Assembly (NCBI GenBank): GCA_038200275.1
Contig: JBBPYC010000025.1
Location: forward strand, 10,759-74,758
DNA from: Burkholderiales bacterium
Lineage (GTDB): Bacteria; Pseudomonadota; Gammaproteobacteria; Burkholderiales; Burkholderiaceae_C
Reading direction: 5' to 3'
Length of the DNA stretch: 64,000 bases
The notes below the pieces were generated by a model. The model was not told the origin of the DNA, searched no databases, and saw only the letters and a list, made by a program, of their open reading frames with translations. Position numbers and translations under genes: made by a program. Below are positions 1-64,000 of this stretch, piece by piece. The first letter of the stretch is position 1, and each line of letters begins with the position of its first letter.

Positions 1-218
1 TGCCGTGCTGCCGTGACTTGCACGACCCCGCTTGCGCAATAAGCCAGTTGTGCCCACGGATGCCGATGCGGTTCGAAATGCGAATCGGCCGCGAAACTGC
101 GCGCCCGCAACCGCACCGGCCGCGCGGCATCGGGCGTGAACGCATCGAGATCGCCAATCGGCGCCTCAACGCGGCTGCCACGCTGAGCCGTCTTTGCGCG
201 CTGCGAGAGTTGCGTCAT
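1..218 (-). CDS. AraC-family transcriptional regulator, N-terminal effector (cupin-like) part; gene continues beyond the left edge
   Basis: Hand translation of the minus strand from the ATG (complement of 216-218) gives MTQLSQRAKTAQRGSRVEAPIGDLDAFTPDAARPVRLRARSFAADSHFEPHRHPWAQLAYCASGVVQVTAAR. The HxHxWxQLxY pattern is typical of AraC/XylS sensor domains. The gene is divergent from the MFS gene. It has no stop in the window, so it is absent from the ORF track. Confidence 0.5.
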   Translation of the reverse strand, partial: MTQLSQRAKTAQRGSRVEAPIGDLDAFTPDAARPVRLRARSFAADSHFEPHRHPWAQLAYCASGVVQVTAAR

Positions 219-278
219 GGGTGCCTGGCAGGTTTTCGCTGGAAACTGGCGTTTTATCGCATTTCGACGGTGCCGCCA

Positions 279-1574
279 ATGGCTAGCATTCCGGCCATGA
301 ATCCGAAGACCGCCGCCGCCACCCCTTCCATACCGGCTGCGTCCGGTACGCCGGCTTTTGGCGCCGATGCGCGGCTGATTGGCCTGGTCGGCCTTGCGCA
401 CGGCGTCAGCCACTTCTGCCAGTTGCTGCTCGCGCCGTTGTTCCCGTGGTTGAAGGATGTATTTAACGTCAACTACACCGAACTCGGCATCGTGCTGACG
501 GTGTTCTACGTGGTGTCGTGCGCGGTGCAGGCGGCGTCCGGCTTCGTGGTCGACAAGGTCGGGCCGCGACCGGTGCTGTTCATCGGGCTCGGGCTGTTGT
601 CGGTGGCGGCGCTGTTCTATGCGAGCGCACAAAGCTACTGGATGCTGATCGTGGGCGCCGTCATCGCCGGTGTTGGCAACGGCGTGTTTCACCCAGTGGA
701 CTACACATTGTTCAACCGCAAGGTGGCGCCCACGCGGCTGGGCCATGCCTACAGCGTGCACGGCATCACGGGCAGCCTGGGCTGGGCGATGGCGCCGCTG
801 TTCGTGCTGCCGATCGCCATTGCGTACTCGTGGCGCGTCGCACTGGTGGCGGCTGCAGGCGTCGCATTCGTCGTGCTGGCGGTGCTGTGGTTCAACCGCA
901 GCGTGTTCAAGCTCGACGCCAAGGCCGTGCAGCAGGCCACCGGCCATGAGCCCGACGTGCCGCTGTCGGCCGGTGAATTCGATTTTTTGAAGATCCCCGC
1001 GGTCTGGATGTGCTTCGGGTTCTTCTTTTTGTACGCGATGGTGATCAGCGTCGTGCAGACGTTCGCACCCGTGGCTGCTGGTCATCTGCACGATGTGCCG
1101 GTGGCGCTGGTTGCCAGTTTCCTGACCATCTACATGGTGGCCAGTGCGGGCGGCATGGTCGCCGGCGGTTTTCTTGCGACCGACCCCGCGCGCTGTGAGC
1201 GCATCGTCGGCATCGGCTTCGGCGTGGCGGCCTGCATGGCGCTGCTGCTCGCGCTGGCCGACATCGCGCCGCCGGTGGTGCCGGTGCTGTTCGGGCTGAT
1301 GGGTTTTGCCTCAGGCTTGGCTGGGCCGTCGCGCGATCTACTGGTCAAGCGTTCCACCCCGGCAAACGCAAGCGGGCGCGTCTATGGCGTGGTGTATGCG
1401 GGGTTGGACATCGGACAAGCCTTTGCGCCGCTGATCTTTGGCCGGCTGATGGACCATGGGCAGGATGCGTCGGTGATCCTTGGGCTCGCGCTGGTGCAGG
1501 CGCTGCTGATTGCGAGTGCCTTCAACGTTCGGCGGGCACGGCGTGAGCCGATGGGGGTGCCGGCGCCGGTCTGA
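279..1574 (+). CDS. MFS transporter
   Basis: ORF 18..1574 is a multi-TM hydrophobic protein with an MFS-like loop (GFVVDKVGPRPV). I moved the start to ATG 279 (MASIPAM...) because the upstream 87 codons are Arg-rich and lie in the divergent promoter region. Confidence 0.8.
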   Translation: MASIPAMNPKTAAATPSIPAASGTPAFGADARLIGLVGLAHGVSHFCQLLLAPLFPWLKDVFNVNYTELGIVLTVFYVVSCAVQAASGFVVDKVGPRPVLFIGLGLLSVAALFYASAQSYWMLIVGAVIAGVGNGVFHPVDYTLFNRKVAPTRLGHAYSVHGITGSLGWAMAPLFVLPIAIAYSWRVALVAAAGVAFVVLAVLWFNRSVFKLDAKAVQQATGHEPDVPLSAGEFDFLKIPAVWMCFGFFFLYAMVISVVQTFAPVAAGHLHDVPVALVASFLTIYMVASAGGMVAGGFLATDPARCERIVGIGFGVAACMALLLALADIAPPVVPVLFGLMGFASGLAGPSRDLLVKRSTPANASGRVYGVVYAGLDIGQAFAPLIFGRLMDHGQDASVILGLALVQALLIASAFNVRRARREPMGVPAPV

Positions 1575-1775
1575 ACGTTGATGTGAAGCTGTTTTTTTTT
1601 GCAATCGGTCAAGACGAGTTGCCGCGTCGCTTGCACCGATGCCGAACGCTGGACCGACCGAAGCTGCACCGGCGCGGTAGAGACCGGGCTGCCGCTGCAT
1701 CTGCCGTACCCCCGCGCATGGCGTATCGCAGCGGCCACCAACCGTCGCTGAAAGTGGCATCCGCGTTCCGCTACA

Positions 1776-3143
1776 TCAAGGCTCGGCTGGCGCGGCGTCG
1801 GGCCGATGCAGTTCACGACGGGCGCGCCGAAGCGCAAAGATCACGACGCACGCGACCAAGGGAATCGACAGGCCGACGAGCAGATCGGGCTGCAGCGCAA
1901 GACCGCCGGCCTTGCCGGCCTTCGCCAGGTAGCCGATCAGTCCGGTGACGTAATAGACGATCGCTGCGACGGACAAACCTTCAACGGTTTGCTGCAATCG
2001 CAGTTGCAACTTGGCGCGCCGATCCATCGAAGCGAGCAGCGCCTGGTTCTGTCGCTCACGCGCGATGTCGACGCGGGTGGACAACAGCGCACTTGCCTGG
2101 GCCACGCGGTCCGAGAGGCCGTGCAGCCGCAGCGATGTCGATGCGCAAGTCGCAACTGCGGGTGCCAATCGGCGCGCCATGAATTCGCCGATCGGCTGAA
2201 TTCCTGGCAGTCGGGTCTCGCGCAACTCCTGAATTCGGGAAGTCACGAGTTGGTAATAAGCGCGGCAGGCACCGAACCTGAACTCACTGGTGGACAAGCC
2301 CCGTTCGATCTCTGCAGCAAGGCGGGTCAAGTCCTGCAGCAGCGCCTCGTCCTGGCCGCCTTCGATGGCGATTTGCGAGGTCAGTTGCACCAGGGAAGCT
2401 TCGATTTCGACGATCCGGGGCGCCAGCGCGCGTGCGATCGGGAAAGCGAGCAGCGACAGCATCCGATACGCTTCGATCTCGAATAATCGCTGAAGCATCC
2501 GGCCCGCCTGACGCTCTGAGAAGTGGCGATTGCACACCACGAAACGGGCGAACCCGTCTGCATGGATTTTGAAGTCCGTGTAAGCAAATCCAGCCCCGCC
2601 GCCGATCTCTCCGCCGACGACCGTTTGACCGTCGAAATACGAGGCCAAGTCAGCCGAATCGAGCGGCGGTTCCGTGGCGGTCATCAGCTGGGCGTGAGCC
2701 GCTGCGATGGTCGTTCCGGGCAGCGCGGCGAGCCAGCCGACCGGCAGCAGCGTCGTGACGGGCTCGGTGAACGGACGTGGGCTCAAGCCCGGCGTCATCA
2801 TGGTGAAACCGGAGAACTCGCCGTGCCTCTCCCACGTGAACCGAATCGCCCCCAACTGGGCGCAGAAATAGCTGATGCCTTCGGCAGGTGGGGCGATTGC
2901 GAAATGTCTGCAAAGCTCGGCCATATGGACCCGCTCCCGCTCGCGATCCTCGAGCGTGGTCAAGACGGCGACGTACGTCGCGCGGCAGGGCGTGCTCAGC
3001 GGCTGTGAGGGCCTTGCGTGAACCTCATCGGACAACGCCAGCCGAGCGGGATGGTCTGGTGGAAGCACGTTGATTCCTGTTTTGATGGCGCGACGCGACA
3101 GTGGTCGGACGCCGGTGCATCGATGTCGACACCCAACGATCAC
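1776..3143 (-). CDS. DUF3422 family membrane-anchored protein
   Basis: 455-aa ORF. The N-terminal HPARLALSDEVHARP motif, the long helical middle and two C-terminal TM helices match my memory of DUF3422. The true start may be the internal GTG near 3068. Confidence 0.65.
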   Translation of the reverse strand: MIVGCRHRCTGVRPLSRRAIKTGINVLPPDHPARLALSDEVHARPSQPLSTPCRATYVAVLTTLEDRERERVHMAELCRHFAIAPPAEGISYFCAQLGAIRFTWERHGEFSGFTMMTPGLSPRPFTEPVTTLLPVGWLAALPGTTIAAAHAQLMTATEPPLDSADLASYFDGQTVVGGEIGGGAGFAYTDFKIHADGFARFVVCNRHFSERQAGRMLQRLFEIEAYRMLSLLAFPIARALAPRIVEIEASLVQLTSQIAIEGGQDEALLQDLTRLAAEIERGLSTSEFRFGACRAYYQLVTSRIQELRETRLPGIQPIGEFMARRLAPAVATCASTSLRLHGLSDRVAQASALLSTRVDIARERQNQALLASMDRRAKLQLRLQQTVEGLSVAAIVYYVTGLIGYLAKAGKAGGLALQPDLLVGLSIPLVACVVIFALRRARRELHRPDAAPAEP

Positions 3144-3268
3144 GACCCGAGCCGAAAGCTTTGGGACCGATCCATCATCGCCGAATGCAGAACCTCAGAC
3201 TATCTGCGTGGGGGAGGGATTGCAGGCGGTGGCCCTGCTTATTGCGGCTGTGCATTGGCGGCGCACGA

Positions 3269-4147
3269 TCAAACCACGCTGCGATGTCGCTCGATGCAAG
3301 TGTCCAGCACCACCTCCCCATCGCGCTGCCACCAGTCGCGCTCCGAGAAGATTTCGACTTCGCTGAAACTTGCGAACCCGGCCGCTTCCATCCAGCCGCG
3401 AACCTTCTTCAGCTCGATCACGCCGTCGCCCATCATCCCGCGGTCGGACAGCAGATCGCGCGTTGGCGTAAGCCAGTCGCAGACGTGAAAAGCATGCAGG
3501 CGCTTCGCACCCGCGCGCGCGATCTGCGCTTCGAGCTTAGGGTCCCACCAGACGTGATAGACGTCAACCGCCACACCCAGCGCGCCGGTGTGTCTCGGGT
3601 CCAGCTCGTCGCACAGATCGAGCGCATGCTCCATCGTGTTGATGCACGCGCGGTCGGCGGCTTGCATCGGGTGCAGCGGCTCGATCGCCAACGGCATCTT
3701 GACCGTGCGTGCGTAGTCAAGCGAAGCCGCGATGCCGTCATGCACTTCGCTGCGCGCGCGCGCAATGTCCTTGTAAGCCGGCTTGCCTTCCAGCGCACCG
3801 GGCAGCGCACCGACCACCAGCACCAGGCACGGCGCATTCAGCAGCACCGCTTCGTCGATCGCGCGGCGGTTGTCGTCGAGCGCGGCTTGCCGACCAGCCG
3901 CGTCAGCCGCCGGGAAGAAGCCGCCACGGCAGTAGCCAGACAGGCGCATGTCGTACGCCTTCAACTGTGCTGCAACGCGCCTCAGGCCGACCGCCGCGAC
4001 CTGATCGCGCCATGGGCTGATCGCGCGGATGTTGCGCGCGTTGCACTCGTCGATGATGCGGTCGAGCGGTACTTCCGCGCCGCGCTGTTTGCGCAGTGTG
4101 GCGGTGTTGATCGACAGCCATTCGTGGCTCTGGGAAAAGTCTCGCAT
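3269..4147 (-). CDS. sugar phosphate isomerase/epimerase (xylose-isomerase-like TIM barrel)
   Basis: 292-aa ORF with family-typical strings (LAIEPLHP, VDVYHVWWD, HVCDW). Last gene of the minus-strand operon. Confidence 0.8.
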   Translation of the reverse strand: MRDFSQSHEWLSINTATLRKQRGAEVPLDRIIDECNARNIRAISPWRDQVAAVGLRRVAAQLKAYDMRLSGYCRGGFFPAADAAGRQAALDDNRRAIDEAVLLNAPCLVLVVGALPGALEGKPAYKDIARARSEVHDGIAASLDYARTVKMPLAIEPLHPMQAADRACINTMEHALDLCDELDPRHTGALGVAVDVYHVWWDPKLEAQIARAGAKRLHAFHVCDWLTPTRDLLSDRGMMGDGVIELKKVRGWMEAAGFASFSEVEIFSERDWWQRDGEVVLDTCIERHRSVV

Positions 4148-4214
4148 GGGGTTCGCCTCCGGGTTGCGAATCAGGCCTGACTTGATTTAATACGCAGGCG
4201 CCAACGCGTTGGCT

Positions 4215-5642
4215 TCAGTTCAAGCGTTGCATCGCATCGAACATTGGCATCGCTCCGCTGGCATAGCCGGTGCCCTCGAGCGATGCAAGCGCGATGCGGC
4301 CACCTTCGATGCGCAGCCGCACGGTGCCGTGTGAGCGTTCATACACGTCACCGTGTGCCGCCAAGAACGCCTGCTGCTCTTGCTGCGGCAGCGCGGCCAT
4401 GCCGTTCACGTAGTGATGGCCGTTGCGCTCAACGTGCTTGATGCCGAGCAAATTCACAAGTGCCAGATCCTGTTGCACCGAGAGGCCGGCTTGCGTCGTA
4501 AGGTCTTCGGCCGACATGAAGTAACGCACCTTATTTTGTTCGACATTCCAGGCTTCACAACGCGCTGCATTCAAGATCGATTTGTAAATGCCCTTACAGG
4601 TCTTGGAGGACACCCCCGAATAGCCGCGCACGCGCGCCTGCACAAAGGTGGACAGTTCGCCGTCGGACTCATCAATGATCACCGGCTTGCCTAACGCCTG
4701 CGCCTCAGTGCGCAGATCGACATCGAGCGCGGTCTTGCGGTTGATTGGCTGCTCGATGAACAGAATCGATTCGTAGAGCCGCGCAAGCTTGGGCGACTGC
4801 CGCAGGCGCACCATCAACTCGGCGATGCCGGCCGCGTCGGCGTATTGTTCGTTGCCGTCCAGCGAGGCAAAGTAGGGTGCCGACAGCTCGGTATCCAGCA
4901 CCGCGGCAATCTCGGTCAGGCGTGTCAAATCGGCTTCGATGTGGCCAGCGACCTTGAGCTTGAAATAGCGATGACCATAGGCTTGAACGACTTCGCGCAG
5001 CGTCTCGGGCAAGCCGTCGTTCACGCGGTCAGACGGCGCAATCGTGCCGATCGCATCGACCAGCCCGACCGTGTGACGCGCTTCGATCGACGTGGCCGGG
5101 CGCAGCGATTTGAGGAATGCATCGATGCCGAGCCCGCTGAACTCGGCGCGACCGGTGCCAATGCCAGCAAGGTTGCCTTGCACCGCCTGATAGAACGATG
5201 TGCCCGCGCTCCGGCACAACGCATCGAGCACTGCACGGTCCAGCAGCGCCGGGCCGTAGCTCGCAAGCAGCGGATTGAAGCCTCGCGCAGCCGCAGCTTG
5301 GCAGTGCGCGTCGTGGTGCCGCGCGAAGTGGCCGAATGCGGTGGAGGCGGTCGCATCGCTCAGGTAAGCCTCGTGCGCCATCTTGGTGACGCGCCGCAAC
5401 TGGTCGAAGTTGTCTTCGTTGCTCAAATCCAGGTTCTTGTCGAACCATTTCGGCGCCATCATCTCGGCCGCCGCGCCCCAGGCGCCTCTGCCATCGGGCA
5501 GCTCAATGCGCACGCGCGCAAACGCCTGCGGGCACTGGGTCAGCGTGACAACGCCGAAACGAAACGGCAGCCGCAGCTCGACCGGGCGCTCGTAGCGTTC
5601 AACCTCGACAATCTTGAATGCGGTCGTCGTGACTTCAGGCAT
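4215..5642 (-). CDS. enolase-superfamily enzyme (mandelate racemase/muconate lactonizing type), unusually long
   Basis: 475-aa ORF with KxK (YFKLKV, K228/K230), metal ligands SLDGNEQ / IEQP / IIDESD, and a second base SSKTCK. The start overlaps the upstream gene by 8 nt. Confidence 0.8.
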   Translation of the reverse strand: MPEVTTTAFKIVEVERYERPVELRLPFRFGVVTLTQCPQAFARVRIELPDGRGAWGAAAEMMAPKWFDKNLDLSNEDNFDQLRRVTKMAHEAYLSDATASTAFGHFARHHDAHCQAAAARGFNPLLASYGPALLDRAVLDALCRSAGTSFYQAVQGNLAGIGTGRAEFSGLGIDAFLKSLRPATSIEARHTVGLVDAIGTIAPSDRVNDGLPETLREVVQAYGHRYFKLKVAGHIEADLTRLTEIAAVLDTELSAPYFASLDGNEQYADAAGIAELMVRLRQSPKLARLYESILFIEQPINRKTALDVDLRTEAQALGKPVIIDESDGELSTFVQARVRGYSGVSSKTCKGIYKSILNAARCEAWNVEQNKVRYFMSAEDLTTQAGLSVQQDLALVNLLGIKHVERNGHHYVNGMAALPQQEQQAFLAAHGDVYERSHGTVRLRIEGGRIALASLEGTGYASGAMPMFDAMQRLN

Positions 5643-6480
5643 GAAATGCTTCCTCCAGGCCGCGCAGGTAGCCGATGGCGTGTGCGGCCGAACCCATGCC
5701 GTCGGGCACGTAGTCGAACGGTTCCACCGCGACGATGCCGTGGTAGTGGCCGCCGTTCATCATGTCTTGCAACGCGGCCACGATCGGCGCAAAGCGCATG
5801 TCCCCCTGACCAGGACCGCGTCGATTCGGGTCGTTCACCTGCACGTGGGCGATGCGGCCGCTCGGCATCCAGCGGCGCATCAGGTCGGCCACGTCCTCGG
5901 CTTCGACCTGGCCGGCTGCGCTGCAGTCGATCATCGTCTTGAAGGCAGGGGAGTCGATCGAATCGACCAATGCCGCAGCCTGCCCCACCGTGTTGATCAG
6001 ATCGGTCTCAGCGGTGGAGAGCGGCTCGACGCAATAGACCACGCCGCATTGCCGCGCATGTTGCGCAGCCTTCGCAAAGCAGGCTTGTGCGCGCTCGTAG
6101 GCTTCGCTGTACATCGTGTCGGGCGGGACCGAACGCTGCTTCGGCGATCCGTGCACGAGGTACTGCCCGCCCATCAACGCACACAGCTCGATCAGCCGCA
6201 GCATGAATGTGGTGGTGCGCTCACGCAAGGCCGCATCGGCATTCACGATCGACAAGCCAGCCGGCGCCACCAACAGCCAGTGCAGCCCGCTGATCGCCAC
6301 GCCGTGGTCGGCTGCGATGCGTGCGAAGTCCAGCGCGTTCGCATCGGTGATCGTGCGCGGATCGTCGGCCAGGGTGAACGGCGCGACTTCAAGTGCGTCG
6401 TAGCCGAGCACGGCGGCCACCCGGCATTGTTCGGCGAAGTCGAGGTGCTTGAGCACTTCGTTGCAAAGGGCAAATTTCAT
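5635..6480 (-). CDS. sugar phosphate isomerase/epimerase (xylose-isomerase-like TIM barrel)
   Basis: ORF 5635..6537. The start is trimmed to the ATG at 6478-6480 (MKFALCNEVL...). Family-typical strings include VEPL and HVQVND. Confidence 0.8.
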   Translation of the reverse strand: MKFALCNEVLKHLDFAEQCRVAAVLGYDALEVAPFTLADDPRTITDANALDFARIAADHGVAISGLHWLLVAPAGLSIVNADAALRERTTTFMLRLIELCALMGGQYLVHGSPKQRSVPPDTMYSEAYERAQACFAKAAQHARQCGVVYCVEPLSTAETDLINTVGQAAALVDSIDSPAFKTMIDCSAAGQVEAEDVADLMRRWMPSGRIAHVQVNDPNRRGPGQGDMRFAPIVAALQDMMNGGHYHGIVAVEPFDYVPDGMGSAAHAIGYLRGLEEAFHA

Positions 6481-6600
6481 CAATATCGGCTCAGACTGGT
6501 TTTGGTTTTTTGGAAGCGCACATCTCGCCAGCGGCAAATGGAGGTCCCACCACCAGATCCAGCGGGGGCCGTGCAGTTGGCTAGGGGTGGGTCTCCATCT

Positions 6601-8121
6601 CTAGCGCCGCAGTACGGCGCGCTTGATGGCGCCATAGCCGCCACGCAGGCGCTGGTTGACGGCCGGGATGTACATCAGCATGGTCAGGATCGTGACGCCT
6701 GCCAGCGCCATGCAGATCGGCCGCGTGAAGAACGGCGCCAGGCTGCCGTCCGACAGCACCAAGCCGCGTCGCAGACTTTTGTCGAGCAACTCACCAAGCA
6801 CCAGGCCCAGCACGAACGGTGCCATCTCGTAGCCGCGCCGGCGCAGGAAGAATGCACCGACACCGATCACGAGCATTGCGTACACATCGAACAGCCGCTG
6901 CGAAATTGCAAACGCGCCGACCACGCACAGCACGAAGATGATCGGCATCAAAACGGCCCGCGGCACGCGCAGCACATACAGCAGCGGGCGCACCATGAAC
7001 AAGCCGAAAAACAAAATCGCAAATGAAGCAAGTGTCGTCATCGCGACCACGTCGTAGATGAAATGCGGTGTCTTGATCATCAGCATCGGGCCCGGCTGGA
7101 TGCCGTGGATGATCATCGCGGCCAGCAGCACCGCAGACGGTGCCGAACCCGGGATGCCCAGCGCAAGCGCGGGGATCATCGCGCCGGGGATGGCCGACAT
7201 GTCGCCGGTCTCAGCCGCCATCAACCCGTCGATCGAACCCTTGCCGAATTGATCGCGATCCTTGCTGGTGGCCTTGGCAGCGGCGTACGACATCCAGGCC
7301 CCCGAGTCCTCGCCGACACCGGGCAGGATGCCGGTCGCCACGCCGATCACGCCGGAGCGCAGCACCGTCTTCCAGTGCGTAACCACTTCCCGAAAACGCG
7401 GCAGCACCGAGTCGCGCATGTCCACCATCTTGCGTTCGATCGGATCGGCCAACGCGGTCAGCACCTCGGCAAAACCGAATGCACCGATCAGCGCCGGAAT
7501 CAGGGCAATGCCGCCGCCGAGTTCATCGAAGCCGAACGTAAAACGGTTGTATGCGTAGATGCCTTCCTGCCCGATCTGTGCGACGAGCAAGCCCAGGCAG
7601 CCCATCAGCCAACCCTTCAAAGGATCGTTGCCGACGATGCTGCCCGAGATCGATACCCCGAACAGCGCGAGCCAGAAGAACTCGAACGCGCCGAACGACA
7701 GCGCGACTTCGGCCAGCGCCGGCGTGAACAGCGCAAGGCACAGCACCCCGAACAAGGTGCCGGTGAACGAGCCTGACGTCGCAATGCCGATCGCGCGACC
7801 CGCTTCGCCGCGCCGCGCGAGCGCAAATCCGTCCGCGCACGACGCCGCGTTTGCCGCCGTGCCCGGGATGTTCAAAAGAATGGCGGTGCGGCTGCCGCCG
7901 TAGATGGTGCCGACGTATGAGCAGATCAGGATCAGGATCGCATCATTCGGCGGCAGCTTGATCGTGAGGGTGGTCAGCAGCGCAATGCACAGCGTGGCCG
8001 ACAAGCCCGGCAGCACACCGACGATGATGCCCAAGAGCGCCGCGCCCAGACCGTACGTGATCGACGTGACGTTCAGAAAGCCGAGGTACGACTGCCCCAG
8101 CATGGAAAGGCCTTCGAGCAT
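6601..8121 (-). CDS. tctA: tripartite tricarboxylate transporter, large permease TctA
   Basis: ORF 6601..8367. Trimmed to the ATG at 8119-8121 (MLEGLSMLGQ...), which gives about 507 aa and avoids overlap with tctB. Polytopic TctA-like sequence (GILPGVGEDSGAWMSY). Confidence 0.9.
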   Translation of the reverse strand: MLEGLSMLGQSYLGFLNVTSITYGLGAALLGIIVGVLPGLSATLCIALLTTLTIKLPPNDAILILICSYVGTIYGGSRTAILLNIPGTAANAASCADGFALARRGEAGRAIGIATSGSFTGTLFGVLCLALFTPALAEVALSFGAFEFFWLALFGVSISGSIVGNDPLKGWLMGCLGLLVAQIGQEGIYAYNRFTFGFDELGGGIALIPALIGAFGFAEVLTALADPIERKMVDMRDSVLPRFREVVTHWKTVLRSGVIGVATGILPGVGEDSGAWMSYAAAKATSKDRDQFGKGSIDGLMAAETGDMSAIPGAMIPALALGIPGSAPSAVLLAAMIIHGIQPGPMLMIKTPHFIYDVVAMTTLASFAILFFGLFMVRPLLYVLRVPRAVLMPIIFVLCVVGAFAISQRLFDVYAMLVIGVGAFFLRRRGYEMAPFVLGLVLGELLDKSLRRGLVLSDGSLAPFFTRPICMALAGVTILTMLMYIPAVNQRLRGGYGAIKRAVLRR

Positions 8122-8147
8122 GTGCTGCGCCGCTGCGGGTTGTTTTT

Positions 8148-8771
8148 TTAGGGAAGCCTGACCAGGAACAAATCCTGGAACAGGAACGTCGTGCCAATAC
8201 CGGTCGCGATGCCCATTGCCAGCGAAAAAATCAAACCTCGCCAGCGTTGGCCGCGAGCGGTGCGATCGGCAAACTGCAGCACACCGATCGCCACAGCGAT
8301 AAAGATCGACGTGGCCAACCAGAATGGCAGGCCGTGTCCCATGAGCCCTGCTGCATAGCCGATGCACAAGACCAGTACGGTTGCGATGCGCCTCCGCTCG
8401 ATCTCCTCGCCGCGCTCCACATCCTCCACGCTGTGTGCCGATGACGACTGCACTACTGTTTCAGCAGGGTGTGCGTCGGTCGAGGTCTTGATCCGCTGCC
8501 ATGATCGCCACAGCAGCAGCGATCCGAACAGCACCACCGCCAGCCCGAGAAAACCCGGCAGCAGTCCTGGCACCGTGTAGGGGTTGATGTCCTGCTGCTC
8601 CAGCCGGTCCATGCGCCACGACAACACGATCACGACGATGCCGAAAACGATCCAGCCGATCGACTGGCGCAGATCGGCCTGGGGTGATGTGCGGCGAGCG
8701 GACGCTTCCCCCTTCGCCTCAGCATCCATCGGGTGCGTGATGGCCTCTGTGGCGTGCAGTTGCTGCGTCAT
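8148..8771 (-). CDS. tctB: tripartite tricarboxylate transporter, small permease TctB
   Basis: 207-aa ORF with four predicted TM helices, positioned between tctC and tctA. Confidence 0.75.
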   Translation of the reverse strand: MTQQLHATEAITHPMDAEAKGEASARRTSPQADLRQSIGWIVFGIVVIVLSWRMDRLEQQDINPYTVPGLLPGFLGLAVVLFGSLLLWRSWQRIKTSTDAHPAETVVQSSSAHSVEDVERGEEIERRRIATVLVLCIGYAAGLMGHGLPFWLATSIFIAVAIGVLQFADRTARGQRWRGLIFSLAMGIATGIGTTFLFQDLFLVRLP

Positions 8772-8783
8772 CGCGCGAACCGG

Positions 8784-9797
8784 TCAGGGACGCTGGATGC
8801 CCAACGTGTCCGGCGAGACTTTCGCCTTGCCGCTGTCAAACAGCAGCCATGTGTTCGCAGCGATCGCCGGTGCAACCGCCTCCTGCGCTGCCTGGCCCGA
8901 CAACGGTGAGAACAACGCGCCGCGGTTGTTCGCGTACTTCTTCAGCGCCGCGTTGTCCGCCATCTTGTCGGCCCAGATCTTTTCCATCGTTTTCACGACG
9001 TTGTCCGGCACGCCGTTCGGGATGAAGATGCCGAAATAATTGACCGGCGCCTTGAAACCCGGCACGGTCTTGGACAACGGCTCGATGCTGCCGTAGCCTT
9101 CCAGATCGAGCGCCTTGTCGCTGACGGTCGCGAGCGGACGAATCCGTTTGCCGCGGATCATGTCGGCTTGCTCGACTGCGAGTTGCGTGGTCACGTCGGT
9201 CTCGCCGGAGACGGTCGCGATCACGGCCGGGTTGCCGCCGTCGTAGGTCACATGCTTGTACTTGACGCCGGTGGCTTTCGCAATGAGCTCCATCGCGTTG
9301 TGGCCGGCGGAAGTAACGCCTGCAGTCGCCACGCTGACCTGGCCCGGCTTGGCTTTCATGGCATCAAGCAACGCGTTCGCGGTCTTGTACGGGGTGTTCG
9401 GATTCACACCGATCAACTGCACGTTCGCGACGCTCAAAAACACATGCCAGTCCTTGATCTTGGTGGCGAACATGCCGAGCGTCTCGTAGCTGCCCAGGTC
9501 CTGCGCGGCACCCGCTGTCCAGGTGTAGCCGTCTTTTGGCGCGTCCCACGCGCTTTTGCTGCCGATCGAGCCGGACGCACCAGGCTGGTTCACGATCACG
9601 ATCTTTTGATCGAGCGCTTTCTCAAGTTCTGCCGCGGTCACGCGCGTGACCTGATCGGTCGAGCCGCCAGCCGCCCACGGCACGATGATCGTGATCGGAT
9701 GGTCGGGCTTCCAGTCTTGTGCGAAGGCCGGGGCGCCGAGCGTGGTGGCAAGCATGGCCAGGACAGCGCTGCGGATCAAGGTTGTTTTCTTCATCAT
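8784..9797 (-). CDS. tctC: tripartite tricarboxylate transporter substrate-binding protein (TctC/Bug family)
   Basis: 337-aa ORF with a signal peptide (MMKKTTLIRSAVLAMLATTLGAPAFA) and the Bug-family motif ITIIVPWAAGGSTD. Confidence 0.9.
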   Translation of the reverse strand: MMKKTTLIRSAVLAMLATTLGAPAFAQDWKPDHPITIIVPWAAGGSTDQVTRVTAAELEKALDQKIVIVNQPGASGSIGSKSAWDAPKDGYTWTAGAAQDLGSYETLGMFATKIKDWHVFLSVANVQLIGVNPNTPYKTANALLDAMKAKPGQVSVATAGVTSAGHNAMELIAKATGVKYKHVTYDGGNPAVIATVSGETDVTTQLAVEQADMIRGKRIRPLATVSDKALDLEGYGSIEPLSKTVPGFKAPVNYFGIFIPNGVPDNVVKTMEKIWADKMADNAALKKYANNRGALFSPLSGQAAQEAVAPAIAANTWLLFDSGKAKVSPDTLGIQRP

Positions 9798-9836
9798 GGT
9801 TTGTCTCCTTCTGGGTCGATAAAAAAATACTGGGGA

Positions 9837-10910
9837 TCAGCCCAACCACCGGTCCCGGTGCTGAGTCACGAAAGCATCGTCGTTGAGTTCGGGGTAGGCG
9901 GCATGCACGCGCGTCAGCTCGTCGGCCTGTCCCGGACTCAGGCCTTCGTGCGGATCCAGACACCAGATGCCTTCCAGCAGCCCTTGCCGGCGCAGCACTT
10001 CGTGGCAGCCTGCGATGCAGCCGCGAAAGTCGTTCGCGACGTCGAACAGCGCTGCGTTGCAGTCGGTCACCTGCGCGTCGAGCGTGAGCAATTCGGCCGG
10101 CAACGGCGCGTCGTGCTCCACCGTTTGATGCAGTCGCTGCAGCAGTTCGACCGCGCGGCGCGTCCAGACACTCCAGTGGCCAAGCAGCCCGCCCTTGATT
10201 CGTAGCGTGACCATGCGGCCATCTGAACAGCGGAACGCGAATGGCGTGAGCAGGTCGAGCACGATGTGATCGTCGTTGCCGGTGTAGAGCGTCACGCGGT
10301 CTTCTGCGCCTGCTTCGATCACGCCGCGGATGACGTCCTGCGTCCGGTAGCGGTTGAACGGCGCCATCTTGATCGCAACCACATTGTCGATCGCTGCAAA
10401 GCGGCGCCAGAACGACACAGGCAAATGGATGCCACCGACCGCTGGCTGCAGATAGAAACCCACCAGCGGCATCACGTCGGCCACTGCCTCGCAGTGCGCG
10501 ATCAGTCTGTCTTCGTCGCTGCCACGCATGGCAGCCAGACTCAGCAATCCTGCGTGATACCCCAGCTGACGTGCCGTCTCCGCTTCTGCCGCCGCCTGAG
10601 TCGTCGCCCCCGCCAGCCCTGCGATCATCACCAGCGGCCGCGGTCCACCCATCGGCTCCCAGTGCAGCGCCTCGTGCATCGCCATCTCGAGCACTGGCTC
10701 GTACAACCCCACGTCCCGAATGGCGAACTGGGTCGAATGCACGCCAACGGCCAGCCCGCCGGCACCCGAATCGAGGTAGTACCGACTCAACGCCCGCTGC
10801 CGCCGCTCATCAAGCTTGCGTTGTGCATCCAGTGCCAGCAAGTGTGCGGGGATCACCGCACCGCGCTTGAGCAGCGCGAGGGAGGCGGGTGGAATGTTTG
10901 CGTGCTGCAC
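9837..10910 (-). CDS. dihydrodipicolinate synthase/N-acetylneuraminate lyase family protein
   Basis: 357-aa ORF with a DapA-like TIM barrel and a candidate Schiff-base lysine in VVAIKMAP. Confidence 0.75.
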   Translation of the reverse strand: MQHANIPPASLALLKRGAVIPAHLLALDAQRKLDERRQRALSRYYLDSGAGGLAVGVHSTQFAIRDVGLYEPVLEMAMHEALHWEPMGGPRPLVMIAGLAGATTQAAAEAETARQLGYHAGLLSLAAMRGSDEDRLIAHCEAVADVMPLVGFYLQPAVGGIHLPVSFWRRFAAIDNVVAIKMAPFNRYRTQDVIRGVIEAGAEDRVTLYTGNDDHIVLDLLTPFAFRCSDGRMVTLRIKGGLLGHWSVWTRRAVELLQRLHQTVEHDAPLPAELLTLDAQVTDCNAALFDVANDFRGCIAGCHEVLRRQGLLEGIWCLDPHEGLSPGQADELTRVHAAYPELNDDAFVTQHRDRWLG

Positions 10911-10913
10911 CGT

Positions 10914-11948
10914 TCAATACTTTCCGTCCCGGGCTTCGAAATGGGTCGGCTTGTTCAAGCTCGTCATGCCGCGTTGCGTCCAGTCGGCAGTCCAGTCGAG
11001 CAGGCGGTCCAAGCCGATCTGCTGTGGCCCGAACAGCTCGAACGCGCGGCTGCAGTCGACCAACCATGCGGTATCAGCAGGTGCGCCGCTGAACTGCGGC
11101 TGGATTCCAATTCGCTGTCCTAGTCCGATGGCAGCATCGCGGATCGACATGGCCGGGCCGCTCAGATTCAGCGCCGATGTGGGCGTCGTGCAATGTGCCA
11201 GCGATCGCAACGCCCAGTCGTTTGCCTCACCCTGCCAGATGATGTTGGCATGACCCATCGCCAGCTCGATCGGCACATGGTGGATGATCTTTTGCGCCAG
11301 GTCGTGCAGCACGCCGTAGCGCATGTCGATCGCATAAGACAGCCGCAGCAGGCAGCCCGGCGTGCCATGCTGATGCGAGAAATGCTCGAACATCCGCTCG
11401 CGCGCGACGCAGGAATTGGCATACTCGCCCGACGGCGCGGTGGGCGCCGTCTGCTCGCTCGCACCGGGCCCCTGCACGTTGACGAACGGGTAGACGCAGG
11501 CGGTCGAGAAGCAGACGATGCGCGAATCTTTCCAGCGCTCGGCCACCAGCGCCGGCACATGCGCATTCATTGCCCAAGTCAGCCATTCGCTGCCGGAAGA
11601 GCCGAACTTGCGGCCCGCCATGAACACGACGTTTGCGGCATCCGGCAGCCTGGCGATCTGCTCGCGCGACAGCAGGTCGGCTTCAATGCATTCGATGTCG
11701 TATGCCTTTAGCTTGTCACGCAGGCCTGCTTCGGAGAACCGCGCCACGCCGATCACGCGCCGATCCGGATGCGCGCGCTTGGCCATGCGCGCCAGTGTCG
11801 GCCCCATCTTGCCGCCGACGCCGAGCACGAGGAGGTCCCCGTCGACCCCATCGAGCGTTTTGACCAGCGCATCGGACGGCTGCGACAGCGCGTCTTCGAG
11901 TTGGTCGAGGTCGTCGAAGCGGTCGGGCAGCGTGTCGGACTTCATCAC
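10914..11948 (-). CDS. NAD(P)-dependent epimerase/dehydratase family protein
   Basis: 344-aa ORF with a Rossmann motif (LVLGVGGKMG) and extended-SDR layout. It lies 3 nt upstream of the DHDPS-like gene. Confidence 0.75.
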   Translation of the reverse strand: MMKSDTLPDRFDDLDQLEDALSQPSDALVKTLDGVDGDLLVLGVGGKMGPTLARMAKRAHPDRRVIGVARFSEAGLRDKLKAYDIECIEADLLSREQIARLPDAANVVFMAGRKFGSSGSEWLTWAMNAHVPALVAERWKDSRIVCFSTACVYPFVNVQGPGASEQTAPTAPSGEYANSCVARERMFEHFSHQHGTPGCLLRLSYAIDMRYGVLHDLAQKIIHHVPIELAMGHANIIWQGEANDWALRSLAHCTTPTSALNLSGPAMSIRDAAIGLGQRIGIQPQFSGAPADTAWLVDCSRAFELFGPQQIGLDRLLDWTADWTQRGMTSLNKPTHFEARDGKY

Positions 11949-11952
11949 GGCA

Positions 11953-13146
11953 TCAATCCTCGACGCCGTGCAAGGACAGCAGCGTTTTCATGCGTTTCAC
12001 CGCCATTTCCGGTTGCTCCAGCACATTGGCGGCATCGGCCAGCCGGAACAATTCGGCCAGATGCACGAGCGAGCGCGTGCTTTGCTGGCCGCCGACCATC
12101 GTGAAATGGCTTTGATGGCCATTGAGCCAAGCCATGAACACCACGCCGGTTTTGTAAAAACGCGTGGGTGCCTGGAAGATGTGGCGCGACAGCGGCACCG
12201 TCGGCGCGAGGATCGCATGAAAGCGCTCAACGTTGCCGGCCGCAAGTTCGGCCAGCGCGCTGCTCGCAGCCGGCGCGATCGCATCAAAGATGCCGAGCAA
12301 CGCATCGCTTCTGCCGTGCATCGGCTCATCGCCGAAGTCGTCGCCCGCGATCAGTTCGGCATAGTTGAAATCGTCGCCGGTGTACATGCGCACGCCGGGC
12401 GGCAGCCGGCGGCGCATCGCAATCTCCTTGTCCTTGTCGAGCAACGAGATCTTGATGCCGTCCACCTTGTCCGGATGGGCGGCGATCACGCCGAGCGCCG
12501 TGTTCATGGCAGCGTCGACATCCGAGCTGCCCCAATAGCCGGCCAGTGCGGGATCGAACATGTCGCCGAGCCAGTGCAGCACGACAGGCTCGCGGGCCTG
12601 GCTCAACACATGGTCGTAGACGCGTTCGTAGTCGGCGGGGCTGTTGGCCACGCGGGCGAGTGCTCGGCTTGCCATCACGATCAGCTTGCCGCCGAGCTTT
12701 TCAATTGCGGCCATCTGCTCGTCGTAGCCGCGGATCACGTCATCGACGGTTTTCACGGCATCGATGTCGAGGTGATCGGTGCCGCAGCCCGACGCCACCA
12801 ATGCATCGGGCATGTCCTTCGCAGCCTCAGTCGAGCGACGAATCAGCTCGAGCGACGTCGGCCAGTCGAGCCCCATGCCGCGCTGCGCGGTGTCCATGGC
12901 TTCGGCCACACCCAGGCCCAATGACCACAAGTGCCGCCGATAGGCAATCGTGGCGTCCCAGTCAACCGCGCATTGCAGCCACGGGCTAATTGCAGCCAGC
13001 GGGTCTGCCACCACGTGGGCGGCGGAGTAGGCGATGCGGTTGAACGCGGGTCGTTGGCCGGCATCGGCGCGCTGCGGTGTGGTGCCCTGCAGCGAATACT
13101 GCGCAAGCTTTCCGCCGTTGTCGGGCAAGGTCAGTGTGAGGGCCAT
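11953..13146 (-). CDS. DUF993 family protein
   Basis: 397-aa ORF. Strings such as AAHVVADP, DWDATIAYRRHLWSLGLGVAEAMDTAQRGMGLDW match my memory of Pfam DUF993. This was not verified by search. Confidence 0.6.
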   Translation of the reverse strand: MALTLTLPDNGGKLAQYSLQGTTPQRADAGQRPAFNRIAYSAAHVVADPLAAISPWLQCAVDWDATIAYRRHLWSLGLGVAEAMDTAQRGMGLDWPTSLELIRRSTEAAKDMPDALVASGCGTDHLDIDAVKTVDDVIRGYDEQMAAIEKLGGKLIVMASRALARVANSPADYERVYDHVLSQAREPVVLHWLGDMFDPALAGYWGSSDVDAAMNTALGVIAAHPDKVDGIKISLLDKDKEIAMRRRLPPGVRMYTGDDFNYAELIAGDDFGDEPMHGRSDALLGIFDAIAPAASSALAELAAGNVERFHAILAPTVPLSRHIFQAPTRFYKTGVVFMAWLNGHQSHFTMVGGQQSTRSLVHLAELFRLADAANVLEQPEMAVKRMKTLLSLHGVED

Positions 13147-13215
13147 CGGACGGTCGCTCCTGAACGAATTTGAAATGAAAACGGGTTGATGCGCTCGTCA
13201 ATCAAACACAGTTCG

Positions 13216-14382
13216 CTATTCAATTCGTAGCGCGGGCACATCCACCCAGCGCCGCTCCTGCGACGACTGCAGCGCCGCTTCGACCAGCTGCACGCCCTTC
13301 GCGCCTTCGGCCAGTGTCCACTTGTACGGCGCGTCTTCCGCGACGTGGCGGATGAAGTGTTCCCACTGAATCTTGAAGCCGTTGTCGGCTTCCATCGAAT
13401 CTGGAATCTCCTGCCACTGGTCGAAGAAATTCATCGTCTGTTTTTGGTCCGGGTTCCAGACCGGACGCGGAGTCGCCACCCGCGATTGCGCGCGGCAACT
13501 CGACAGACCCGCAACCGCTGAGCCATGTGTGCCGTCGACGTGGAACGTGACCAGGTCATCGCGCCGCACGCGGGTGACCCAGCTCATGTTGATCTGCGCG
13601 ATCACCGGTTCGCCGTTGTGGCCGACGAGCTCACACGTGGCGTACGCGGCGTCGTCGGCAGTGGCTTCATACGGCTCGCCGTTTTCGTCCCAGCGCTTCG
13701 GGATGTGCGTGGTGCCCAGACAAGACACCGACTTGACTTCGCCGAACAGGTTGTCCAGCACATAACGCCAGTGACACATCATGTCCAGGATCATGCCGCC
13801 GCCGTCTTGCCGGCGGTAGTTCCACGACGGCCGCTGGATCGGCTGCAGGTCACCTTCGAATACCCAGTAGCCGAATTCCAGCCGCAGGCTCAACATGCGG
13901 CCGAAAAATCCTGCGCGGCGCAGCATGTCGAGCTTGCGCAGGCCCGGCAAGAACAGCTTGTCTTGCACCGCGCCGTGCTTGAGGCCCGAGTTCTGCGCGA
14001 GCCGTGCGATCTCGACGGCTTCGTTCAAGTTGGTGGCGATCGGCTTTTCGCAGTAGACGTGCTTGCCGGCGCGGATCGCTTTGGCGAGCAGAGTCGGGCG
14101 CATTTGGGTGGTGCCGGCGTCGAAGAACACGGTGTCGTCGGGGTCGGCCAGCGCCTGGTCCACATCGGTGCCCCAACGTTCGATGCCGTGCGCCTTTGCC
14201 AGCGCGGCAATTTTTTCGGCGTTGCGACCGATCAGGATCGGGTCCGGCATGACCTTGTCGCCATTGGCGAGCGTCACGCCCCCCTGCGCCCGAATCGCGC
14301 AGATCGAGCGGATCAGGTGCTGGTTGAGCCCCATGCGGCCGGTGACACCGTGCATGATCAATCCGAGTCGTTTTGTCGCCAT
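13216..14382 (-). CDS. Gfo/Idh/MocA family oxidoreductase
   Basis: 388-aa ORF with an N-terminal Rossmann fold (LGLIMHGVTGRMG) and the EKP motif (HVYCEKPIA). Confidence 0.9.
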   Translation of the reverse strand: MATKRLGLIMHGVTGRMGLNQHLIRSICAIRAQGGVTLANGDKVMPDPILIGRNAEKIAALAKAHGIERWGTDVDQALADPDDTVFFDAGTTQMRPTLLAKAIRAGKHVYCEKPIATNLNEAVEIARLAQNSGLKHGAVQDKLFLPGLRKLDMLRRAGFFGRMLSLRLEFGYWVFEGDLQPIQRPSWNYRRQDGGGMILDMMCHWRYVLDNLFGEVKSVSCLGTTHIPKRWDENGEPYEATADDAAYATCELVGHNGEPVIAQINMSWVTRVRRDDLVTFHVDGTHGSAVAGLSSCRAQSRVATPRPVWNPDQKQTMNFFDQWQEIPDSMEADNGFKIQWEHFIRHVAEDAPYKWTLAEGAKGVQLVEAALQSSQERRWVDVPALRIE

Positions 14383-14680
14383 GTTTTGTTGCTGAGTTCC
14401 TTGGGATTCGTACAGTGGGAGTCAAACTTTTCAGTGAGCGGCAGTGGCTTGGGCCGAACTGCGCTCGGGCTGGCGGCAAACCCAAGCTGGCGGTGCCGGA
14501 TCGGCTTCAGTGACCCGGCTGAGCGCGCGATCACGCCTGCCAATCGCTGCGCCCCCGGCGGCGTCTGGGCCCAACGCGGCAACGGATTCGGAACCAACCT
14601 GTCGATCGACATGAGCCATTAAAAATTTGCCTCGCGTAACGACTTGGCATAACGATTGAGTGAATTGCATGTTGACCGAT

Positions 14681-15382
14681 CTACTTGCGCAGCAGATAAC
14701 CCATCACGACCTCGGTCATGTGCGACAGCCGCTCGGACAACGCCGCCGGTGCGTGCAGATCGCGGCCGAAGATGGTCGACAGCGTCGAGTTGTTCGACAA
14801 GTAGAAGTAGCAAAGGCTTGCGATCGTGATGTAGAGCTGCACCGGGTCGACGCCGCCGCGGAACAGGTTTTGCTGCTGGCCGCGTGCGACCACGTCGCCA
14901 AGCAGTTGCACCAGCGGCGAGTTCATCTCCCGGATGCGGGCCGACTGTTTCAGGTGCGCGGCCCGGTGCATGTTTTCGGTGTTGAGCAGCGTCACGAAGT
15001 GCGGGTTGGCGAGGTAGTAGTTCCACGTGAATTCAACCAGGCGGCGCACGGCGGTGGCCGGCTCCAGATCGATCAGGTGCAGCGCGGTTTCAGCCGCCCG
15101 AATATTGGCATAAGCCTGCTCCAGCACGCCGAGGAACAAGGCTTCCTTGCTACCGAAATAATAGTAGATCAGCCGCTTGTTGACGCCGGCGCGCAGCGCG
15201 ATGCTTTCCACGCGCGTGCCGCTCAGACCGGTGGTGGAGAACTCAACCAGCGCAGCGCCCAGGATCGACTGCCGCGTGCGGTCGGCATCGCGCGTACGCG
15301 GCTCGCTCCCGCGCGTTGGGGGCGTTGTCTCGGCCACGGTAGAAACGGTCGATTGCAGGAGCATGTGCCGGATAATTCCCAA
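14681..15382 (-). CDS. TetR/AcrR family transcriptional regulator
   Basis: 233-aa ORF with a TetR HTH (ILGAALVEFSTTGLSGTRVESIALRAGVNKRLIYYYFGSKEALF). It sits upstream of the catabolic operon on the same strand. An alternative start is at 15364. Confidence 0.85.
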   Translation of the reverse strand: MGIIRHMLLQSTVSTVAETTPPTRGSEPRTRDADRTRQSILGAALVEFSTTGLSGTRVESIALRAGVNKRLIYYYFGSKEALFLGVLEQAYANIRAAETALHLIDLEPATAVRRLVEFTWNYYLANPHFVTLLNTENMHRAAHLKQSARIREMNSPLVQLLGDVVARGQQQNLFRGGVDPVQLYITIASLCYFYLSNNSTLSTIFGRDLHAPAALSERLSHMTEVVMGYLLRK

Positions 15383-15542
15383 ATCGGTGAATTAAGGCCA
15401 TAGGGGTTTTCACGATCGGTTGCTTGGCTTCGTGCGCTTGGCGTTGCAACGAGGCAGTCCTGCCGCTGGTCGGTCGGGCAACACCCGCCCGGTAAGATCG
15501 CCCGCCGTCGCGCGCTCTCGCACGACCGATATCGATGCCGCC

Positions 15543-16463
<921 letters not shown>

Positions 16464-16486
16464 GGTCTCCGAGGTGGATCGTTCTT

Positions 16487-16512
16487 TATAATGTAGACAC
16501 ACGTATCTACAT
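16487..16512 (+). promoter_or_regulatory. candidate vapBC promoter -10 box with overlapping operator palindrome
   Basis: A perfect TATAAT at 16487-16492 is overlapped by the 7-bp inverted repeat ATGTAGA (16491-16497) / TCTACAT (16506-16512). It lies 7 nt upstream of the antitoxin ATG, in a locally AT-rich spacer. Confidence 0.5.
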
Positions 16513-16518
16513 GATGCA

Positions 16519-16791
16519 ATGCGTATGGAACTTCAAATCGGTAAGTGGGGAAACAGTTTGGCGGTGCGGTTGCCAGCGCAAGTCGTGCGCACACTGCGCT
16601 TGCACGAGGGTGCGCGTATCGAACTGCAGATTGAGGAAGGTGGCCGTGCGGTGCTGCGCACTGCACCGGTGTTCGACAAGGCGGCCTATCTCGAACAGGT
16701 TCGTGCGCTGACCGTGCGCATGCCGCAACCCGACGTCCAGGCCGATGAAGAGTCGTTCGTGCGCTGGATGCGCGATACCGACCGCTATTGA
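16519..16791 (+). CDS. vapB: AbrB/MazE/SpoVT-family antitoxin (VapB-like)
   Basis: 90-aa ORF. M(RM)ELQIGKWGNSLAVRLPAQVV is the classic SpoVT-AbrB swapped-hairpin motif. The start is 16519 or 16525. Confidence 0.8.
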   Translation: MRMELQIGKWGNSLAVRLPAQVVRTLRLHEGARIELQIEEGGRAVLRTAPVFDKAAYLEQVRALTVRMPQPDVQADEESFVRWMRDTDRY

Positions 16792-16817
16792 GCGCAAGCA
16801 GGCCGGCTTTAGACGCA

Positions 16818-17243
16818 ATGATTTATGTCGACACGAGCGTCTGGATTGCGATGCACGTGCGCGAGTCGCATACCGCCGAAGTGCAGGACTGGCTGGAAGC
16901 TCAGGAGATCAGTACCCTGTGTTGCAGCGAATGGGTCAAGACCGAATATGCCAGCGCGCTTTCCATCAGGCGTCGTCGCAACGAATTGAATGCGGCTGAC
17001 TTCGCTGACGCGCATCGTGCGTTCGCTCAATTGTGTGTCGCTGGGCCGCTCTGGCTTGACGTGGAGCCGCCGGATTTTTTGACTGCTGCCGGCTACTGCG
17101 CGGATGCCGATTCGGGCCTGCGAGCCGGTGATGCGTTGCACTTGGCAGTGGCAGTGCGTACCCGCTGCAAGGCGCTTTTTTCTTTGGACAAGTTGATGAA
17201 CCTGAATGCAAGGCGCCTGGGGTTGGGCGTGGTTGAACCATGA
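16818..17243 (+). CDS. vapC: PIN-domain ribonuclease toxin (VapC-like)
   Basis: ORF 16788..17243. The likely start is ATG 16818 (MIYVDTSVW). PIN acidic residues appear in the expected contexts (YVDTS, CSEWVKTE, GDALHLAVA, FSLDKL). The stop TGA at 17241-17243 overlaps the glyS ATG. Confidence 0.85.
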   Translation: MIYVDTSVWIAMHVRESHTAEVQDWLEAQEISTLCCSEWVKTEYASALSIRRRRNELNAADFADAHRAFAQLCVAGPLWLDVEPPDFLTAAGYCADADSGLRAGDALHLAVAVRTRCKALFSLDKLMNLNARRLGLGVVEP

Positions 17244-19423
17244 CTTTCAATGAGACACGGCGCAGCAACCTCTTGGTCGAGCTGTTCGTCGAAGAACTGC
17301 CGCCGAAGGCATTGCGCAAACTCGGTGAATCGTTCGCCGGCCACTTGCTCGATGGCCTGCGCACGCGCGGGCTGGCCGACAGCGATTCGCAACTGTGTGC
17401 GTTCGCGTCGCCAAGACGCCTGGCCGCGCATATCACACGCGTCGCTGGTCAGGCAGCCGACAAAGCCGTGTCGCAGAAGCTGATGCCGGTGGCAGTCGGT
17501 CTGGACGCAGCCGGCAATGCGACGCCTGCATTGCTCAAAAAACTGCAAGCGCTTGGCGCCGATGCATCGGTGGTGCCCGGCTTGCAGCGTTCGGGTGAGG
17601 GCAAGGCCGAAGCGCTGTTGTACCAAAGCACGGTACGCGGCGCGACGCTGGCCGATGGATTGCAAGCCGCACTTGACGAAGCAATTGCCAAGCTGCCGAT
17701 CCCCAAAGTCATGAGCTACCAGCTTGCCACCGATTGCGAATTGCCCGGCTGGAGCAGCGTGAGCTTCGTGCGGCCGGCGCATGGACTGGTGGCGTTGCAT
17801 GGCACGGAAGTGGTGCCGCTGTTCGTGCTGGGCTTGAGAAGCGGACGCCAAACGCATGGGCATCGGTTCGAAGCGACGGTTGACCCGATTGAATTGACCG
17901 ACGCCGACCGCTATGCCGCGCAACTGGTCGAAGAAGGCGCGGTGATTGCATCGTTCGACGCACGGCGGGCTGAGATCGCGCTGCAGCTTGCGAAGGCCGC
18001 TGCGCAGATCAGCGCCGATACGCGCGTGATCGACGACGACGCGTTGCTCGATGAGGTCACCGCGCTGGTCGAGCGTCCGAATGTGTTGATCTGCCAGTTC
18101 GAGCCCGAGTTTCTCGAGGTGCCCAGCGAGTGCCTGATCCTCACGATGAAGGCGAATCAGAAATACTTTCCGTTGCTGAACGCAGCCGGTGCGCTGACGA
18201 ACCGGTTTCTGGTGGTCAGCAACATCACGCCCGGTGATCCCAGTGCGGTGATCCAGGGCAATGAGCGGGTGGTGCGACCGCGGCTGGCGGATGCGAAGTT
18301 CTTCTTTGACCAGGACCGCAAGAAGACGCTCGCATCGCGAGTCGAAGCGCTTGGTCAGGTGGTCTATCACAACCAGCTTGACAGCCAGGGCGAGCGCAGC
18401 GTTCGAGTGGCGCAAATTGCGCGTGCGATTGGGCGGCAACTCGGCGATGAAGCACTGGCTGAGAGCGCCGGCCGCGCCGCCGTGCTCGCCAAGACCGATC
18501 TGCTGACCGATATGGTCGGTGAGTTTCCGGAATTGCAAGGAGTCATGGGTGGCTACTACGCGCGCCACGATGGGTTGTCCGAGGACGTTGCGCTTGCAAT
18601 CGAAGACCACTACAAGCCGCGCTTCGCTGGGGATGAGCTGCCACGCAACATGGCCGGCGTGGTGGTTGCATTGGCCGATAAGCTGGAGACGCTGGTCGGC
18701 ATGTTTGGCATCGGCAACGTCCCGACTGGGGATCGCGATCCATTTGCGTTGCGGCGGCATGCATTGGGGGTGATCCGCATGTTGATGGAAAAGGAGTTGG
18801 CGCTCGACCTTCAACCAACAATCGGATTGGGCTCTAGGGCGTTTGCCAGCGTGTTGGAGAACCGATCACCAGACGATCAGATGGACTTCTACTTTCACGT
18901 CGAAAAGCTAGCTGATTTTGTATTTGATCGGCTGGCAGGACTATTGCGAGACCAGGGCTACACAAACACGGAGATCGACGCAGTGATCGCAGCGCGGCCC
19001 CAGCGCTTGAGCCTCGTGCCTAAGCGTTTGACCGCTGTGCGTGCGTTCGTCGAGCTGCCTGAGGCACCGTCGCTTGCTGCTGCCAACAAGCGCATTGCGA
19101 ACATTCTCAGAAAAATTGTGGCCGACATCGACTCCGTGTCGCAGCTTGACACTGCCTTGCTGGTCGAACCCGCTGAGCAAGCGTTGGCGGCCGCAATGCG
19201 CGACGTAACGCCGCGCGCTGACGCCCTGTTCGACGCAGGCGACTACACCGCCTCACTGCGAACTCTGGCTGCCTTGCGCGAGCCGGTCGATGCGTTTTTT
19301 GAAAACGTGATGGTGAATGCCGAAGACGAATCGCTTAAGCGAAACCGGCTGGCTCTGCTGCGCACCTTGCACCAGTCGATGAACCGCGTGGCGGACCTGT
19401 CGAAGCTGGCGGTGGCTGCATGA
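17240..19423 (+). CDS. glyS: glycine--tRNA ligase beta subunit
   Basis: 727-aa ORF with the canonical GlyS N-terminus LLVELFVEELPPKAL. Confidence 0.97.
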   Translation: MTFNETRRSNLLVELFVEELPPKALRKLGESFAGHLLDGLRTRGLADSDSQLCAFASPRRLAAHITRVAGQAADKAVSQKLMPVAVGLDAAGNATPALLKKLQALGADASVVPGLQRSGEGKAEALLYQSTVRGATLADGLQAALDEAIAKLPIPKVMSYQLATDCELPGWSSVSFVRPAHGLVALHGTEVVPLFVLGLRSGRQTHGHRFEATVDPIELTDADRYAAQLVEEGAVIASFDARRAEIALQLAKAAAQISADTRVIDDDALLDEVTALVERPNVLICQFEPEFLEVPSECLILTMKANQKYFPLLNAAGALTNRFLVVSNITPGDPSAVIQGNERVVRPRLADAKFFFDQDRKKTLASRVEALGQVVYHNQLDSQGERSVRVAQIARAIGRQLGDEALAESAGRAAVLAKTDLLTDMVGEFPELQGVMGGYYARHDGLSEDVALAIEDHYKPRFAGDELPRNMAGVVVALADKLETLVGMFGIGNVPTGDRDPFALRRHALGVIRMLMEKELALDLQPTIGLGSRAFASVLENRSPDDQMDFYFHVEKLADFVFDRLAGLLRDQGYTNTEIDAVIAARPQRLSLVPKRLTAVRAFVELPEAPSLAAANKRIANILRKIVADIDSVSQLDTALLVEPAEQALAAAMRDVTPRADALFDAGDYTASLRTLAALREPVDAFFENVMVNAEDESLKRNRLALLRTLHQSMNRVADLSKLAVAA

Positions 19424-20016
19424 AAACTTCGGCTCTCAAGCTCGTGATCATGGACCGTGACGGCACCATCAACGAGGACCGAGACGACTTCGTGAAGTCG
19501 GCCGACGAATGGATCGCGTTGCCTGGCGCGCTGGAAGCGATCGCCAAGTTGAATCATGCGGGCTGGCACGTGGTGGTTGCTTCGAATCAGTCGGGCCTGG
19601 GTCGCGGCTTGTTCGATGTGGCAGCATTGAACGCGATGCACGCCAAGATGTTCAAGCAGCTTGCGGTGCTCGGTGGCCGCATCGACGCGGTGTTCTACTG
19701 CCCGCATACGCCCGATGAGCATTGCGCCTGTCGCAAGCCGCAACCGGGCTTGTACAAGCAGATCGCCGAGCGCTACGGGCTTGATCTGGCGAATGTGCCG
19801 GTGGTCGCTGACAGCGCACGCGATTTGCAGGCCGCCATCGCCGTCGGTGCACCGCCGCACTTGGTGCTCACCGGCAAAGCGGCTGCGTTCGTGCCTGGCG
19901 CGCCGTTGCCGGAGACGTTTCCTGCGCAGACGCAGGTGCACGCCGACCTCAACGAATTCGCTGTGTATCTGAGCGTGCAACAAGAGGCCGCGCTCAAAGG
20001 CTCGGTGGTCAGCTGA
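19420..20016 (+). CDS. gmhB: D-glycero-beta-D-manno-heptose 1,7-bisphosphate 7-phosphatase
   Basis: 198-aa ORF with the HAD motif DRDGTIN and a Zn-binding CPHTPDEHCACRKP. ATGA overlap with glyS. Confidence 0.9.
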   Translation: MKTSALKLVIMDRDGTINEDRDDFVKSADEWIALPGALEAIAKLNHAGWHVVVASNQSGLGRGLFDVAALNAMHAKMFKQLAVLGGRIDAVFYCPHTPDEHCACRKPQPGLYKQIAERYGLDLANVPVVADSARDLQAAIAVGAPPHLVLTGKAAAFVPGAPLPETFPAQTQVHADLNEFAVYLSVQQEAALKGSVVS

Positions 20017-20027
20017 TCCCACGGAGA

Positions 20028-20852
20028 ATGGATACGATAGAACCGAACAAGCAATCCCCGATGGCAGCCCTGCGCTCGATCCTGCATTTCCTCTGGATGG
20101 CGGTCACCGTGATCCCGTGGGCCACCTGCGTGCTCGTGGCTTCGCTGTTTGTGAACAGCACGCGCGTCTACTGGATGTGCGCGGGCTGGCTCACGGTGGC
20201 GGTGCGCGGCGGCGAATGGTTGCTCGGCATCGAGAACCGCGTCACCGGCATGCAGCATCTGCCCCAAGGCGGGCAGGATGCAGCGGTACTGTTGGTCAAG
20301 CACCAGTCGACCTGGGAAACCCTCGTGATGCCGAGCATCATGCCGCACCCGCTTGCTTACGTGTTCAAGCGCGAGCTGCTGCATGTGCCGTTTTTCGGCT
20401 GGGCGATGTCGCGCATGGACATGATCCACATTGACCGCAGCCAGCGTGCACGCGCGTTTGCCAAAGTCGTCGAGCAGGGCAAGCGGCTGACGCGCCAAGG
20501 CACCTGGGTCATCATGTTTCCTGAGGGCACACGCATCGAACGCGGTCAGGTCGGCCAGTACAAGGCGGGCGGCGCGCGGCTTGCAATCGAATGCGGCGTG
20601 CCGGTGATTCCGATCGCGGTCACCTCGGCCAAATGCTGGCCCCGCAAAGCCTGGATCAAGACGCCCGGCGTGGTGGATATTTCGATCGGCCCACCGATCT
20701 CGAGTGAGGGCCGGGAGCCGGACGACCTGATACGCGAAGTGCGCGACTGGATCGAAGCCGAAATGCGACGGCTCGACCCGCAAGCCTATCCGGCCGATCC
20801 GCATGACGCGGCTGCGCCGCCGCCGATCGCGCCTGGCGTAAGCACCCTTTGA
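20028..20852 (+). CDS. plsC: 1-acyl-sn-glycerol-3-phosphate acyltransferase
   Basis: 274-aa ORF with the acyltransferase HX4D-type block (VKHQSTWE) and FPEGTR. Confidence 0.85.
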   Translation: MDTIEPNKQSPMAALRSILHFLWMAVTVIPWATCVLVASLFVNSTRVYWMCAGWLTVAVRGGEWLLGIENRVTGMQHLPQGGQDAAVLLVKHQSTWETLVMPSIMPHPLAYVFKRELLHVPFFGWAMSRMDMIHIDRSQRARAFAKVVEQGKRLTRQGTWVIMFPEGTRIERGQVGQYKAGGARLAIECGVPVIPIAVTSAKCWPRKAWIKTPGVVDISIGPPISSEGREPDDLIREVRDWIEAEMRRLDPQAYPADPHDAAAPPPIAPGVSTL

Positions 20853-21754
20853 TGCGGCGCCTGTTGCAGCTCGCGCTTGACCGACTCGAGCCGGCGTCGG
20901 CGCTGGCTCCGGCGACTGTCCTGCCAGCCCCTCCGCCAGAAGCGGGTCCGGCTCCCGAGTCGACAAAGTCCGTGCGCCCCGCCGGATCGGCTGCGTCGCC
21001 TGGCAAATACCGGCATCCGCGCGCCGATCGCGAAGCGCTGTTGGTGGGTACCGTGGTGGGCTACCAGCTCAAGCGCGCACGCCGACGCACCATCGGATTT
21101 TCGATTCGGGACGACGGCCTGGTTGTCACTGCGCCCGGCTGGGTGCCGGAAGGCCAGATCCAGTCGGCGCTGCACGACAAGGCCGACTGGATCGTGCGCA
21201 AACTCGGCGAATCGCAACTGCGGGCCGAACGCGCCGAGCGGCAACGCATCGTCTGGCAGGACGGCGCGCAGGTGCCTTACCTGGGCGGCTTGCTCACGGT
21301 GCGTATCGACGCAGTCAAATGCCCTTCAGCAGGTGCTGCTGCGCTCGATCCGCAAGACGGCACCATGGTGCTGCGCATTGGGCTGACGGGGGACGCATCG
21401 CCTGAGCGCGTCCGCGATCTGGTGCAGACGTTTTTGCAGTCGCAGGCGGAATGCGTGTTCGAAGCCCGGCTGCGGCACTTCGCACCGCGGGTGGGCGTGC
21501 AGTGGCGACGGCTTGCGCTCAGCGACGCGGCTACGCGATGGGGCAGCGCCAACAGCAACGGCTCGATCCGGCTGCACTGGCGGCTGATTCAGTTGGCCCC
21601 TGCGCTGCTGGACTACGTAGTGGTGCACGAACTCGCGCACCTGAAGCACATGGATCACAGCCCGCGCTTTTGGGCGCTGGTGCGCAGCGTGGTGCCGGAC
21701 TGCGTGGCGTTGCGGCGGCAACTGCAGGCACAGACGTTGGCGCCCTGGAGCTGA
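20849..21754 (+). CDS. YgjP-like (DUF45/M48-type) metal-dependent hydrolase
   Basis: 301-aa ORF with the HExxH-type motif VVHELAHLKHMDHSPRFW. It has a Pro/Ala-rich N-terminal extension. 4-nt overlap with plsC. Confidence 0.75.
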   Translation: MMRRLLQLALDRLEPASALAPATVLPAPPPEAGPAPESTKSVRPAGSAASPGKYRHPRADREALLVGTVVGYQLKRARRRTIGFSIRDDGLVVTAPGWVPEGQIQSALHDKADWIVRKLGESQLRAERAERQRIVWQDGAQVPYLGGLLTVRIDAVKCPSAGAAALDPQDGTMVLRIGLTGDASPERVRDLVQTFLQSQAECVFEARLRHFAPRVGVQWRRLALSDAATRWGSANSNGSIRLHWRLIQLAPALLDYVVVHELAHLKHMDHSPRFWALVRSVVPDCVALRRQLQAQTLAPWS

Positions 21755-21864
21755 GCGGATCGACCGGGGCTTGTCGCGGCGATGTTCGCTCCCGCGTGGA
21801 AATCGACAACAATTCGCGTGGCAGGCAGCACCGCGATGGGCTGCCGTTCCACCCTTTCACTTCC

Positions 21865-22323
21865 ATGCAGCAAGACCCAGCTTCGGACGATCCCCTTTGG
21901 CAGCGGGTTGCTGCAAGTCTTGCGCGCCAGGGGTTGATGCAGCATCTGGGCGCACGGTTGCTGCGAGTTGCGCCGGGCGTCTGCGAAATCGCACTGCCGT
22001 ACTCGGACCGGGTTACGCAGCAGCAAGGCGGTTTTCATGGCGGTGCGATGGGGGCTTTGGCCGACATCGCGGGCGGCTACGCGGCACTGACCCTCGCACC
22101 TGCCGACATGGAAGTCACCACCGTCGAATACAAGATCAATTTCCTGTCCGCATTCCGTGACGGCGAATTGCGTGCAACCGGCCGCGTCGTGAAAGCCGGC
22201 CGGCGCATCGTGGTGACAGCCGCTGAAGTGCTGCATTTCGCACCCGACGCAGCAGCCGACCATGCCGGCAACGTCTGCGCCGTGATGCAGCAGACGCTGG
22301 TGCCGGTGGCCAAAACCTACTGA
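21865..22323 (+). CDS. PaaI-family (hotdog fold) thioesterase
   Basis: ORF 21451..22323 trimmed to ATG 21865 ([12 protein letters not shown]...). The [17 protein letters not shown] motif is typical of the PaaI/YigI type. Confidence 0.75.
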
Positions 22324-22351
22324 ATCCAAAAAAGCGAGGAGACCTTTGACC

Positions 22352-23530
22352 ATGAACCTGTCCGGACTCAACTTCCTGCTCGGCGACGACGTCGATGCGC
22401 TGCGCGATGCGGTGCACGCATTCGCGCAGCGAGAAATTGCGCCGCGTGCGGCCGAGATCGACAAAACCGACCAGTTCCCGATGGACCTGTGGCGCAAGAT
22501 GGGCGATATCGGTGTGCTCGGCATCACGGTGCCTGAGGAGTACGGCGGCTCCGACATGGGCTACCTCGCACACATGATCGCGGTGGAAGAAATCTCGCGC
22601 GCCTCGGCCAGCGTGGGCTTGTCGTACGGCGCGCACAGCAACTTGTGCGTGAACCAGATCCGCCGCAACGGCACCAGCGAACAGCGCAGAAAATACCTGC
22701 CCAAGCTCGTCAGCGGCGAGCACATCGGAGCGCTGGCGATGAGCGAGCCCGGCGCCGGCAGCGACGTGATCTCGATGAAGCTGAAAGCACAGGACAAGGG
22801 CGGCCACTACCTGTTGAACGGCACCAAGATGTGGATCACGAACGGGCCGGATGCCGACACGATGGTGGTCTATGCGAAGACCGAGCCCGAGTTGAACGCG
22901 CGCGGCATCACCGCGTTCATCGTCGAGAAGGGCATGAAAGGGTTTTCCACTGCGCAAAAGCTCGACAAGCTCGGTATGCGCGGCAGCCACACGGGCGAGA
23001 TGGTGTTCGAGAACGTCGAAGTGCCGGCCGCCAATGTGCTGGGTGAGTTGAACGGCGGCGCCAAGGTGTTGATGAGCGGCCTCGACTACGAGCGCGCGGT
23101 GCTGGCGGCCGGCCCGGTTGGGATCATGCAGGCGGTGCTCGACAACGTGGTGCCGTACATCCACGACCGCAAGCAGTTCGGCCAGAGCATCGGCGAATTT
23201 CAGCTCGTGCAGGGCAAGGTGGCCGACATGTATACGTCGCTGCAATCCACGCGCGCGTATTTGTACGCGGTGGGCAAGAACCTGGATGCGCTCGGCAACA
23301 CGCACGTGCGCGAGGTGCGCAAGGACTGCGCAAGCCTGGTGCTGCTGTGCGCTGAGCAGGCCACCAAAGTGGCCAGCGACGGCATTCAGCTGTTCGGTGG
23401 CAACGGCTACATCAACGACTATCCGCTGGGCCGCCTCTGGCGCGATGCCAAGCTGTATGAAATCGGCGCTGGCACCAGCGAGATCCGCCGCATGCTCATC
23501 GGCCGAGAGCTGTTCGCCGAGACGATGTAG
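22352..23530 (+). CDS. liuA: isovaleryl-CoA dehydrogenase
   Basis: The ORF is trimmed to ATG 22352, which is preceded by GCGAGGAG. High similarity by eye to IVD ([40 protein letters not shown]). Confidence 0.9.
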
Positions 23531-23557
23531 GCACGGCGCTTCAGAGAGCAGCCTGCT

Positions 23558-23944
23558 TCAATCGACTTCGGCGGTGTGCGGGAATGCAATCTCGATCCGG
23601 TCGAAATCCGGATCGGCCGCCAGATGCTGCGCGAACAGCGCGATCAGGTGCTCAGCGCTGCCGAGCCAGGGTGATGCAACGCGAGCGAGCGCGATCGACA
23701 AGCCCGTTGCGCTCTCAAGCTGGCGCTTCGAGCCGACCAGGCGGTGATGCCTGACTTCGAGTTGAAAGTGCAGCCGCTCAACGGCGCCCGACGCGGTCTG
23801 GTGCGCAATCTGGCCTTCAGCGACAGTTGTGCCATCCTGGTGGTCGATCGCCATCGGCAATAGATCGAGCGGATGTTCGCCAATCGTCAGACCGCAGACG
23901 GCAACGCCGCGGACTGCTGACTTGATTGCGGATTCAATTTTCAT
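23558..23944 (-). CDS. hypothetical protein (128 aa)
   Basis: The ORF has reasonable third-position GC on hand inspection. No family was recognised. Convergent with liuA. Confidence 0.4.
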   Translation of the reverse strand: MKIESAIKSAVRGVAVCGLTIGEHPLDLLPMAIDHQDGTTVAEGQIAHQTASGAVERLHFQLEVRHHRLVGSKRQLESATGLSIALARVASPWLGSAEHLIALFAQHLAADPDFDRIEIAFPHTAEVD

Positions 23945-24343
23945 CGGTGTGGGCCTTGGGGTGAGTTTGAAAAAGGACAGCCATCAAACCACGGATCATC
24001 GGCCTTCCAGCCAATACAGTACAGCGGCAGGGTGACGGATCACTTGGAATCAAGTCGCTTGCTCCTGACGTGTCTCCGAGGCCAAACCGACAGACCAACG
24101 GTCCCGCATGGCGCCTTGTTGGGCACTGCCACGCGAATAGGCAGCGCACCGATCATCGGATGTGCTCAGGTTGATCAGGGTGAAAAGCGTGCGGCACGCT
24201 GCCGATGCCAGTGCGCCTGCGCGGGCGACGTCAAAATGCGCTTGCTCCGCCGAACCGGCAATCCCCCTGCCTGCTGCGTGATCGTTTGCGATCGTGGCCG
24301 CGCAGGCCGCGGTACAACCCAAGCCAATCCCCAACCGAACTTG

Positions 24344-24913
24344 ATGGCCATGAGCACCGAACGCGACCGAATGATTGCCGGCGAACGCTACGACCCGCGC
24401 GACGCGACGCTGGCGGCCGATCGTGCGCGCGCGCGCGACTTCTGCTGGGCGTTGAATGCCACAGCCGATAGTCAGCTCGATGAACGGCGACGGTTGCTCA
24501 CCAATCTGTTCGGCGCCGGAGGCGACACGGCATCCATTCAGTCGCCGTTCTATTGCGATTACGGCTACAACATTGCGCTTGGCGAACGGGTCTACTTCAA
24601 CTTCAATTGTGTGGTGCTGGACGTGTGCCCAGTGCACATCGGCAGCTTTTCGATGTTCGGCCCGGCGGTGCAAATCTACACCGCGCTGCATCCGCTCGAT
24701 GCGGTGGAGCGGCGTGGCAAGGAATACGGCAAGCCAGTCCGAATCGGCTCGGACGTCTGGATCGGCGGCGGCGCGATCATTCAGCCGGGCGTGACGATCG
24801 GTTCGCGCACGGTGATCGGTGCTGGCAGTGTGGTCACGCGGGACATCCCGGACGACGTGGTCGCAGTCGGCAATCCGTGCCGGGTGCTGCGGGCAATTCC
24901 GCGCGCCAGCTGA
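24344..24913 (+). CDS. sugar O-acetyltransferase (maltose/galactoside acetyltransferase-like, hexapeptide repeat)
   Basis: ORF 24032..24913 trimmed to ATG 24344 (MAMSTERDRMIAGERYDP...). It has a Mac-type N-terminus and left-handed beta-helix repeats (IGSDVWIGGGAIIQPGVTIGSRTVIGAGSVV). Confidence 0.85.
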   Translation: MAMSTERDRMIAGERYDPRDATLAADRARARDFCWALNATADSQLDERRRLLTNLFGAGGDTASIQSPFYCDYGYNIALGERVYFNFNCVVLDVCPVHIGSFSMFGPAVQIYTALHPLDAVERRGKEYGKPVRIGSDVWIGGGAIIQPGVTIGSRTVIGAGSVVTRDIPDDVVAVGNPCRVLRAIPRAS

Positions 24914-24945
24914 CCCGCCAGCCTCAAGCGAACCCGGCAACCCCG

Positions 24946-25879
24946 ATGGACCGCCTGCTGTCAATGCGCACGTTTGCCGAAGTGGTGAATCAGGGCGGCT
25001 TCGCGCAGTCTGGAGCTATCGCCAGCGGTTGTCACGCGGCTGGTCGGGGACCTCGAAGCGCATCTGGGCACGCGGCTGCTGCAACGCACTACGCGCCGCG
25101 TTGCCCTCACCGAAGCGGGTAACGCGTACCTGGCGCGCCTGCGGCCGATCCTGGCCGATCTGGACGAAGCGGAGCAACTCGCGCAGGCGCAGACCGTATT
25201 GATGAGTGGCACCATCCGGATCGCTGCCACGCCGTCGCTTGCGCTGCACCTGCTGGCGCCGCTGGCGGCCGAGTTCCGCATCGAGCACCCGCAGGTCACG
25301 CTCGACGTGCATGTGGAGATATCGGCAGAGGCCTTTGTGGAGGATTTCGACCTGACGCTGCTGGTGGCGGACTCGACGTTCGACGCCGCCGTGGTTGCGC
25401 GTCGGCTGATCGATGCGGACAAGCTGCTTTGCGCGGCGCCGCGTCATCTGCAGTGGTTCGGCACGCCAAAGGCGCCAGCCGATTTGTCCAAGCACCCGGC
25501 CGTGACGCTGAAAATCCCGACCATGCCGGTTGGCGGAAGCTGGCGGATCGAGCGGATCGCCGATGCAGTCGTCGTCGAAGTCGCCATGCAAAACGCCTTC
25601 GTGAGCAACCACGTCGAGGTGTTGCTGCGTGCGGTGCTGGACGGCTGCGGCATTGGCGCGCTGCCGGTGCATCTGGTGGCGCCGTACATCGCACGTGGCG
25701 AACTGGTGCACGTGCTGCCGGGCTGGCGCACCGGCCACAGCGTGGTCTACGCGGCGCTGCCGAGCCGCAAGTTCCTGCCAGCGCGGACGCGTGCGTTGCT
25801 CGATTTTCTGCTCAAGCACACGCACTCGTTGCGCGATGAGCCACCAGCACCCCGGGTGTGGATGCAGATCGGGTGCTGA
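24946..25879 (+). pseudogene. LysR-family transcriptional regulator, frameshifted inside the winged-HTH
   Basis: Frame 1 from ATG 24946 reads MDRLLSMRTFAEVVNQGGFAQS... and then becomes nonsense up to a stop at 25122. The +1 frame opens after the TGA at 24986 and reads SLELSPAVVTRLVGDLEAHLGTRLLQRTTRRVALTEAGNAYL..., continuing into the complete effector domain (ORF 25199..25879). About 3-4 residues of the GGFAxAARxLxLSP consensus are missing. Confidence 0.7.
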
Positions 25880-26115
25880 CCCGCTGCAGCGGCAGAGTTC
25901 CGCTCTATTAGACTCAATTTTGACAATTATTAATTGCTTTAAAAGCAGTTTCTATATGAAATCTGCAATAGTAAAGTTCACCCCATCGATGAGCCGAACC
26001 CACAGTCGACCGACTCACCGAGGCTGGACAGACGGGATCAACGAAGCCCGCCCTCGCCCGGGAAACTTTTCAATCGACTTCAAGTCAGTGAACTTTATTT
26101 TTGCAGGACATCATC

Positions 26116-26574
26116 ATGAACACGAAATTCGCATCCACTCTCGTCATCGCTGCCGCCCTGGGCGCTTCCAGCAGCTTTGCCTTTGGCACCAGCAGCGACA
26201 ACGGTGCCTGGTCGGCTGGTAACGGCAGCCCGGTTGCGTTGAATCCGAACGGCGACACCGTCACCCAGCCGGCATTCCAGAGCATTGCCAGCCGCGGCCA
26301 GGTCAGCAGCGGCGTTGCGCAAAACCGCGCCGTGCTGACGGCTGTGGCGATCAATCCGCAAGGCACGACCGTGGTCGAGCAGTCCGGCTTCCATGCCGAG
26401 CAAAGCCGTGCCGCTGTGGCACAGAGCGTGGCACGCGACCGCACCGTGCTGTCGGCCGTGGCGCTGAACCCGAACGGCGACGACGCACTGCCCCCATCGA
26501 CTGCGCAACGCCTTGTGACCCAGCAGCCGTTGCTGGCCACCAGCGGGCGCAGCAGCCGCTTTGGCGCTGAATAA
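26116..26574 (+). CDS. small secreted repeat protein (possibly DUF4148-like)
   Basis: The start is trimmed to MNTKFASTLVIAAALGASSSFA (signal peptide). Two repeats of about 25 aa are present: SRGQVSSGVAQNRAVLTAVAINPQG and SRAAVAQSVARDRTVLSAVALNPNG. The family assignment is tentative. Confidence 0.6.
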   Translation: MNTKFASTLVIAAALGASSSFAFGTSSDNGAWSAGNGSPVALNPNGDTVTQPAFQSIASRGQVSSGVAQNRAVLTAVAINPQGTTVVEQSGFHAEQSRAAVAQSVARDRTVLSAVALNPNGDDALPPSTAQRLVTQQPLLATSGRSSRFGAE

Positions 26575-26601
26575 CGCGATCTGCGGTTCAACCCACTCAA
26601 A

Positions 26602-26630
26602 CCCGCCGGCGACCCCGGCGGGTTTTTTTT
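26602..26630 (+). terminator. rho-independent terminator
   Basis: The stem CCCGCCGG (26602-26609) / CCGGCGGG (26615-26622) has a 5-nt loop and is followed by T8 (26623-30), 28 nt after the stop of the secreted-protein gene. Confidence 0.8.
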
Positions 26631-26683
26631 CGACTGTCACTTGCAAGTCGCTGCGTCGCCACACGCGCGGCACAATCGCAGCC

Positions 26684-27361
26684 ATGCCTTCTCCGATCGA
26701 TCACCTTCTGTCCAACAACCGCGCCTGGGCCACCACCATGGAGGCACAGCGGCCCGGGTTTTTCAGCCGACTGGCGCAGCAGCAGTCACCCAAATACCTG
26801 TGGATCGGCTGCGCCGACAGCCGGGTGCCGGCCAACGAGATCACCGGGCTCGATCCCGGCGAAGTGTTCGTGCACCGCAACATCGCGAACCTGATCGTGC
26901 ATTCGGACCTGAACGCGCTGTCGGTGATCCAGTTCGCAGTCGATCGTCTGCAGGTCGAACACATCATGGTGGTCGGCCATTACGGCTGTGCGGGGGTGCG
27001 CGCCGCGATGCAAGACACCCGCGTCGGCTTGGCCGACAACTGGCTGCGCCATCTGCGCGACGTGCGGCTGCGCCACCGCGGCCGCATCGAACACCTGCCT
27101 GAGCCCGAGCGTGAGAACGCGTTGTGCGAGGTCAACGTGATCGAGCAGGTCGGCAACGTCGCCTGTTCGACGGTGCTGCAGGACGCCTGGTCGCGTGGGC
27201 AGGACGTGACGGTGCACGGCTGGGTCTACGGCGTGCACGACGGACTGCTGAAAGACCTCGACGTGAGCATGAAGCTCGGCGACGAGCCGGTGCAGGTGTT
27301 TGCGAATGCGCTGAAGCGTTACCCGCGTGGGCCGGCGACCGACGCTGTGTTGCCCGCATGA
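26684..27361 (+). CDS. can: beta-class carbonic anhydrase
   Basis: ORF 26561..27361 trimmed to ATG 26684 ([15 protein letters not shown]). Zn-ligand contexts are present: [10 protein letters not shown] and [10 protein letters not shown]. Confidence 0.9.
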
Positions 27362-29238
27362 ACAGCCACAACGCAGCGGTGTTTCCGCAGCGACTCGATT
27401 CGCCGCTGGCTTATGAAATCGCGAAGGCGATGATGGACGGCTTCAACCGGCACTATCAGCTGTTCCGCAGCGAATCCGCGCGTGCCAAGCAACGTTTCGA
27501 GACCGCCGACTGGCACGCGCAACAACGCGCCCAGCGCGAGCGCATCGAGTTCTACGACCTGCGCGTGCGCGAGTGCGAACGCCGGCTGGAAAAAGAGTTT
27601 CATGCGGATGACCAGCCGATGGATGTCTGGCACCAGATCAAGCTGCATTACATCGGTTTGCTCGTGAACCACCTGCAGCCTGAGTTGGCCGAGACGTTCT
27701 TCAATTCGGTCACGACGAAGATCCTGCACCGCACGCACTTTCACAACGACTTCATCTTCGTGCGGCCGGCCGTCAGCACCGAATACATCGAAAACGATCT
27801 GCGCGAAGCCAAGCCGACCTATCGCGCCTATTACCCGGCGCAGGGCGACTTGGCCGACACGACACGCGCACTGCTGGAAGACTTCGATCTGCAGTGCGCT
27901 TTTGAAGACCTGAATGCCGATGCGCAGCAGGTCGCTCGGGCGATGAATTCCCGTCTGGGCAAAGTCAAGCTGCGCGCGAACTTTCAGTTGCAGGTCCTGA
28001 CGAGCCTGTTCTATCGCAATAAGGGCGCTTACGCGGTCGGCAAGATCATCAACGGCTTTGGTGAGATTCCGTTTGCGCTGCCGATCCTGCACAGCAACGG
28101 CGCCAAGGTATCAATCGACGCGGTGCTGTTCGGCGAAGACGATCTGCAAATGCTGTTCTCCTTTGCGCGCGCCTACTTCATGGTGGACATGGCGATACCG
28201 TCGGCTTATGTGCAGTTCCTGCGCTCGCTGATGCCGCGCAAGCCGCGTGGCGAGATCTATAACGCATTGGGTCTGGCCAAACAGGGCAAGACGCTGTTCT
28301 ACCGCGACTTCCTCTACCACCTGCGCCATTCGACCGACATGTTCCGCATCGCGCCCGGCATCAAGGGCATGGTCATGCTGGTGTTCGACCTGCCTTCGTT
28401 CCCCTACGTGTTCAAGGTCATCAAGGACTACTATCCGCCGCAAAAGGACACCACGCGCGAGCAGATCAAGGGCAAGTATCAACTCGTGAAGCGGCACGAC
28501 CGGGTGGGCCGCATGGCGGATACGCTGGAGTACAGCGAAGTCGCGTTTCCGCGCGCGCGCTTCACCGATGAGCTGATCGCCGAGATCGAGCAGTTCGCGC
28601 CGAGCCAGCTCGAGATCAGCGACCGCGACGGCGACGGCCAGACCGAGGTGATCCTGAAGCATGTCTACATCGAACGCCGCATGATTCCGCTCAACATCTA
28701 TCTGCAGGAAGCGTTCGACGCCGGGCTGGACGACCCGCACGCCAAGCGCCAGATCGAACGCAGCGTGATCGAATACGGCAACGCGATCAAGGACTTGGTG
28801 GCCGCCAACATCTTCCCCGGCGACATGCTGTGGAAGAACTTCGGCATTACGCGCAACGGCAAGGTCGTGTTCTACGACTACGACGAGATCGAATACATCA
28901 CCGAGAGCAACTTCCGCAAGGTGCCGAAGGCCCGCAATGAAGAAGACGAGATGAGCGGCGAGATCTGGTACTCGGTCGGCAAGCACGACGTGTTCCCCGA
29001 GACGTTCGGCCCGTTCTTGCTGGGCAACGATGCGGTGCGCGAAGTGTTCATGCAGCACCATGCTGATCTGCTCGACGTGAGCTTTTGGCAGCAGCACAAG
29101 GACCGGATCAAGGCAGGCCATGTGTTCGACGTGTTTCCCTATGAGCAGAGCAAGCGCTTTGCGGTGCGGGGCCACGCGACCAAGGCGCAGCCAGAAGTCG
29201 GAACGGCTTTAAGCGACTCGACCCATGTGATCGGCTGA
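27358..29238 (+). CDS. aceK: isocitrate dehydrogenase kinase/phosphatase
   Basis: ORF 27124..29238 trimmed to ATG 27358 ([33 protein letters not shown]...). AceK-typical throughout. ATGA overlap with the can stop. Confidence 0.95.
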
Positions 29239-29419
29239 AATCGTGCCGCAGCGGGCCATCGGGTGCGGGGGGACAGGAGCGTATGGAAAGCTTGCCTGTG
29301 TCCGGACGCCAACCGCGCCGGCCTAGGCTGCCGGCATCGGATACTTGCCGCGTCCCGCTGCACGGCATGGCAGCGCGTGAAACACCTGGATGAACCCCGA
29401 ACAAGGAGCCCGATTCCCG

Positions 29420-30628
29420 ATGAGCAACACCCATCCAACCGACCCTGTCGTGATTGTCGGCGCCGCCCGCACGCCCATGGGCGGTTTTCAAGGCGACTTC
29501 GCCACGCTGGCTGCGCATGACCTGGGCGGCGCCGCGATCCGTGCCGCGCTGGAGCGCGCCGCCGAGGGCTCGAAGTTCAAGCCCGAGATGGTCACCGAAG
29601 TGCTGTTCGGCAACTGCCTGATGGCCGGGCAGGGCCAAGCGCCTGCAAGGCAAGCCGCATTCAAGGGCGGCCTGCCGAACAGCGCGGGCGCGGTCACGTT
29701 GTCGAAGATGTGCGGCTCCGGCATGCGCGCCGCGATGTTCGCGCACGACATGCTCAAAGCCGGCAGCCACGACGTGCTGGTCGCGGGTGGCATGGAGAGC
29801 ATGACGAACGCGCCGCACCTGCTGCCCAAGGGCCGCAGCGGCATCCGCATCGGCCATGACCGCGTGCTGGATCACATGATGCTCGACGGCCTGGAAGACG
29901 CTTACGAAGCGGGCCGATCGATGGGCACCTTCGGTGAAGACTGTGCGGCGAAGTACGACTTCACGCGTGCGCAGCAGGACCAGTTCGCGACCACCAGCGT
30001 GCGGCGCGCGCAAGAGGCCACCAAGTCCGGTGCGTTCGCCGACGAGATCACGCCTGTCATGGTCAAGACTCGTAAAGGCGACGTCGAAATCAAGATCGAC
30101 GAAGGCCCGGGCAAGATCAACGTTGACAAGATTCCGACGCTCAAACCTGCGTTCAAGAAAGACGGCACCGTCACAGCCGCCAGCAGCTCTTCGATCAACG
30201 ACGGTGCCGCTGCGCTTGTGATGATGTGTGCATCCACCGCGCAAGCCCTTGGCTGCAAACCGCTCGCACGCATCGTCGCGCACGCCACGCACGCGCAGGA
30301 ACCCGAATGGTTCGCCACGGCGCCGATCGGCGCGACAAGAAAACTGCTCGACAAAGCTGGCTGGAAGGTCGAAGACGTCGACCTCTGGGAGATCAATGAA
30401 GCGTTCGCCGTCGTGCCGATGGCGCTGATGACCGAACTGAAGCTGTCGCATGACATCGTCAATGTGAACGGCGGCGCCTGCGCCTTAGGTCATCCGATCG
30501 GCGCCAGCGGCGCGCGCATCATGGTCACATTGATTTATGCGTTGAAAAATCGCAGCTTGAAAAAAGGCGTGGCGACGTTGTGCATCGGCGGTGGGGAGGC
30601 GACTGCCATCGCGTTGGAATTACTATGA
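29420..30628 (+). CDS. acetyl-CoA C-acetyltransferase (thiolase II)
   Basis: The ATG at 29420 is preceded by AAGGAG (29403-29408). Thiolase signatures are present: VTLSKMCGSGMRA, NVNGGACALGHPIGASGAR, CIGGGEA. Confidence 0.92.
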   Translation: MSNTHPTDPVVIVGAARTPMGGFQGDFATLAAHDLGGAAIRAALERAAEGSKFKPEMVTEVLFGNCLMAGQGQAPARQAAFKGGLPNSAGAVTLSKMCGSGMRAAMFAHDMLKAGSHDVLVAGGMESMTNAPHLLPKGRSGIRIGHDRVLDHMMLDGLEDAYEAGRSMGTFGEDCAAKYDFTRAQQDQFATTSVRRAQEATKSGAFADEITPVMVKTRKGDVEIKIDEGPGKINVDKIPTLKPAFKKDGTVTAASSSSINDGAAALVMMCASTAQALGCKPLARIVAHATHAQEPEWFATAPIGATRKLLDKAGWKVEDVDLWEINEAFAVVPMALMTELKLSHDIVNVNGGACALGHPIGASGARIMVTLIYALKNRSLKKGVATLCIGGGEATAIALELL

Positions 30629-30681
30629 AAATAGTAGCTATCTGCGCAACAAACGTAAGCCCCTACAGCCGATTTGTCTTG
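30623..30681 (+). repeat. AT-rich intergenic element, copy 1
   Basis: CTATGAAAATAGTAG (30623-30637) and CGATTTGTCTTG (30670-30681) recur at 40828-40842 and 40856-40867. Confidence 0.5.
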
Positions 30682-30739
30682 AAAAATTAGCGTTTCCCAT
30701 GGTTCGACTCACCCTTTGTCCAATTCAGGAGCAACTCCT

Positions 30740-32002
30740 ATGAACACAACCAAGCCTTTCGTATGTCGCTCGATCGCCGCCGCTCTGTCGACGACGCTGC
30801 TCGCCGCCGTACCGGTGCATGCTCAGACGCGCGACGAAGCGCTGATGTCGGCCGCGACCGCTGAGAAGTCCGCCGTCATCGGCACGCTGGAAAAGCTCGT
30901 CAACATCGAAACCGGCACCGGCAACGCGGAGGGCCTTGCAGCCTATGCAACGCTGCTCGAAAGCGAGCTGCAAAAGCTCGACTTTCAGGTGACACGCCAC
31001 AAGGCCGCAGAAGGCAAGGTCGGTGACAACCTGGTGGGCACCCGCAAAGGCAAGGGCGGCAAGAACATCTTGCTGCAGTCCCACATGGACACCGTGTATT
31101 TGAAAGGCATCCTGGACAAGGCGCCGTTCAAGGTCGAAGGCGACAAGGCCTACGGCCCCGGCATTGCCGACGACAAGGGCGGCAACGCGGTCGTGCTGCA
31201 CGCGCTGAAGCTGCTGCGCGAGCGCGGCTTCGAGGACTACGGCACGATCACGGTGCTGTTCAACACGGACGAAGAAAAAGGCTCGTTTGGCTCGCGCGAT
31301 TTGATCCAGAGCGAGGCGGCAAAGGTCGACTACGTGCTGTCGTTCGAGCCCACCGCAGCAGGCGACGAGAAGTTCTCGATGGGCACGTCCGGCATCGCCT
31401 ACGTGCTGGCCGAAATCAAGGGCAAAGCGTCGCATGCGGGAGCTGCGCCTGAGAAAGGCGTGAACGCGTTGGTCGAAGCAGCCGATCTGGTGCTGCGCAC
31501 GCAGGACATCGACAACAAGGACAAGGGCCTGCGTTTCAACTGGACCATTGAGAAAGCCGGCAACGTCTCCAACATCATCCCGGCCGAAGCCACGATCAAC
31601 GGCGACATGCGCTATGCGCTGGTCGAAGACTTCAATGCAGCCGTCAAGACGCTGCAGGAAAAGGCGCAGCAAAAACGCTTGCCACAAGCGGAAGTCAAGA
31701 TCACCGTGACCAAAGGCCGGCCCGCATTCAACGCTGGCGAAGGTGGCAAGGCGCTGATCGACCAAGCCGTGGCGATCTACAAGGAAGCCGGCGGCAACGT
31801 GGGCGTCGAGCCCCGCACCGGCGGCGGCACCGATGCGGCCTATGCGGGCCTGACCAACAAGGCCGTGATCGAGAGCCTGGGCCTGCCGGGCTTTGGTTAT
31901 CACAGCGACAAGGCCGAGTATGTCGATCTCGAATCGATCCCGCGTCGGCTCTACATGGCGACCAAGCTCATCATGAACCTGGGCAGCGGCACCACGAAGT
32001 AA
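30740..32002 (+). CDS. cpg2: M20-family glutamate carboxypeptidase (carboxypeptidase G2-like), periplasmic
   Basis: The ATG at 30740 follows CAGGAG. A signal peptide is present. There are long identical runs with CPG2 as I remember it (LEKLVNIETGTG, SHMDTVYLKGIL, VEGDKAYGPGIADDKGGNAV, YGTITVLFNTDEEKGSFGSRDLIQ, ESLGLPGFGYHSDKAEYVD). Confidence 0.85.
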   Translation: MNTTKPFVCRSIAAALSTTLLAAVPVHAQTRDEALMSAATAEKSAVIGTLEKLVNIETGTGNAEGLAAYATLLESELQKLDFQVTRHKAAEGKVGDNLVGTRKGKGGKNILLQSHMDTVYLKGILDKAPFKVEGDKAYGPGIADDKGGNAVVLHALKLLRERGFEDYGTITVLFNTDEEKGSFGSRDLIQSEAAKVDYVLSFEPTAAGDEKFSMGTSGIAYVLAEIKGKASHAGAAPEKGVNALVEAADLVLRTQDIDNKDKGLRFNWTIEKAGNVSNIIPAEATINGDMRYALVEDFNAAVKTLQEKAQQKRLPQAEVKITVTKGRPAFNAGEGGKALIDQAVAIYKEAGGNVGVEPRTGGGTDAAYAGLTNKAVIESLGLPGFGYHSDKAEYVDLESIPRRLYMATKLIMNLGSGTTK

Positions 32003-32017
32003 GTCGCTGGCTTCACC

Positions 32018-33151
32018 ATGCTGCTCAACGCCGATCAGGAAGCCATCCGCGACGCGGTGCGCATATTCGCGCAAGAGCAGTTGTGGCCTAACGCGCCGCG
32101 GTGGGACCGCGAACACCGGTTTCCCAAAGAAGCGCTCAGAGGCCTGGCCGAACTTGGCGCTTACGGCATCTGCGTGCCGGAAGCATTCGGCGGCGCCGGG
32201 CTTGACTACCTGAGTTTGTCGCTTGTGCTGGAAGAAATCGCAGCCGGCGACGGCGGCACCAGCACGGTCATCAGCGTTACCAACTGTCCGGTGAATGCGA
32301 TTTTGATGAAGCACGCGAGTGCAGCTCAGAAAGACAAGTGGCTGACCCCGCTCGCGCAAGGCTTGATGCTCGGCGCGTTCTGCCTGACCGAGCCGCACGT
32401 CGGCAGCGATGCCTCCGGGTTGCGCACAACCGCCGCGCGCGACGGCGACTGCTATGTGATCAACGGCGTCAAGCAGTTCATCACGAGCGGCAAGAACGGC
32501 GACGTGGCCATCGTGATTGCGGTGACCGACAAGGGCGCGGGCAAGAAAGGCATGAGCGCGTTCCTGGTGCCGACCGATGCGCCCGGTTATGTCGTGGCGC
32601 GGGTGGAGACCAAGCTCGGCCAGCATTCGAGCGACACCGTGCAGATCAATTTCGACAATTGCCGCGTGCCGGTGGACAACCTGCTGGGTGCGGAAGGTGA
32701 CGGTTACCGGATTGCGCTCGGCGGCCTGGAAGGCGGTCGCATCGGCATCGCGTCGCAGAGCGTGGGTATGGCGCGCAGCGCGCTTGAAGTCGCGATCAAC
32801 TATGCGAAGGATCGCACCAGCTTCGGCCAGGCAATCTTTCAGCATCAGGCGGTGGGTTTTCGGCTGGCCGAATGCGCTACAAAAATAGAAGCGGCTCGTC
32901 AGCTGATCTGGCACGCCGCATCGTTGCGCGACGCCGGCCTGCCGTGCTTGAAGGAGGCCGCGATGGCCAAGCTGTTCGCGAGCGAGATGGCAGAGCAGGT
33001 CTGCAGTGCCGCGATCCAGACCCTCGGCGGCTACGGTTATCTGGCCGACTTCCCGTTGGAGCGCATATACCGCGATGTGCGCGTCTGCCAGATCTATGAA
33101 GGCACATCGGATGTGCAAAAAATCATCATTCAGCGCGCACTGGGCGCTTGA
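32018..33151 (+). CDS. acyl-CoA dehydrogenase (short/branched-chain type)
   Basis: 377-aa ORF with ACAD signatures (CLTEPHVGSDASGL, QIYEGTSDVQKIIIQRAL). Confidence 0.9.
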   Translation: MLLNADQEAIRDAVRIFAQEQLWPNAPRWDREHRFPKEALRGLAELGAYGICVPEAFGGAGLDYLSLSLVLEEIAAGDGGTSTVISVTNCPVNAILMKHASAAQKDKWLTPLAQGLMLGAFCLTEPHVGSDASGLRTTAARDGDCYVINGVKQFITSGKNGDVAIVIAVTDKGAGKKGMSAFLVPTDAPGYVVARVETKLGQHSSDTVQINFDNCRVPVDNLLGAEGDGYRIALGGLEGGRIGIASQSVGMARSALEVAINYAKDRTSFGQAIFQHQAVGFRLAECATKIEAARQLIWHAASLRDAGLPCLKEAAMAKLFASEMAEQVCSAAIQTLGGYGYLADFPLERIYRDVRVCQIYEGTSDVQKIIIQRALGA

Positions 33152-33251
33152 CGCGGGCTTCAGAGGCCTTCTTCCAACCTGGAAATCCATGTTGGGCTGT
33201 TCTAATCGGGTTGGCAGTCCGAATGCCTCACACGCTTAGAAACTGGAACCT

Positions 33252-36200
33252 TTGTTGTCCGCGTCGCCTACCGATACCGCCGAGGCCGAGCGGCTGCGCG
33301 CGCTGAGCGCACTGCAGGTGCTTGACTCGCCGCCCGAGCATATGTTCGATGCACTGGTGCAGACGGCGGCAACGATCTGCGCCGCACCGATCGCGCTACT
33401 TACCTTGGTGGATGCCGACCGTCAGTGGTTCAAGGCCAGCGCCGGTTGGCCGCTGGCAGCTGAGACACCACGCAAGATTTCGTTTTGCACGCACACGATC
33501 GAGCATGCCGGCGATCTGCTCGAAGTGCCGGATACTTGGCTCGATCCGCGTTTTTCCGACAACCCGCTCGTAGTCGGCGAACTGGACGTGCGTTTTTATG
33601 CTGGCGCGGTGCTGCAGCTCGACAACGGCCAGCGCATCGGCACGCTCTGCCTGCTCGACCGGCGGGTGCGTCAGCTTGATCCGGCGCAGCGCCAGGCGCT
33701 GCGGCTGCTGGCTGACATCGCGGCGCAGGCGCTGCAAGACCGCAGTACGAATGCGGTATCGGCTGCTAGTCGGGTACGCTTTCAGGCCATGCTTGACGGC
33801 TTTCCGCTGGGTGTGTTCGAAGCCGACGGCGAAGGCATATGTCGCTATGTGAACGACCGTTGTATCGCGTTACTTGGCGGCACGCGGCAGCAGCGCGTCG
33901 GAGCCCACTGGACCGATGGGCTGCACGAGGGCGACCAAGCCAGAGTGCTGACCGAGTGGCAGCGCAGCACACGTGCCAGCGGCGAGTTCGACGGGCAGTT
34001 TCGCGTGAATGGCTCCTCGGGCTTGCGACACTTGCGGGCGCGTGGTGCCCTTCTGCATGACGTGCAGGGTCGTCCGGACGGCTACGTCGGTTCGGTCCAG
34101 GACGTGACCGAGCGCGTACAGGTGGTGCAGGAGCTTGCGGCCGAACGGCAGCGGCTTGCCTACATCATCGAAGGCGCTGCGACCGGTACCTGGGAAATCA
34201 ACGTGCAGACCGATGCGGTTCGCTGTAACGAGCAGTGGGCTGCGATGATTGGCCTCACCTTGGCAGAACTCGGTCCCCCGACACTGCAGACCTGGGTCGA
34301 CTACACCCATCCGGATGACGTGGCGCGCGCACGTGCGGAGTTGGTACGGCATTTCAGGGGCGAGAGCGAGCGTTTTGAATGCGGATTCCGCATGCGCCAT
34401 CGTGACGGTCAATGGGTCAGCGTGCTGAGCCGCGGCCGTGTGCTGACGCGCACATCGGACGGCAAGGCCGAATGGATGTTCGGCACCCACGTCGACGTCA
34501 CACAGTTGCGGCAGCAGCAGGACGCGCTCGTCAAGAGCGAGGCACTGCTCAATCGCGCCAGTGATGCAGCGGGGATCGGCGTCTGGGAGCTTGATCTGAT
34601 CACCAGCCGGGTGACCTGGTCCAAGCAGGCGCGCCGGATCCATGGGGTGTCCGAGTCATACGAGCCAACCATGCTGGAGGGAATCGACTACTACGAGCCG
34701 GATGCCCGGCCCGTGGTACAGGCTGCGATAGAGCAAGCCATTGCGTCGGGTGAGAGCTGTGACTTCGAACTTCCGTTCATCCAGGCTGGCGGCCAGCGCA
34801 TCTACGTGCGCGTGATCGGCAGGGTCGAATACAACGCGGACGGCAAGGCGGCACGGCTACTTGGCACGATCCAGGACGTGACGCGGCTGCACCGGCTCGG
34901 CGCAGAGCTGGCCGAGCAGCACGAGCTGATGCGGGTCACGCTGAAATCGATCGGCGACGCCGTCATCACTACCGACAGGTCCGGTTGCGTGAGCTGGCTG
35001 AATCCGGTGGCCGAGCGTCTGACCGGCTGGCCCGCAACGGACGCAGTTGGCCGCCCGGCCATGCAGGTGCTGCAGATCGTTGACGGTGAGACGCGGCTGC
35101 CGGCGCTGGATCCGATCGCGCGCTGCCTGGAGCAAGGCGTCGTCACCGGCTTGGCCAGCCATACCGTGCTGCTGTCGCGCGACGGCCAGGAGTTCGGTAT
35201 CGAGGACTCGGCCGCTCCGATTCGTAACGAGCAAGGCGAACTGATGGGCGTCGTGCTGGTGTTTCGCGACGTCACCGAGCAACGCCGCATGAATGGCGAG
35301 ATGAATTACCGCGCCACGCATGACGCGTTGACCGGGCTGGTGAATCGGGTCGAGTTCGAAGCGCGCCTGCACCGCGTGCTGGACAACTCCTTGAGCGAGC
35401 GACCCGACGCGCATTCGCTGCTGTTCATCGATCTGGACCAGTTCAAGATCGTGAACGACGCCTGTGGGCATTCGGTCGGTGATCAATTGCTGCAGCAGGT
35501 CAGTGCGCTGCTGCGTGAGACGGTGCGCGCCAGCGACACGCTCGCGCGGCTCGGCGGCGACGAGTTCGGTGTGATTTTGGAGGACTGCGCACCGGAGCAG
35601 GCGCAGCGTGTCGCACAGCAAATCTGCGAGCGCATGAACGACTTCCGCTTCGCGCATGAGGGGCGGCGTTTTCGGATCGGCACGAGCATCGGCCTGGTGC
35701 CGCTGGATGCCCGGTTGGGCACCACTGCAGCCATCATGCAGGCGGCCGACAGCGCTTGCTATGCGGCCAAGGAAGCCGGGCGCAACCGGGTCCATGCCTG
35801 GCTCGATACCGACCATGCGATCCGCGCACGCAGCGGTGACATGCAGTGGGCCACGCGGCTGGAACAGGCGCTCGATGAAGATCATTTCGTGCTTTTTGCG
35901 CAGCGTATCGAAGCGCTCACCGACAAGAATTCAGGCGATGCGCTGCACTTTGAAGTGCTGCTGCGGCTGGTCCAGGGCGACGGCGAACTGGTGCTGCCCG
36001 GCGCGTTCCTGCCGGCGGCCGAACGCTTCCACTTGGCTTCCCGCATTGATCGCTGGGTGCTGCGCAATGCGATCGCCGAGCTTGCCGCGCTGCCGGACCT
36101 GGAGCGCATCGGCACGATCTCGATCAACCTGTCCGGCCAGTCGGTCGGCGACCGGGCCTTTCACGGCCATGCGATCGAGGCGTTGATGCAGGCGGGTTCG

Positions 36201-36614
36201 CGCTTGCGCGAGCGGATCTGTCTGGAAATCACCGAGACCGCCGCTGTGACCAACATGATCGACGCAATGCTGTTCATCGAGCAGGCGCGTGCGTTGGGCG
36301 TGCGCATCGCGCTCGACGACTTCGGCGCAGGCGCGTCGTCGTTCAGCTATCTGAAGAACCTGACCGTGGACTTGCTCAAGATCGACGGCCAGTACATCCA
36401 GAATCTGCTCGACAACGGGCTGGACGACGCGGCCGTGCGTTGCTTTGTCGATGTGGCGCGCGTGCTGGGTGTGCCCACCGTAGCCGAGTTCGTTGACCGG
36501 CCCGAACTGCTGCAACGCGTGCGCGAGATCGGCATCGACTATGCGCAAGGCTTCTTGCTGCATCGCCCGGAACCGCTGCGCAACTTGGCGATGCGGCAAC
36601 CGGTGGGTGGTTGA
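33252..36614 (+). CDS. GAF-PAS(x3-4)-GGDEF-EAL cyclic-di-GMP signalling protein
   Basis: 1120-aa ORF with an N-terminal GAF domain (ERLRALSALQVLDSPPEHMFD), repeated PAS/PAC blocks, a GGDEF site (RLGGDEFGVIL) and an EAL domain (FEVLLRL...DDFGAG...KIDG). The TTG start is uncertain. Confidence 0.92.
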   Translation: MLSASPTDTAEAERLRALSALQVLDSPPEHMFDALVQTAATICAAPIALLTLVDADRQWFKASAGWPLAAETPRKISFCTHTIEHAGDLLEVPDTWLDPRFSDNPLVVGELDVRFYAGAVLQLDNGQRIGTLCLLDRRVRQLDPAQRQALRLLADIAAQALQDRSTNAVSAASRVRFQAMLDGFPLGVFEADGEGICRYVNDRCIALLGGTRQQRVGAHWTDGLHEGDQARVLTEWQRSTRASGEFDGQFRVNGSSGLRHLRARGALLHDVQGRPDGYVGSVQDVTERVQVVQELAAERQRLAYIIEGAATGTWEINVQTDAVRCNEQWAAMIGLTLAELGPPTLQTWVDYTHPDDVARARAELVRHFRGESERFECGFRMRHRDGQWVSVLSRGRVLTRTSDGKAEWMFGTHVDVTQLRQQQDALVKSEALLNRASDAAGIGVWELDLITSRVTWSKQARRIHGVSESYEPTMLEGIDYYEPDARPVVQAAIEQAIASGESCDFELPFIQAGGQRIYVRVIGRVEYNADGKAARLLGTIQDVTRLHRLGAELAEQHELMRVTLKSIGDAVITTDRSGCVSWLNPVAERLTGWPATDAVGRPAMQVLQIVDGETRLPALDPIARCLEQGVVTGLASHTVLLSRDGQEFGIEDSAAPIRNEQGELMGVVLVFRDVTEQRRMNGEMNYRATHDALTGLVNRVEFEARLHRVLDNSLSERPDAHSLLFIDLDQFKIVNDACGHSVGDQLLQQVSALLRETVRASDTLARLGGDEFGVILEDCAPEQAQRVAQQICERMNDFRFAHEGRRFRIGTSIGLVPLDARLGTTAAIMQAADSACYAAKEAGRNRVHAWLDTDHAIRARSGDMQWATRLEQALDEDHFVLFAQRIEALTDKNSGDALHFEVLLRLVQGDGELVLPGAFLPAAERFHLASRIDRWVLRNAIAELAALPDLERIGTISINLSGQSVGDRAFHGHAIEALMQAGSRLRERICLEITETAAVTNMIDAMLFIEQARALGVRIALDDFGAGASSFSYLKNLTVDLLKIDGQYIQNLLDNGLDDAAVRCFVDVARVLGVPTVAEFVDRPELLQRVREIGIDYAQGFLLHRPEPLRNLAMRQPVGG

Positions 36615-36735
36615 AACCGATCGTCAGCCGGCGGTAAAGCCTGTCGTCTGACGCGGACCCACAGGCGTTGTTCGCGTTTGCGGGCCGGTTGCAGTGGGTC
36701 CCATGAGTCATCCCCGCCGTGTCTTGCGCGTTTTC

Positions 36736-38250
36736 ATGAGCTGCCCAATGAACGTTTTTGCCGAACATTCATGCCGCGCGCTGGTAGCCGCTGTGGCCCT
36801 GCTGGCGACTGGCTGCAGCGCGGTGTCTGCGAAACCGGCATCCCCGCCTGCGCGCTGGTCAGGCGTTGCCGCATCGCCTGCACCCGCTGCCGCAGTGCCC
36901 AGCGGTGCACGGCCCCATGTCCCGGACAGCGCGTTGCCAGCCACCGCCCGGGCCCAGATCGACGCAATGACGATCACGCGCGTGCCGATGCTCGATCTGG
37001 TGCGCGAGATGGCCCAGCTACGCAAGGGCGCCAACGACTTGCCGAACGACAGCGACGCGAAGCAGGCCGCGCGCAAGGCCTACCAACAGGCCATGAACCA
37101 GCTCGAACAAGAGGGCGCCACCCGCCACCTGCTGCGTGCGCTGTATTCGCCGAATCGGCTGCAGCAGCAGATGACCTGGTTTTGGCTGAACCACTTCAGC
37201 GTGCACGACCGCAAAGCCGATCTGCGCGCGATGGTTGGCGACTATGAGGACAGCGCGTTGCGGCCGCACGCGCTGGGCCGCTTCCGCGATCTGCTCGGCG
37301 CGGTCGCGCACCATCCGGCCATGCTGCGTTACCTGGACAACGCGCAGAACGTCGCGAACAAGATCAACGAGAACTACGCGCGCGAACTGATGGAGCTGCA
37401 CACGCTGGGCGTGGATGCAGGCTACAGCCAGCGCGACGTGCAGGAACTGGCACGCGTGCTGACCGGCGTCGGTATCGCGCGCGACGGTGCCGAACCCAAA
37501 CTGCCACCGAACTTGCGGCCGTACCACGTGCAACGTGGCCTGTTCGCATTCGACCCGCGCCGGCACGACTTCGGCGCCAAACAGTTCCTCGGTGAGCCGA
37601 TTCGCGCGCAAGGTCTGGCCGAGCTCGACGAGGCACTGGACCGGCTGGCGCGGCGCCCCGCCACCGCGCGTTTCATCAGCAAAAAACTCGCGGTCTGGTG
37701 GCTGGCCGACGAGCCGCCTGCATCGCTGATTGACCGCATGGCGCAGACCTTTCAGCGCACGGACGGCGACATCGCGCAAGTCCTGCAGACGATGTTCGGC
37801 GCGCCCGAATATCACGCCGCGGCTGGCAACAAGTTCAAGGATCCGATGCGCTATGTCACCTCGGCTCTGCAGCTCATGCAGGGCGACCCGGTGATCGTGA
37901 ACATGACGCCGGTGCTGAACGCGTTGAACCGCATGGGCGAGCCGCTCTACGGCCGGCAGACGCCCGACGGCTATCCGATCGACGGTGCGTCCTGGGCCAG
38001 CGCGGGGCAGATGGCGACACGGTTCGAGATCGCCAAGGCGATCGGCACCGGCCAGATGCCGTTGTTCGATGCGCAGGGCACGCCGCCGCAGGATCGACAC
38101 CGCGTGGTGCCCAACATCGATGACGCCAGGTTCCAACGCGACATCGCGCCGAAGCTGAGCGCCGCAACCCGCGCTGCGCTGGCTCAGGCCAAAGGGCCGC
38201 AGGAATGGAACACGTTCCTGCTGTCGTCGCCTGAGTTCATGAAGCAGTAA
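36736..38250 (+). CDS. DUF1800 domain-containing protein
   Basis: ORF 36694..38250. It has a lipoprotein-like N-terminus (LLATGCSA) and DUF1800-like strings (WFWLNHFSV, MLRYLDN, NENYARELMELHTLGV). The start is 36736 or 36748. Confidence 0.75.
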   Translation: MSCPMNVFAEHSCRALVAAVALLATGCSAVSAKPASPPARWSGVAASPAPAAAVPSGARPHVPDSALPATARAQIDAMTITRVPMLDLVREMAQLRKGANDLPNDSDAKQAARKAYQQAMNQLEQEGATRHLLRALYSPNRLQQQMTWFWLNHFSVHDRKADLRAMVGDYEDSALRPHALGRFRDLLGAVAHHPAMLRYLDNAQNVANKINENYARELMELHTLGVDAGYSQRDVQELARVLTGVGIARDGAEPKLPPNLRPYHVQRGLFAFDPRRHDFGAKQFLGEPIRAQGLAELDEALDRLARRPATARFISKKLAVWWLADEPPASLIDRMAQTFQRTDGDIAQVLQTMFGAPEYHAAAGNKFKDPMRYVTSALQLMQGDPVIVNMTPVLNALNRMGEPLYGRQTPDGYPIDGASWASAGQMATRFEIAKAIGTGQMPLFDAQGTPPQDRHRVVPNIDDARFQRDIAPKLSAATRAALAQAKGPQEWNTFLLSSPEFMKQ

Positions 38251-38295
38251 TTGGTGCTGGCGGCGACTGCTCACATTCTTTTATCGGATTTCCAG

Positions 38296-39492
38296 ATGAA
38301 ACGCCGTCTGCTCGTTCAATCGCTCGCTGCCGCGCCGCTGATGCACAGTGCAGGGCAACTTTGGGCTGCGCCCGCTGCGGGCTCCAAGCTGCTCTTCGTG
38401 TTCTTGCGCGGCGCCTATGACGCCTGCAACCTGCTGGTGCCGACCTCAAGCAGTTTTTATTACGAGTCGCGGCCCGACATTGCGATCGCCAAAGCAGGCA
38501 GCGATGCGGGCCGCGACGCTGCACTGGCCATCGACGCCGATTGGGGCCTGCACCCCGCGTTGCGCCAATCGATCCATCCCATGTTCCAGCGCGGCGAGGT
38601 GGCGTTCATCCCGTTCGCGGGCACCGATGACGCCTCGCGCAGCCATTTCGAAACACAGAACAGCATCGAACTCGGCCAGCCGCTGCAGGGCACGCGCGAC
38701 TTTCGCTCCGGCTTCATGAACCGGCTGGCTGGGGTGGTGGGGGGTGCGCGGCCGATGGCGTTCACCGCGCAACTGCCGCTGGCTCTGCAGGGCGAGGTGC
38801 AGGTGGCCAATACCGCGCTGAACCGGCTGGCCACCAGGGCCGCGCTCGACCCGCGCCAGAGCAGCATCATCGCGTCGATGTATCAGGGCACCGCGTTGGG
38901 CAGCCGAGTCGATGATGGTTTCCGCGTGCAGCACGAAGTGCTGCGCGAGACCGCGAAAGAAATGGACGCCGCCAGCCGCGACGCGATCTCTGCCAAGGGT
39001 TTCGGGGGCCAAGCGCGCCGCATCGCGCGGCTCATGAAAGACGACCAATACAACCTCGGCTTCGTCGACATCGGCGGCTGGGACACGCATGTGAACCAGG
39101 GCGGCGCGCAGGGCTATCTGGCGAATCGGCTGGATGAACTGGGCCAGGGTTTGGCGGCTTATGCGCAGGAAATGGGCGCTGCCTGGAAGCAGACCACGGT
39201 GGTCGTGATCAGCGAATTCGGCCGCACGTTCCGCCAAAACGGCAACCGGGGCACCGACCACGGCCACGGCACCGTCTACTGGGTGCTTGGCGGCGGTGTG
39301 AAGGGGGGTCGAGTGGCCGGCGAGCAGGTGCGGGTGGAATCGGCCACGCTGTTTCAGGACCGCGATTTTCCAGTGAAGAATGAATACCGCGCGGTGCTTG
39401 GCGGATTGTTCGCGCGCCAGTTCGGCTTGCGGCCCGCGCACCTCGACAAGGTGTTTGCGGGCGTGGCGCCGCGCGACTTGAAGCTGGTGTGA
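38296..39492 (+). CDS. DUF1501 domain-containing protein (sulfatase/phosphatase-like fold)
   Basis: ORF 38251..39492 trimmed to ATG 38296 (MKRRLLVQSLAAAPLM, Tat-like). The strings GGWDTH and EFGRT...GTDHG are typical of DUF1501. Confidence 0.8.
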   Translation: MKRRLLVQSLAAAPLMHSAGQLWAAPAAGSKLLFVFLRGAYDACNLLVPTSSSFYYESRPDIAIAKAGSDAGRDAALAIDADWGLHPALRQSIHPMFQRGEVAFIPFAGTDDASRSHFETQNSIELGQPLQGTRDFRSGFMNRLAGVVGGARPMAFTAQLPLALQGEVQVANTALNRLATRAALDPRQSSIIASMYQGTALGSRVDDGFRVQHEVLRETAKEMDAASRDAISAKGFGGQARRIARLMKDDQYNLGFVDIGGWDTHVNQGGAQGYLANRLDELGQGLAAYAQEMGAAWKQTTVVVISEFGRTFRQNGNRGTDHGHGTVYWVLGGGVKGGRVAGEQVRVESATLFQDRDFPVKNEYRAVLGGLFARQFGLRPAHLDKVFAGVAPRDLKLV

Positions 39493-39562
39493 ATCCCGTG
39501 GTTCATTCGCGCTCGATGCCTGCGCGTGCGTTTTGCTGCGCCCGATCGAACGGAGGTGCAAG

Positions 39563-40072
39563 GTGAACCGCAAAGTAGCCCCAGCGACGGTGCAAGTCTG
39601 CCCGTGCGGTCGGCTTGGCGCACGCAGTCAACCGCTCGGCTTCGCTGTGTGCTGTGGGCGTTTCCTGGACCACTTCGACACCACGCCTGCACCCGATCCC
39701 GAATCGCTGATGCGCTCGCGCTACAGCGCGTTCGTGCTGGAACGCGCCGACTATCTGCGCGCCACCTGGCACCTGAGCACGCGGCCGGCCGATGATTTGC
39801 GCTTCGACCCCGGCACGCGCTGGCTCGGGCTCGACGTGCGGTCGCACCGCGTCACTGGCAGCGACCGTGCCGAGGTCGAATTCATTGCGCGCTATCGCGC
39901 CGCAGGCCGTGCGGTGCGGATCGCCGAACGCAGCCGGTTCGTGCGGGAAGACGCGCGGTGGTTCTACGTCGACGGCGATGATTTGTCTATGGCGGCGGCC
40001 GGCGCCGTGTCTACAGCGTCGTCCTCGACGTCCACCGACCCTAACGCGGCCGCCGCCAACCGGCGTGCGTGA
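39563..40072 (+). CDS. YchJ family (SEC-C motif, UPF0225) protein
   Basis: ORF 39533..40072. The GTG at 39563 is preceded by GGAGG (39552-39556). The protein contains CPCG...CCG followed by LMRSRYSAF. Confidence 0.8.
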   Translation: MNRKVAPATVQVCPCGRLGARSQPLGFAVCCGRFLDHFDTTPAPDPESLMRSRYSAFVLERADYLRATWHLSTRPADDLRFDPGTRWLGLDVRSHRVTGSDRAEVEFIARYRAAGRAVRIAERSRFVREDARWFYVDGDDLSMAAAGAVSTASSSTSTDPNAAAANRRA

Positions 40073-40617
40073 TCGCGCAGGTCGGCGGGCCACGGCTCGG
40101 TACGCGCCGCAAACGTCGCCCCGTCGCCCGCATACAGCGCGCGGGCGGCCTCCTCATAGCCCGGTGCATCACCGAGCATCGTCAGCATGAAGCGGTCCGC
40201 GGCCATCTGCGCCTGCCGCGCCGCATCGCGCCCGCGATTGGCGATGCGCGCTGCGTCCACCAGCTTGCGCAGCGTGACCGAGGCGCCGCCCGGTTGGCTG
40301 GCAAGCCATTCCCAATGTCGCGGCAGCAACGTGACTTCCCGCCCGACCACGCCGAGCTTGGGCCGCCCGGCTGCGCGCGGTGCGGCGGGGTCATCGTTTG
40401 GCCCAGAAGTGGCTGTCGGTGTGGGTAGGAAGCGCGCCGCCACGTCTGCCTCGCTGCCGCGCAGATCGAACTCGACCATGCGGCCGGTGGCGTCATCGAA
40501 CGTAAGCACGGTGGCGCCCGGGTCGGCCTCAAGCGTGCGTTTGACGACCCGCGCGACTTCGGCAGGTGCGCCCGATGCAAGGAAGCGGTGGTGGGTAAAG
40601 GCAGTGCAAGTGGTCAT
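39964..40617 (-). CDS. DUF2239 family protein (tentative)
   Basis: 217-aa ORF. The family call is from memory only. Its 3' end overlaps the 3' end of the convergent ychJ-like gene by 109 nt. Confidence 0.5.
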   Translation of the reverse strand: MTTCTAFTHHRFLASGAPAEVARVVKRTLEADPGATVLTFDDATGRMVEFDLRGSEADVAARFLPTPTATSGPNDDPAAPRAAGRPKLGVVGREVTLLPRHWEWLASQPGGASVTLRKLVDAARIANRGRDAARQAQMAADRFMLTMLGDAPGYEEAARALYAGDGATFAARTEPWPADLRDHARRLAAAALGSVDVEDDAVDTAPAAAIDKSSPST

Positions 40618-40827
40618 GGCAGCGAGAGCAAATAGTCGAGCTGTATATATTAGCCGGATAAAATACTATCCATAATTTACCAGGGTGAAACAAGTGCGGC
40701 CTTACGAGAGACACGCGACCCGTTCAAACCGCGTTGCATGGGACTAGGAACGATGGCTTGCTCCCCTGTCACGCTGGATTCTTCCAATCAAAAACCCAGT
40801 ATCCGCACGTGCTCAAATGCTGTCTAG

Positions 40828-40867
40828 CTATGAAAATAGTAGTAACCCAGCATTTCGATTTCTCTTG
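40828..40867 (+). repeat. AT-rich intergenic element, copy 2 (shorter)
   Basis: CTATGAAAATAGTAG (40828-40842) and CGATTTCTCTTG (40856-40867). The order matches copy 1 at 30623-30681, but the spacer is about 19 nt shorter. Confidence 0.5.
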
Positions 40868-40891
40868 GGCTGCATCCCGCCCGCCAGCTTT

Positions 40892-41587
40892 ATGACCGCC
40901 ATACCCACCCTCCCTTTCCAAGCCGTGCTGTTCGACTGCGACGGCGTGCTCGTCGACAGTGAAACCATCACGAACAGCGTGTTGCGTGACATGCTCGAAG
41001 AGCTCGGCTGGTCGATGACGCTGCCCGAGAGCATGGTGCGATTCGTCGGCAAGGCGGTGCGGGACCAGAGCGCGTTGATTGAAGCGCACACGGGCAAGCC
41101 GTTTTCCGAAAGTTGGCTGGCTGCGTTCTGGCAACGGCGCAACGCCGCGCTGGAGACCTCCCTGCTGATCATCCCCGGCGCACTGGAGGCGGTGGCCGAA
41201 TTGCACGATCGGCTCGATGGGCGCATCGCGTGTGCATCCGGCGCAGACCGCGGCAAGGTCGAATTGCAACTGCGCAAAGTGGGCCTGCTGCGCTACTTTG
41301 AAGCGCGCATCTTCAGCGGCCACGAGACACCGCGCAACAAGCCGCACCCGGACGTGTACCTGGCCGCTGCGGCAGCACTCGGCATCGATCCGGCGCACTG
41401 CGCCGTGGTGGAGGACACGGCAACTGGTGCCGCCGCCGGGCTGGCCGCCGGCGCGACGGTGTTCGGCTACTGCCCCGGCGGCTTGGGTCACGACAGCGCC
41501 GCCGCGTTGCGTGCAGCCGGCGTGCAACACCTGTTGGGTGACATGCAGGCGTTGCCGAGCCGGCTGGCAGGCATAACCATTGGTTGA
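40892..41587 (+). CDS. HAD-superfamily hydrolase (beta-phosphoglucomutase-like subfamily IA)
   Basis: ORF 40817..41587 trimmed to ATG 40892. Contains the DxD motif FDCDGVLVDSE and the later VEDTATG. Confidence 0.85.
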   Translation: MTAIPTLPFQAVLFDCDGVLVDSETITNSVLRDMLEELGWSMTLPESMVRFVGKAVRDQSALIEAHTGKPFSESWLAAFWQRRNAALETSLLIIPGALEAVAELHDRLDGRIACASGADRGKVELQLRKVGLLRYFEARIFSGHETPRNKPHPDVYLAAAAALGIDPAHCAVVEDTATGAAAGLAAGATVFGYCPGGLGHDSAAALRAAGVQHLLGDMQALPSRLAGITIG

Positions 41588-41784
41588 GTTGCGAGACGCT
41601 GCGCTGTGCCGGACACTGGATCGACAGGCACCGTTCGGCATCGTGCGGCCAGCCTGTTGCATCCCGAGAGCACGCCGATCGCAATCCCGCAAGGCCTGCC
41701 TCGCGCCGCTGCGAGCAGATGAGGTTGCACTTGTGTGATCGGTCAGGCTTGAACAGCCGCCAATTGGGCATCAACGACCACGCC

Positions 41785-42975
41785 TCAGTCACCAGTTGTT
41801 ATCGGAACCCGCGCCGCGAACCGCCGCTGCAACGCGATCGATGCGCCAAGCAGCGCAACCGCCAGCACCAGCGCCAGCGCCACCGTCGCCTCATGCCCCC
41901 ACCAGCCGATCGACAGCGCAAACGCGATCGGCGCTGCGGCCGACAGCATGAAAGCCGGCTTCAAAATCCCTCCGACGATGCGACCGTAGCTGCCAGCATC
42001 GAACAGCAGCAACGGCATCGCGCCGCGCGTGACGGTCGCAATCCCGTTGCCGGTGCCGTAGAAGAACGCGAACACCCCCGCGCCGATCAGCGTGCTGCCA
42101 GCCAGCAAATAAAGCACGAAGCAGCCGCACAACAGCGACGCCGGCACCAGGTTCAACTTCACTACGTCGATGCGCCAGCCCCAGGCCACCACCCAGGCGC
42201 GGCCTGAGAACTGACCCACGCCGAACACAGAAGCCAGTGCGACGGCTGTGGCTGCGTCCCAATCGGCGCCGCGCAGCAATTCGATGAAGTGCGCCGCCAG
42301 CCCGATCTGCATGAACATCACGGCCGCTGCAATGAAGCCGAACAGCCACTTGTCGGCATCCCAATGGATCGATGCGGTGTCGGCAACCTGCCCTGCAAGT
42401 GGCCGCGGTGGCGTCTGCAACGGACCGTCCGCAACCCGCGCAGGAATTGCAAGATGCAACGCCGACGTGAGCAACAGCAGCGCCGCATACACCCACAACG
42501 CGCCGCGCCAGCCGATGTGCTGCATCAGAAACTGGCCAAGCGGCCAGAACGCAGTCGACGCGAAGCCGCCAAACAACGTGAGCTGCGACATCGCGCGCTT
42601 GGACGATGCGCCGCCCAAATGCGCCAGCGTCGCAAACGCCGCGTCGTACAACGCGAGCCGCATGCCGCAACCCAGCAGCAGCCAGCCCAAAAAATATTGC
42701 ACCACGCCGTGTGTTGTCGCCAGCACCGCGCAGCCCGCCGCGCCGCACCAGCAGCCCGCCATCATCGCGCGGCGCCCGCCGTGCCGATTGATCCAGCCGC
42801 CGACGATGCCTGAAGTCAACCCCATCACCACCAGCGCGAGCGAAAACCCACCCTGCACGAAAGCCGACCGCCAGCCGAACTCTGCGCCGATCGCCTGCCC
42901 GAACACCCCGATCAGGTAGTGCATCGCGCCCCAGCCGACGAGCTGCGAAATGCCCAGACAGACGATCAGCCGCAC
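41785..42975 (-). CDS. MFS transporter
   Basis: 396-aa polytopic ORF with about 12 TM segments. Confidence 0.8.
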   Translation of the reverse strand: MRLIVCLGISQLVGWGAMHYLIGVFGQAIGAEFGWRSAFVQGGFSLALVVMGLTSGIVGGWINRHGGRRAMMAGCWCGAAGCAVLATTHGVVQYFLGWLLLGCGMRLALYDAAFATLAHLGGASSKRAMSQLTLFGGFASTAFWPLGQFLMQHIGWRGALWVYAALLLLTSALHLAIPARVADGPLQTPPRPLAGQVADTASIHWDADKWLFGFIAAAVMFMQIGLAAHFIELLRGADWDAATAVALASVFGVGQFSGRAWVVAWGWRIDVVKLNLVPASLLCGCFVLYLLAGSTLIGAGVFAFFYGTGNGIATVTRGAMPLLLFDAGSYGRIVGGILKPAFMLSAAAPIAFALSIGWWGHEATVALALVLAVALLGASIALQRRFAARVPITTGD

Positions 42976-43050
42976 ACCGATTGTCGGGGGTGCAGGCGCG
43001 TTGGGCGGGGCGGCGGATGCGGAGGCGGAGGACGACAGCGGCGCGGCTTT

Positions 43051-43332
43051 CTAGCTGTCGATGGATGTGAGCCGCACGGGTGCGTCGAGTTCCTCCGGCA
43101 CCTCGTCATGAACGTCCGCGCCCGGGTCCGAGATCGGCCGCAGCTTGCTTGCGTGGCAGTAAAACGTCCAGCCTTCGAACGCGACGTCGTGGTAGGTGCC
43201 GGGCAGATAGCGCCAGTCCGGGGCCTCGTAAGCGGCCGAGACGACCTCGACGATGCGGCCGATCGCATCCTTCGCAGGCGCTTCGGCCAAGCAAGTCGAG
43301 TCGACGTAGCACAGGGTTCCGATGCGGATCAT
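43051..43332 (-). CDS. hypothetical protein (93 aa)
   Basis: ORF with genome-typical GC and an acidic C-terminus. Its ATG (43330-43332) overlaps the TGA (43329-43331) of the upstream 88-codon ORF. No family was recognised. Confidence 0.5.
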   Translation of the reverse strand: MIRIGTLCYVDSTCLAEAPAKDAIGRIVEVVSAAYEAPDWRYLPGTYHDVAFEGWTFYCHASKLRPISDPGADVHDEVPEELDAPVRLTSIDS

Positions 43333-43595
43333 GGGTGTTCTCTACAGTTGTCTACAACGGCCCAATGGCAGCTGTTTGATCGATTCTGGCGTGTGAGTTG
43401 CTGAGATGACAGCTGAGGGATTGAGCACTTTCGCTGCGGGAAGCAATCAGCGATCAACTGCGGTATGGTTTCGAAGCGCAACGACCACTGCCTGTTGTTT
43501 GAATCCAGCACATAAGAAATCAGTTTGGCACTGTGAGGTGACAAGCGCAAAGCCGTCTGCCTACCCTTGCTTCGATAACTGTTGCCCCAATTCAC
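43329..43595 (-). CDS. hypothetical small protein (88 aa), existence uncertain
   Basis: The only long open frame across the roughly 50% GC spacer. Its GTG start (43593-43595) overlaps the TGA of the 241-aa gene, and its stop overlaps the ATG of the 93-aa gene. The product is S/Q/R/N-rich with no recognisable domain. Confidence 0.3.
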   Translation of the reverse strand: MNWGNSYRSKGRQTALRLSPHSAKLISYVLDSNNRQWSLRFETIPQLIADCFPQRKCSIPQLSSQQLTRQNRSNSCHWAVVDNCREHP

Positions 43596-44317
43596 CGATG
43601 CTTGCCCGCACTGCGAAGCGCCGCACTTGCCTGTTGAATCACAGCGACTTCGTTGCAGGGGACTGACGCGAAATGCATTGTTCCGTCGGCTTCAAGGGCT
43701 ATTTGCTGGAGTTCAATGTTCGTATCGGACGCGACTCCAATCCACCACTGGGCACCACCATATACAACGCCGTAGCACCGTCTGCCGCCAAACTTGTTGG
43801 CTGTGAACTGCGACACCATCGAGATGGTTCGACCAGTCTCATGGTGGACTACAGCACACCCAAAAATCGGATAACGTTCTGCTGTGCCAGCGTCTTGATG
43901 CATCAACATCTTACGTAGGCGCTCTTCGTGCGGACCAAGCGAAACTTCAGCAAACATGGGCAGCGAACTGACGCTCGCTCGAAAAAGCACGCTGAGATGA
44001 AACAGCTTGAATGATGCGTAGTCAACCTTGATCGTCTCCATTCGCCCTGGTCGCCACAGGTATGGAAGAGGCCGGTTCTTTATCCAGGCTAGGTAGAAAG
44101 GTTTTTCGAAGCATTCATTGAAATGCTGCTCACAATCCTCACAGAAGAGATGCTCTCGAGCGCCGATTTGCAAGGAACGCCAGCCTCGCGAGCCCTGACC
44201 GTTGATTCCCATCATCTGCCGCTTTGCGTTGTATAGCTCGGCGTAGAGAAACTCTGGAACGACGTGCGAATTTCTTAGTTCGCCGTCTCGCTGGCATAGC
44301 TGACATTTCTTCAGCAT
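43592..44317 (-). CDS. hypothetical protein with N-terminal Cys4 / HNH-like (His-Me finger-like) motif and unknown C-terminal domain
   Basis: 241-aa ORF in a low-GC segment. The N-terminus reads MLKKCQLCQRDGELRNSHVVPEF...(40 aa)...FCEDCEQHFNE. GGGG lies 4-8 nt upstream of the ATG. Confidence 0.65.
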   Translation of the reverse strand: MLKKCQLCQRDGELRNSHVVPEFLYAELYNAKRQMMGINGQGSRGWRSLQIGAREHLFCEDCEQHFNECFEKPFYLAWIKNRPLPYLWRPGRMETIKVDYASFKLFHLSVLFRASVSSLPMFAEVSLGPHEERLRKMLMHQDAGTAERYPIFGCAVVHHETGRTISMVSQFTANKFGGRRCYGVVYGGAQWWIGVASDTNIELQQIALEADGTMHFASVPCNEVAVIQQASAALRSAGKHR

Positions 44318-44444
44318 AAAACCCCACTATCCAAGCTCTGTTGCTGGCGCGACCGATTGATTGCGATGGGAGCTTCAGAGTCACTCTCTACAAGCGATGT
44401 TGTAAGCCTTTCCCTGTCGGTCATATCCACAGCGCTGCACCTGT

Positions 44445-46280
44445 CTACCGCCCCACCGCGTACCCCTGCATCCCCCGCGGATTGGCTGCGGCCCGCAACA
44501 CCAGCCGTCCCTGCGCATCGCGCTCGCGGCTGCATGCCGACATCCGGCTCTCGGACCAAGCGTCACCGACCTTCACTTGGTGGCCGGCGCCCCGCAACTG
44601 CTGGATCACGTTGTCAGAAAACCGCGACTCCACCGTCAACTGATTCAACGTGGTCGCGCGCGGCCAGAACGATGAGGGGAAATGGTCGACGTGCCAAGCC
44701 GGTGCATCGATCGCTTGCTGCAGGTTCATGCCGTGCACGACATGCCGTATGAAAAACGCAAGCGACCATTGGTCTTGCTGATCACCACCCGGTGTGCCGA
44801 ACGCAAGATACGGCTCGCCATCGCGCAGCGCAAACGAGGGCGACAACGTCGTGCAGGGCGGCACGCCGGGGCTCAAGCTGTTTGGTGATTGGTCGTCCAG
44901 CCAAGTCATCTGCAGTCGGGTGTTGATCGAGAAACCCAGAGCCGGAATCACCGGGCTCGACGACAGCCAGCCACCCGACGGCGTGGCCGACACCATGTTG
45001 CCGTGCTGGTCGATCACGTCGATATGGCAGGTGTCGCCGACGAAGATTTCGCGCGCAGCCCATTCGGACACGGCGGGCAAGGTGGCGAACGTCGGCTCGC
45101 CGACGCCGAATCGCGTGTCTGCACTCAGCAAGGTGCGGCGCGCGACATCGAGGTCGGGCAGATGCGGCAGTTGCCCGAGCGGCGTGCCGGGCAGAAGCTG
45201 GGTGGCCGCACGGTCGGATACCTGTTGCCAGCGTTGGCTTAAATAATCGTCCGACAACAACGCGTGCTGCGTGGCGGGCACGGCAGCCGGTGCGGTGCCG
45301 TACCACGCAAGCCGATCGGCCAGCGCCAGCTTTGCGGCTTCTGCGATTTTGTGAACGAAGCCGGCCGTATGCGGCGCGTGCTGTTCCAGCGTCGCGCTGC
45401 GCAGCATGCCGAGTTGCTGCAACAACGACGGCCCCTGGCTCCAGAAGCCGCATTTGGCGACTGTATAGCGGCCGAAATCAAGCGTCAGCGGTGCTTCTAT
45501 GGTGGGCGTCCACTGCGCGAGATCGTCGTAGCGCAACAGCCCTTTGTTGGGCTGACCGGTGGTGTCGATGACGGCGGTGGTGCGGTAGTAATGGTCGATC
45601 TCGGTGGCTACGAAGCCCTGATACCAGCAGCGCAGTGCGGCGTCGATGACCGATACGCGGCTGCTGCTTTCGCGGTTCGCTTCCACCAACAGTCGCTCCC
45701 ATGTATCGGCCAGCTTGGGCAGACGAAACAATGCGCCGGGTTTGGGCGGGTGGCCACCGGGCAGCCACACCTCGGCCGACGAAGACCAGTGGGTACGAAA
45801 CAGATCCTGCACCGCATGAATGGCCTGCACCGCGCGGGGAATCAGCGGGAAGCCGTCGCGTGCGTAGCGGATGGCTGGCGCCAGCACGTCGTCGATCGAC
45901 CAGGTGCCATGGTCGCGCAGCAACGTGAGCCATGCACCGAACGCGCCCGGCACGGTGGCCGGCAACAGGCCGATGCCGGGGACTTGCTCCAGCCCCAGAC
46001 GCTGGAATGCCTGCACGGTCGCTTCCGCCGGTGCCACGCCTTGGCCACAGATGGAGGTAACGCGCCGCTCGCGTTCGTCCCAGAACAGAATCGGCGCTTC
46101 GCCGCCCGGGCCGTTCAGGTGCGGCTCGACCACCTGCAGCACGAAGCCACCAGCAACGGCCGCATCGAACGCGTTGCCACCACGTTCCAGCACGCCCATG
46201 GCGGTCTGCGACGCGAGCCAGTGGGTGGAGGCGGCCACGCCGAACGTGCCGACGATCTCGGGGCGGGTGGTGAAGGTCAT
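44445..46280 (-). CDS. gamma-glutamyltransferase family protein (no signal peptide)
   Basis: 611-aa ORF with GGT-family strings (AASTHWLASQ, GGNAFDAAVA, GDTCHIDVIDQHGNMVSATPSGG, which contains the nucleophile Thr context). Confidence 0.9.
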   Translation of the reverse strand: MTFTTRPEIVGTFGVAASTHWLASQTAMGVLERGGNAFDAAVAGGFVLQVVEPHLNGPGGEAPILFWDERERRVTSICGQGVAPAEATVQAFQRLGLEQVPGIGLLPATVPGAFGAWLTLLRDHGTWSIDDVLAPAIRYARDGFPLIPRAVQAIHAVQDLFRTHWSSSAEVWLPGGHPPKPGALFRLPKLADTWERLLVEANRESSSRVSVIDAALRCWYQGFVATEIDHYYRTTAVIDTTGQPNKGLLRYDDLAQWTPTIEAPLTLDFGRYTVAKCGFWSQGPSLLQQLGMLRSATLEQHAPHTAGFVHKIAEAAKLALADRLAWYGTAPAAVPATQHALLSDDYLSQRWQQVSDRAATQLLPGTPLGQLPHLPDLDVARRTLLSADTRFGVGEPTFATLPAVSEWAAREIFVGDTCHIDVIDQHGNMVSATPSGGWLSSSPVIPALGFSINTRLQMTWLDDQSPNSLSPGVPPCTTLSPSFALRDGEPYLAFGTPGGDQQDQWSLAFFIRHVVHGMNLQQAIDAPAWHVDHFPSSFWPRATTLNQLTVESRFSDNVIQQLRGAGHQVKVGDAWSESRMSACSRERDAQGRLVLRAAANPRGMQGYAVGR

Positions 46281-46346
46281 GGTGGAGGCTTCAAATGGCG
46301 GGTGACGGTATGGGCGACCACTGCGGCGCTCGTGTTCCAGCGGGAT

Positions 46347-46958
46347 TCAGGCACGGGCCGATCGGGCCTCATGCGCAATCGCAGGCAGCGCGATGGATGC
46401 AAGCAGGCGGATCAGCCAGACCTCTTGTGGCTCCCAACGATCGCGCTGGCTCAAGACATTGAAGGTTGCGAATGGCGCGCCGCTGCTGACGTCCAGCAGC
46501 GGCACATTGACGACCGCGCGCAGCCCCAGCGACGCAATGCGCGCGTGGTCATCGAATGCGTCGGCCAGTGCCCCTGCGCCTTCGCCGATGAAGACCTCGC
46601 CACGTTGGAAGAGCTGGTGGGTCCATGCAGTCCAGGTCTTTTGCTTGCGGGCGGCCACTGGGTAAGCGAGCGTGTCGGAACTCCAGAGGCGTCGCAACTC
46701 GACGGTCGTGGACCGATCCGATCGCCGATCCAATGACAACGACGGAAAAGTTGAAGCACGCGCTGCCAAGGGCGGTTCGTCGCAGCGCAGATTCACCGTC
46801 ATCAGCCCCGGCCCCAGCATGTTGCCGCGTACGGTCTCGATGGCATGCAGCGCCTCGTCCAGTGTCCGTGCCTGCGGCACGGTCTCGCACAAAGCAGCGC
46901 AGACCTCGAACGGCAGGCAGAGCGCAGCCGGCTCCTGGCTCGGCAGGCCAGCGTTCAC
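46347..46958 (-). CDS. GAF domain-containing protein (stand-alone)
   Basis: 203-aa ORF with GAF-like C-terminal strings (GLRAVVNVPLL...FATFNVLS). Tentative. Confidence 0.55.
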   Translation of the reverse strand: MNAGLPSQEPAALCLPFEVCAALCETVPQARTLDEALHAIETVRGNMLGPGLMTVNLRCDEPPLAARASTFPSLSLDRRSDRSTTVELRRLWSSDTLAYPVAARKQKTWTAWTHQLFQRGEVFIGEGAGALADAFDDHARIASLGLRAVVNVPLLDVSSGAPFATFNVLSQRDRWEPQEVWLIRLLASIALPAIAHEARSARA

Positions 46959-46965
46959 TTGTTGC

Positions 46966-47928
46966 TCACTCGGCTTTGATGCCCAGATCGGTGATCAGCT
47001 TGCCGTACTCGTCCGCATCGCGCCGCAGCACCGTCGCAAACTGTTCGGGCGAAGCCTTGACGACTTCGACGCCCATCGTGTTCATGCGGGCACGAACGGC
47101 CGGCTCGGCCAGCGCCTGATTGGCCGCAGCGTTGAGTCGATCGACCAGTTCCTTCGGCAGCTCGGCCGGGCCGAACAGGCCGTACCAAACCCCGAGCGCA
47201 TACCCCGGCAGTGTTTCGGCCACCGTCGGCACATCCGGCAGCAGGTCAGAGCGCTTGGCTTCCGTCACGGCCAGCAGTGTGAGCTTGCCGGCTTTCACAT
47301 GCGGCAAGGTCTGCGTGCCGGCCGAGAACAGCACCTGCGTCTGATTGCCGACGGTGTCCAGCACGGCCGGCGCGCCGCCCTTGTACGGCACGTGCAGCAT
47401 CTCGATGCCAGCGGCTTTTTCGAACAGCACCGCGCTCAGGTGATTGGTCGAGCCAGAGCCGGCGCTCGCATACGCCAGCTTGCCGGGGTTCGCCTTCGCA
47501 TACGCGATGAGCTCCTTCACGTTTTTGACTGGCACGGAGGGATTCACCACCAGCGTGTTGATCACGTTGGCCAGCAGCGCAATCGGCGTGAAGTCATCAA
47601 CGCCTTTGAACGGCATCGGCATCAGCGCCGGGTTCATTGCATGCGTGCTCATCGAGCCGACCAGCAAGGTGTACCCATCGGGTTTGGCCCTGGCCACCTG
47701 ATTCGAGCCGATGTTGCCCGACGCGCCTGCGCGGTTCTCGACGATGACGGTCTGGCCCATCGATTGGGTGAGCTGCTCGGCCAACGCCCGCGCGAGGATG
47801 TCGGTCGAGCCGCCAGGCGCCCACGGCACGACCAGCGTGATGGGTTTGTCAGGATAAGCAGCGGTTGCGATGGATGCGAACGTGAGAAGCACAGCCGCAC
47901 AAAAGCTGCGGCCAACAAATGAAGCCAT
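46966..47928 (-). CDS. Bug/TctC-family periplasmic substrate-binding protein (orphan)
   Basis: ORF 46966..48000 trimmed to the ATG at 47926-47928 (MASFVGRSFCAAVLLTFASIATA). Bug motif ITLVVPWAPGGSTD. Confidence 0.9.
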   Translation of the reverse strand: MASFVGRSFCAAVLLTFASIATAAYPDKPITLVVPWAPGGSTDILARALAEQLTQSMGQTVIVENRAGASGNIGSNQVARAKPDGYTLLVGSMSTHAMNPALMPMPFKGVDDFTPIALLANVINTLVVNPSVPVKNVKELIAYAKANPGKLAYASAGSGSTNHLSAVLFEKAAGIEMLHVPYKGGAPAVLDTVGNQTQVLFSAGTQTLPHVKAGKLTLLAVTEAKRSDLLPDVPTVAETLPGYALGVWYGLFGPAELPKELVDRLNAAANQALAEPAVRARMNTMGVEVVKASPEQFATVLRRDADEYGKLITDLGIKAE

Positions 47929-48010
47929 TGGTGGTTGTCCCTGCAAGAGAAGAATCGGAGAGGCACAAAAGTGTAGACCGATGCGGCACCACCCAGACAT
48001 CGCCCCGGTT

Positions 48011-48044
48011 GCCCTGCCCTGCGCCCTGCGCCCTGCGCACTGCG
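48011..48044. repeat. heptanucleotide tandem repeat
   Basis: GCCCTG + (CCCTGCG)x3 + CACTGCG, read directly from the divergent intergenic region between the Bug gene and liuB. Confidence 0.9.
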
Positions 48045-48195
48045 CGACGGTGGCCGAGATCGATGCGCGCTACGGCGACTGGAGCAGCAGACTGCAGACG
48101 AACAAGGCGGGACATCGTCGGATGCAACAATGAATGGTCACGCTCACTCGCCGGCCTGCCAAGCTGGACAACCACGATTTGCAAAGAGACAACCG

Positions 48196-49839
48196 ATGGC
48201 CATTCTGGACACCCGACTCAACTCCCGCACTGCCGACTTTCAGACCAATGCCGATGCCATGCGCGCGCTGGTCGCGGATCTGAACGCCCAAGTGGAGAAG
48301 TCCGCTGCGGGCGGCAGCGAGCAGGCGCGTGCCAAGCACACCGCACGCGGCAAGCTGCTGCCGCGCGACCGGGTGCAGTTGCTGCTTGATCCAGGGACGC
48401 CGTTTCTGGAAATCGCGCCGTTGGCCGCGCACGATATGTACCGCGGCGATGCGCCGGGGGCCAGCTTGATCACGGGCATCGGGCGGGTGTCTGGCGTGAC
48501 CTGCATGGTGGTCTGCAACGACGCGACGGTGAAGGGTGGGACGTACTACCCGATGACGGTCAAGAAGCATTTGCGCGCGCAAGAGATCGCGCAGCAAAAC
48601 CGCCTGCCGTGTATCTATCTGGTTGATTCGGGCGGCGCCAATCTGCCGAACCAGGACGACGTGTTTCCGGACCGCGATCACTTCGGCCGCATCTTCTACA
48701 ACCAGGCGCAGATGAGCGCGGACGGCATCGCGCAGATCGCGGTGGTGATGGGCAGCTGCACCGCGGGCGGTGCCTATATGCCTGCGATGAGCGATGAGTC
48801 GATCATCGTAAAGAACCAGGGCACGATCTTTCTGGGCGGGCCGCCGCTCGTGAAAGCGGCGATAGGCGAGATCGTGTCGGCGGAAGATCTGGGCGGCGGC
48901 GATGTGCACACGCGGCTGTCCGGCGTGGCCGACCACCTCGCGCAAAACGATGCGCATGCGCTGAAGCTCGCGCGCACGGCGGTGGCGAACTTGAATGTTC
49001 GCCAACCGGCAGCTCAGCACTCGAGTTTTGAAGGAAAACCCGCTGAGGCGAACGCAGAATCTGAGTCTATTGCTCCTAAATTCGCAGCAGATGAGCTCTA
49101 CGGCATCGTCCCGGTCGACACACGCAAACCGTACGACGTGCACGAGATCATTGCGCGCATCGTCGACGGCTCCGAGTTTCACGAGTTCAAAGCGCGCTAC
49201 GGCGCCACACTGGTCTGCGGTTTTGCGAACATTGAAGGCATGCCCGTTGGCATCGTCGCGAACAACGGCATCCTGTTTTCCGAGTCCGCGCAGAAGGGCG
49301 CGCACTTCATCGAGCTGTGCTGCCAGCGCAAGATCCCGCTCGTGTTCCTGCAGAACATTACCGGCTTCATGGTTGGCAAGAAGTATGAGAACGAAGGCAT
49401 CGCGCGGCATGGCGCAAAGATGGTGACGGCCGTGGCCACAGCGCAAGTGCCGAAGTTCACCATCATCATCGGCGGCAGCTACGGTGCCGGCAACTACGGC
49501 ATGTGCGGGCGCGCGTTCAGCCCGCGTTTCTTGTGGATGTGGCCGAACGCGCGCATCTGCGTGATGGGCGGCGAACAAGCCGCCGGCGTGCTGGCCACTG
49601 TCAAGCGCGACGGCATCGAAGGCCGCGGTGGAAGCTGGAGCACCCAAGAAGAGGCTGCGTTCAAGCAGCCCGTGCTGGATCAGTTCGCGCATCAGTCGCA
49701 TCCCTATTATTCAAGCGCGCGGATATGGGACGACGGCGTGATCGATCCGGCCGACACGCGGCGCGTGCTGGCGTTGGGCCTGGCGGCGAGTTTGAATGCG
49801 CCGATCGGGGAGCCGAAGTTCGGGGTGTTCAGGATGTGA
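48196..49839 (+). CDS. liuB: methylcrotonyl-CoA carboxylase, carboxyltransferase (beta) subunit
   Basis: ORF 48130..49839 trimmed to ATG 48196 ([16 protein letters not shown]...). MCCase-beta signature throughout. Confidence 0.95.
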
Positions 49840-50141
49840 TCGAAAGGCGATGCAAAAGGAAAGCGAAGCGAGCGACGTCACAGCAAAGCCATACCACCCG
49901 ACTGAAGGTCTTCGTGGGGCGGGTTGCGCGTTCGGTCGGGCATTAAGCGTTGCGCGATCCTTCTGCATCGGTTTGGTAAAAACACGCGTTGCGCAGCCCG
50001 GCGCGCATGGCTAACATCGCGCCGTTCGGTCCGGTCGGTCTGGAGACTCGTTGCAGCAGGCAGCGCTGGTGACTTGAGATCGATCGACGCGGACCCGGCG
50101 TTCACGGGTCATCCAAGAGTCCAGGCTCAAGGTAGAACAAC

Positions 50142-51401
50142 ATGTCCTTCCCACACCCCTCGGCGCCGCTCAAGCGCCGCAGCCTCGTCAAGGCCGCTGC
50201 CGGCGCCAGCCTGCTGCAGCTCGCTCCGCCTTTCATCAGCACGAGCCGCGCGGCGGACACCGTCAAGATCGGGCTGGACAACCCGCTGACCGGCACCTAT
50301 GCGGCGGTCGGGAAGAACGAACTGACCGGCGCCCAGTTGGCGCTGGAGCAGATCAATGCGAAGGGCGGCATCCTCGGTCGCCAGGTCGAGTTGCTGGTCG
50401 AGGACTCGACCAGCGGCGATGCCGGCACGGCCGTGCAGAAGGCGCGCAAGCTGATCGATCGCGACAAGGTCAACTTCCTGCTCGGCAACGTCAACTCGGC
50501 GCTGGCGCTGGCGATGGCGCAGGTCAGCAACGAAAAGGGGGTGCTGCACATCGTCCCCGGCGGCCACACCGACGCGATCACCGGGGACACCTGCCATTGG
50601 AACGTCTTTCGCATCTGCAACACCACGCAGATGGAAGCGAACGCGGTGGCGCCCTCGCTGATCAAGAACGCGGGAAAGAAGTGGTACTACATCACGCCCG
50701 ACTATGCGTTTGGCCACACGTTGCAGGCCGGCTTGGAGAGAGCCTGCACGCGACTGGGCGGCGCCAAGGTGGGCGCCGATCTGACGCCGCTCGGCACCAC
50801 CGATTTCTCTTCCTACCTGATCAAGGCGCAAGCCGCGAATCCCGACGTGATCGTGTTCCTGGTGCAGGGCGACGACATGATCAACGCGCTAAAGCAGGCG
50901 GTCCAGTTCGGGCTCGACAAGCGGTTCCACCTGGCTGGCGGCCAGCAGGAACTTGAGGCACTCGAAGGCTTGTCGCCCGATGCACGGGTCGGCACCTGGG
51001 TGTTCGAGTGGTACTGGAATCAGCCGGGCGTGCCGCACGTGGCCGAGTTCGTCGCCGACATCAAAAAGCGCACCAACCGGGTTCCGACCGCGCGCACCTG
51101 GTTCGGCTATGCCTCGACCTGGACCTGCGCGCTGGCCGCGAATGGCGCCAAGTCGCTCGAGGCGGTCAAGATGGCCCGGTTTCTGCAGGACTTCAAGCTG
51201 CCGCCCGAGGTGGCGCTGATGCCGAATGGCGCGTTTTTCCGCGCTGGCCAGAACCAGTTGATCCCCGACCTGTTCGTCGGCCAGGCCCAGGCCAAGGGCA
51301 GCGCGCCGGACGATCTGTTCAAGGTAACGGAAGTCGCCAAGGGAACTGATGCGGCCGGAACCCTCGCGGAATCCGGCTGCAAGATGACCTGGCCAGCCTG
51401 A
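50142..51401 (+). CDS. ABC transporter substrate-binding protein (branched-chain amino acid/LivK-like family)
   Basis: 419-aa ORF with a Tat-like signal (KRRSLVKAAAGASLL) and the type I PBP string VKIGLDNPLTGTYAAVG. Confidence 0.9.
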   Translation: MSFPHPSAPLKRRSLVKAAAGASLLQLAPPFISTSRAADTVKIGLDNPLTGTYAAVGKNELTGAQLALEQINAKGGILGRQVELLVEDSTSGDAGTAVQKARKLIDRDKVNFLLGNVNSALALAMAQVSNEKGVLHIVPGGHTDAITGDTCHWNVFRICNTTQMEANAVAPSLIKNAGKKWYYITPDYAFGHTLQAGLERACTRLGGAKVGADLTPLGTTDFSSYLIKAQAANPDVIVFLVQGDDMINALKQAVQFGLDKRFHLAGGQQELEALEGLSPDARVGTWVFEWYWNQPGVPHVAEFVADIKKRTNRVPTARTWFGYASTWTCALAANGAKSLEAVKMARFLQDFKLPPEVALMPNGAFFRAGQNQLIPDLFVGQAQAKGSAPDDLFKVTEVAKGTDAAGTLAESGCKMTWPA

Positions 51402-51546
51402 GCGCTGACGTGCATCCAGCGGCGCTTTCGACGCGCGGCATCGACACGTGCGGCGCGCCGCAGTGCGGCCGGCCGGCTTGGTGCGTGGCCTGCCGTCAAC
51501 GTCCTGTTCAACTTGGTTTCGTCACCAGCCCCGGGCTACTTGTGCG

Positions 51547-52416
51547 ATGACACAGCTGCTTCTGTTCAACGTATTCAACGGGCTCATCGTCGGGGCGTTC
51601 TATGCGCTGATGGCGCTGGGGCTGTCACTGATCCTGAACCTGAGCGGAGTGATCAACTTCGCGCACGGCGGCTTTCTCGCGATCGGCGCCTATCTCGCCT
51701 ACACGCTGATGCCGACGATCGGCTTCTGGGGCGCGCTGATCGTCGCACCGCTGCTGACGGCGCTGCTGGGGCTGCTGGTCGAGCGGCTGTTGATCCGCCG
51801 GTTGTACGGGCGTGATCCGCTCTACAGCCTGCTGCTCACGTTCGGGCTCGCCTACATCCTGGAAGACGGCACGCGTTACATCTGGGGCGCGCAAAGCCTG
51901 CCGTTCCCGATCCCGGCTTGGCTAACCAAGCCGCTGTCGGTGGAATACTTCTTTCTTACCGGCTACCGCCTGTTCATGGTGCTGCTGGTGGCGCTGGCGG
52001 TCGCCGGGCTGTTCTACATCCTCAACCGGACCCGGCTCGGCATGCGGATTCGCGCCGGCACGCTCGACTTGGAAACCGTGTCGGTGCTCGGCGTGAACGT
52101 GACGGTGCTGCGCAACCTGAACTTCGGACTCGGCATCTACCTGGCGGGGCTGGCCGGCGTGCTGGCCGCGGGCATGCTCGGGCTGCAGCCGACCATCGGC
52201 AGTTCGCTGATCATGCCGAGCTTCGTCGCGATCATCGTCGGCGGCTTGGGCAGTTTGCCGGGCACGTTGCTCGGCGGCCTGTTGATCGGCGTTGCGTCAG
52301 GCATCACCACGGTGTTCTTCCCGTCGGCGACCGAGGCCGTGATGTACGTGATGATGGGGCTGGTACTGTTGTGGCGCCCGCAGGGCCTTCTCGGCGAAGA
52401 GGGTAGGACGCAATGA
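51547..52416 (+). CDS. livH: branched-chain amino acid ABC transporter permease
   Basis: ORF 51448..52416 trimmed to ATG 51547 (MTQLLLFNVFNGLIVGAFYALMALGLSLI). Confidence 0.9.
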   Translation: MTQLLLFNVFNGLIVGAFYALMALGLSLILNLSGVINFAHGGFLAIGAYLAYTLMPTIGFWGALIVAPLLTALLGLLVERLLIRRLYGRDPLYSLLLTFGLAYILEDGTRYIWGAQSLPFPIPAWLTKPLSVEYFFLTGYRLFMVLLVALAVAGLFYILNRTRLGMRIRAGTLDLETVSVLGVNVTVLRNLNFGLGIYLAGLAGVLAAGMLGLQPTIGSSLIMPSFVAIIVGGLGSLPGTLLGGLLIGVASGITTVFFPSATEAVMYVMMGLVLLWRPQGLLGEEGRTQ

Positions 52417-53363
52417 ACGGCCTTGACAAGCGGCTGCCTTCCGTGCTGGTCTGGATCGTTCTGCTGACCATGCCGTACTGGATGAATGCGGTCGGCGGCT
52501 ACACCGAGCTGGCGACCCGCGTGATCGTGCTCGGGCTGGCGGCGATGGGGCTGAATTTCCTGTTGGGATTCACCGGCGTGCTGTCGTTCGGCCATGCCGC
52601 GTACTTCGGCCTGGGCGCGTACGGCGCCGCGATGACGATCAAGTACCTGGTGCCGAGCACCATGCTGTCGATCATCGTCGGCGTGCTGGTCGGAGTCGCG
52701 GCGGCGGCGGTGGTCGGATTTCTGATCCGCAAGCTGCGCGGCGTCTATTTCGCGATGGTGACGATCGCCTTTGGGCAGATCTTCTTTTTCGTCGCGTTTC
52801 GCTGGAACACCGTGACCGGCGGCGACGATGGACTGACCGGCTGGCGCAGGCAACCGCTGGATCTGGGATTCACGACCATCGACATCTCGAAGAGCGACAC
52901 GGCCTACTACTACCTGGCGCTGGCGCTGTTCGCCGTCGCGGTCGGCATGATGGCGCTGCTGCTGCGTTCGCCGCTCGGCCGCAGCCTGATCGCGATTCGC
53001 GAAAACGAACGGCGCGCGCGCTTTCTCGGCATTCCGGTCGAGCAGCACATCTGGCTGTCGTTCGTGATCTCGGGCGCTGTCGCCGCGCTTGCCGGCAGCC
53101 TGTATGCGCTGTTGAACAATTTCACCGACCCGCGCACATTCCACTGGACGCTGTCGGGCAACTTCGTGATCATGGCCGTGCTCGGGGGCATGCGCTCGTT
53201 CTGGGGCCCGCTGGTCGGCGCGGCGATCTTCGTGGTGCTGCAGGACTACGTCTCGAGCCACACCGAGAACTGGATGTCGTTCATCGGCCTGTTCTTCGTG
53301 CTGGTGGTCATGTTCTTTCCACGCGGTGTGCTCGGCATCATCAAACGCAAGGTGTCCACGTGA
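52413..53363 (+). CDS. livM: branched-chain amino acid ABC transporter permease
   Basis: 316-aa polytopic ORF with a 4-nt overlap with livH. Confidence 0.9.
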   Translation: MNGLDKRLPSVLVWIVLLTMPYWMNAVGGYTELATRVIVLGLAAMGLNFLLGFTGVLSFGHAAYFGLGAYGAAMTIKYLVPSTMLSIIVGVLVGVAAAAVVGFLIRKLRGVYFAMVTIAFGQIFFFVAFRWNTVTGGDDGLTGWRRQPLDLGFTTIDISKSDTAYYYLALALFAVAVGMMALLLRSPLGRSLIAIRENERRARFLGIPVEQHIWLSFVISGAVAALAGSLYALLNNFTDPRTFHWTLSGNFVIMAVLGGMRSFWGPLVGAAIFVVLQDYVSSHTENWMSFIGLFFVLVVMFFPRGVLGIIKRKVST

Positions 53364-54109
53364 GCTTGCTGCACGTGCAGGGTGCGTCGCGCCACTTCGG
53401 CAGCCTGGTGGCGGTCGATAACGTATCGCTTGCGGTCGAGCCCGGTGAGTTGCGCGCGGTGATCGGGCCGAACGGCGCGGGCAAGACCACGTTCTTCAAC
53501 CTGATCAGCGGTTTCTTTCCTCCGACGTCGGGAAAGATCGTGTTCGACGGCCAGGACGTCACGACGCTGGCGCCACACGAGCGCGTGGCGGCGGGGATGG
53601 CGCGCACGTTCCAGATCACCGAGATATTCCCCGAACTCAGCGTGCGCGAGAACCTGCGCATCCCGATCGAGGTCGCGGCCGGGCTGCGGCTCAAGCCCTG
53701 GCTATCGCACCAGGCCGACGCGCGCATCCGCGCGCGCGAGGCCGAACTGCTTGAAATGGGTGCCCTGGGCGACAAGGCCGACCGGCTGGTCGGCGAGTTG
53801 TCGCACGGCGACCAGCGGTCCGCCGAGATCATGATGTCGATCGCGTTGAACCCGCGGTTGCTGTTGCTCGACGAGCCGACCGCCGGGATGGGGGACGAGG
53901 AAACCTATCACATCGCGCGGCTGATCCGGCGCCTGCACCGGGAGCAGAAGCTGACCATCGTGCTGATCGAGCACGACATGCGCGTGGTCTTCAACCTGGC
54001 CGATCGGATCATGGTGCTGGCCGAAGGCGCGGTGCTGGCCGAAGGCACGGCGGCGGAGATCGCAGCCAACGAGCAGGTCCAGGCCGCCTACCTGGGGAAG
54101 GCCGAATGA
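53360..54109 (+). CDS. livG: ABC transporter ATP-binding protein (LivG-like)
   Basis: Walker A (GPNGAGKTT), signature (LSHGDQR) and Walker B (LLLDEP) are present. Confidence 0.9.
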   Translation: MSLLHVQGASRHFGSLVAVDNVSLAVEPGELRAVIGPNGAGKTTFFNLISGFFPPTSGKIVFDGQDVTTLAPHERVAAGMARTFQITEIFPELSVRENLRIPIEVAAGLRLKPWLSHQADARIRAREAELLEMGALGDKADRLVGELSHGDQRSAEIMMSIALNPRLLLLDEPTAGMGDEETYHIARLIRRLHREQKLTIVLIEHDMRVVFNLADRIMVLAEGAVLAEGTAAEIAANEQVQAAYLGKAE

Positions 54110-54831
54110 ACCTGATCGAAGCGCAGGGCTTGCAGACCTACTATGGAAAAAGCCACATCCTGCACGGCGTCGGCCTGCTCGTGCGGGAAGGGGAGATCGT
54201 CACGCTGCTCGGCCGCAACGGCGCCGGCAAATCGACCACGCTGCGCAGCCTGATGGGGCTGACACCGGCGCGCGAGGGCAGCGTGCGGATCCTGGGGCAG
54301 GACACCACGCGCTGGCCGCCGCACCGGATCGCCTCGCTGGGCATCGGCTTCGTGCCGGAAGGCCGCAAAGTGTTCCGCAACCTGACGGTCGATGAGAACC
54401 TGCTGGTGCCGCTCGAACGCCCGGGGCCCTGGAACGTCGCCCGCGTCTATGAGCTGTTCCCGCGCCTGCGCGAACGCCGGGCCAACAAGGGCGGACAACT
54501 CTCGGGCGGCGAGCAAGAGATGCTGGCGATCGCGCGTGCCTTGCTGTTGAACCCCAAAGTGCTGATCCTCGACGAGCCTTCGCAGGGGTTGGCGCCGCTG
54601 ATCGTGCGCCAGGTGTTCGAGGTGATTCGAACCGCGCGGGCGAACGGCATGTCGGTGCTGCTGGTCGAGCAGAACGTGCGCGCCGCGGTCGCCATTGCCG
54701 ATCGCGCTTATGTACTTGAGCACGGAACCATGGCCTACGAGGGGCCGGCCGCCGAGTTCGCCGAGGACGAGGAGCGGGTGCGCGCGCTGGCCGGCGCGAG
54801 TGCCGAGCGTTGGGACGAGATCGACCTCTGA
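54106..54831 (+). CDS. livF: ABC transporter ATP-binding protein (LivF-like)
   Basis: Walker A (GRNGAGKST), signature (LSGGEQ) and Walker B (LILDEP) are present. Confidence 0.9.
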   Translation: MNLIEAQGLQTYYGKSHILHGVGLLVREGEIVTLLGRNGAGKSTTLRSLMGLTPAREGSVRILGQDTTRWPPHRIASLGIGFVPEGRKVFRNLTVDENLLVPLERPGPWNVARVYELFPRLRERRANKGGQLSGGEQEMLAIARALLLNPKVLILDEPSQGLAPLIVRQVFEVIRTARANGMSVLLVEQNVRAAVAIADRAYVLEHGTMAYEGPAAEFAEDEERVRALAGASAERWDEIDL

Positions 54832-55056
54832 CCGCGGGGCTGATGGCGCGGCCAAGCTGCGCATAATCCGTTGACCATGCGGCTCGGGGCGGCTGGATCT
54901 CCCCGCGTCTCGTTTCCACACCGACTCGGCAAGGCCTGCCCGTGGTCGTCCCGGGAAGCTGGAATCCACCGGGGCCTTGGAACAATTTTCGGGTTCGGCG
55001 GCAACAAACTGAACGTCGCCTGCCGCAAAGCTTCGCCTTTCGTGCAGGCCCACACG

Positions 55057-56190
55057 ATGAACAACATCTACACCACCCCCGAACACGAGTTACTGCAAGA
55101 TCAGGTCGCGCGCTTCATTGCCCGCGAAGTCGAGCCGCACGCCGCCGCCTGGGAAGAGCAGGGCAGCGTACCGCGCGACGTGCTGCGGCGCATGGGTGAA
55201 GCTGGGCTGCTCGGCATCGCGTTCGAGGGCGAATACGGCGGCGCCGATGCCGATGCGATGACCAACCTGGTGTTCGCCGAGGCGCTTTCGCAATCGACTT
55301 TCGGCGGCTTCATCATCACGGTGCTGGTGCATACCGACATGGCCGGGCCGCATCTGCATCACGCGGGCAGTACGGAGCAAAAGCGCCGCTTCATGCCCAG
55401 GCTGACAGCGGGCGAATCGATCTGCGCGGTCGGCATCAGCGAACCCGGTGCGGGCTCCGACGTGGCGGGCATCCGCACGTCGGCCAAGCGCGACGGCGAT
55501 GCGTGGGTGCTGAATGGCACCAAGATGTTCATCACGAACGGCGTGCATGCAAACCTGTATTTCATCGCAGCCAAGACCGGCAGCGCGCGGCACGACATGA
55601 GCATGTTCATCATCGAGAAAGGCACGCCCGGATTCAGCGTGGGCCGCGCGCTGAAGAAGAGCGGCTGGTTGTCATCCGACACGGCCGAGCTGATGCTCGA
55701 CAACGTGCGCATCCCGGCCGAGAACCTGCTGGGTGACGAAGGCAAGGGCTTCTATTCGGTCATGAAGAATTTTCAGACCGAACGCATTGCGCTGGCTGCG
55801 ATGGCGATCGGGCACTGCACGCGTGCGCTGGAACTCACGCTGGACTATGTGCGCCAACGACAGGCGTTTCAGGCCACCTTATGGGACAAGCAGACGATCC
55901 GTCAGCGCATCGCGATGCTCGATGCGAAGACGCGGGCAGCGCGTGCGTTCATGTACCAATGCGCCTGGGCGGTGGATCAGGGGCAGGACATCGTGCAGGA
56001 GGTGTCGATGTTGAAGGCACTGACGGGTGAACTCGTCAACGAAGTGCTGCAGACCTGCCAGCAGTTTCACGGCGGCATGGGCTACATCCGCGAGACCGCG
56101 ATCGAACGGCTTTGGCGCGATGCGCGTGTGCTGGCGATCGGCGGCGGCGCGACCGAAGTCATGCTGGAAGAAGTGGCCAAGCGCTACTGA
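55057..56190 (+). CDS. acyl-CoA dehydrogenase
   Basis: ORF 54871..56190 trimmed to ATG 55057 (MNNIYTTPEHELLQ). ACAD motifs are present ([28 protein letters not shown]). Confidence 0.9.
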   Translation: MNNIYTTPEHELLQDQVARFIAREVEPHAAAWEEQGSVPRDVLRRMGEAGLLGIAFEGEYGGADADAMTNLVFAEALSQSTFGGFIITVLVHTDMAGPHLHHAGSTEQKRRFMPRLTAGESICAVGISEPGAGSDVAGIRTSAKRDGDAWVLNGTKMFITNGVHANLYFIAAKTGSARHDMSMFIIEKGTPGFSVGRALKKSGWLSSDTAELMLDNVRIPAENLLGDEGKGFYSVMKNFQTERIALAAMAIGHCTRALELTLDYVRQRQAFQATLWDKQTIRQRIAMLDAKTRAARAFMYQCAWAVDQGQDIVQEVSMLKALTGELVNEVLQTCQQFHGGMGYIRETAIERLWRDARVLAIGGGATEVMLEEVAKRY

Positions 56191-56409
56191 TCGGCCGATT
56201 TCCGTCCATCGCTACAACCAGCGCGCCCAATCACAATCCAGACCGATGAAGCAATCAGAAGCGCTTGCGATGTACTGTGCTGCATGTCGTGCGGGGGTCC
56301 AGGCCGGTCCGTCTGCAACGCGCAATGAATTTCAATCGGTTTGGCAGCCAATCGGCACCGTTCGGCTGCAGATTGGCTGGTTCGCACACACGCTGCCAAG
56401 GAAAACCCC

Positions 56410-57210
56410 ATGACCAACGCTCCCATCAAATCGCTCCAGATTGCCGTGGATGGCCACGTCGCCACCATCGCGCTGAACCGCCCCGATGTGCGCAACGCGT
56501 TCAACGACGACGTGATTGCCGAACTGACGGCGGCGTTCCGTGTGCTCGGTGCCCGGGCGGATGTGCGCTGCATCGTGCTGGCCGCCATCGGCAAGGCGTT
56601 TTGCGCGGGCGCGGACCTGAACTGGATGCGGCGCATGGCCGACTATTCGCGCGAAGAAAACCTGGCCGATGCCGCCAAGCTGGCCGACATGCTGAAGACG
56701 ATTCATGAGTGCCCGAAGCCCACGGTGGCGCGCGTGCAGGGCGATGTGTATGCAGGTGGCCTGGGGCTGATCACGGCATGCGACATTGCCATTGCAGCCG
56801 ACGTGGCGAATTTTTGCGTCAGCGAAGTCAAGATCGGACTGATCCCGGCCACCATCAGTCCGTACCTGATCCGCGCGATCGGCGCGCGTGCTGCGCATCG
56901 CTATTTTCTGACAGCCGAGCGATTTGGTGCGGCCGAAGCGGCGCGCATCGGACTCGTGCACGAAGTCGTCACGGCCGATGCGCTGGACCCAAAAGTCGCC
57001 CAGATCGTGCAGGCGCTGGTTGCGGCCAGCCCGAATGCCGTCCGTGTCTGCAAGCAGCTGATCCACGATGTGGCGGGCCGCGACATCGACAAGGACCTGG
57101 TCAATGAGACCGTGTTTGGCATCGCCGATATTCGCGCGACGGATGAAGGACGCGAAGGCGTGCAGGCGTTCCTGCAAAAACGCCAACCTGGATGGCTTGG
57201 CGGCCAGTAG
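56410..57210 (+). CDS. liuC: enoyl-CoA hydratase family (probable methylglutaconyl-CoA hydratase)
   Basis: ORF 56341..57210 trimmed to ATG 56410. Crotonase fold (FCAGADLNWM, GGLGLITACDIAIA). The liuC assignment is by context, between liuB and liuD. Confidence 0.8.
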   Translation: MTNAPIKSLQIAVDGHVATIALNRPDVRNAFNDDVIAELTAAFRVLGARADVRCIVLAAIGKAFCAGADLNWMRRMADYSREENLADAAKLADMLKTIHECPKPTVARVQGDVYAGGLGLITACDIAIAADVANFCVSEVKIGLIPATISPYLIRAIGARAAHRYFLTAERFGAAEAARIGLVHEVVTADALDPKVAQIVQALVAASPNAVRVCKQLIHDVAGRDIDKDLVNETVFGIADIRATDEGREGVQAFLQKRQPGWLGGQ

Positions 57211-57240
57211 GCAACTTTTTAAAGACACCGAAGCTCGGCA

Positions 57241-57954
57241 ATGGAAACCGCCTGGCTCGACCTGGTTCAGTGGCTGCATACGGCCGGCCTGCATCTGGAC
57301 GCCGGCTGGAGCCGCGGCGTGGCGCAAGCCGCCGGTGCCATGGACATGCCGAGCTTGCTTGCGCTGGCTGCGGCGCTCGGCTGGGCCAGCGGCTTCCGGC
57401 TCTATGCGGTGGTGTTTCTGGTCGGGCTGATGGGCGCGGCGGGTGGCGTGGTGCTGCCGGCTGGCCTCCAGGTGTTGCAGCATCCCGCGATCCTCATCGT
57501 CAGCGGCTTCATGCTGTTCATGGAATTCTTTGCCGACAAGATCCCCGGCTTCGATTCGCTCTGGGACTTGATGCACAGCCTGATCCGGGTGCCGGCGGGT
57601 GCGGCGCTGGCCGGGGCCGTATTCTTCGGTGCGGACAGCGGGATGATGACGCTGCTCGCAGCGCTGCTCGGCGGTACGCTCGCTGCGACCAGCCAGGCTG
57701 CGAAGACGACCACACGGGCAGCGATCAACACCTCGCCCGAGCCGTTTTCCAACATCGGCGCGAGTCTGGTTGAAGACGGCGCTTCGGTGGGCGCGATCTG
57801 GCTGGCGACAACGCACCCGCTCGTGTTCGGCGTGCTGCTTGCAGTGGTCGTCGTGTTGATGTGGATCGTGACCTGGACGCTGATCAAGTTCCTGCGCACA
57901 GCGTTTCGGCGCTTGTCGCAGTGGCGGTCGGCGGGCCAGCCGCGTGTGGCTTGA
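57241..57954 (+). CDS. DUF4126 domain-containing membrane protein
   Basis: 237-aa ORF. The string FMEFFADKIPGFDSLWD is characteristic of DUF4126 as I remember it. Confidence 0.7.
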   Translation: METAWLDLVQWLHTAGLHLDAGWSRGVAQAAGAMDMPSLLALAAALGWASGFRLYAVVFLVGLMGAAGGVVLPAGLQVLQHPAILIVSGFMLFMEFFADKIPGFDSLWDLMHSLIRVPAGAALAGAVFFGADSGMMTLLAALLGGTLAATSQAAKTTTRAAINTSPEPFSNIGASLVEDGASVGAIWLATTHPLVFGVLLAVVVVLMWIVTWTLIKFLRTAFRRLSQWRSAGQPRVA

Positions 57955-58085
57955 CAATGAGGACGCAACAGTGAAGAAGACATCGATCGCCAATCAAGGC
58001 AACCATCTGTTTGAACGCTTCAAGCGGGCGCCCGATCGGCTTGCAACGGCAGCACACACCGGCGACCGTGTCGCCGAAGCACGCC

Positions 58086-60116
58086 ATGTTTAAAAAAATC
58101 CTCATTGCCAATCGCGGCGAGATCGCCTGTCGGGTCGCGGCCACCGCACGTCGGCTTGGCATCAAGACCGTGGCGGTTTATTCGGATGCCGACGCGCACG
58201 CCAAGCACGTCGCAGTCTGCGACGAGGCCGTGCACATCGGCGGCAGTGCGCCGAAAGACAGCTATCTGCGGTGGGAACGCATCCTGCAGGCTGCAGCCGA
58301 CACAGGGGCAGAAGCAATCCACCCGGGCTACGGTTTCCTGAGCGAGAACGATGCGTTTGCCACCGCGTGCGCAGAGGCCGACGTGGTCTTCATCGGCCCG
58401 CCGCCACAAGCAATTCGTGCGATGGGGCTGAAGGCCCAATCCAAACAGCTGATGGAGCGTGCTGGTGTGCCGCTGGTGCCCGGCTATCACGGGGCAGGCC
58501 AGGACCGGGCGCTGCTCGAAGCGGAAGCCCAGAAGATCGGCTATCCCGTGCTGATCAAGGCCAGCGCGGGCGGCGGCGGCAAGGGCATGCGCATCGTCGA
58601 GCAGGCGAATGACTTCGCTGCTGCACTCGCTTCCTGCCAGCGCGAAGCCACGAACAGCTTCGGCGATGCGGCTGTGTTGATCGAAAAATACGTGCAGCGC
58701 CCGCGGCATATCGAAATCCAGGTGTTCGCGGATGGCCAAGGCAACGTGCTGCATCTGTTCGAGCGGGATTGCTCGGTGCAGCGCCGGCATCAGAAGGTGC
58801 TCGAAGAAGCGCCTGCGCCCGGCATGACGCCGGAGATGCGCCAACAGATGGGCGATGCGGCCGTGGCGGCAGCACGTGCGGTGGGCTATGTGGGCGCCGG
58901 CACGGTGGAGTTCATCGTCGAGCAGGCCGACGACGGTGCGATGCGCTTTTTCTTCATGGAGATGAACACGCGGCTGCAGGTCGAGCACCCGGTTACGGAA
59001 GCGATCACAGGTCAGGATCTGGTCGAGTGGCAGCTGCGCGTGGCAGCCGGCCAGCCGCTGCCGCTCACGCAGGGCGATCTGAAGATCGACGGACACGCAA
59101 TTGAAGCGCGTATCAGTGCCGAGACACCGGACAAGGACTTTTTGCCGGCCACCGGAACCCTGAATGTGTATCGCCGCCCGCCTTGCGTGAGCTTCACGCG
59201 CGGGCCGGTGCGCATCGACGACGGTGTGCGCGAAGGCGATGCGATCTCGCCTTTCTATGACCCGATGATTGCCAAGCTGATCGTGCACGGCGACACGCGC
59301 GAGCAGGCGTTGGCGCGGCTGGACGATGCGCTGTCGCAGCTGCACATCGTGGGCCTGAACAACAACGTGCAGTTCCTGCGCCATGTGCTGGCCACACCGT
59401 CGTTCGCGCAGGCGCAGCTCGACACCGCGTTGATTCCGCGCGAACGCGCGCTGCTGTTCAACCAGGAGCCGGTCGGGCTGGCGGTGGCGGGTGCGGCAGC
59501 CATTGCGCATACGTTGCTGGCCGAGCGCGCGCAACAAGGCGGCAATCCTTTTTCGCGGCGCGACGGCTGGCAGTCGCACGGGGTGCGGACACGTCGGTTC
59601 GATTTCGAGTTCAACGGCCAGTCCGTAGGCGCCGAGTTGCGCTATCTGCACGACGGCGCGCTGCAGTTGTCGATCGATGATGCGTGCGCGCCGTTGTGGC
59701 TCCAGCGCATGGACGACGGCGGTAAGCAATCCGCCGGCGACGCTTGCGCCATCGAGCTTGAATTCAACGGACAGCGTGTAAGGGCTGAGGTGCACCGACA
59801 TGGTGAGGTGCTACACGTTTTCACACCAGTCGGCGCGACCCGCATTGTGTTGCTCGATCCGCTGGCCCATGCGGGTGAGGACTCGACGCAAGGCGGCAAC
59901 TTGAGCGCGCCGATGCCGGGCAGGGTGGTTGCGTTTTTGGTCAAGGCTGGCGACGCGGTGTCGGTCGGCCAGCCGCTCGCTGTGCTTGAAGCGATGAAGA
60001 TGGAACACACGATGGCCGCACCCACCGATGGGGTGGTCGAAGAGCTGCTTTACGCACCGGGCGATCAGGTCGCAGAAGGTGCGGAGCTGCTGCGGCTCGG
60101 CGCCAAGACCCCATGA
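58086..60116 (+). CDS. liuD: methylcrotonyl-CoA carboxylase, biotin carboxylase/BCCP (alpha) subunit
   Basis: ORF 58011..60116 trimmed to ATG 58086 (MFKKILIANRGEIACRV). It has an ATP-grasp domain and a C-terminal biotinyl motif (LEAMKMEH). Confidence 0.95.
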   Translation: MFKKILIANRGEIACRVAATARRLGIKTVAVYSDADAHAKHVAVCDEAVHIGGSAPKDSYLRWERILQAAADTGAEAIHPGYGFLSENDAFATACAEADVVFIGPPPQAIRAMGLKAQSKQLMERAGVPLVPGYHGAGQDRALLEAEAQKIGYPVLIKASAGGGGKGMRIVEQANDFAAALASCQREATNSFGDAAVLIEKYVQRPRHIEIQVFADGQGNVLHLFERDCSVQRRHQKVLEEAPAPGMTPEMRQQMGDAAVAAARAVGYVGAGTVEFIVEQADDGAMRFFFMEMNTRLQVEHPVTEAITGQDLVEWQLRVAAGQPLPLTQGDLKIDGHAIEARISAETPDKDFLPATGTLNVYRRPPCVSFTRGPVRIDDGVREGDAISPFYDPMIAKLIVHGDTREQALARLDDALSQLHIVGLNNNVQFLRHVLATPSFAQAQLDTALIPRERALLFNQEPVGLAVAGAAAIAHTLLAERAQQGGNPFSRRDGWQSHGVRTRRFDFEFNGQSVGAELRYLHDGALQLSIDDACAPLWLQRMDDGGKQSAGDACAIELEFNGQRVRAEVHRHGEVLHVFTPVGATRIVLLDPLAHAGEDSTQGGNLSAPMPGRVVAFLVKAGDAVSVGQPLAVLEAMKMEHTMAAPTDGVVEELLYAPGDQVAEGAELLRLGAKTP

Positions 60117-61048
60117 CCGCCATCACGATGCGCATCCTGTTTCACGCCACCCAAACCAAGGCCGAGCCGTGGCTTGAAGGACTGCGCGCTGCGCTGCCGC
60201 ACGCCACTGTGGAAGCCTGGCAAAGCGGTGCGCCGCAAGCCGACCACGCGGTGGTCTGGGCGCCGCCGCAACAGTTCATCGACGAGCAGCCGAGGCTGCG
60301 TGGCTTGTTCAACATCGGCGCTGGAGTCGATGCGCTGCTAAAGTTGAAGCTGCCGCCCGAGTTGCTGCTGGTGCGCCTGGACGATGCGGGCATGTCGGTG
60401 CAGATGGCCGAGTTCGTCTGCCAGGCCGTAATCCGGCAGTTTCGCGAGCTGGATGCCTATGCACAGGAAGAGACGCGCGCAAAGTGGTCGTTTCGAAAGC
60501 CGAACCGGCGCGCCGATTTCACGGTCGGCATCATGGGTCTGGGCGTGCTCGGGGAGCGCGTCGCGCGGGCGTTGCAGCACTTCGAGTTTCCGGTGCGCGG
60601 CTACAGCAGGACGCGCAAGCAGGTGGCGGGTGTCGAATGTTTCTCCGGCGCGGCGCAGTTCCAGGCCTTCCTGGCTGGCACCCGCATGCTGGTTTGTCTG
60701 CTGCCGCTTACGCCGGACACCTCTGGCATCTTGAATCGTGAGGCGTTCGCCGCAATGCCGGTCGGTGGTTACCTGATCAATGTCGCGCGCGGCGAGCATC
60801 TGGTGGAAGCCGATCTGCTTGAAGCGCTTGACAGCGGCCAGTTGGCGGGCGCTGCGCTTGATGTGTTCCGGACCGAGCCGTTGCCGGCCGACCATCCTTT
60901 TTGGGCGCATCCCAAGATAGTCGTCACGCCGCATACGTCGGCGCGCACCTTGCGCGACGACACCATCGCGCAGATCGCGGGCAAGATCGAAGCGGTCGAA
61001 CGCGGCGAGCCAATTCGCGGCGTGGTGGACCGTGGGCGGGGGTATTGA
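60113..61048 (+). CDS. D-isomer-specific 2-hydroxyacid dehydrogenase (glyoxylate/hydroxypyruvate reductase A-like)
   Basis: 311-aa ORF with an NAD motif (GIMGLGVLGERVA) and catalytic contexts (INVARGEHL, TPHTSA). ATGA overlap with liuD. Confidence 0.85.
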   Translation: MTAITMRILFHATQTKAEPWLEGLRAALPHATVEAWQSGAPQADHAVVWAPPQQFIDEQPRLRGLFNIGAGVDALLKLKLPPELLLVRLDDAGMSVQMAEFVCQAVIRQFRELDAYAQEETRAKWSFRKPNRRADFTVGIMGLGVLGERVARALQHFEFPVRGYSRTRKQVAGVECFSGAAQFQAFLAGTRMLVCLLPLTPDTSGILNREAFAAMPVGGYLINVARGEHLVEADLLEALDSGQLAGAALDVFRTEPLPADHPFWAHPKIVVTPHTSARTLRDDTIAQIAGKIEAVERGEPIRGVVDRGRGY

Positions 61049-61369
61049 TGGCTCGCCCCCAACCTTCACTCCCTGCGGTCGGCTTGTCGAGCTTCCCCTC
61101 ACCGGGGGCGCTGCCTGTGGCCTGGCAGTGCCAGCTCCGTGGCCCCTGCTTGATCTGGGCACTTGGTTCCGATCGTTGCGGATGCGCTTGGGTGATGGGG
61201 ACGGCACCATGTGCGGTGCTGAACTGAAGCGCCTGTCTGAAGGCGTGCAGCGTGTCGCGCGGGCGTTGCTGAACAAGAAGAAGGGGCATCTGCTTGCGCC
61301 CCGGTTGCTTGACCAGACAGCGCGCACCGCGCAGCACGCAACCGATGTGCCGCTCTCGCGAGGTGCGCA

Positions 61370-61603
61370 ATGAGCGTGTATGCGCGCATCGTCGCGGCCA
61401 CGGCGCAGCGCGTTGCCAACACGAACGCTGCGGGGCCGTCGCCGTGCGTGTCGGTCTGCCAGATGGACGAAGCCACAGGTTGGTGCGAAGGCTGCCTGCG
61501 CACGATCGACGAGATCATGGACTGGGGCGCGTTGGACGAGTCGGCCAAGCGCATCATCTGGCAACGGTTGGCGCAGCGCGCCGATGTTGTCATCAAGGGC
61601 TGA
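61370..61603 (+). CDS. DUF1289 domain-containing (YdhL-like, Cys-rich) protein
   Basis: 77-aa ORF. SPCVSVCQMDEATGWCEGCLRTIDEIMDW fits the DUF1289 Cys pattern. Confidence 0.75.
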   Translation: MSVYARIVAATAQRVANTNAAGPSPCVSVCQMDEATGWCEGCLRTIDEIMDWGALDESAKRIIWQRLAQRADVVIKG

Positions 61604-61654
61604 ACGGGCGATTGAGCCGAACAGACCTGCCGAGCGCCAACCCACACGACCGCC

Positions 61655-62308
61655 ATGAAACAGATCGACTGCTACTTCGATTTCATCTCGCCGTATGCCT
61701 ACCTCGCGTTTGAGCAGCTGCCGCGTGCGCTGCAAGACGCCGGCAGCTACGCGGTGGCCTACAAACCGGTCGTGTTCGGCGCGTTGTTGAAGGCACACGG
61801 GCAACTCGGCCCCGCCGAGATTGCGGCAAAGCGCGACTGGACCAGTCGGCACGTCTCATGGCTCGCGCGCGAGCATGGCATTGCACTGCGCCACCCGGCC
61901 ACGCATCCGTTCAACCCACTTGACGTGTTGCGGCTCGCGCTCGCGTGCGGCAGCGTGGGAGACGACCGGCTGCCCAACCGGCACGTGTGCCGCGCCATCT
62001 TCGAGCATGTGTGGCAGTCCGGGCTCGATGCGGCGGATCCGCAGCGGCTGGCTGTGCTGCAACAGCGATTGAAGCCGGCCCGCAATCCGCAGGATGGAGC
62101 AATCAAGACGCAGCTCCGCTCCCTTACCGAGGAAGCCGTTGCGCTTGGCATCTTCGGCGTGCCGAGCTTCGTCGTCAACGAGCGCCTGTTTTGGGGATTC
62201 GACGCGTTGGCGATGTTGCGGGCATACCTGCTCGGCGACGACTGGTTTGCGCCGATGCACTGGGATGAGATGGCGGATCGACCACTCGGCGCACAGCGGC
62301 GTCGTTGA
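61655..62308 (+). CDS. 2-hydroxychromene-2-carboxylate isomerase family (DsbA-like thioredoxin fold)
   Basis: 217-aa ORF with the typical N-terminus IDCYFDFISPYAYLA and the string GIFGVPSFVVNERLFWG. Confidence 0.8.
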   Translation: MKQIDCYFDFISPYAYLAFEQLPRALQDAGSYAVAYKPVVFGALLKAHGQLGPAEIAAKRDWTSRHVSWLAREHGIALRHPATHPFNPLDVLRLALACGSVGDDRLPNRHVCRAIFEHVWQSGLDAADPQRLAVLQQRLKPARNPQDGAIKTQLRSLTEEAVALGIFGVPSFVVNERLFWGFDALAMLRAYLLGDDWFAPMHWDEMADRPLGAQRRR

Positions 62309-62598
62309 GACAACTCCTTGATCGGACACCCTGCCACAGACCGTGCTGGCTTCGCGCAACGACGCAAACATTCGGGGTCGTGACCAAGAATTTGCCAAGG
62401 CGCGTCCAGCCTGTGGCGGCATGCCATCAATTCCAGGGTTTACCCTTTCCGGTGATTCCCTGACGGCGATCAAAGAAGCGAGCACACGCACGTCACGATC
62501 GGTTACGGTTGTAACTCTCACGATCGGCCGACGTGTTCCAGGCAAGTGACCTGGTCACTTCATCGCCTCTCTATCTCTTTCAACAACAAGGATTGCGT

Positions 62599-62922
62599 AT
62601 GTCACTTGACGATACGTCCCAAGCCTATTGGAGCGCGACGCTCCGGTTGCTCGGCGGCATTCTGGTGGTCTGGTTTCTGGTGTCGTTCGGCGCCGGCATC
62701 TTGTTCGCCGAATGGCTCAACCAGTTCCATCTGGGCGGCTACCCGCTCGGCTTCTGGTTTGCGCAGCAGGGCTCGATCTACATCTTCATCGTGTTGATCT
62801 TCTACTACGGCTGGCGCATGGGCGCGATCGATCGGCGCTTCAACGTCGACGAAGAGCGACCTGCCAATCGCCTGCCGGCGAAACCGGTCGTCCGGCCGCA
62901 ACAACAACAAACTCGTCGATAA
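62599..62922 (+). CDS. DUF4212 membrane protein (small subunit associated with sodium:solute symporters)
   Basis: ORF 62533..62922 trimmed to ATG 62599 (MSLDDTSQAYWSATLRLL). It has two TM helices and the string GFWFAQQGSIYIF. It lies directly upstream of the symporter. Confidence 0.8.
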   Translation: MSLDDTSQAYWSATLRLLGGILVVWFLVSFGAGILFAEWLNQFHLGGYPLGFWFAQQGSIYIFIVLIFYYGWRMGAIDRRFNVDEERPANRLPAKPVVRPQQQQTRR

Positions 62923-62937
62923 CAGGTTGCGCAATTC

Positions 62938-64000
62938 ATGGATCTTCAAACCACCATCTACATCGCGGTCGGGCTGAGCTTCGCGCTCTACATCGGCATC
63001 GCGATCTGGGCGCGAGCCGGCTCCACCAGCGAGTTCTACGCAGCCGGTGGCAGCGTCCACCCGGTCACCAACGGCATGGCGACAGCGGCCGACTGGATGA
63101 GCGCCGCGTCGTTCATCTCGATGGCCGGGCTGATTTCGAACATGGGCTACGGCGGCGCGCTGTTCCTGATGGGCTGGACCGGCGGCTACGTGTTGCTGGC
63201 GATGCTGCTGGCACCGTACTTGCGCAAGTTCGGCAAGTTCACGGTGCCGCAGTTCATCGGCGACAGGTTCTATTCGAAGTCGGCCAGCACGATTGCAGTG
63301 GTCTGCCTGCTGACCGCATCGATCACCTACATCATTGGCCAGATGACTGGCGTGGGCATCGCGTTTTCGCGCTTCCTGGGTGTTTCTTCGGACACCGGCA
63401 TCTACGTCGGCATGGCGATTGTGTTCGCCTATGCGGTGTTCGGCGGCATGAAGGGGATCACCTACACGCAGGTCGCACAGTACATCGTACTGATCCTGGC
63501 CTACACGGTGCCGGCAGTGTTCATCTCGTTGCAGCTCACAGGCAGCGTGCTTCCGCAGATCGGCTTGGGCTCAAACCTGGTAGGGCACGATTTCTCGCTG
63601 CTGTCCAAGCTTGACCAAGTGGTCACCGAACTCGGCTTCGGCCAGTACACGACATCGCTGCCCGGCAGCAAGCTCAACATGTTCATGTACACCCTGTCGC
63701 TGATGATAGGCACAGCGGGCTTGCCGCACGTGATCATGCGATTCTTCACCGTACCGTCGGTCAAAGCCGCGCGTTCTTCGGCTGGCTGGGCACTGGTCTT
63801 CATCGCAATCCTCTACACGACCGCACCCGCTGTGGCTGCGATGGCGAAGATGAATTTGCTGCGCACCGTGACGCCTGGCGTCGTGATGCAGGACACGAGC
63901 CCGTTCGCGGCCGACTCCGCGCTGAAGTATGACGAGCGTCCGGACTGGATGAAGCGTTGGGAAATCACCGGCCTGTTGAAGTTCGAAGACAAGAACGGCG
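62938..64000 (+). CDS. sodium:solute symporter family permease (ActP/VC_2705-like), 3' end outside window
   Basis: Hand translation from ATG 62938 gives MDLQTTIYIAVGLSFALYIGIAIWARAGSTSEFYAAGGSVHPVTNGMATAADWMSAASFISMAGLI... The frame is open to the window end and is not in the ORF track because no stop is present. Confidence 0.85.
   Translation, partial: MDLQTTIYIAVGLSFALYIGIAIWARAGSTSEFYAAGGSVHPVTNGMATAADWMSAASFISMAGLISNMGYGGALFLMGWTGGYVLLAMLLAPYLRKFGKFTVPQFIGDRFYSKSASTIAVVCLLTASITYIIGQMTGVGIAFSRFLGVSSDTGIYVGMAIVFAYAVFGGMKGITYTQVAQYIVLILAYTVPAVFISLQLTGSVLPQIGLGSNLVGHDFSLLSKLDQVVTELGFGQYTTSLPGSKLNMFMYTLSLMIGTAGLPHVIMRFFTVPSVKAARSSAGWALVFIAILYTTAPAVAAMAKMNLLRTVTPGVVMQDTSPFAADSALKYDERPDWMKRWEITGLLKFEDKNG

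Follow-up and report, generated by a model that had tools for sequence, protein, structure and literature searches.

A low-GC single-gene islet encoding a putative divergent His-Me finger protein in a Burkholderiales genome

Stand-alone Type IV enzymes such as McrA are encoded by a single gene, come without a methyltransferase, and combine an HNH domain with a separate recognition domain, and packaging-associated phage HNH proteins of the HK97 gp74 type are about 120 aa long and act with terminase. The His-Me finger superfamily is defined by a nearly invariant His that closes the first beta-strand at its C-terminal end and by an Asn or His that binds the metal from the first helix turn, frequently accompanied by a second polar residue at +4 or +8 (PMC5714182). 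Its Group 1 nucleases include McrA, the HNH of Cas9, and MnlI (PMC5714182). Rst_DUF4238 (PF14022) is another described single-gene defense (Rousset et al. 2022, PMC9122126). We analyzed a locus within a 64,000-nt stretch of DNA from a Burkholderiales bacterium, the whole of which is referred to here as the window, and identified in it an accessory islet of about 1.1 kb with a single gene, consisting of a leader, the gene for a 241-aa protein, and a tail that is probably non-coding.

Layout and composition of the islet

Three minus-strand ORFs were identified between the stop of a gamma-glutamyltranspeptidase (GGT) gene at 44445 and the start of an MFS gene at 42975: a 241-aa ORF (44317..43592, ATG start), an 88-aa frame (43595..43329, GTG start), and a 93-aa ORF (43332..43051, ATG start), with a 4-nt overlap of GTGA between the first and second and of ATGA between the second and third. 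An earlier reading of the sequence only had described the locus in these terms, and its location, coordinates, and overlaps were all borne out. A GC trough extends over approximately 43300-44400 (0.51-0.57 vs 0.65-0.70 in the flanks, in 200-nt windows), and the 1,112 nt from 43333 to 44444 have a GC of 0.526 against a window mean of 0.635 +/- 0.023 (z = -4.8), making the region compositionally atypical and the lowest-GC stretch of such length in the whole 64 kb. GC3 was 0.57 in the 241-aa gene, 0.84 in the 93-aa ORF, 0.79 in GGT, and 0.82 in the MFS gene. Because the 93-aa ORF (GC 0.65, GC3 0.84) lies outside the trough, the islet is placed at about 43333-44444 and not at 43051-44444; the low-GC islet of the sequence-only reading is thus real but does not cover this ORF. 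From the GGT side, the islet holds a low-GC leader of 127 nt that separates the 241-aa start from the GGT stop (44318..44444, minus strand, GC 0.53), the 241-aa gene (43592..44317), and a low-GC spacer of 259 nt downstream of it (43333..43591, minus strand, GC 0.51) that contains most of the 88-codon frame. As had been noted, there is no tRNA, no integrase in the window, and no flanking repeats around the islet; scans around it also found no sigma-70 consensus promoter, terminator, or Rfam family.

The site between GGT and the 93-aa gene was occupied in two further lineages (L146 and L007), one of them decayed. L146 carries an intact 241-aa allele with 75% nucleotide identity and also has the GGT C-terminus upstream, and L007 has a 681-nt deletion and an IS insertion at the islet. 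The upstream backbone flank, GGT (44445..46280, minus strand), has an L007 ortholog with PF01019, and the two genes share 86-90% nucleotide identity. Identity to L007 peaks at the islet, with 96-97% in the islet pieces and 94% in the 93-aa gene, compared with approximately 90% at the 3' end of GGT and 77-88% at greater distance. Within the leader, 54 of 56 positions (44432-44377) are identical to L007, where this sequence directly abuts the gene remnant, and the window leader aligns with that of L146 inside one 75% HSP; the low-GC leader travels with the 241-aa gene in related occupied sites. Since no empty GGT|93-aa site was found among approximately 50 loci carrying the 93-aa gene, the insertion end-points are not fixed to the nucleotide.

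The 93-aa gene (43051..43332, minus strand; function unassigned) belongs to the conserved backbone of Comamonadaceae and has evolved independently of the 241-aa gene. All 86 of its homologs belong to Variovorax, Comamonadaceae, or Burkholderiales, and it was identified in 48 metagenome loci, none of which has the 241-aa gene; the locus L008 keeps the block of 93-aa, MFS, and HAD genes without the islet. Its codon-position differences from L007 are 5/0/11. A HAD hydrolase gene usually precedes it with an ATGA overlap, so that the ATGA at its start is explained as inherited from an older HAD hydrolase/93-aa operon. We considered the 88-aa frame as a remnant of that HAD gene and rejected this, having found no similarity.

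The 88-codon frame, which had been read as a gene, is probably not protein-coding. No homolog was found in 5.8 billion proteins (5.8e9), and its sole PADLOC match was a chance-level one to MTase_II (E = 0.0076, 13 bits). Comparison with L146 gave no coding signature, with substitutions flat over the codon positions (24/32/29) and 9 synonymous vs 36 nonsynonymous changes, and at the orthologous L007 locus the frame is interrupted, being split by the IS and altered by a 1-nt indel. A three-gene operon of 241, 88, and 93 aa, working as a toxin-immunity or defense module through translational coupling, would be consistent with the genuine 4-nt overlaps, with the absence of a terminator-like site between the genes, and with a bridging frame that runs uninterrupted in each of the two intact occupied sites, over 88 codons in the window and 81 in L146, for which chance gives roughly 2% for one frame; the two bridging peptides also align with a score of 71 vs 26 +/- 5. 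We nevertheless hold such an operon to be highly improbable: the 5' block common to the two bridging frames is read in different frames, no counterpart of either small product occurs at 85 other loci of the 241-aa family, and stop-overlapping downstream ORFs are not in excess across the family (8/39 vs 20% in shuffled controls). The 93-aa gene, moreover, has the GC3 of its host, is normally coupled to HAD, and is found without the 241-aa gene at about 50 loci, so the proposed three-gene cassette is not supported. The chaining of the ORFs is by coordinates only and is not biological. A lesson for genome scans is that ORFs chained by 4-nt overlaps in or beside a compositional islet may form a mosaic in which an invading gene and a resident one are joined by non-coding filler.

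Predicted domains of the 241-aa protein

The motifs CQLC, SHVVPEF, and FCEDCEQH, on which a zinc-stabilized HNH_5-type finger had been proposed, were all found in the 241-aa protein, with a spacing of x8 and not x9 between C8 and S17. HNH_5 was a recurrent weak Pfam match in the family, returned below threshold for 30 of 38 and 18 of 53 members scanned, with scores of 12-19 bits against a gathering threshold of 27.5 and a best score of 18.7 bits (E = 0.0017); the window protein itself gave no HNH_5 match in the Pfam scan. The matches were colinear, residues 4-23 corresponding to profile positions 1-23 and residues 56-77 to positions 34-55 (of 56), and because they recur and yet stay under 27.5 bits, we regard the family as a distant relative of HNH_5 and not a member. 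The proposed kinship to DUF4238 (PF14022) was rejected, with no profile match at E <= 10 for the window protein or for any of the 38 + 53 members (0/91 scans).

Among 53 diverse members, S17, H18, and E71 were invariant, position 63 was Glu in 51 and Asp in 2, and position 67 was Asn in 30 and Ser in 14. The 2 CxxC pairs that flank the finger, with predicted zinc binding, were nearly as constant (C5 and C62 in 53/53, C8 and C59 in 52/53). In the AlphaFold model, a predicted strand (14-18) ends at H18, the candidate catalytic His, and a predicted helix (60-80) carries positions 63, 67, and 71, so that the first-turn residue is Glu/Asp vs the Asn/His of the superfamily and the +4 and +8 residues are polar or acidic. 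The invariant residues of the family thus fall at the positions that define the His-Me fold, and they suggest that the N-terminus (residues ~1-80) is a divergent Cys4-zinc, HNH_5-like His-Me finger with a non-canonical Ser-His and Glu, as the sequence-only reading had it. With the N-terminal domain alone, Foldseek against PDB ranked T4 endonuclease VII first, though not significantly (E = 0.8, TM 0.29), and an hhalign comparison of the family profile with the sequence of endonuclease VII was likewise not significant (probability 0.5%). In the proposed mechanism, a structural Zn would be bound by C5/C8 and C59/C62, and H18, which closes strand beta-1, would serve as the general base. The catalytic divalent metal would be bound by E63 in the first turn of the core helix together with N/S67 (+4) and E71 (+8); an elaborated omega-loop of about 35 residues would separate the two halves of the finger.

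The Ser before the His and the first-turn Glu are both atypical, so that activity might be changed or absent. An alternative is that the protein is non-nucleolytic, a degenerate His-Me or zinc-knuckle scaffold that binds nucleic acid or a ligand, with a regulatory or unrelated enzymatic role for its C-terminal domain. That Ser-His and Glu replace the canonical D/E/H-His and helix Asn/His, that no HNH model scores above threshold, that the C-terminal domain has many near-invariant polar residues of its own (R113, R135, K104, H107, and H130) and no structural relative, and that many copies lie among metabolic genes are all consistent with this, and inactive His-Me fingers are documented (PMC5714182); Smad MH1 and ENPP are nuclease-like domains with a degenerate His-Me scaffold. 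The documented inactive groups, however, lack the His (PMC5714182), whereas here all 53 diverse members keep it; the acidic or polar residues at i, i+4, and i+8 of the helix are as expected of a working metal site, and genes with a metabolic or regulatory housekeeping role do not usually show a patchy, AT-shifted, accessory distribution. We therefore regard a non-nucleolytic protein as unlikely.

The near-invariant polar residues of the C-terminal domain are K104, H107, R113, H130, R135, and W191. The AF2 model of the 241-aa protein has a pLDDT of 94.1, and in it the C-terminal ~160 aa form a predicted alpha/beta domain with a fold unlike anything in our searches. Foldseek with the full-length model returned no relative in PDB and a sole match in BFVD, one uncharacterized Myoviridae protein, and sequence searches of PDB, run with the protein sequence alone and also with the profile, returned nothing, in agreement with the earlier statement that this region matches nothing recognizable. 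The domain would supply substrate recognition or regulation.

Distribution, neighborhoods, and possible roles

The 241-aa protein has 274 close homologs and 5,531 cluster representatives, and the family spans at least 10 phyla yet only 88 of 185,579 species; the best genome match (66% identity) is in a Desulfocapsaceae MAG. With thousands of relatives for this protein, and at least 86 homologs for the 93-aa one, the label of orphan no longer applies to either ORF. Nearly all matches are full length at 235-260 aa, representing a single architecture; two apparent N-terminal extensions, considered as fused domains, proved to be miscalled starts, and apparent second copies, considered as tandem paralogs, were fragments. 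Pfam and NCBIfam scans gave no above-threshold family for any of the three products, and no family of PADLOC-DB v2 (5,027 defense-protein models) matched the 241-aa or 93-aa proteins at E <= 10. Three PHROG families match the 241-aa protein, phrog_19960 at 2e-21. No copy was identified in E. coli genomes, and no mention of the family was found in the literature by locus tags or PHROG id. Across 48 loci, gene GC averages 7 points under that of the flanks (Wilcoxon p = 4e-12), being more than 5 points lower in 31 and more than 5 points higher in none. Codon-position differences from L146 (47/25/104) indicate purifying selection. The 241-aa gene is a solo accessory unit under purifying selection and belongs to a horizontally mobile family; horizontal acquisition, which had been suggested for a whole cassette, holds for this gene but not for the three-gene unit, the 93-aa gene being an independent backbone gene.

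No conserved neighbor was identified by ORF clustering within +/-4 kb at 85 loci, and no conserved, co-inherited partner of the kind expected of a TA or multi-gene operon emerged from them. The 150 immediate neighbors matched 148 Pfam families, none present in more than 3 proteins; defense matches were a minority among them and included Mrr_cat (twice), a CBASS cyclase, MADS, and Mokosh. Approximately 7 of 16 individually inspected contexts (raw count) hold defense, TA, or mobile genes, one with Shedu SduA_C, BrnA, ParE, PIN, and TIR, and others with type I R-M and an inovirus, with HsdM/S and RepC, with an HNH_2 enzyme, or with a Phd antitoxin; about half of the inspected neighborhoods are plain housekeeping genes.

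Some relatives adjoin mobile elements, which bears on whether the gene is a selfish or mobile-element endonuclease, either a free-standing homing-type HNH, which would spread by cutting empty sites and then being copied in, or a stranded phage or plasmid accessory nuclease of the packaging or recombination HNH type. On viral contigs, distant relatives are located just upstream of genes for the large terminase and portal or beside a capsid/protease gene, one relative adjoins a resolvase on a conjugative plasmid, and the three PHROG matches and the Myoviridae structural relative point the same way. The compact solo unit without integrase or flanking repeats also fits, as does the occupation of the same GGT|93-aa site in three lineages, and the L007 identity peak at the islet resembles co-conversion or recombinational transfer. 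The family is, however, rare on such elements, with no match in 50,697 GenBank phage genomes, matches on 4 of 2.9 million viral contigs, and 5 weak matches in 72,556 plasmids. A homing enzyme should recur at one target, whereas the 85 loci share no common neighbor; the three occupied sites fit equally well with a single acquisition in an ancestor and later vertical inheritance and decay, and there is no empty GGT|93-aa site for comparison. A selfish endonuclease thus seems to us improbable.

The reading that we prefer, with a probability of roughly 45%, is a stand-alone accessory nuclease, most likely a restriction-like or abortive-type defense against DNA that enters the cell, such as a nuclease dependent on modification or structure. 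Observation shows that the gene stands alone, is accessory and mobile in its distribution, is under purifying selection, and encodes the motif layout; nuclease activity, a DNA substrate, and a defense role are what we infer. Having no methyltransferase, antitoxin, or conserved partner, the protein would therefore be a self-contained nuclease whose specificity or mode of activation would spare its host. The defense role is plausible, although the protein matches no PADLOC model and only a minority of the neighborhoods are of the defense or mobile type. A more far-reaching version, which we consider doubtful, makes it a widespread and hitherto unrecognized single-protein immune nuclease with a Ser-His base, a Glu/Glu metal site, and a C-terminal sensor of non-PDB fold that would act alone against phages or plasmids. 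In this version, selection would also maintain an uninterrupted frame through the non-conserved spacer, allowing translation to continue from the invading gene to the resident one of 93 aa. If active and defensive, the protein would add a compact single-gene system of approximately 720 bp to the bacterial immune repertoire, and the new accessory domain fold and unusual Ser-His/Glu-Glu His-Me active site would, if true, be of interest to nuclease enzymologists and tool developers.

Comparison with known systems

The 241-aa protein is of a kind unnamed in Pfam, NCBIfam, and PADLOC, which by its sequence joins a putative divergent His-Me head to a tail of unmatched fold. With Rst_DUF4238 it shares the status of single-gene accessory protein, a similar size, and an H-x-V-P-x-F-like N-terminal motif, and it differs in matching neither the DUF4238 profile, as given above, nor any PADLOC model; to our knowledge, DUF4238 also lacks a Cys4 knuckle. 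In common with packaging HNH proteins of the HK97 gp74 type, a distant relative adjoins large terminase and portal genes, immediately upstream of them, on a viral contig, but the window gene is chromosomal, is twice as long, and has no phage genes nearby. Like McrA-type enzymes, the family is single-gene, patchy, horizontal, and sometimes found beside R-M systems; unlike them, it has the putative HNH at the N-terminus, a reversed domain order, and a C-terminal domain without similarity to known modified-base readers. Modification dependence of the 241-aa protein is purely something that we infer.

T4 endonuclease VII and Hpy99I (PF02945; 1en7, 2qnf) have a zinc-braced Cys4 His-Me finger whose elements follow one another in the order seen here. 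The endonuclease VII residues C23/C26, D40-H41, C58/C61-N62, and E65 (verified in sequence) would correspond to C5/C8, S17-H18, C59/C62-E63, and N67/E71 of the 241-aa protein. Endonuclease VII differs in its very short omega-loop and helical dimerization domain, and the likeness, non-significant by both Foldseek and hhalign, covers the finger and not junction resolution. From HNH_5 (PF14279), the family is set apart by its sub-threshold scores, by Ser in place of D/E before the His and Glu in place of Asn/His after the second CxxC, by an omega-loop about 20 residues longer with its own helix and hairpin, and by the fused, conserved C-terminal domain of ~160 aa. With HNH_5 and Group 1 it has in common a C-x2-C, a His that ends beta-1 and is followed by [IV]-[IV]-P, and a second C-x2-C where the core helix begins, and it would also share their one-metal mechanism with a His general base.

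Composition and reading frames of the islet

The 3 overlapping minus-strand ORFs described in the sequence-only reading were recovered exactly as claimed, with a 241-aa ORF at 44317..43592, an 88-aa ORF with a GTG start at 43595..43329, and a 93-aa ORF at 43332..43051, joined by GTGA (241-aa/88-aa) and ATGA (88-aa/93-aa) overlaps. The low-GC islet that it reported is real and strong, with 43333-44444 at a GC of 0.526 where the window averages 0.635 (z = -4.8), the lowest of any 1.1-kb stretch in the 64-kb window. However, the trough ends where the 93-aa ORF begins, leaving that ORF, with a GC3 of 0.84, outside it. GC3 was 0.57 in the 241-aa gene, 0.79 in the gene for gamma-glutamyltranspeptidase (GGT), and 0.82 in the MFS gene. 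Searches for a tRNA, an integrase, and flanking repeats came up empty, as had been correctly noted before, and neither a consensus promoter or terminator nor an Rfam element was seen. Three further short low-GC spots (window 25721-26324, 30320-30924, and 40459-41060; minimum 0.51-0.53 in 400 nt) were intergenic or divergent-promoter regions and secreted-protein gene starts, with nothing unusual.

The bridging frame and the resident 93-aa gene

No homolog of the 88-aa frame was found among 5.8 billion proteins, and nothing similar was encoded next to the 241-aa family gene at 85 other loci. The frame had been proposed as a gene, but in the close relative L007, an orthologous locus with a decayed islet, an IS interrupts it and a 1-nt indel is present as well. 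In L146, the closest intact relative, the bridging frame is also open (81 codons, L146 928-1173), and its peptide aligns with the 88-aa one. The spacers themselves (window 43329-43595, minus strand, vs. L146) are only ~47% identical, and substitutions in the frame are flat across codon positions (24/32/29; 9 synonymous vs. 36 nonsynonymous), compared with 47/25/104 in the 241-aa gene and 5/0/11 in the 93-aa gene. A nucleotide block near the frame's 5' end is common to the window and L146 but is read in different frames, and stop-overlapping downstream ORFs were not in excess across the 241-aa family. Most likely, the 88-codon frame is no gene; that it is open in 2 diverged lineages could be coincidence, or selection could favor translation running across the spacer.

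The 93-aa ORF is a resident gene outside the islet. All 86 homologs of its product came from Variovorax, Comamonadaceae, or Burkholderiales, and no Pfam, NCBIfam, PADLOC, or PHROG family matched it. No trace of the 241-aa gene was found beside it in 48 further metagenomic loci or in L008 and L009, with L008 keeping the 93aa-MFS-HAD block below a different upstream gene. In at least 22 of the 48 loci, the gene for a HAD-family hydrolase (~228 aa) precedes the 93-aa gene and is translationally coupled to it by an ATGA stop/start overlap. The ATGA junction in the window therefore derives from an older HAD-93aa operon and does not, as had been supposed, point to coupling with the islet. The sub-clade formed by the window, L007, L146, and L008 has lost the HAD-93aa pairing.

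Distribution and turnover of the 241-aa gene

The 241-aa gene stands on its own as a mobile accessory gene. We identified 274 close homologs (~238 aa), none with a Pfam domain and each annotated as hypothetical, and an exhaustive profile search returned 5,531 cluster representatives (759 at E <= 1e-30), nearly all of 235-260 aa and aligned end to end. The family is rare, occurring in 88 of 185,579 species representatives scattered across at least 10 phyla, with the best genome match (66% identical) in a Desulfocapsaceae MAG. Its genes are AT-shifted relative to their hosts (mean 7 GC points lower, p = 4e-12), and they have no conserved neighbor. The original proposal, a 3-gene cassette of the 241-, 88-, and 93-aa products, had the overlaps in its favor but is now highly improbable, since the 93-aa gene is resident, the 88-codon frame is most likely no gene, and the 241-aa gene stands alone.

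At the GGT/93-aa site, L146 has an intact allele (76% amino acid and 75% nucleotide identity), likewise flanked by the GGT 3' end and the 93-aa gene, and L007 (2962-4905, equivalent to window 43427-43695) holds a decayed copy. In L007, GGT homology extends to window 44377, where it abuts a remnant (145/150 identical to the window) made up of the final 104 nt of the gene and 46 nt of the tail. The junction marks a 681-nt deletion at a CTGAAGC/TTGAAGC microhomology. Next comes an IS, inserted in the tail and carrying DDE_Tnp_1 transposase genes, beyond which the backbone aligns again from window 43426. The L007 GGT gene was called in 3 pieces, which may reflect assembly indels or pseudogenization. 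The islet pieces are the most similar to L007 (96-97%), with 94% identity in the 93-aa gene, ~90% at the 3' end of GGT, and 77-88% more distally, a pattern that recombinational exchange of the segment could produce. No empty site turned up among ~50 loci carrying the 93-aa gene. Two lineages retain the gene under purifying selection and a third has let it decay, as would be expected from accessory-gene turnover.

Predicted structure and putative function

The AlphaFold2 model of the 241-aa protein is a confident single globule (pLDDT 94.1, pTM 0.91), and neither Foldseek nor profile searches found a solved relative. HNH_5 was the sole recurrent Pfam signal (30/38 and 18/53 members scanned), matching in 2 colinear pieces that together span the HNH_5 model (residues 4-23 to positions 1-23; residues 56-77 to positions 34-55). 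Across 53 family members of 28-59% identity, C5, C8, C59, and C62 were each present in 52-53, S17, H18, and E71 were invariant, position 63 was E or D, and position 67 was N or S. H18 ends a predicted strand (14-18), and E63, N67, and E71 fall at i, i+4, and i+8 of a predicted helix (60-80), positions at which the His-Me superfamily classification puts the general base and metal ligands (PMC5714182). The N-terminal ~80 residues of the protein fit a zinc-knuckle His-Me finger. The best PDB fold match of the isolated N-domain, not significant, was T4 endonuclease VII, the archetypal Cys4 His-Me nuclease. The weak colinear signal and the motif positions make the protein a distant relative of HNH_5, so the HNH_5-type finger suggested earlier holds as a kinship but not as membership. 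The resemblance to DUF4238 that was also suggested is not supported, with 0 matches in 91 member scans. Conservation extends over the C-terminal ~160 residues as well (K104, H107, R113, H130, R135, and W191), which have no known relative. A non-catalytic derivative seems rather unlikely.

Genomic contexts of the family are mixed, with plain housekeeping flanks, as in the window, about as common as defense or mobile ones. The latter include a Shedu/TA/TIR island; type I R-M with inovirus or plasmid genes; an HNH_2 enzyme and Phd antitoxin; an HTH_3 protein and Polbeta nucleotidyltransferase on either flank; and a resolvase on a conjugative plasmid. In the island (L139 6536-8723), homolog P0064 lies directly downstream of a Shedu-type SduA_C nuclease gene, and BrnA, ParE, RHH-PIN, and a CAP12/PCTIR TIR protein are also encoded. 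Distant relatives (25-34% identity) on 2 IMG/VR viral contigs (L145 5064-9719; L142 199-2787) lie directly upstream of large terminase and portal genes and of a capsid/protease gene, a placement classical for packaging-associated phage HNH proteins. Three PHROG families and 1 Myoviridae protein are also relatives, although few members occur in phage and plasmid collections. A selfish or mobile-element endonuclease is a rather unlikely reading.

The reading we favor, at a probability of about 45%, is a putative nuclease with a defense role. As there is no partner gene, the simplest mechanism would be a nuclease that acts on its own and, through its specificity or the way it is activated, leaves host DNA intact. 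The earlier observation is partly confirmed and its interpretation partly supported. The gene is a reasonable candidate for experiment, its architecture by itself being unsurprising. The islet is 1 gene, encoding an uncharacterized putative His-Me finger nuclease that differs from known ones.
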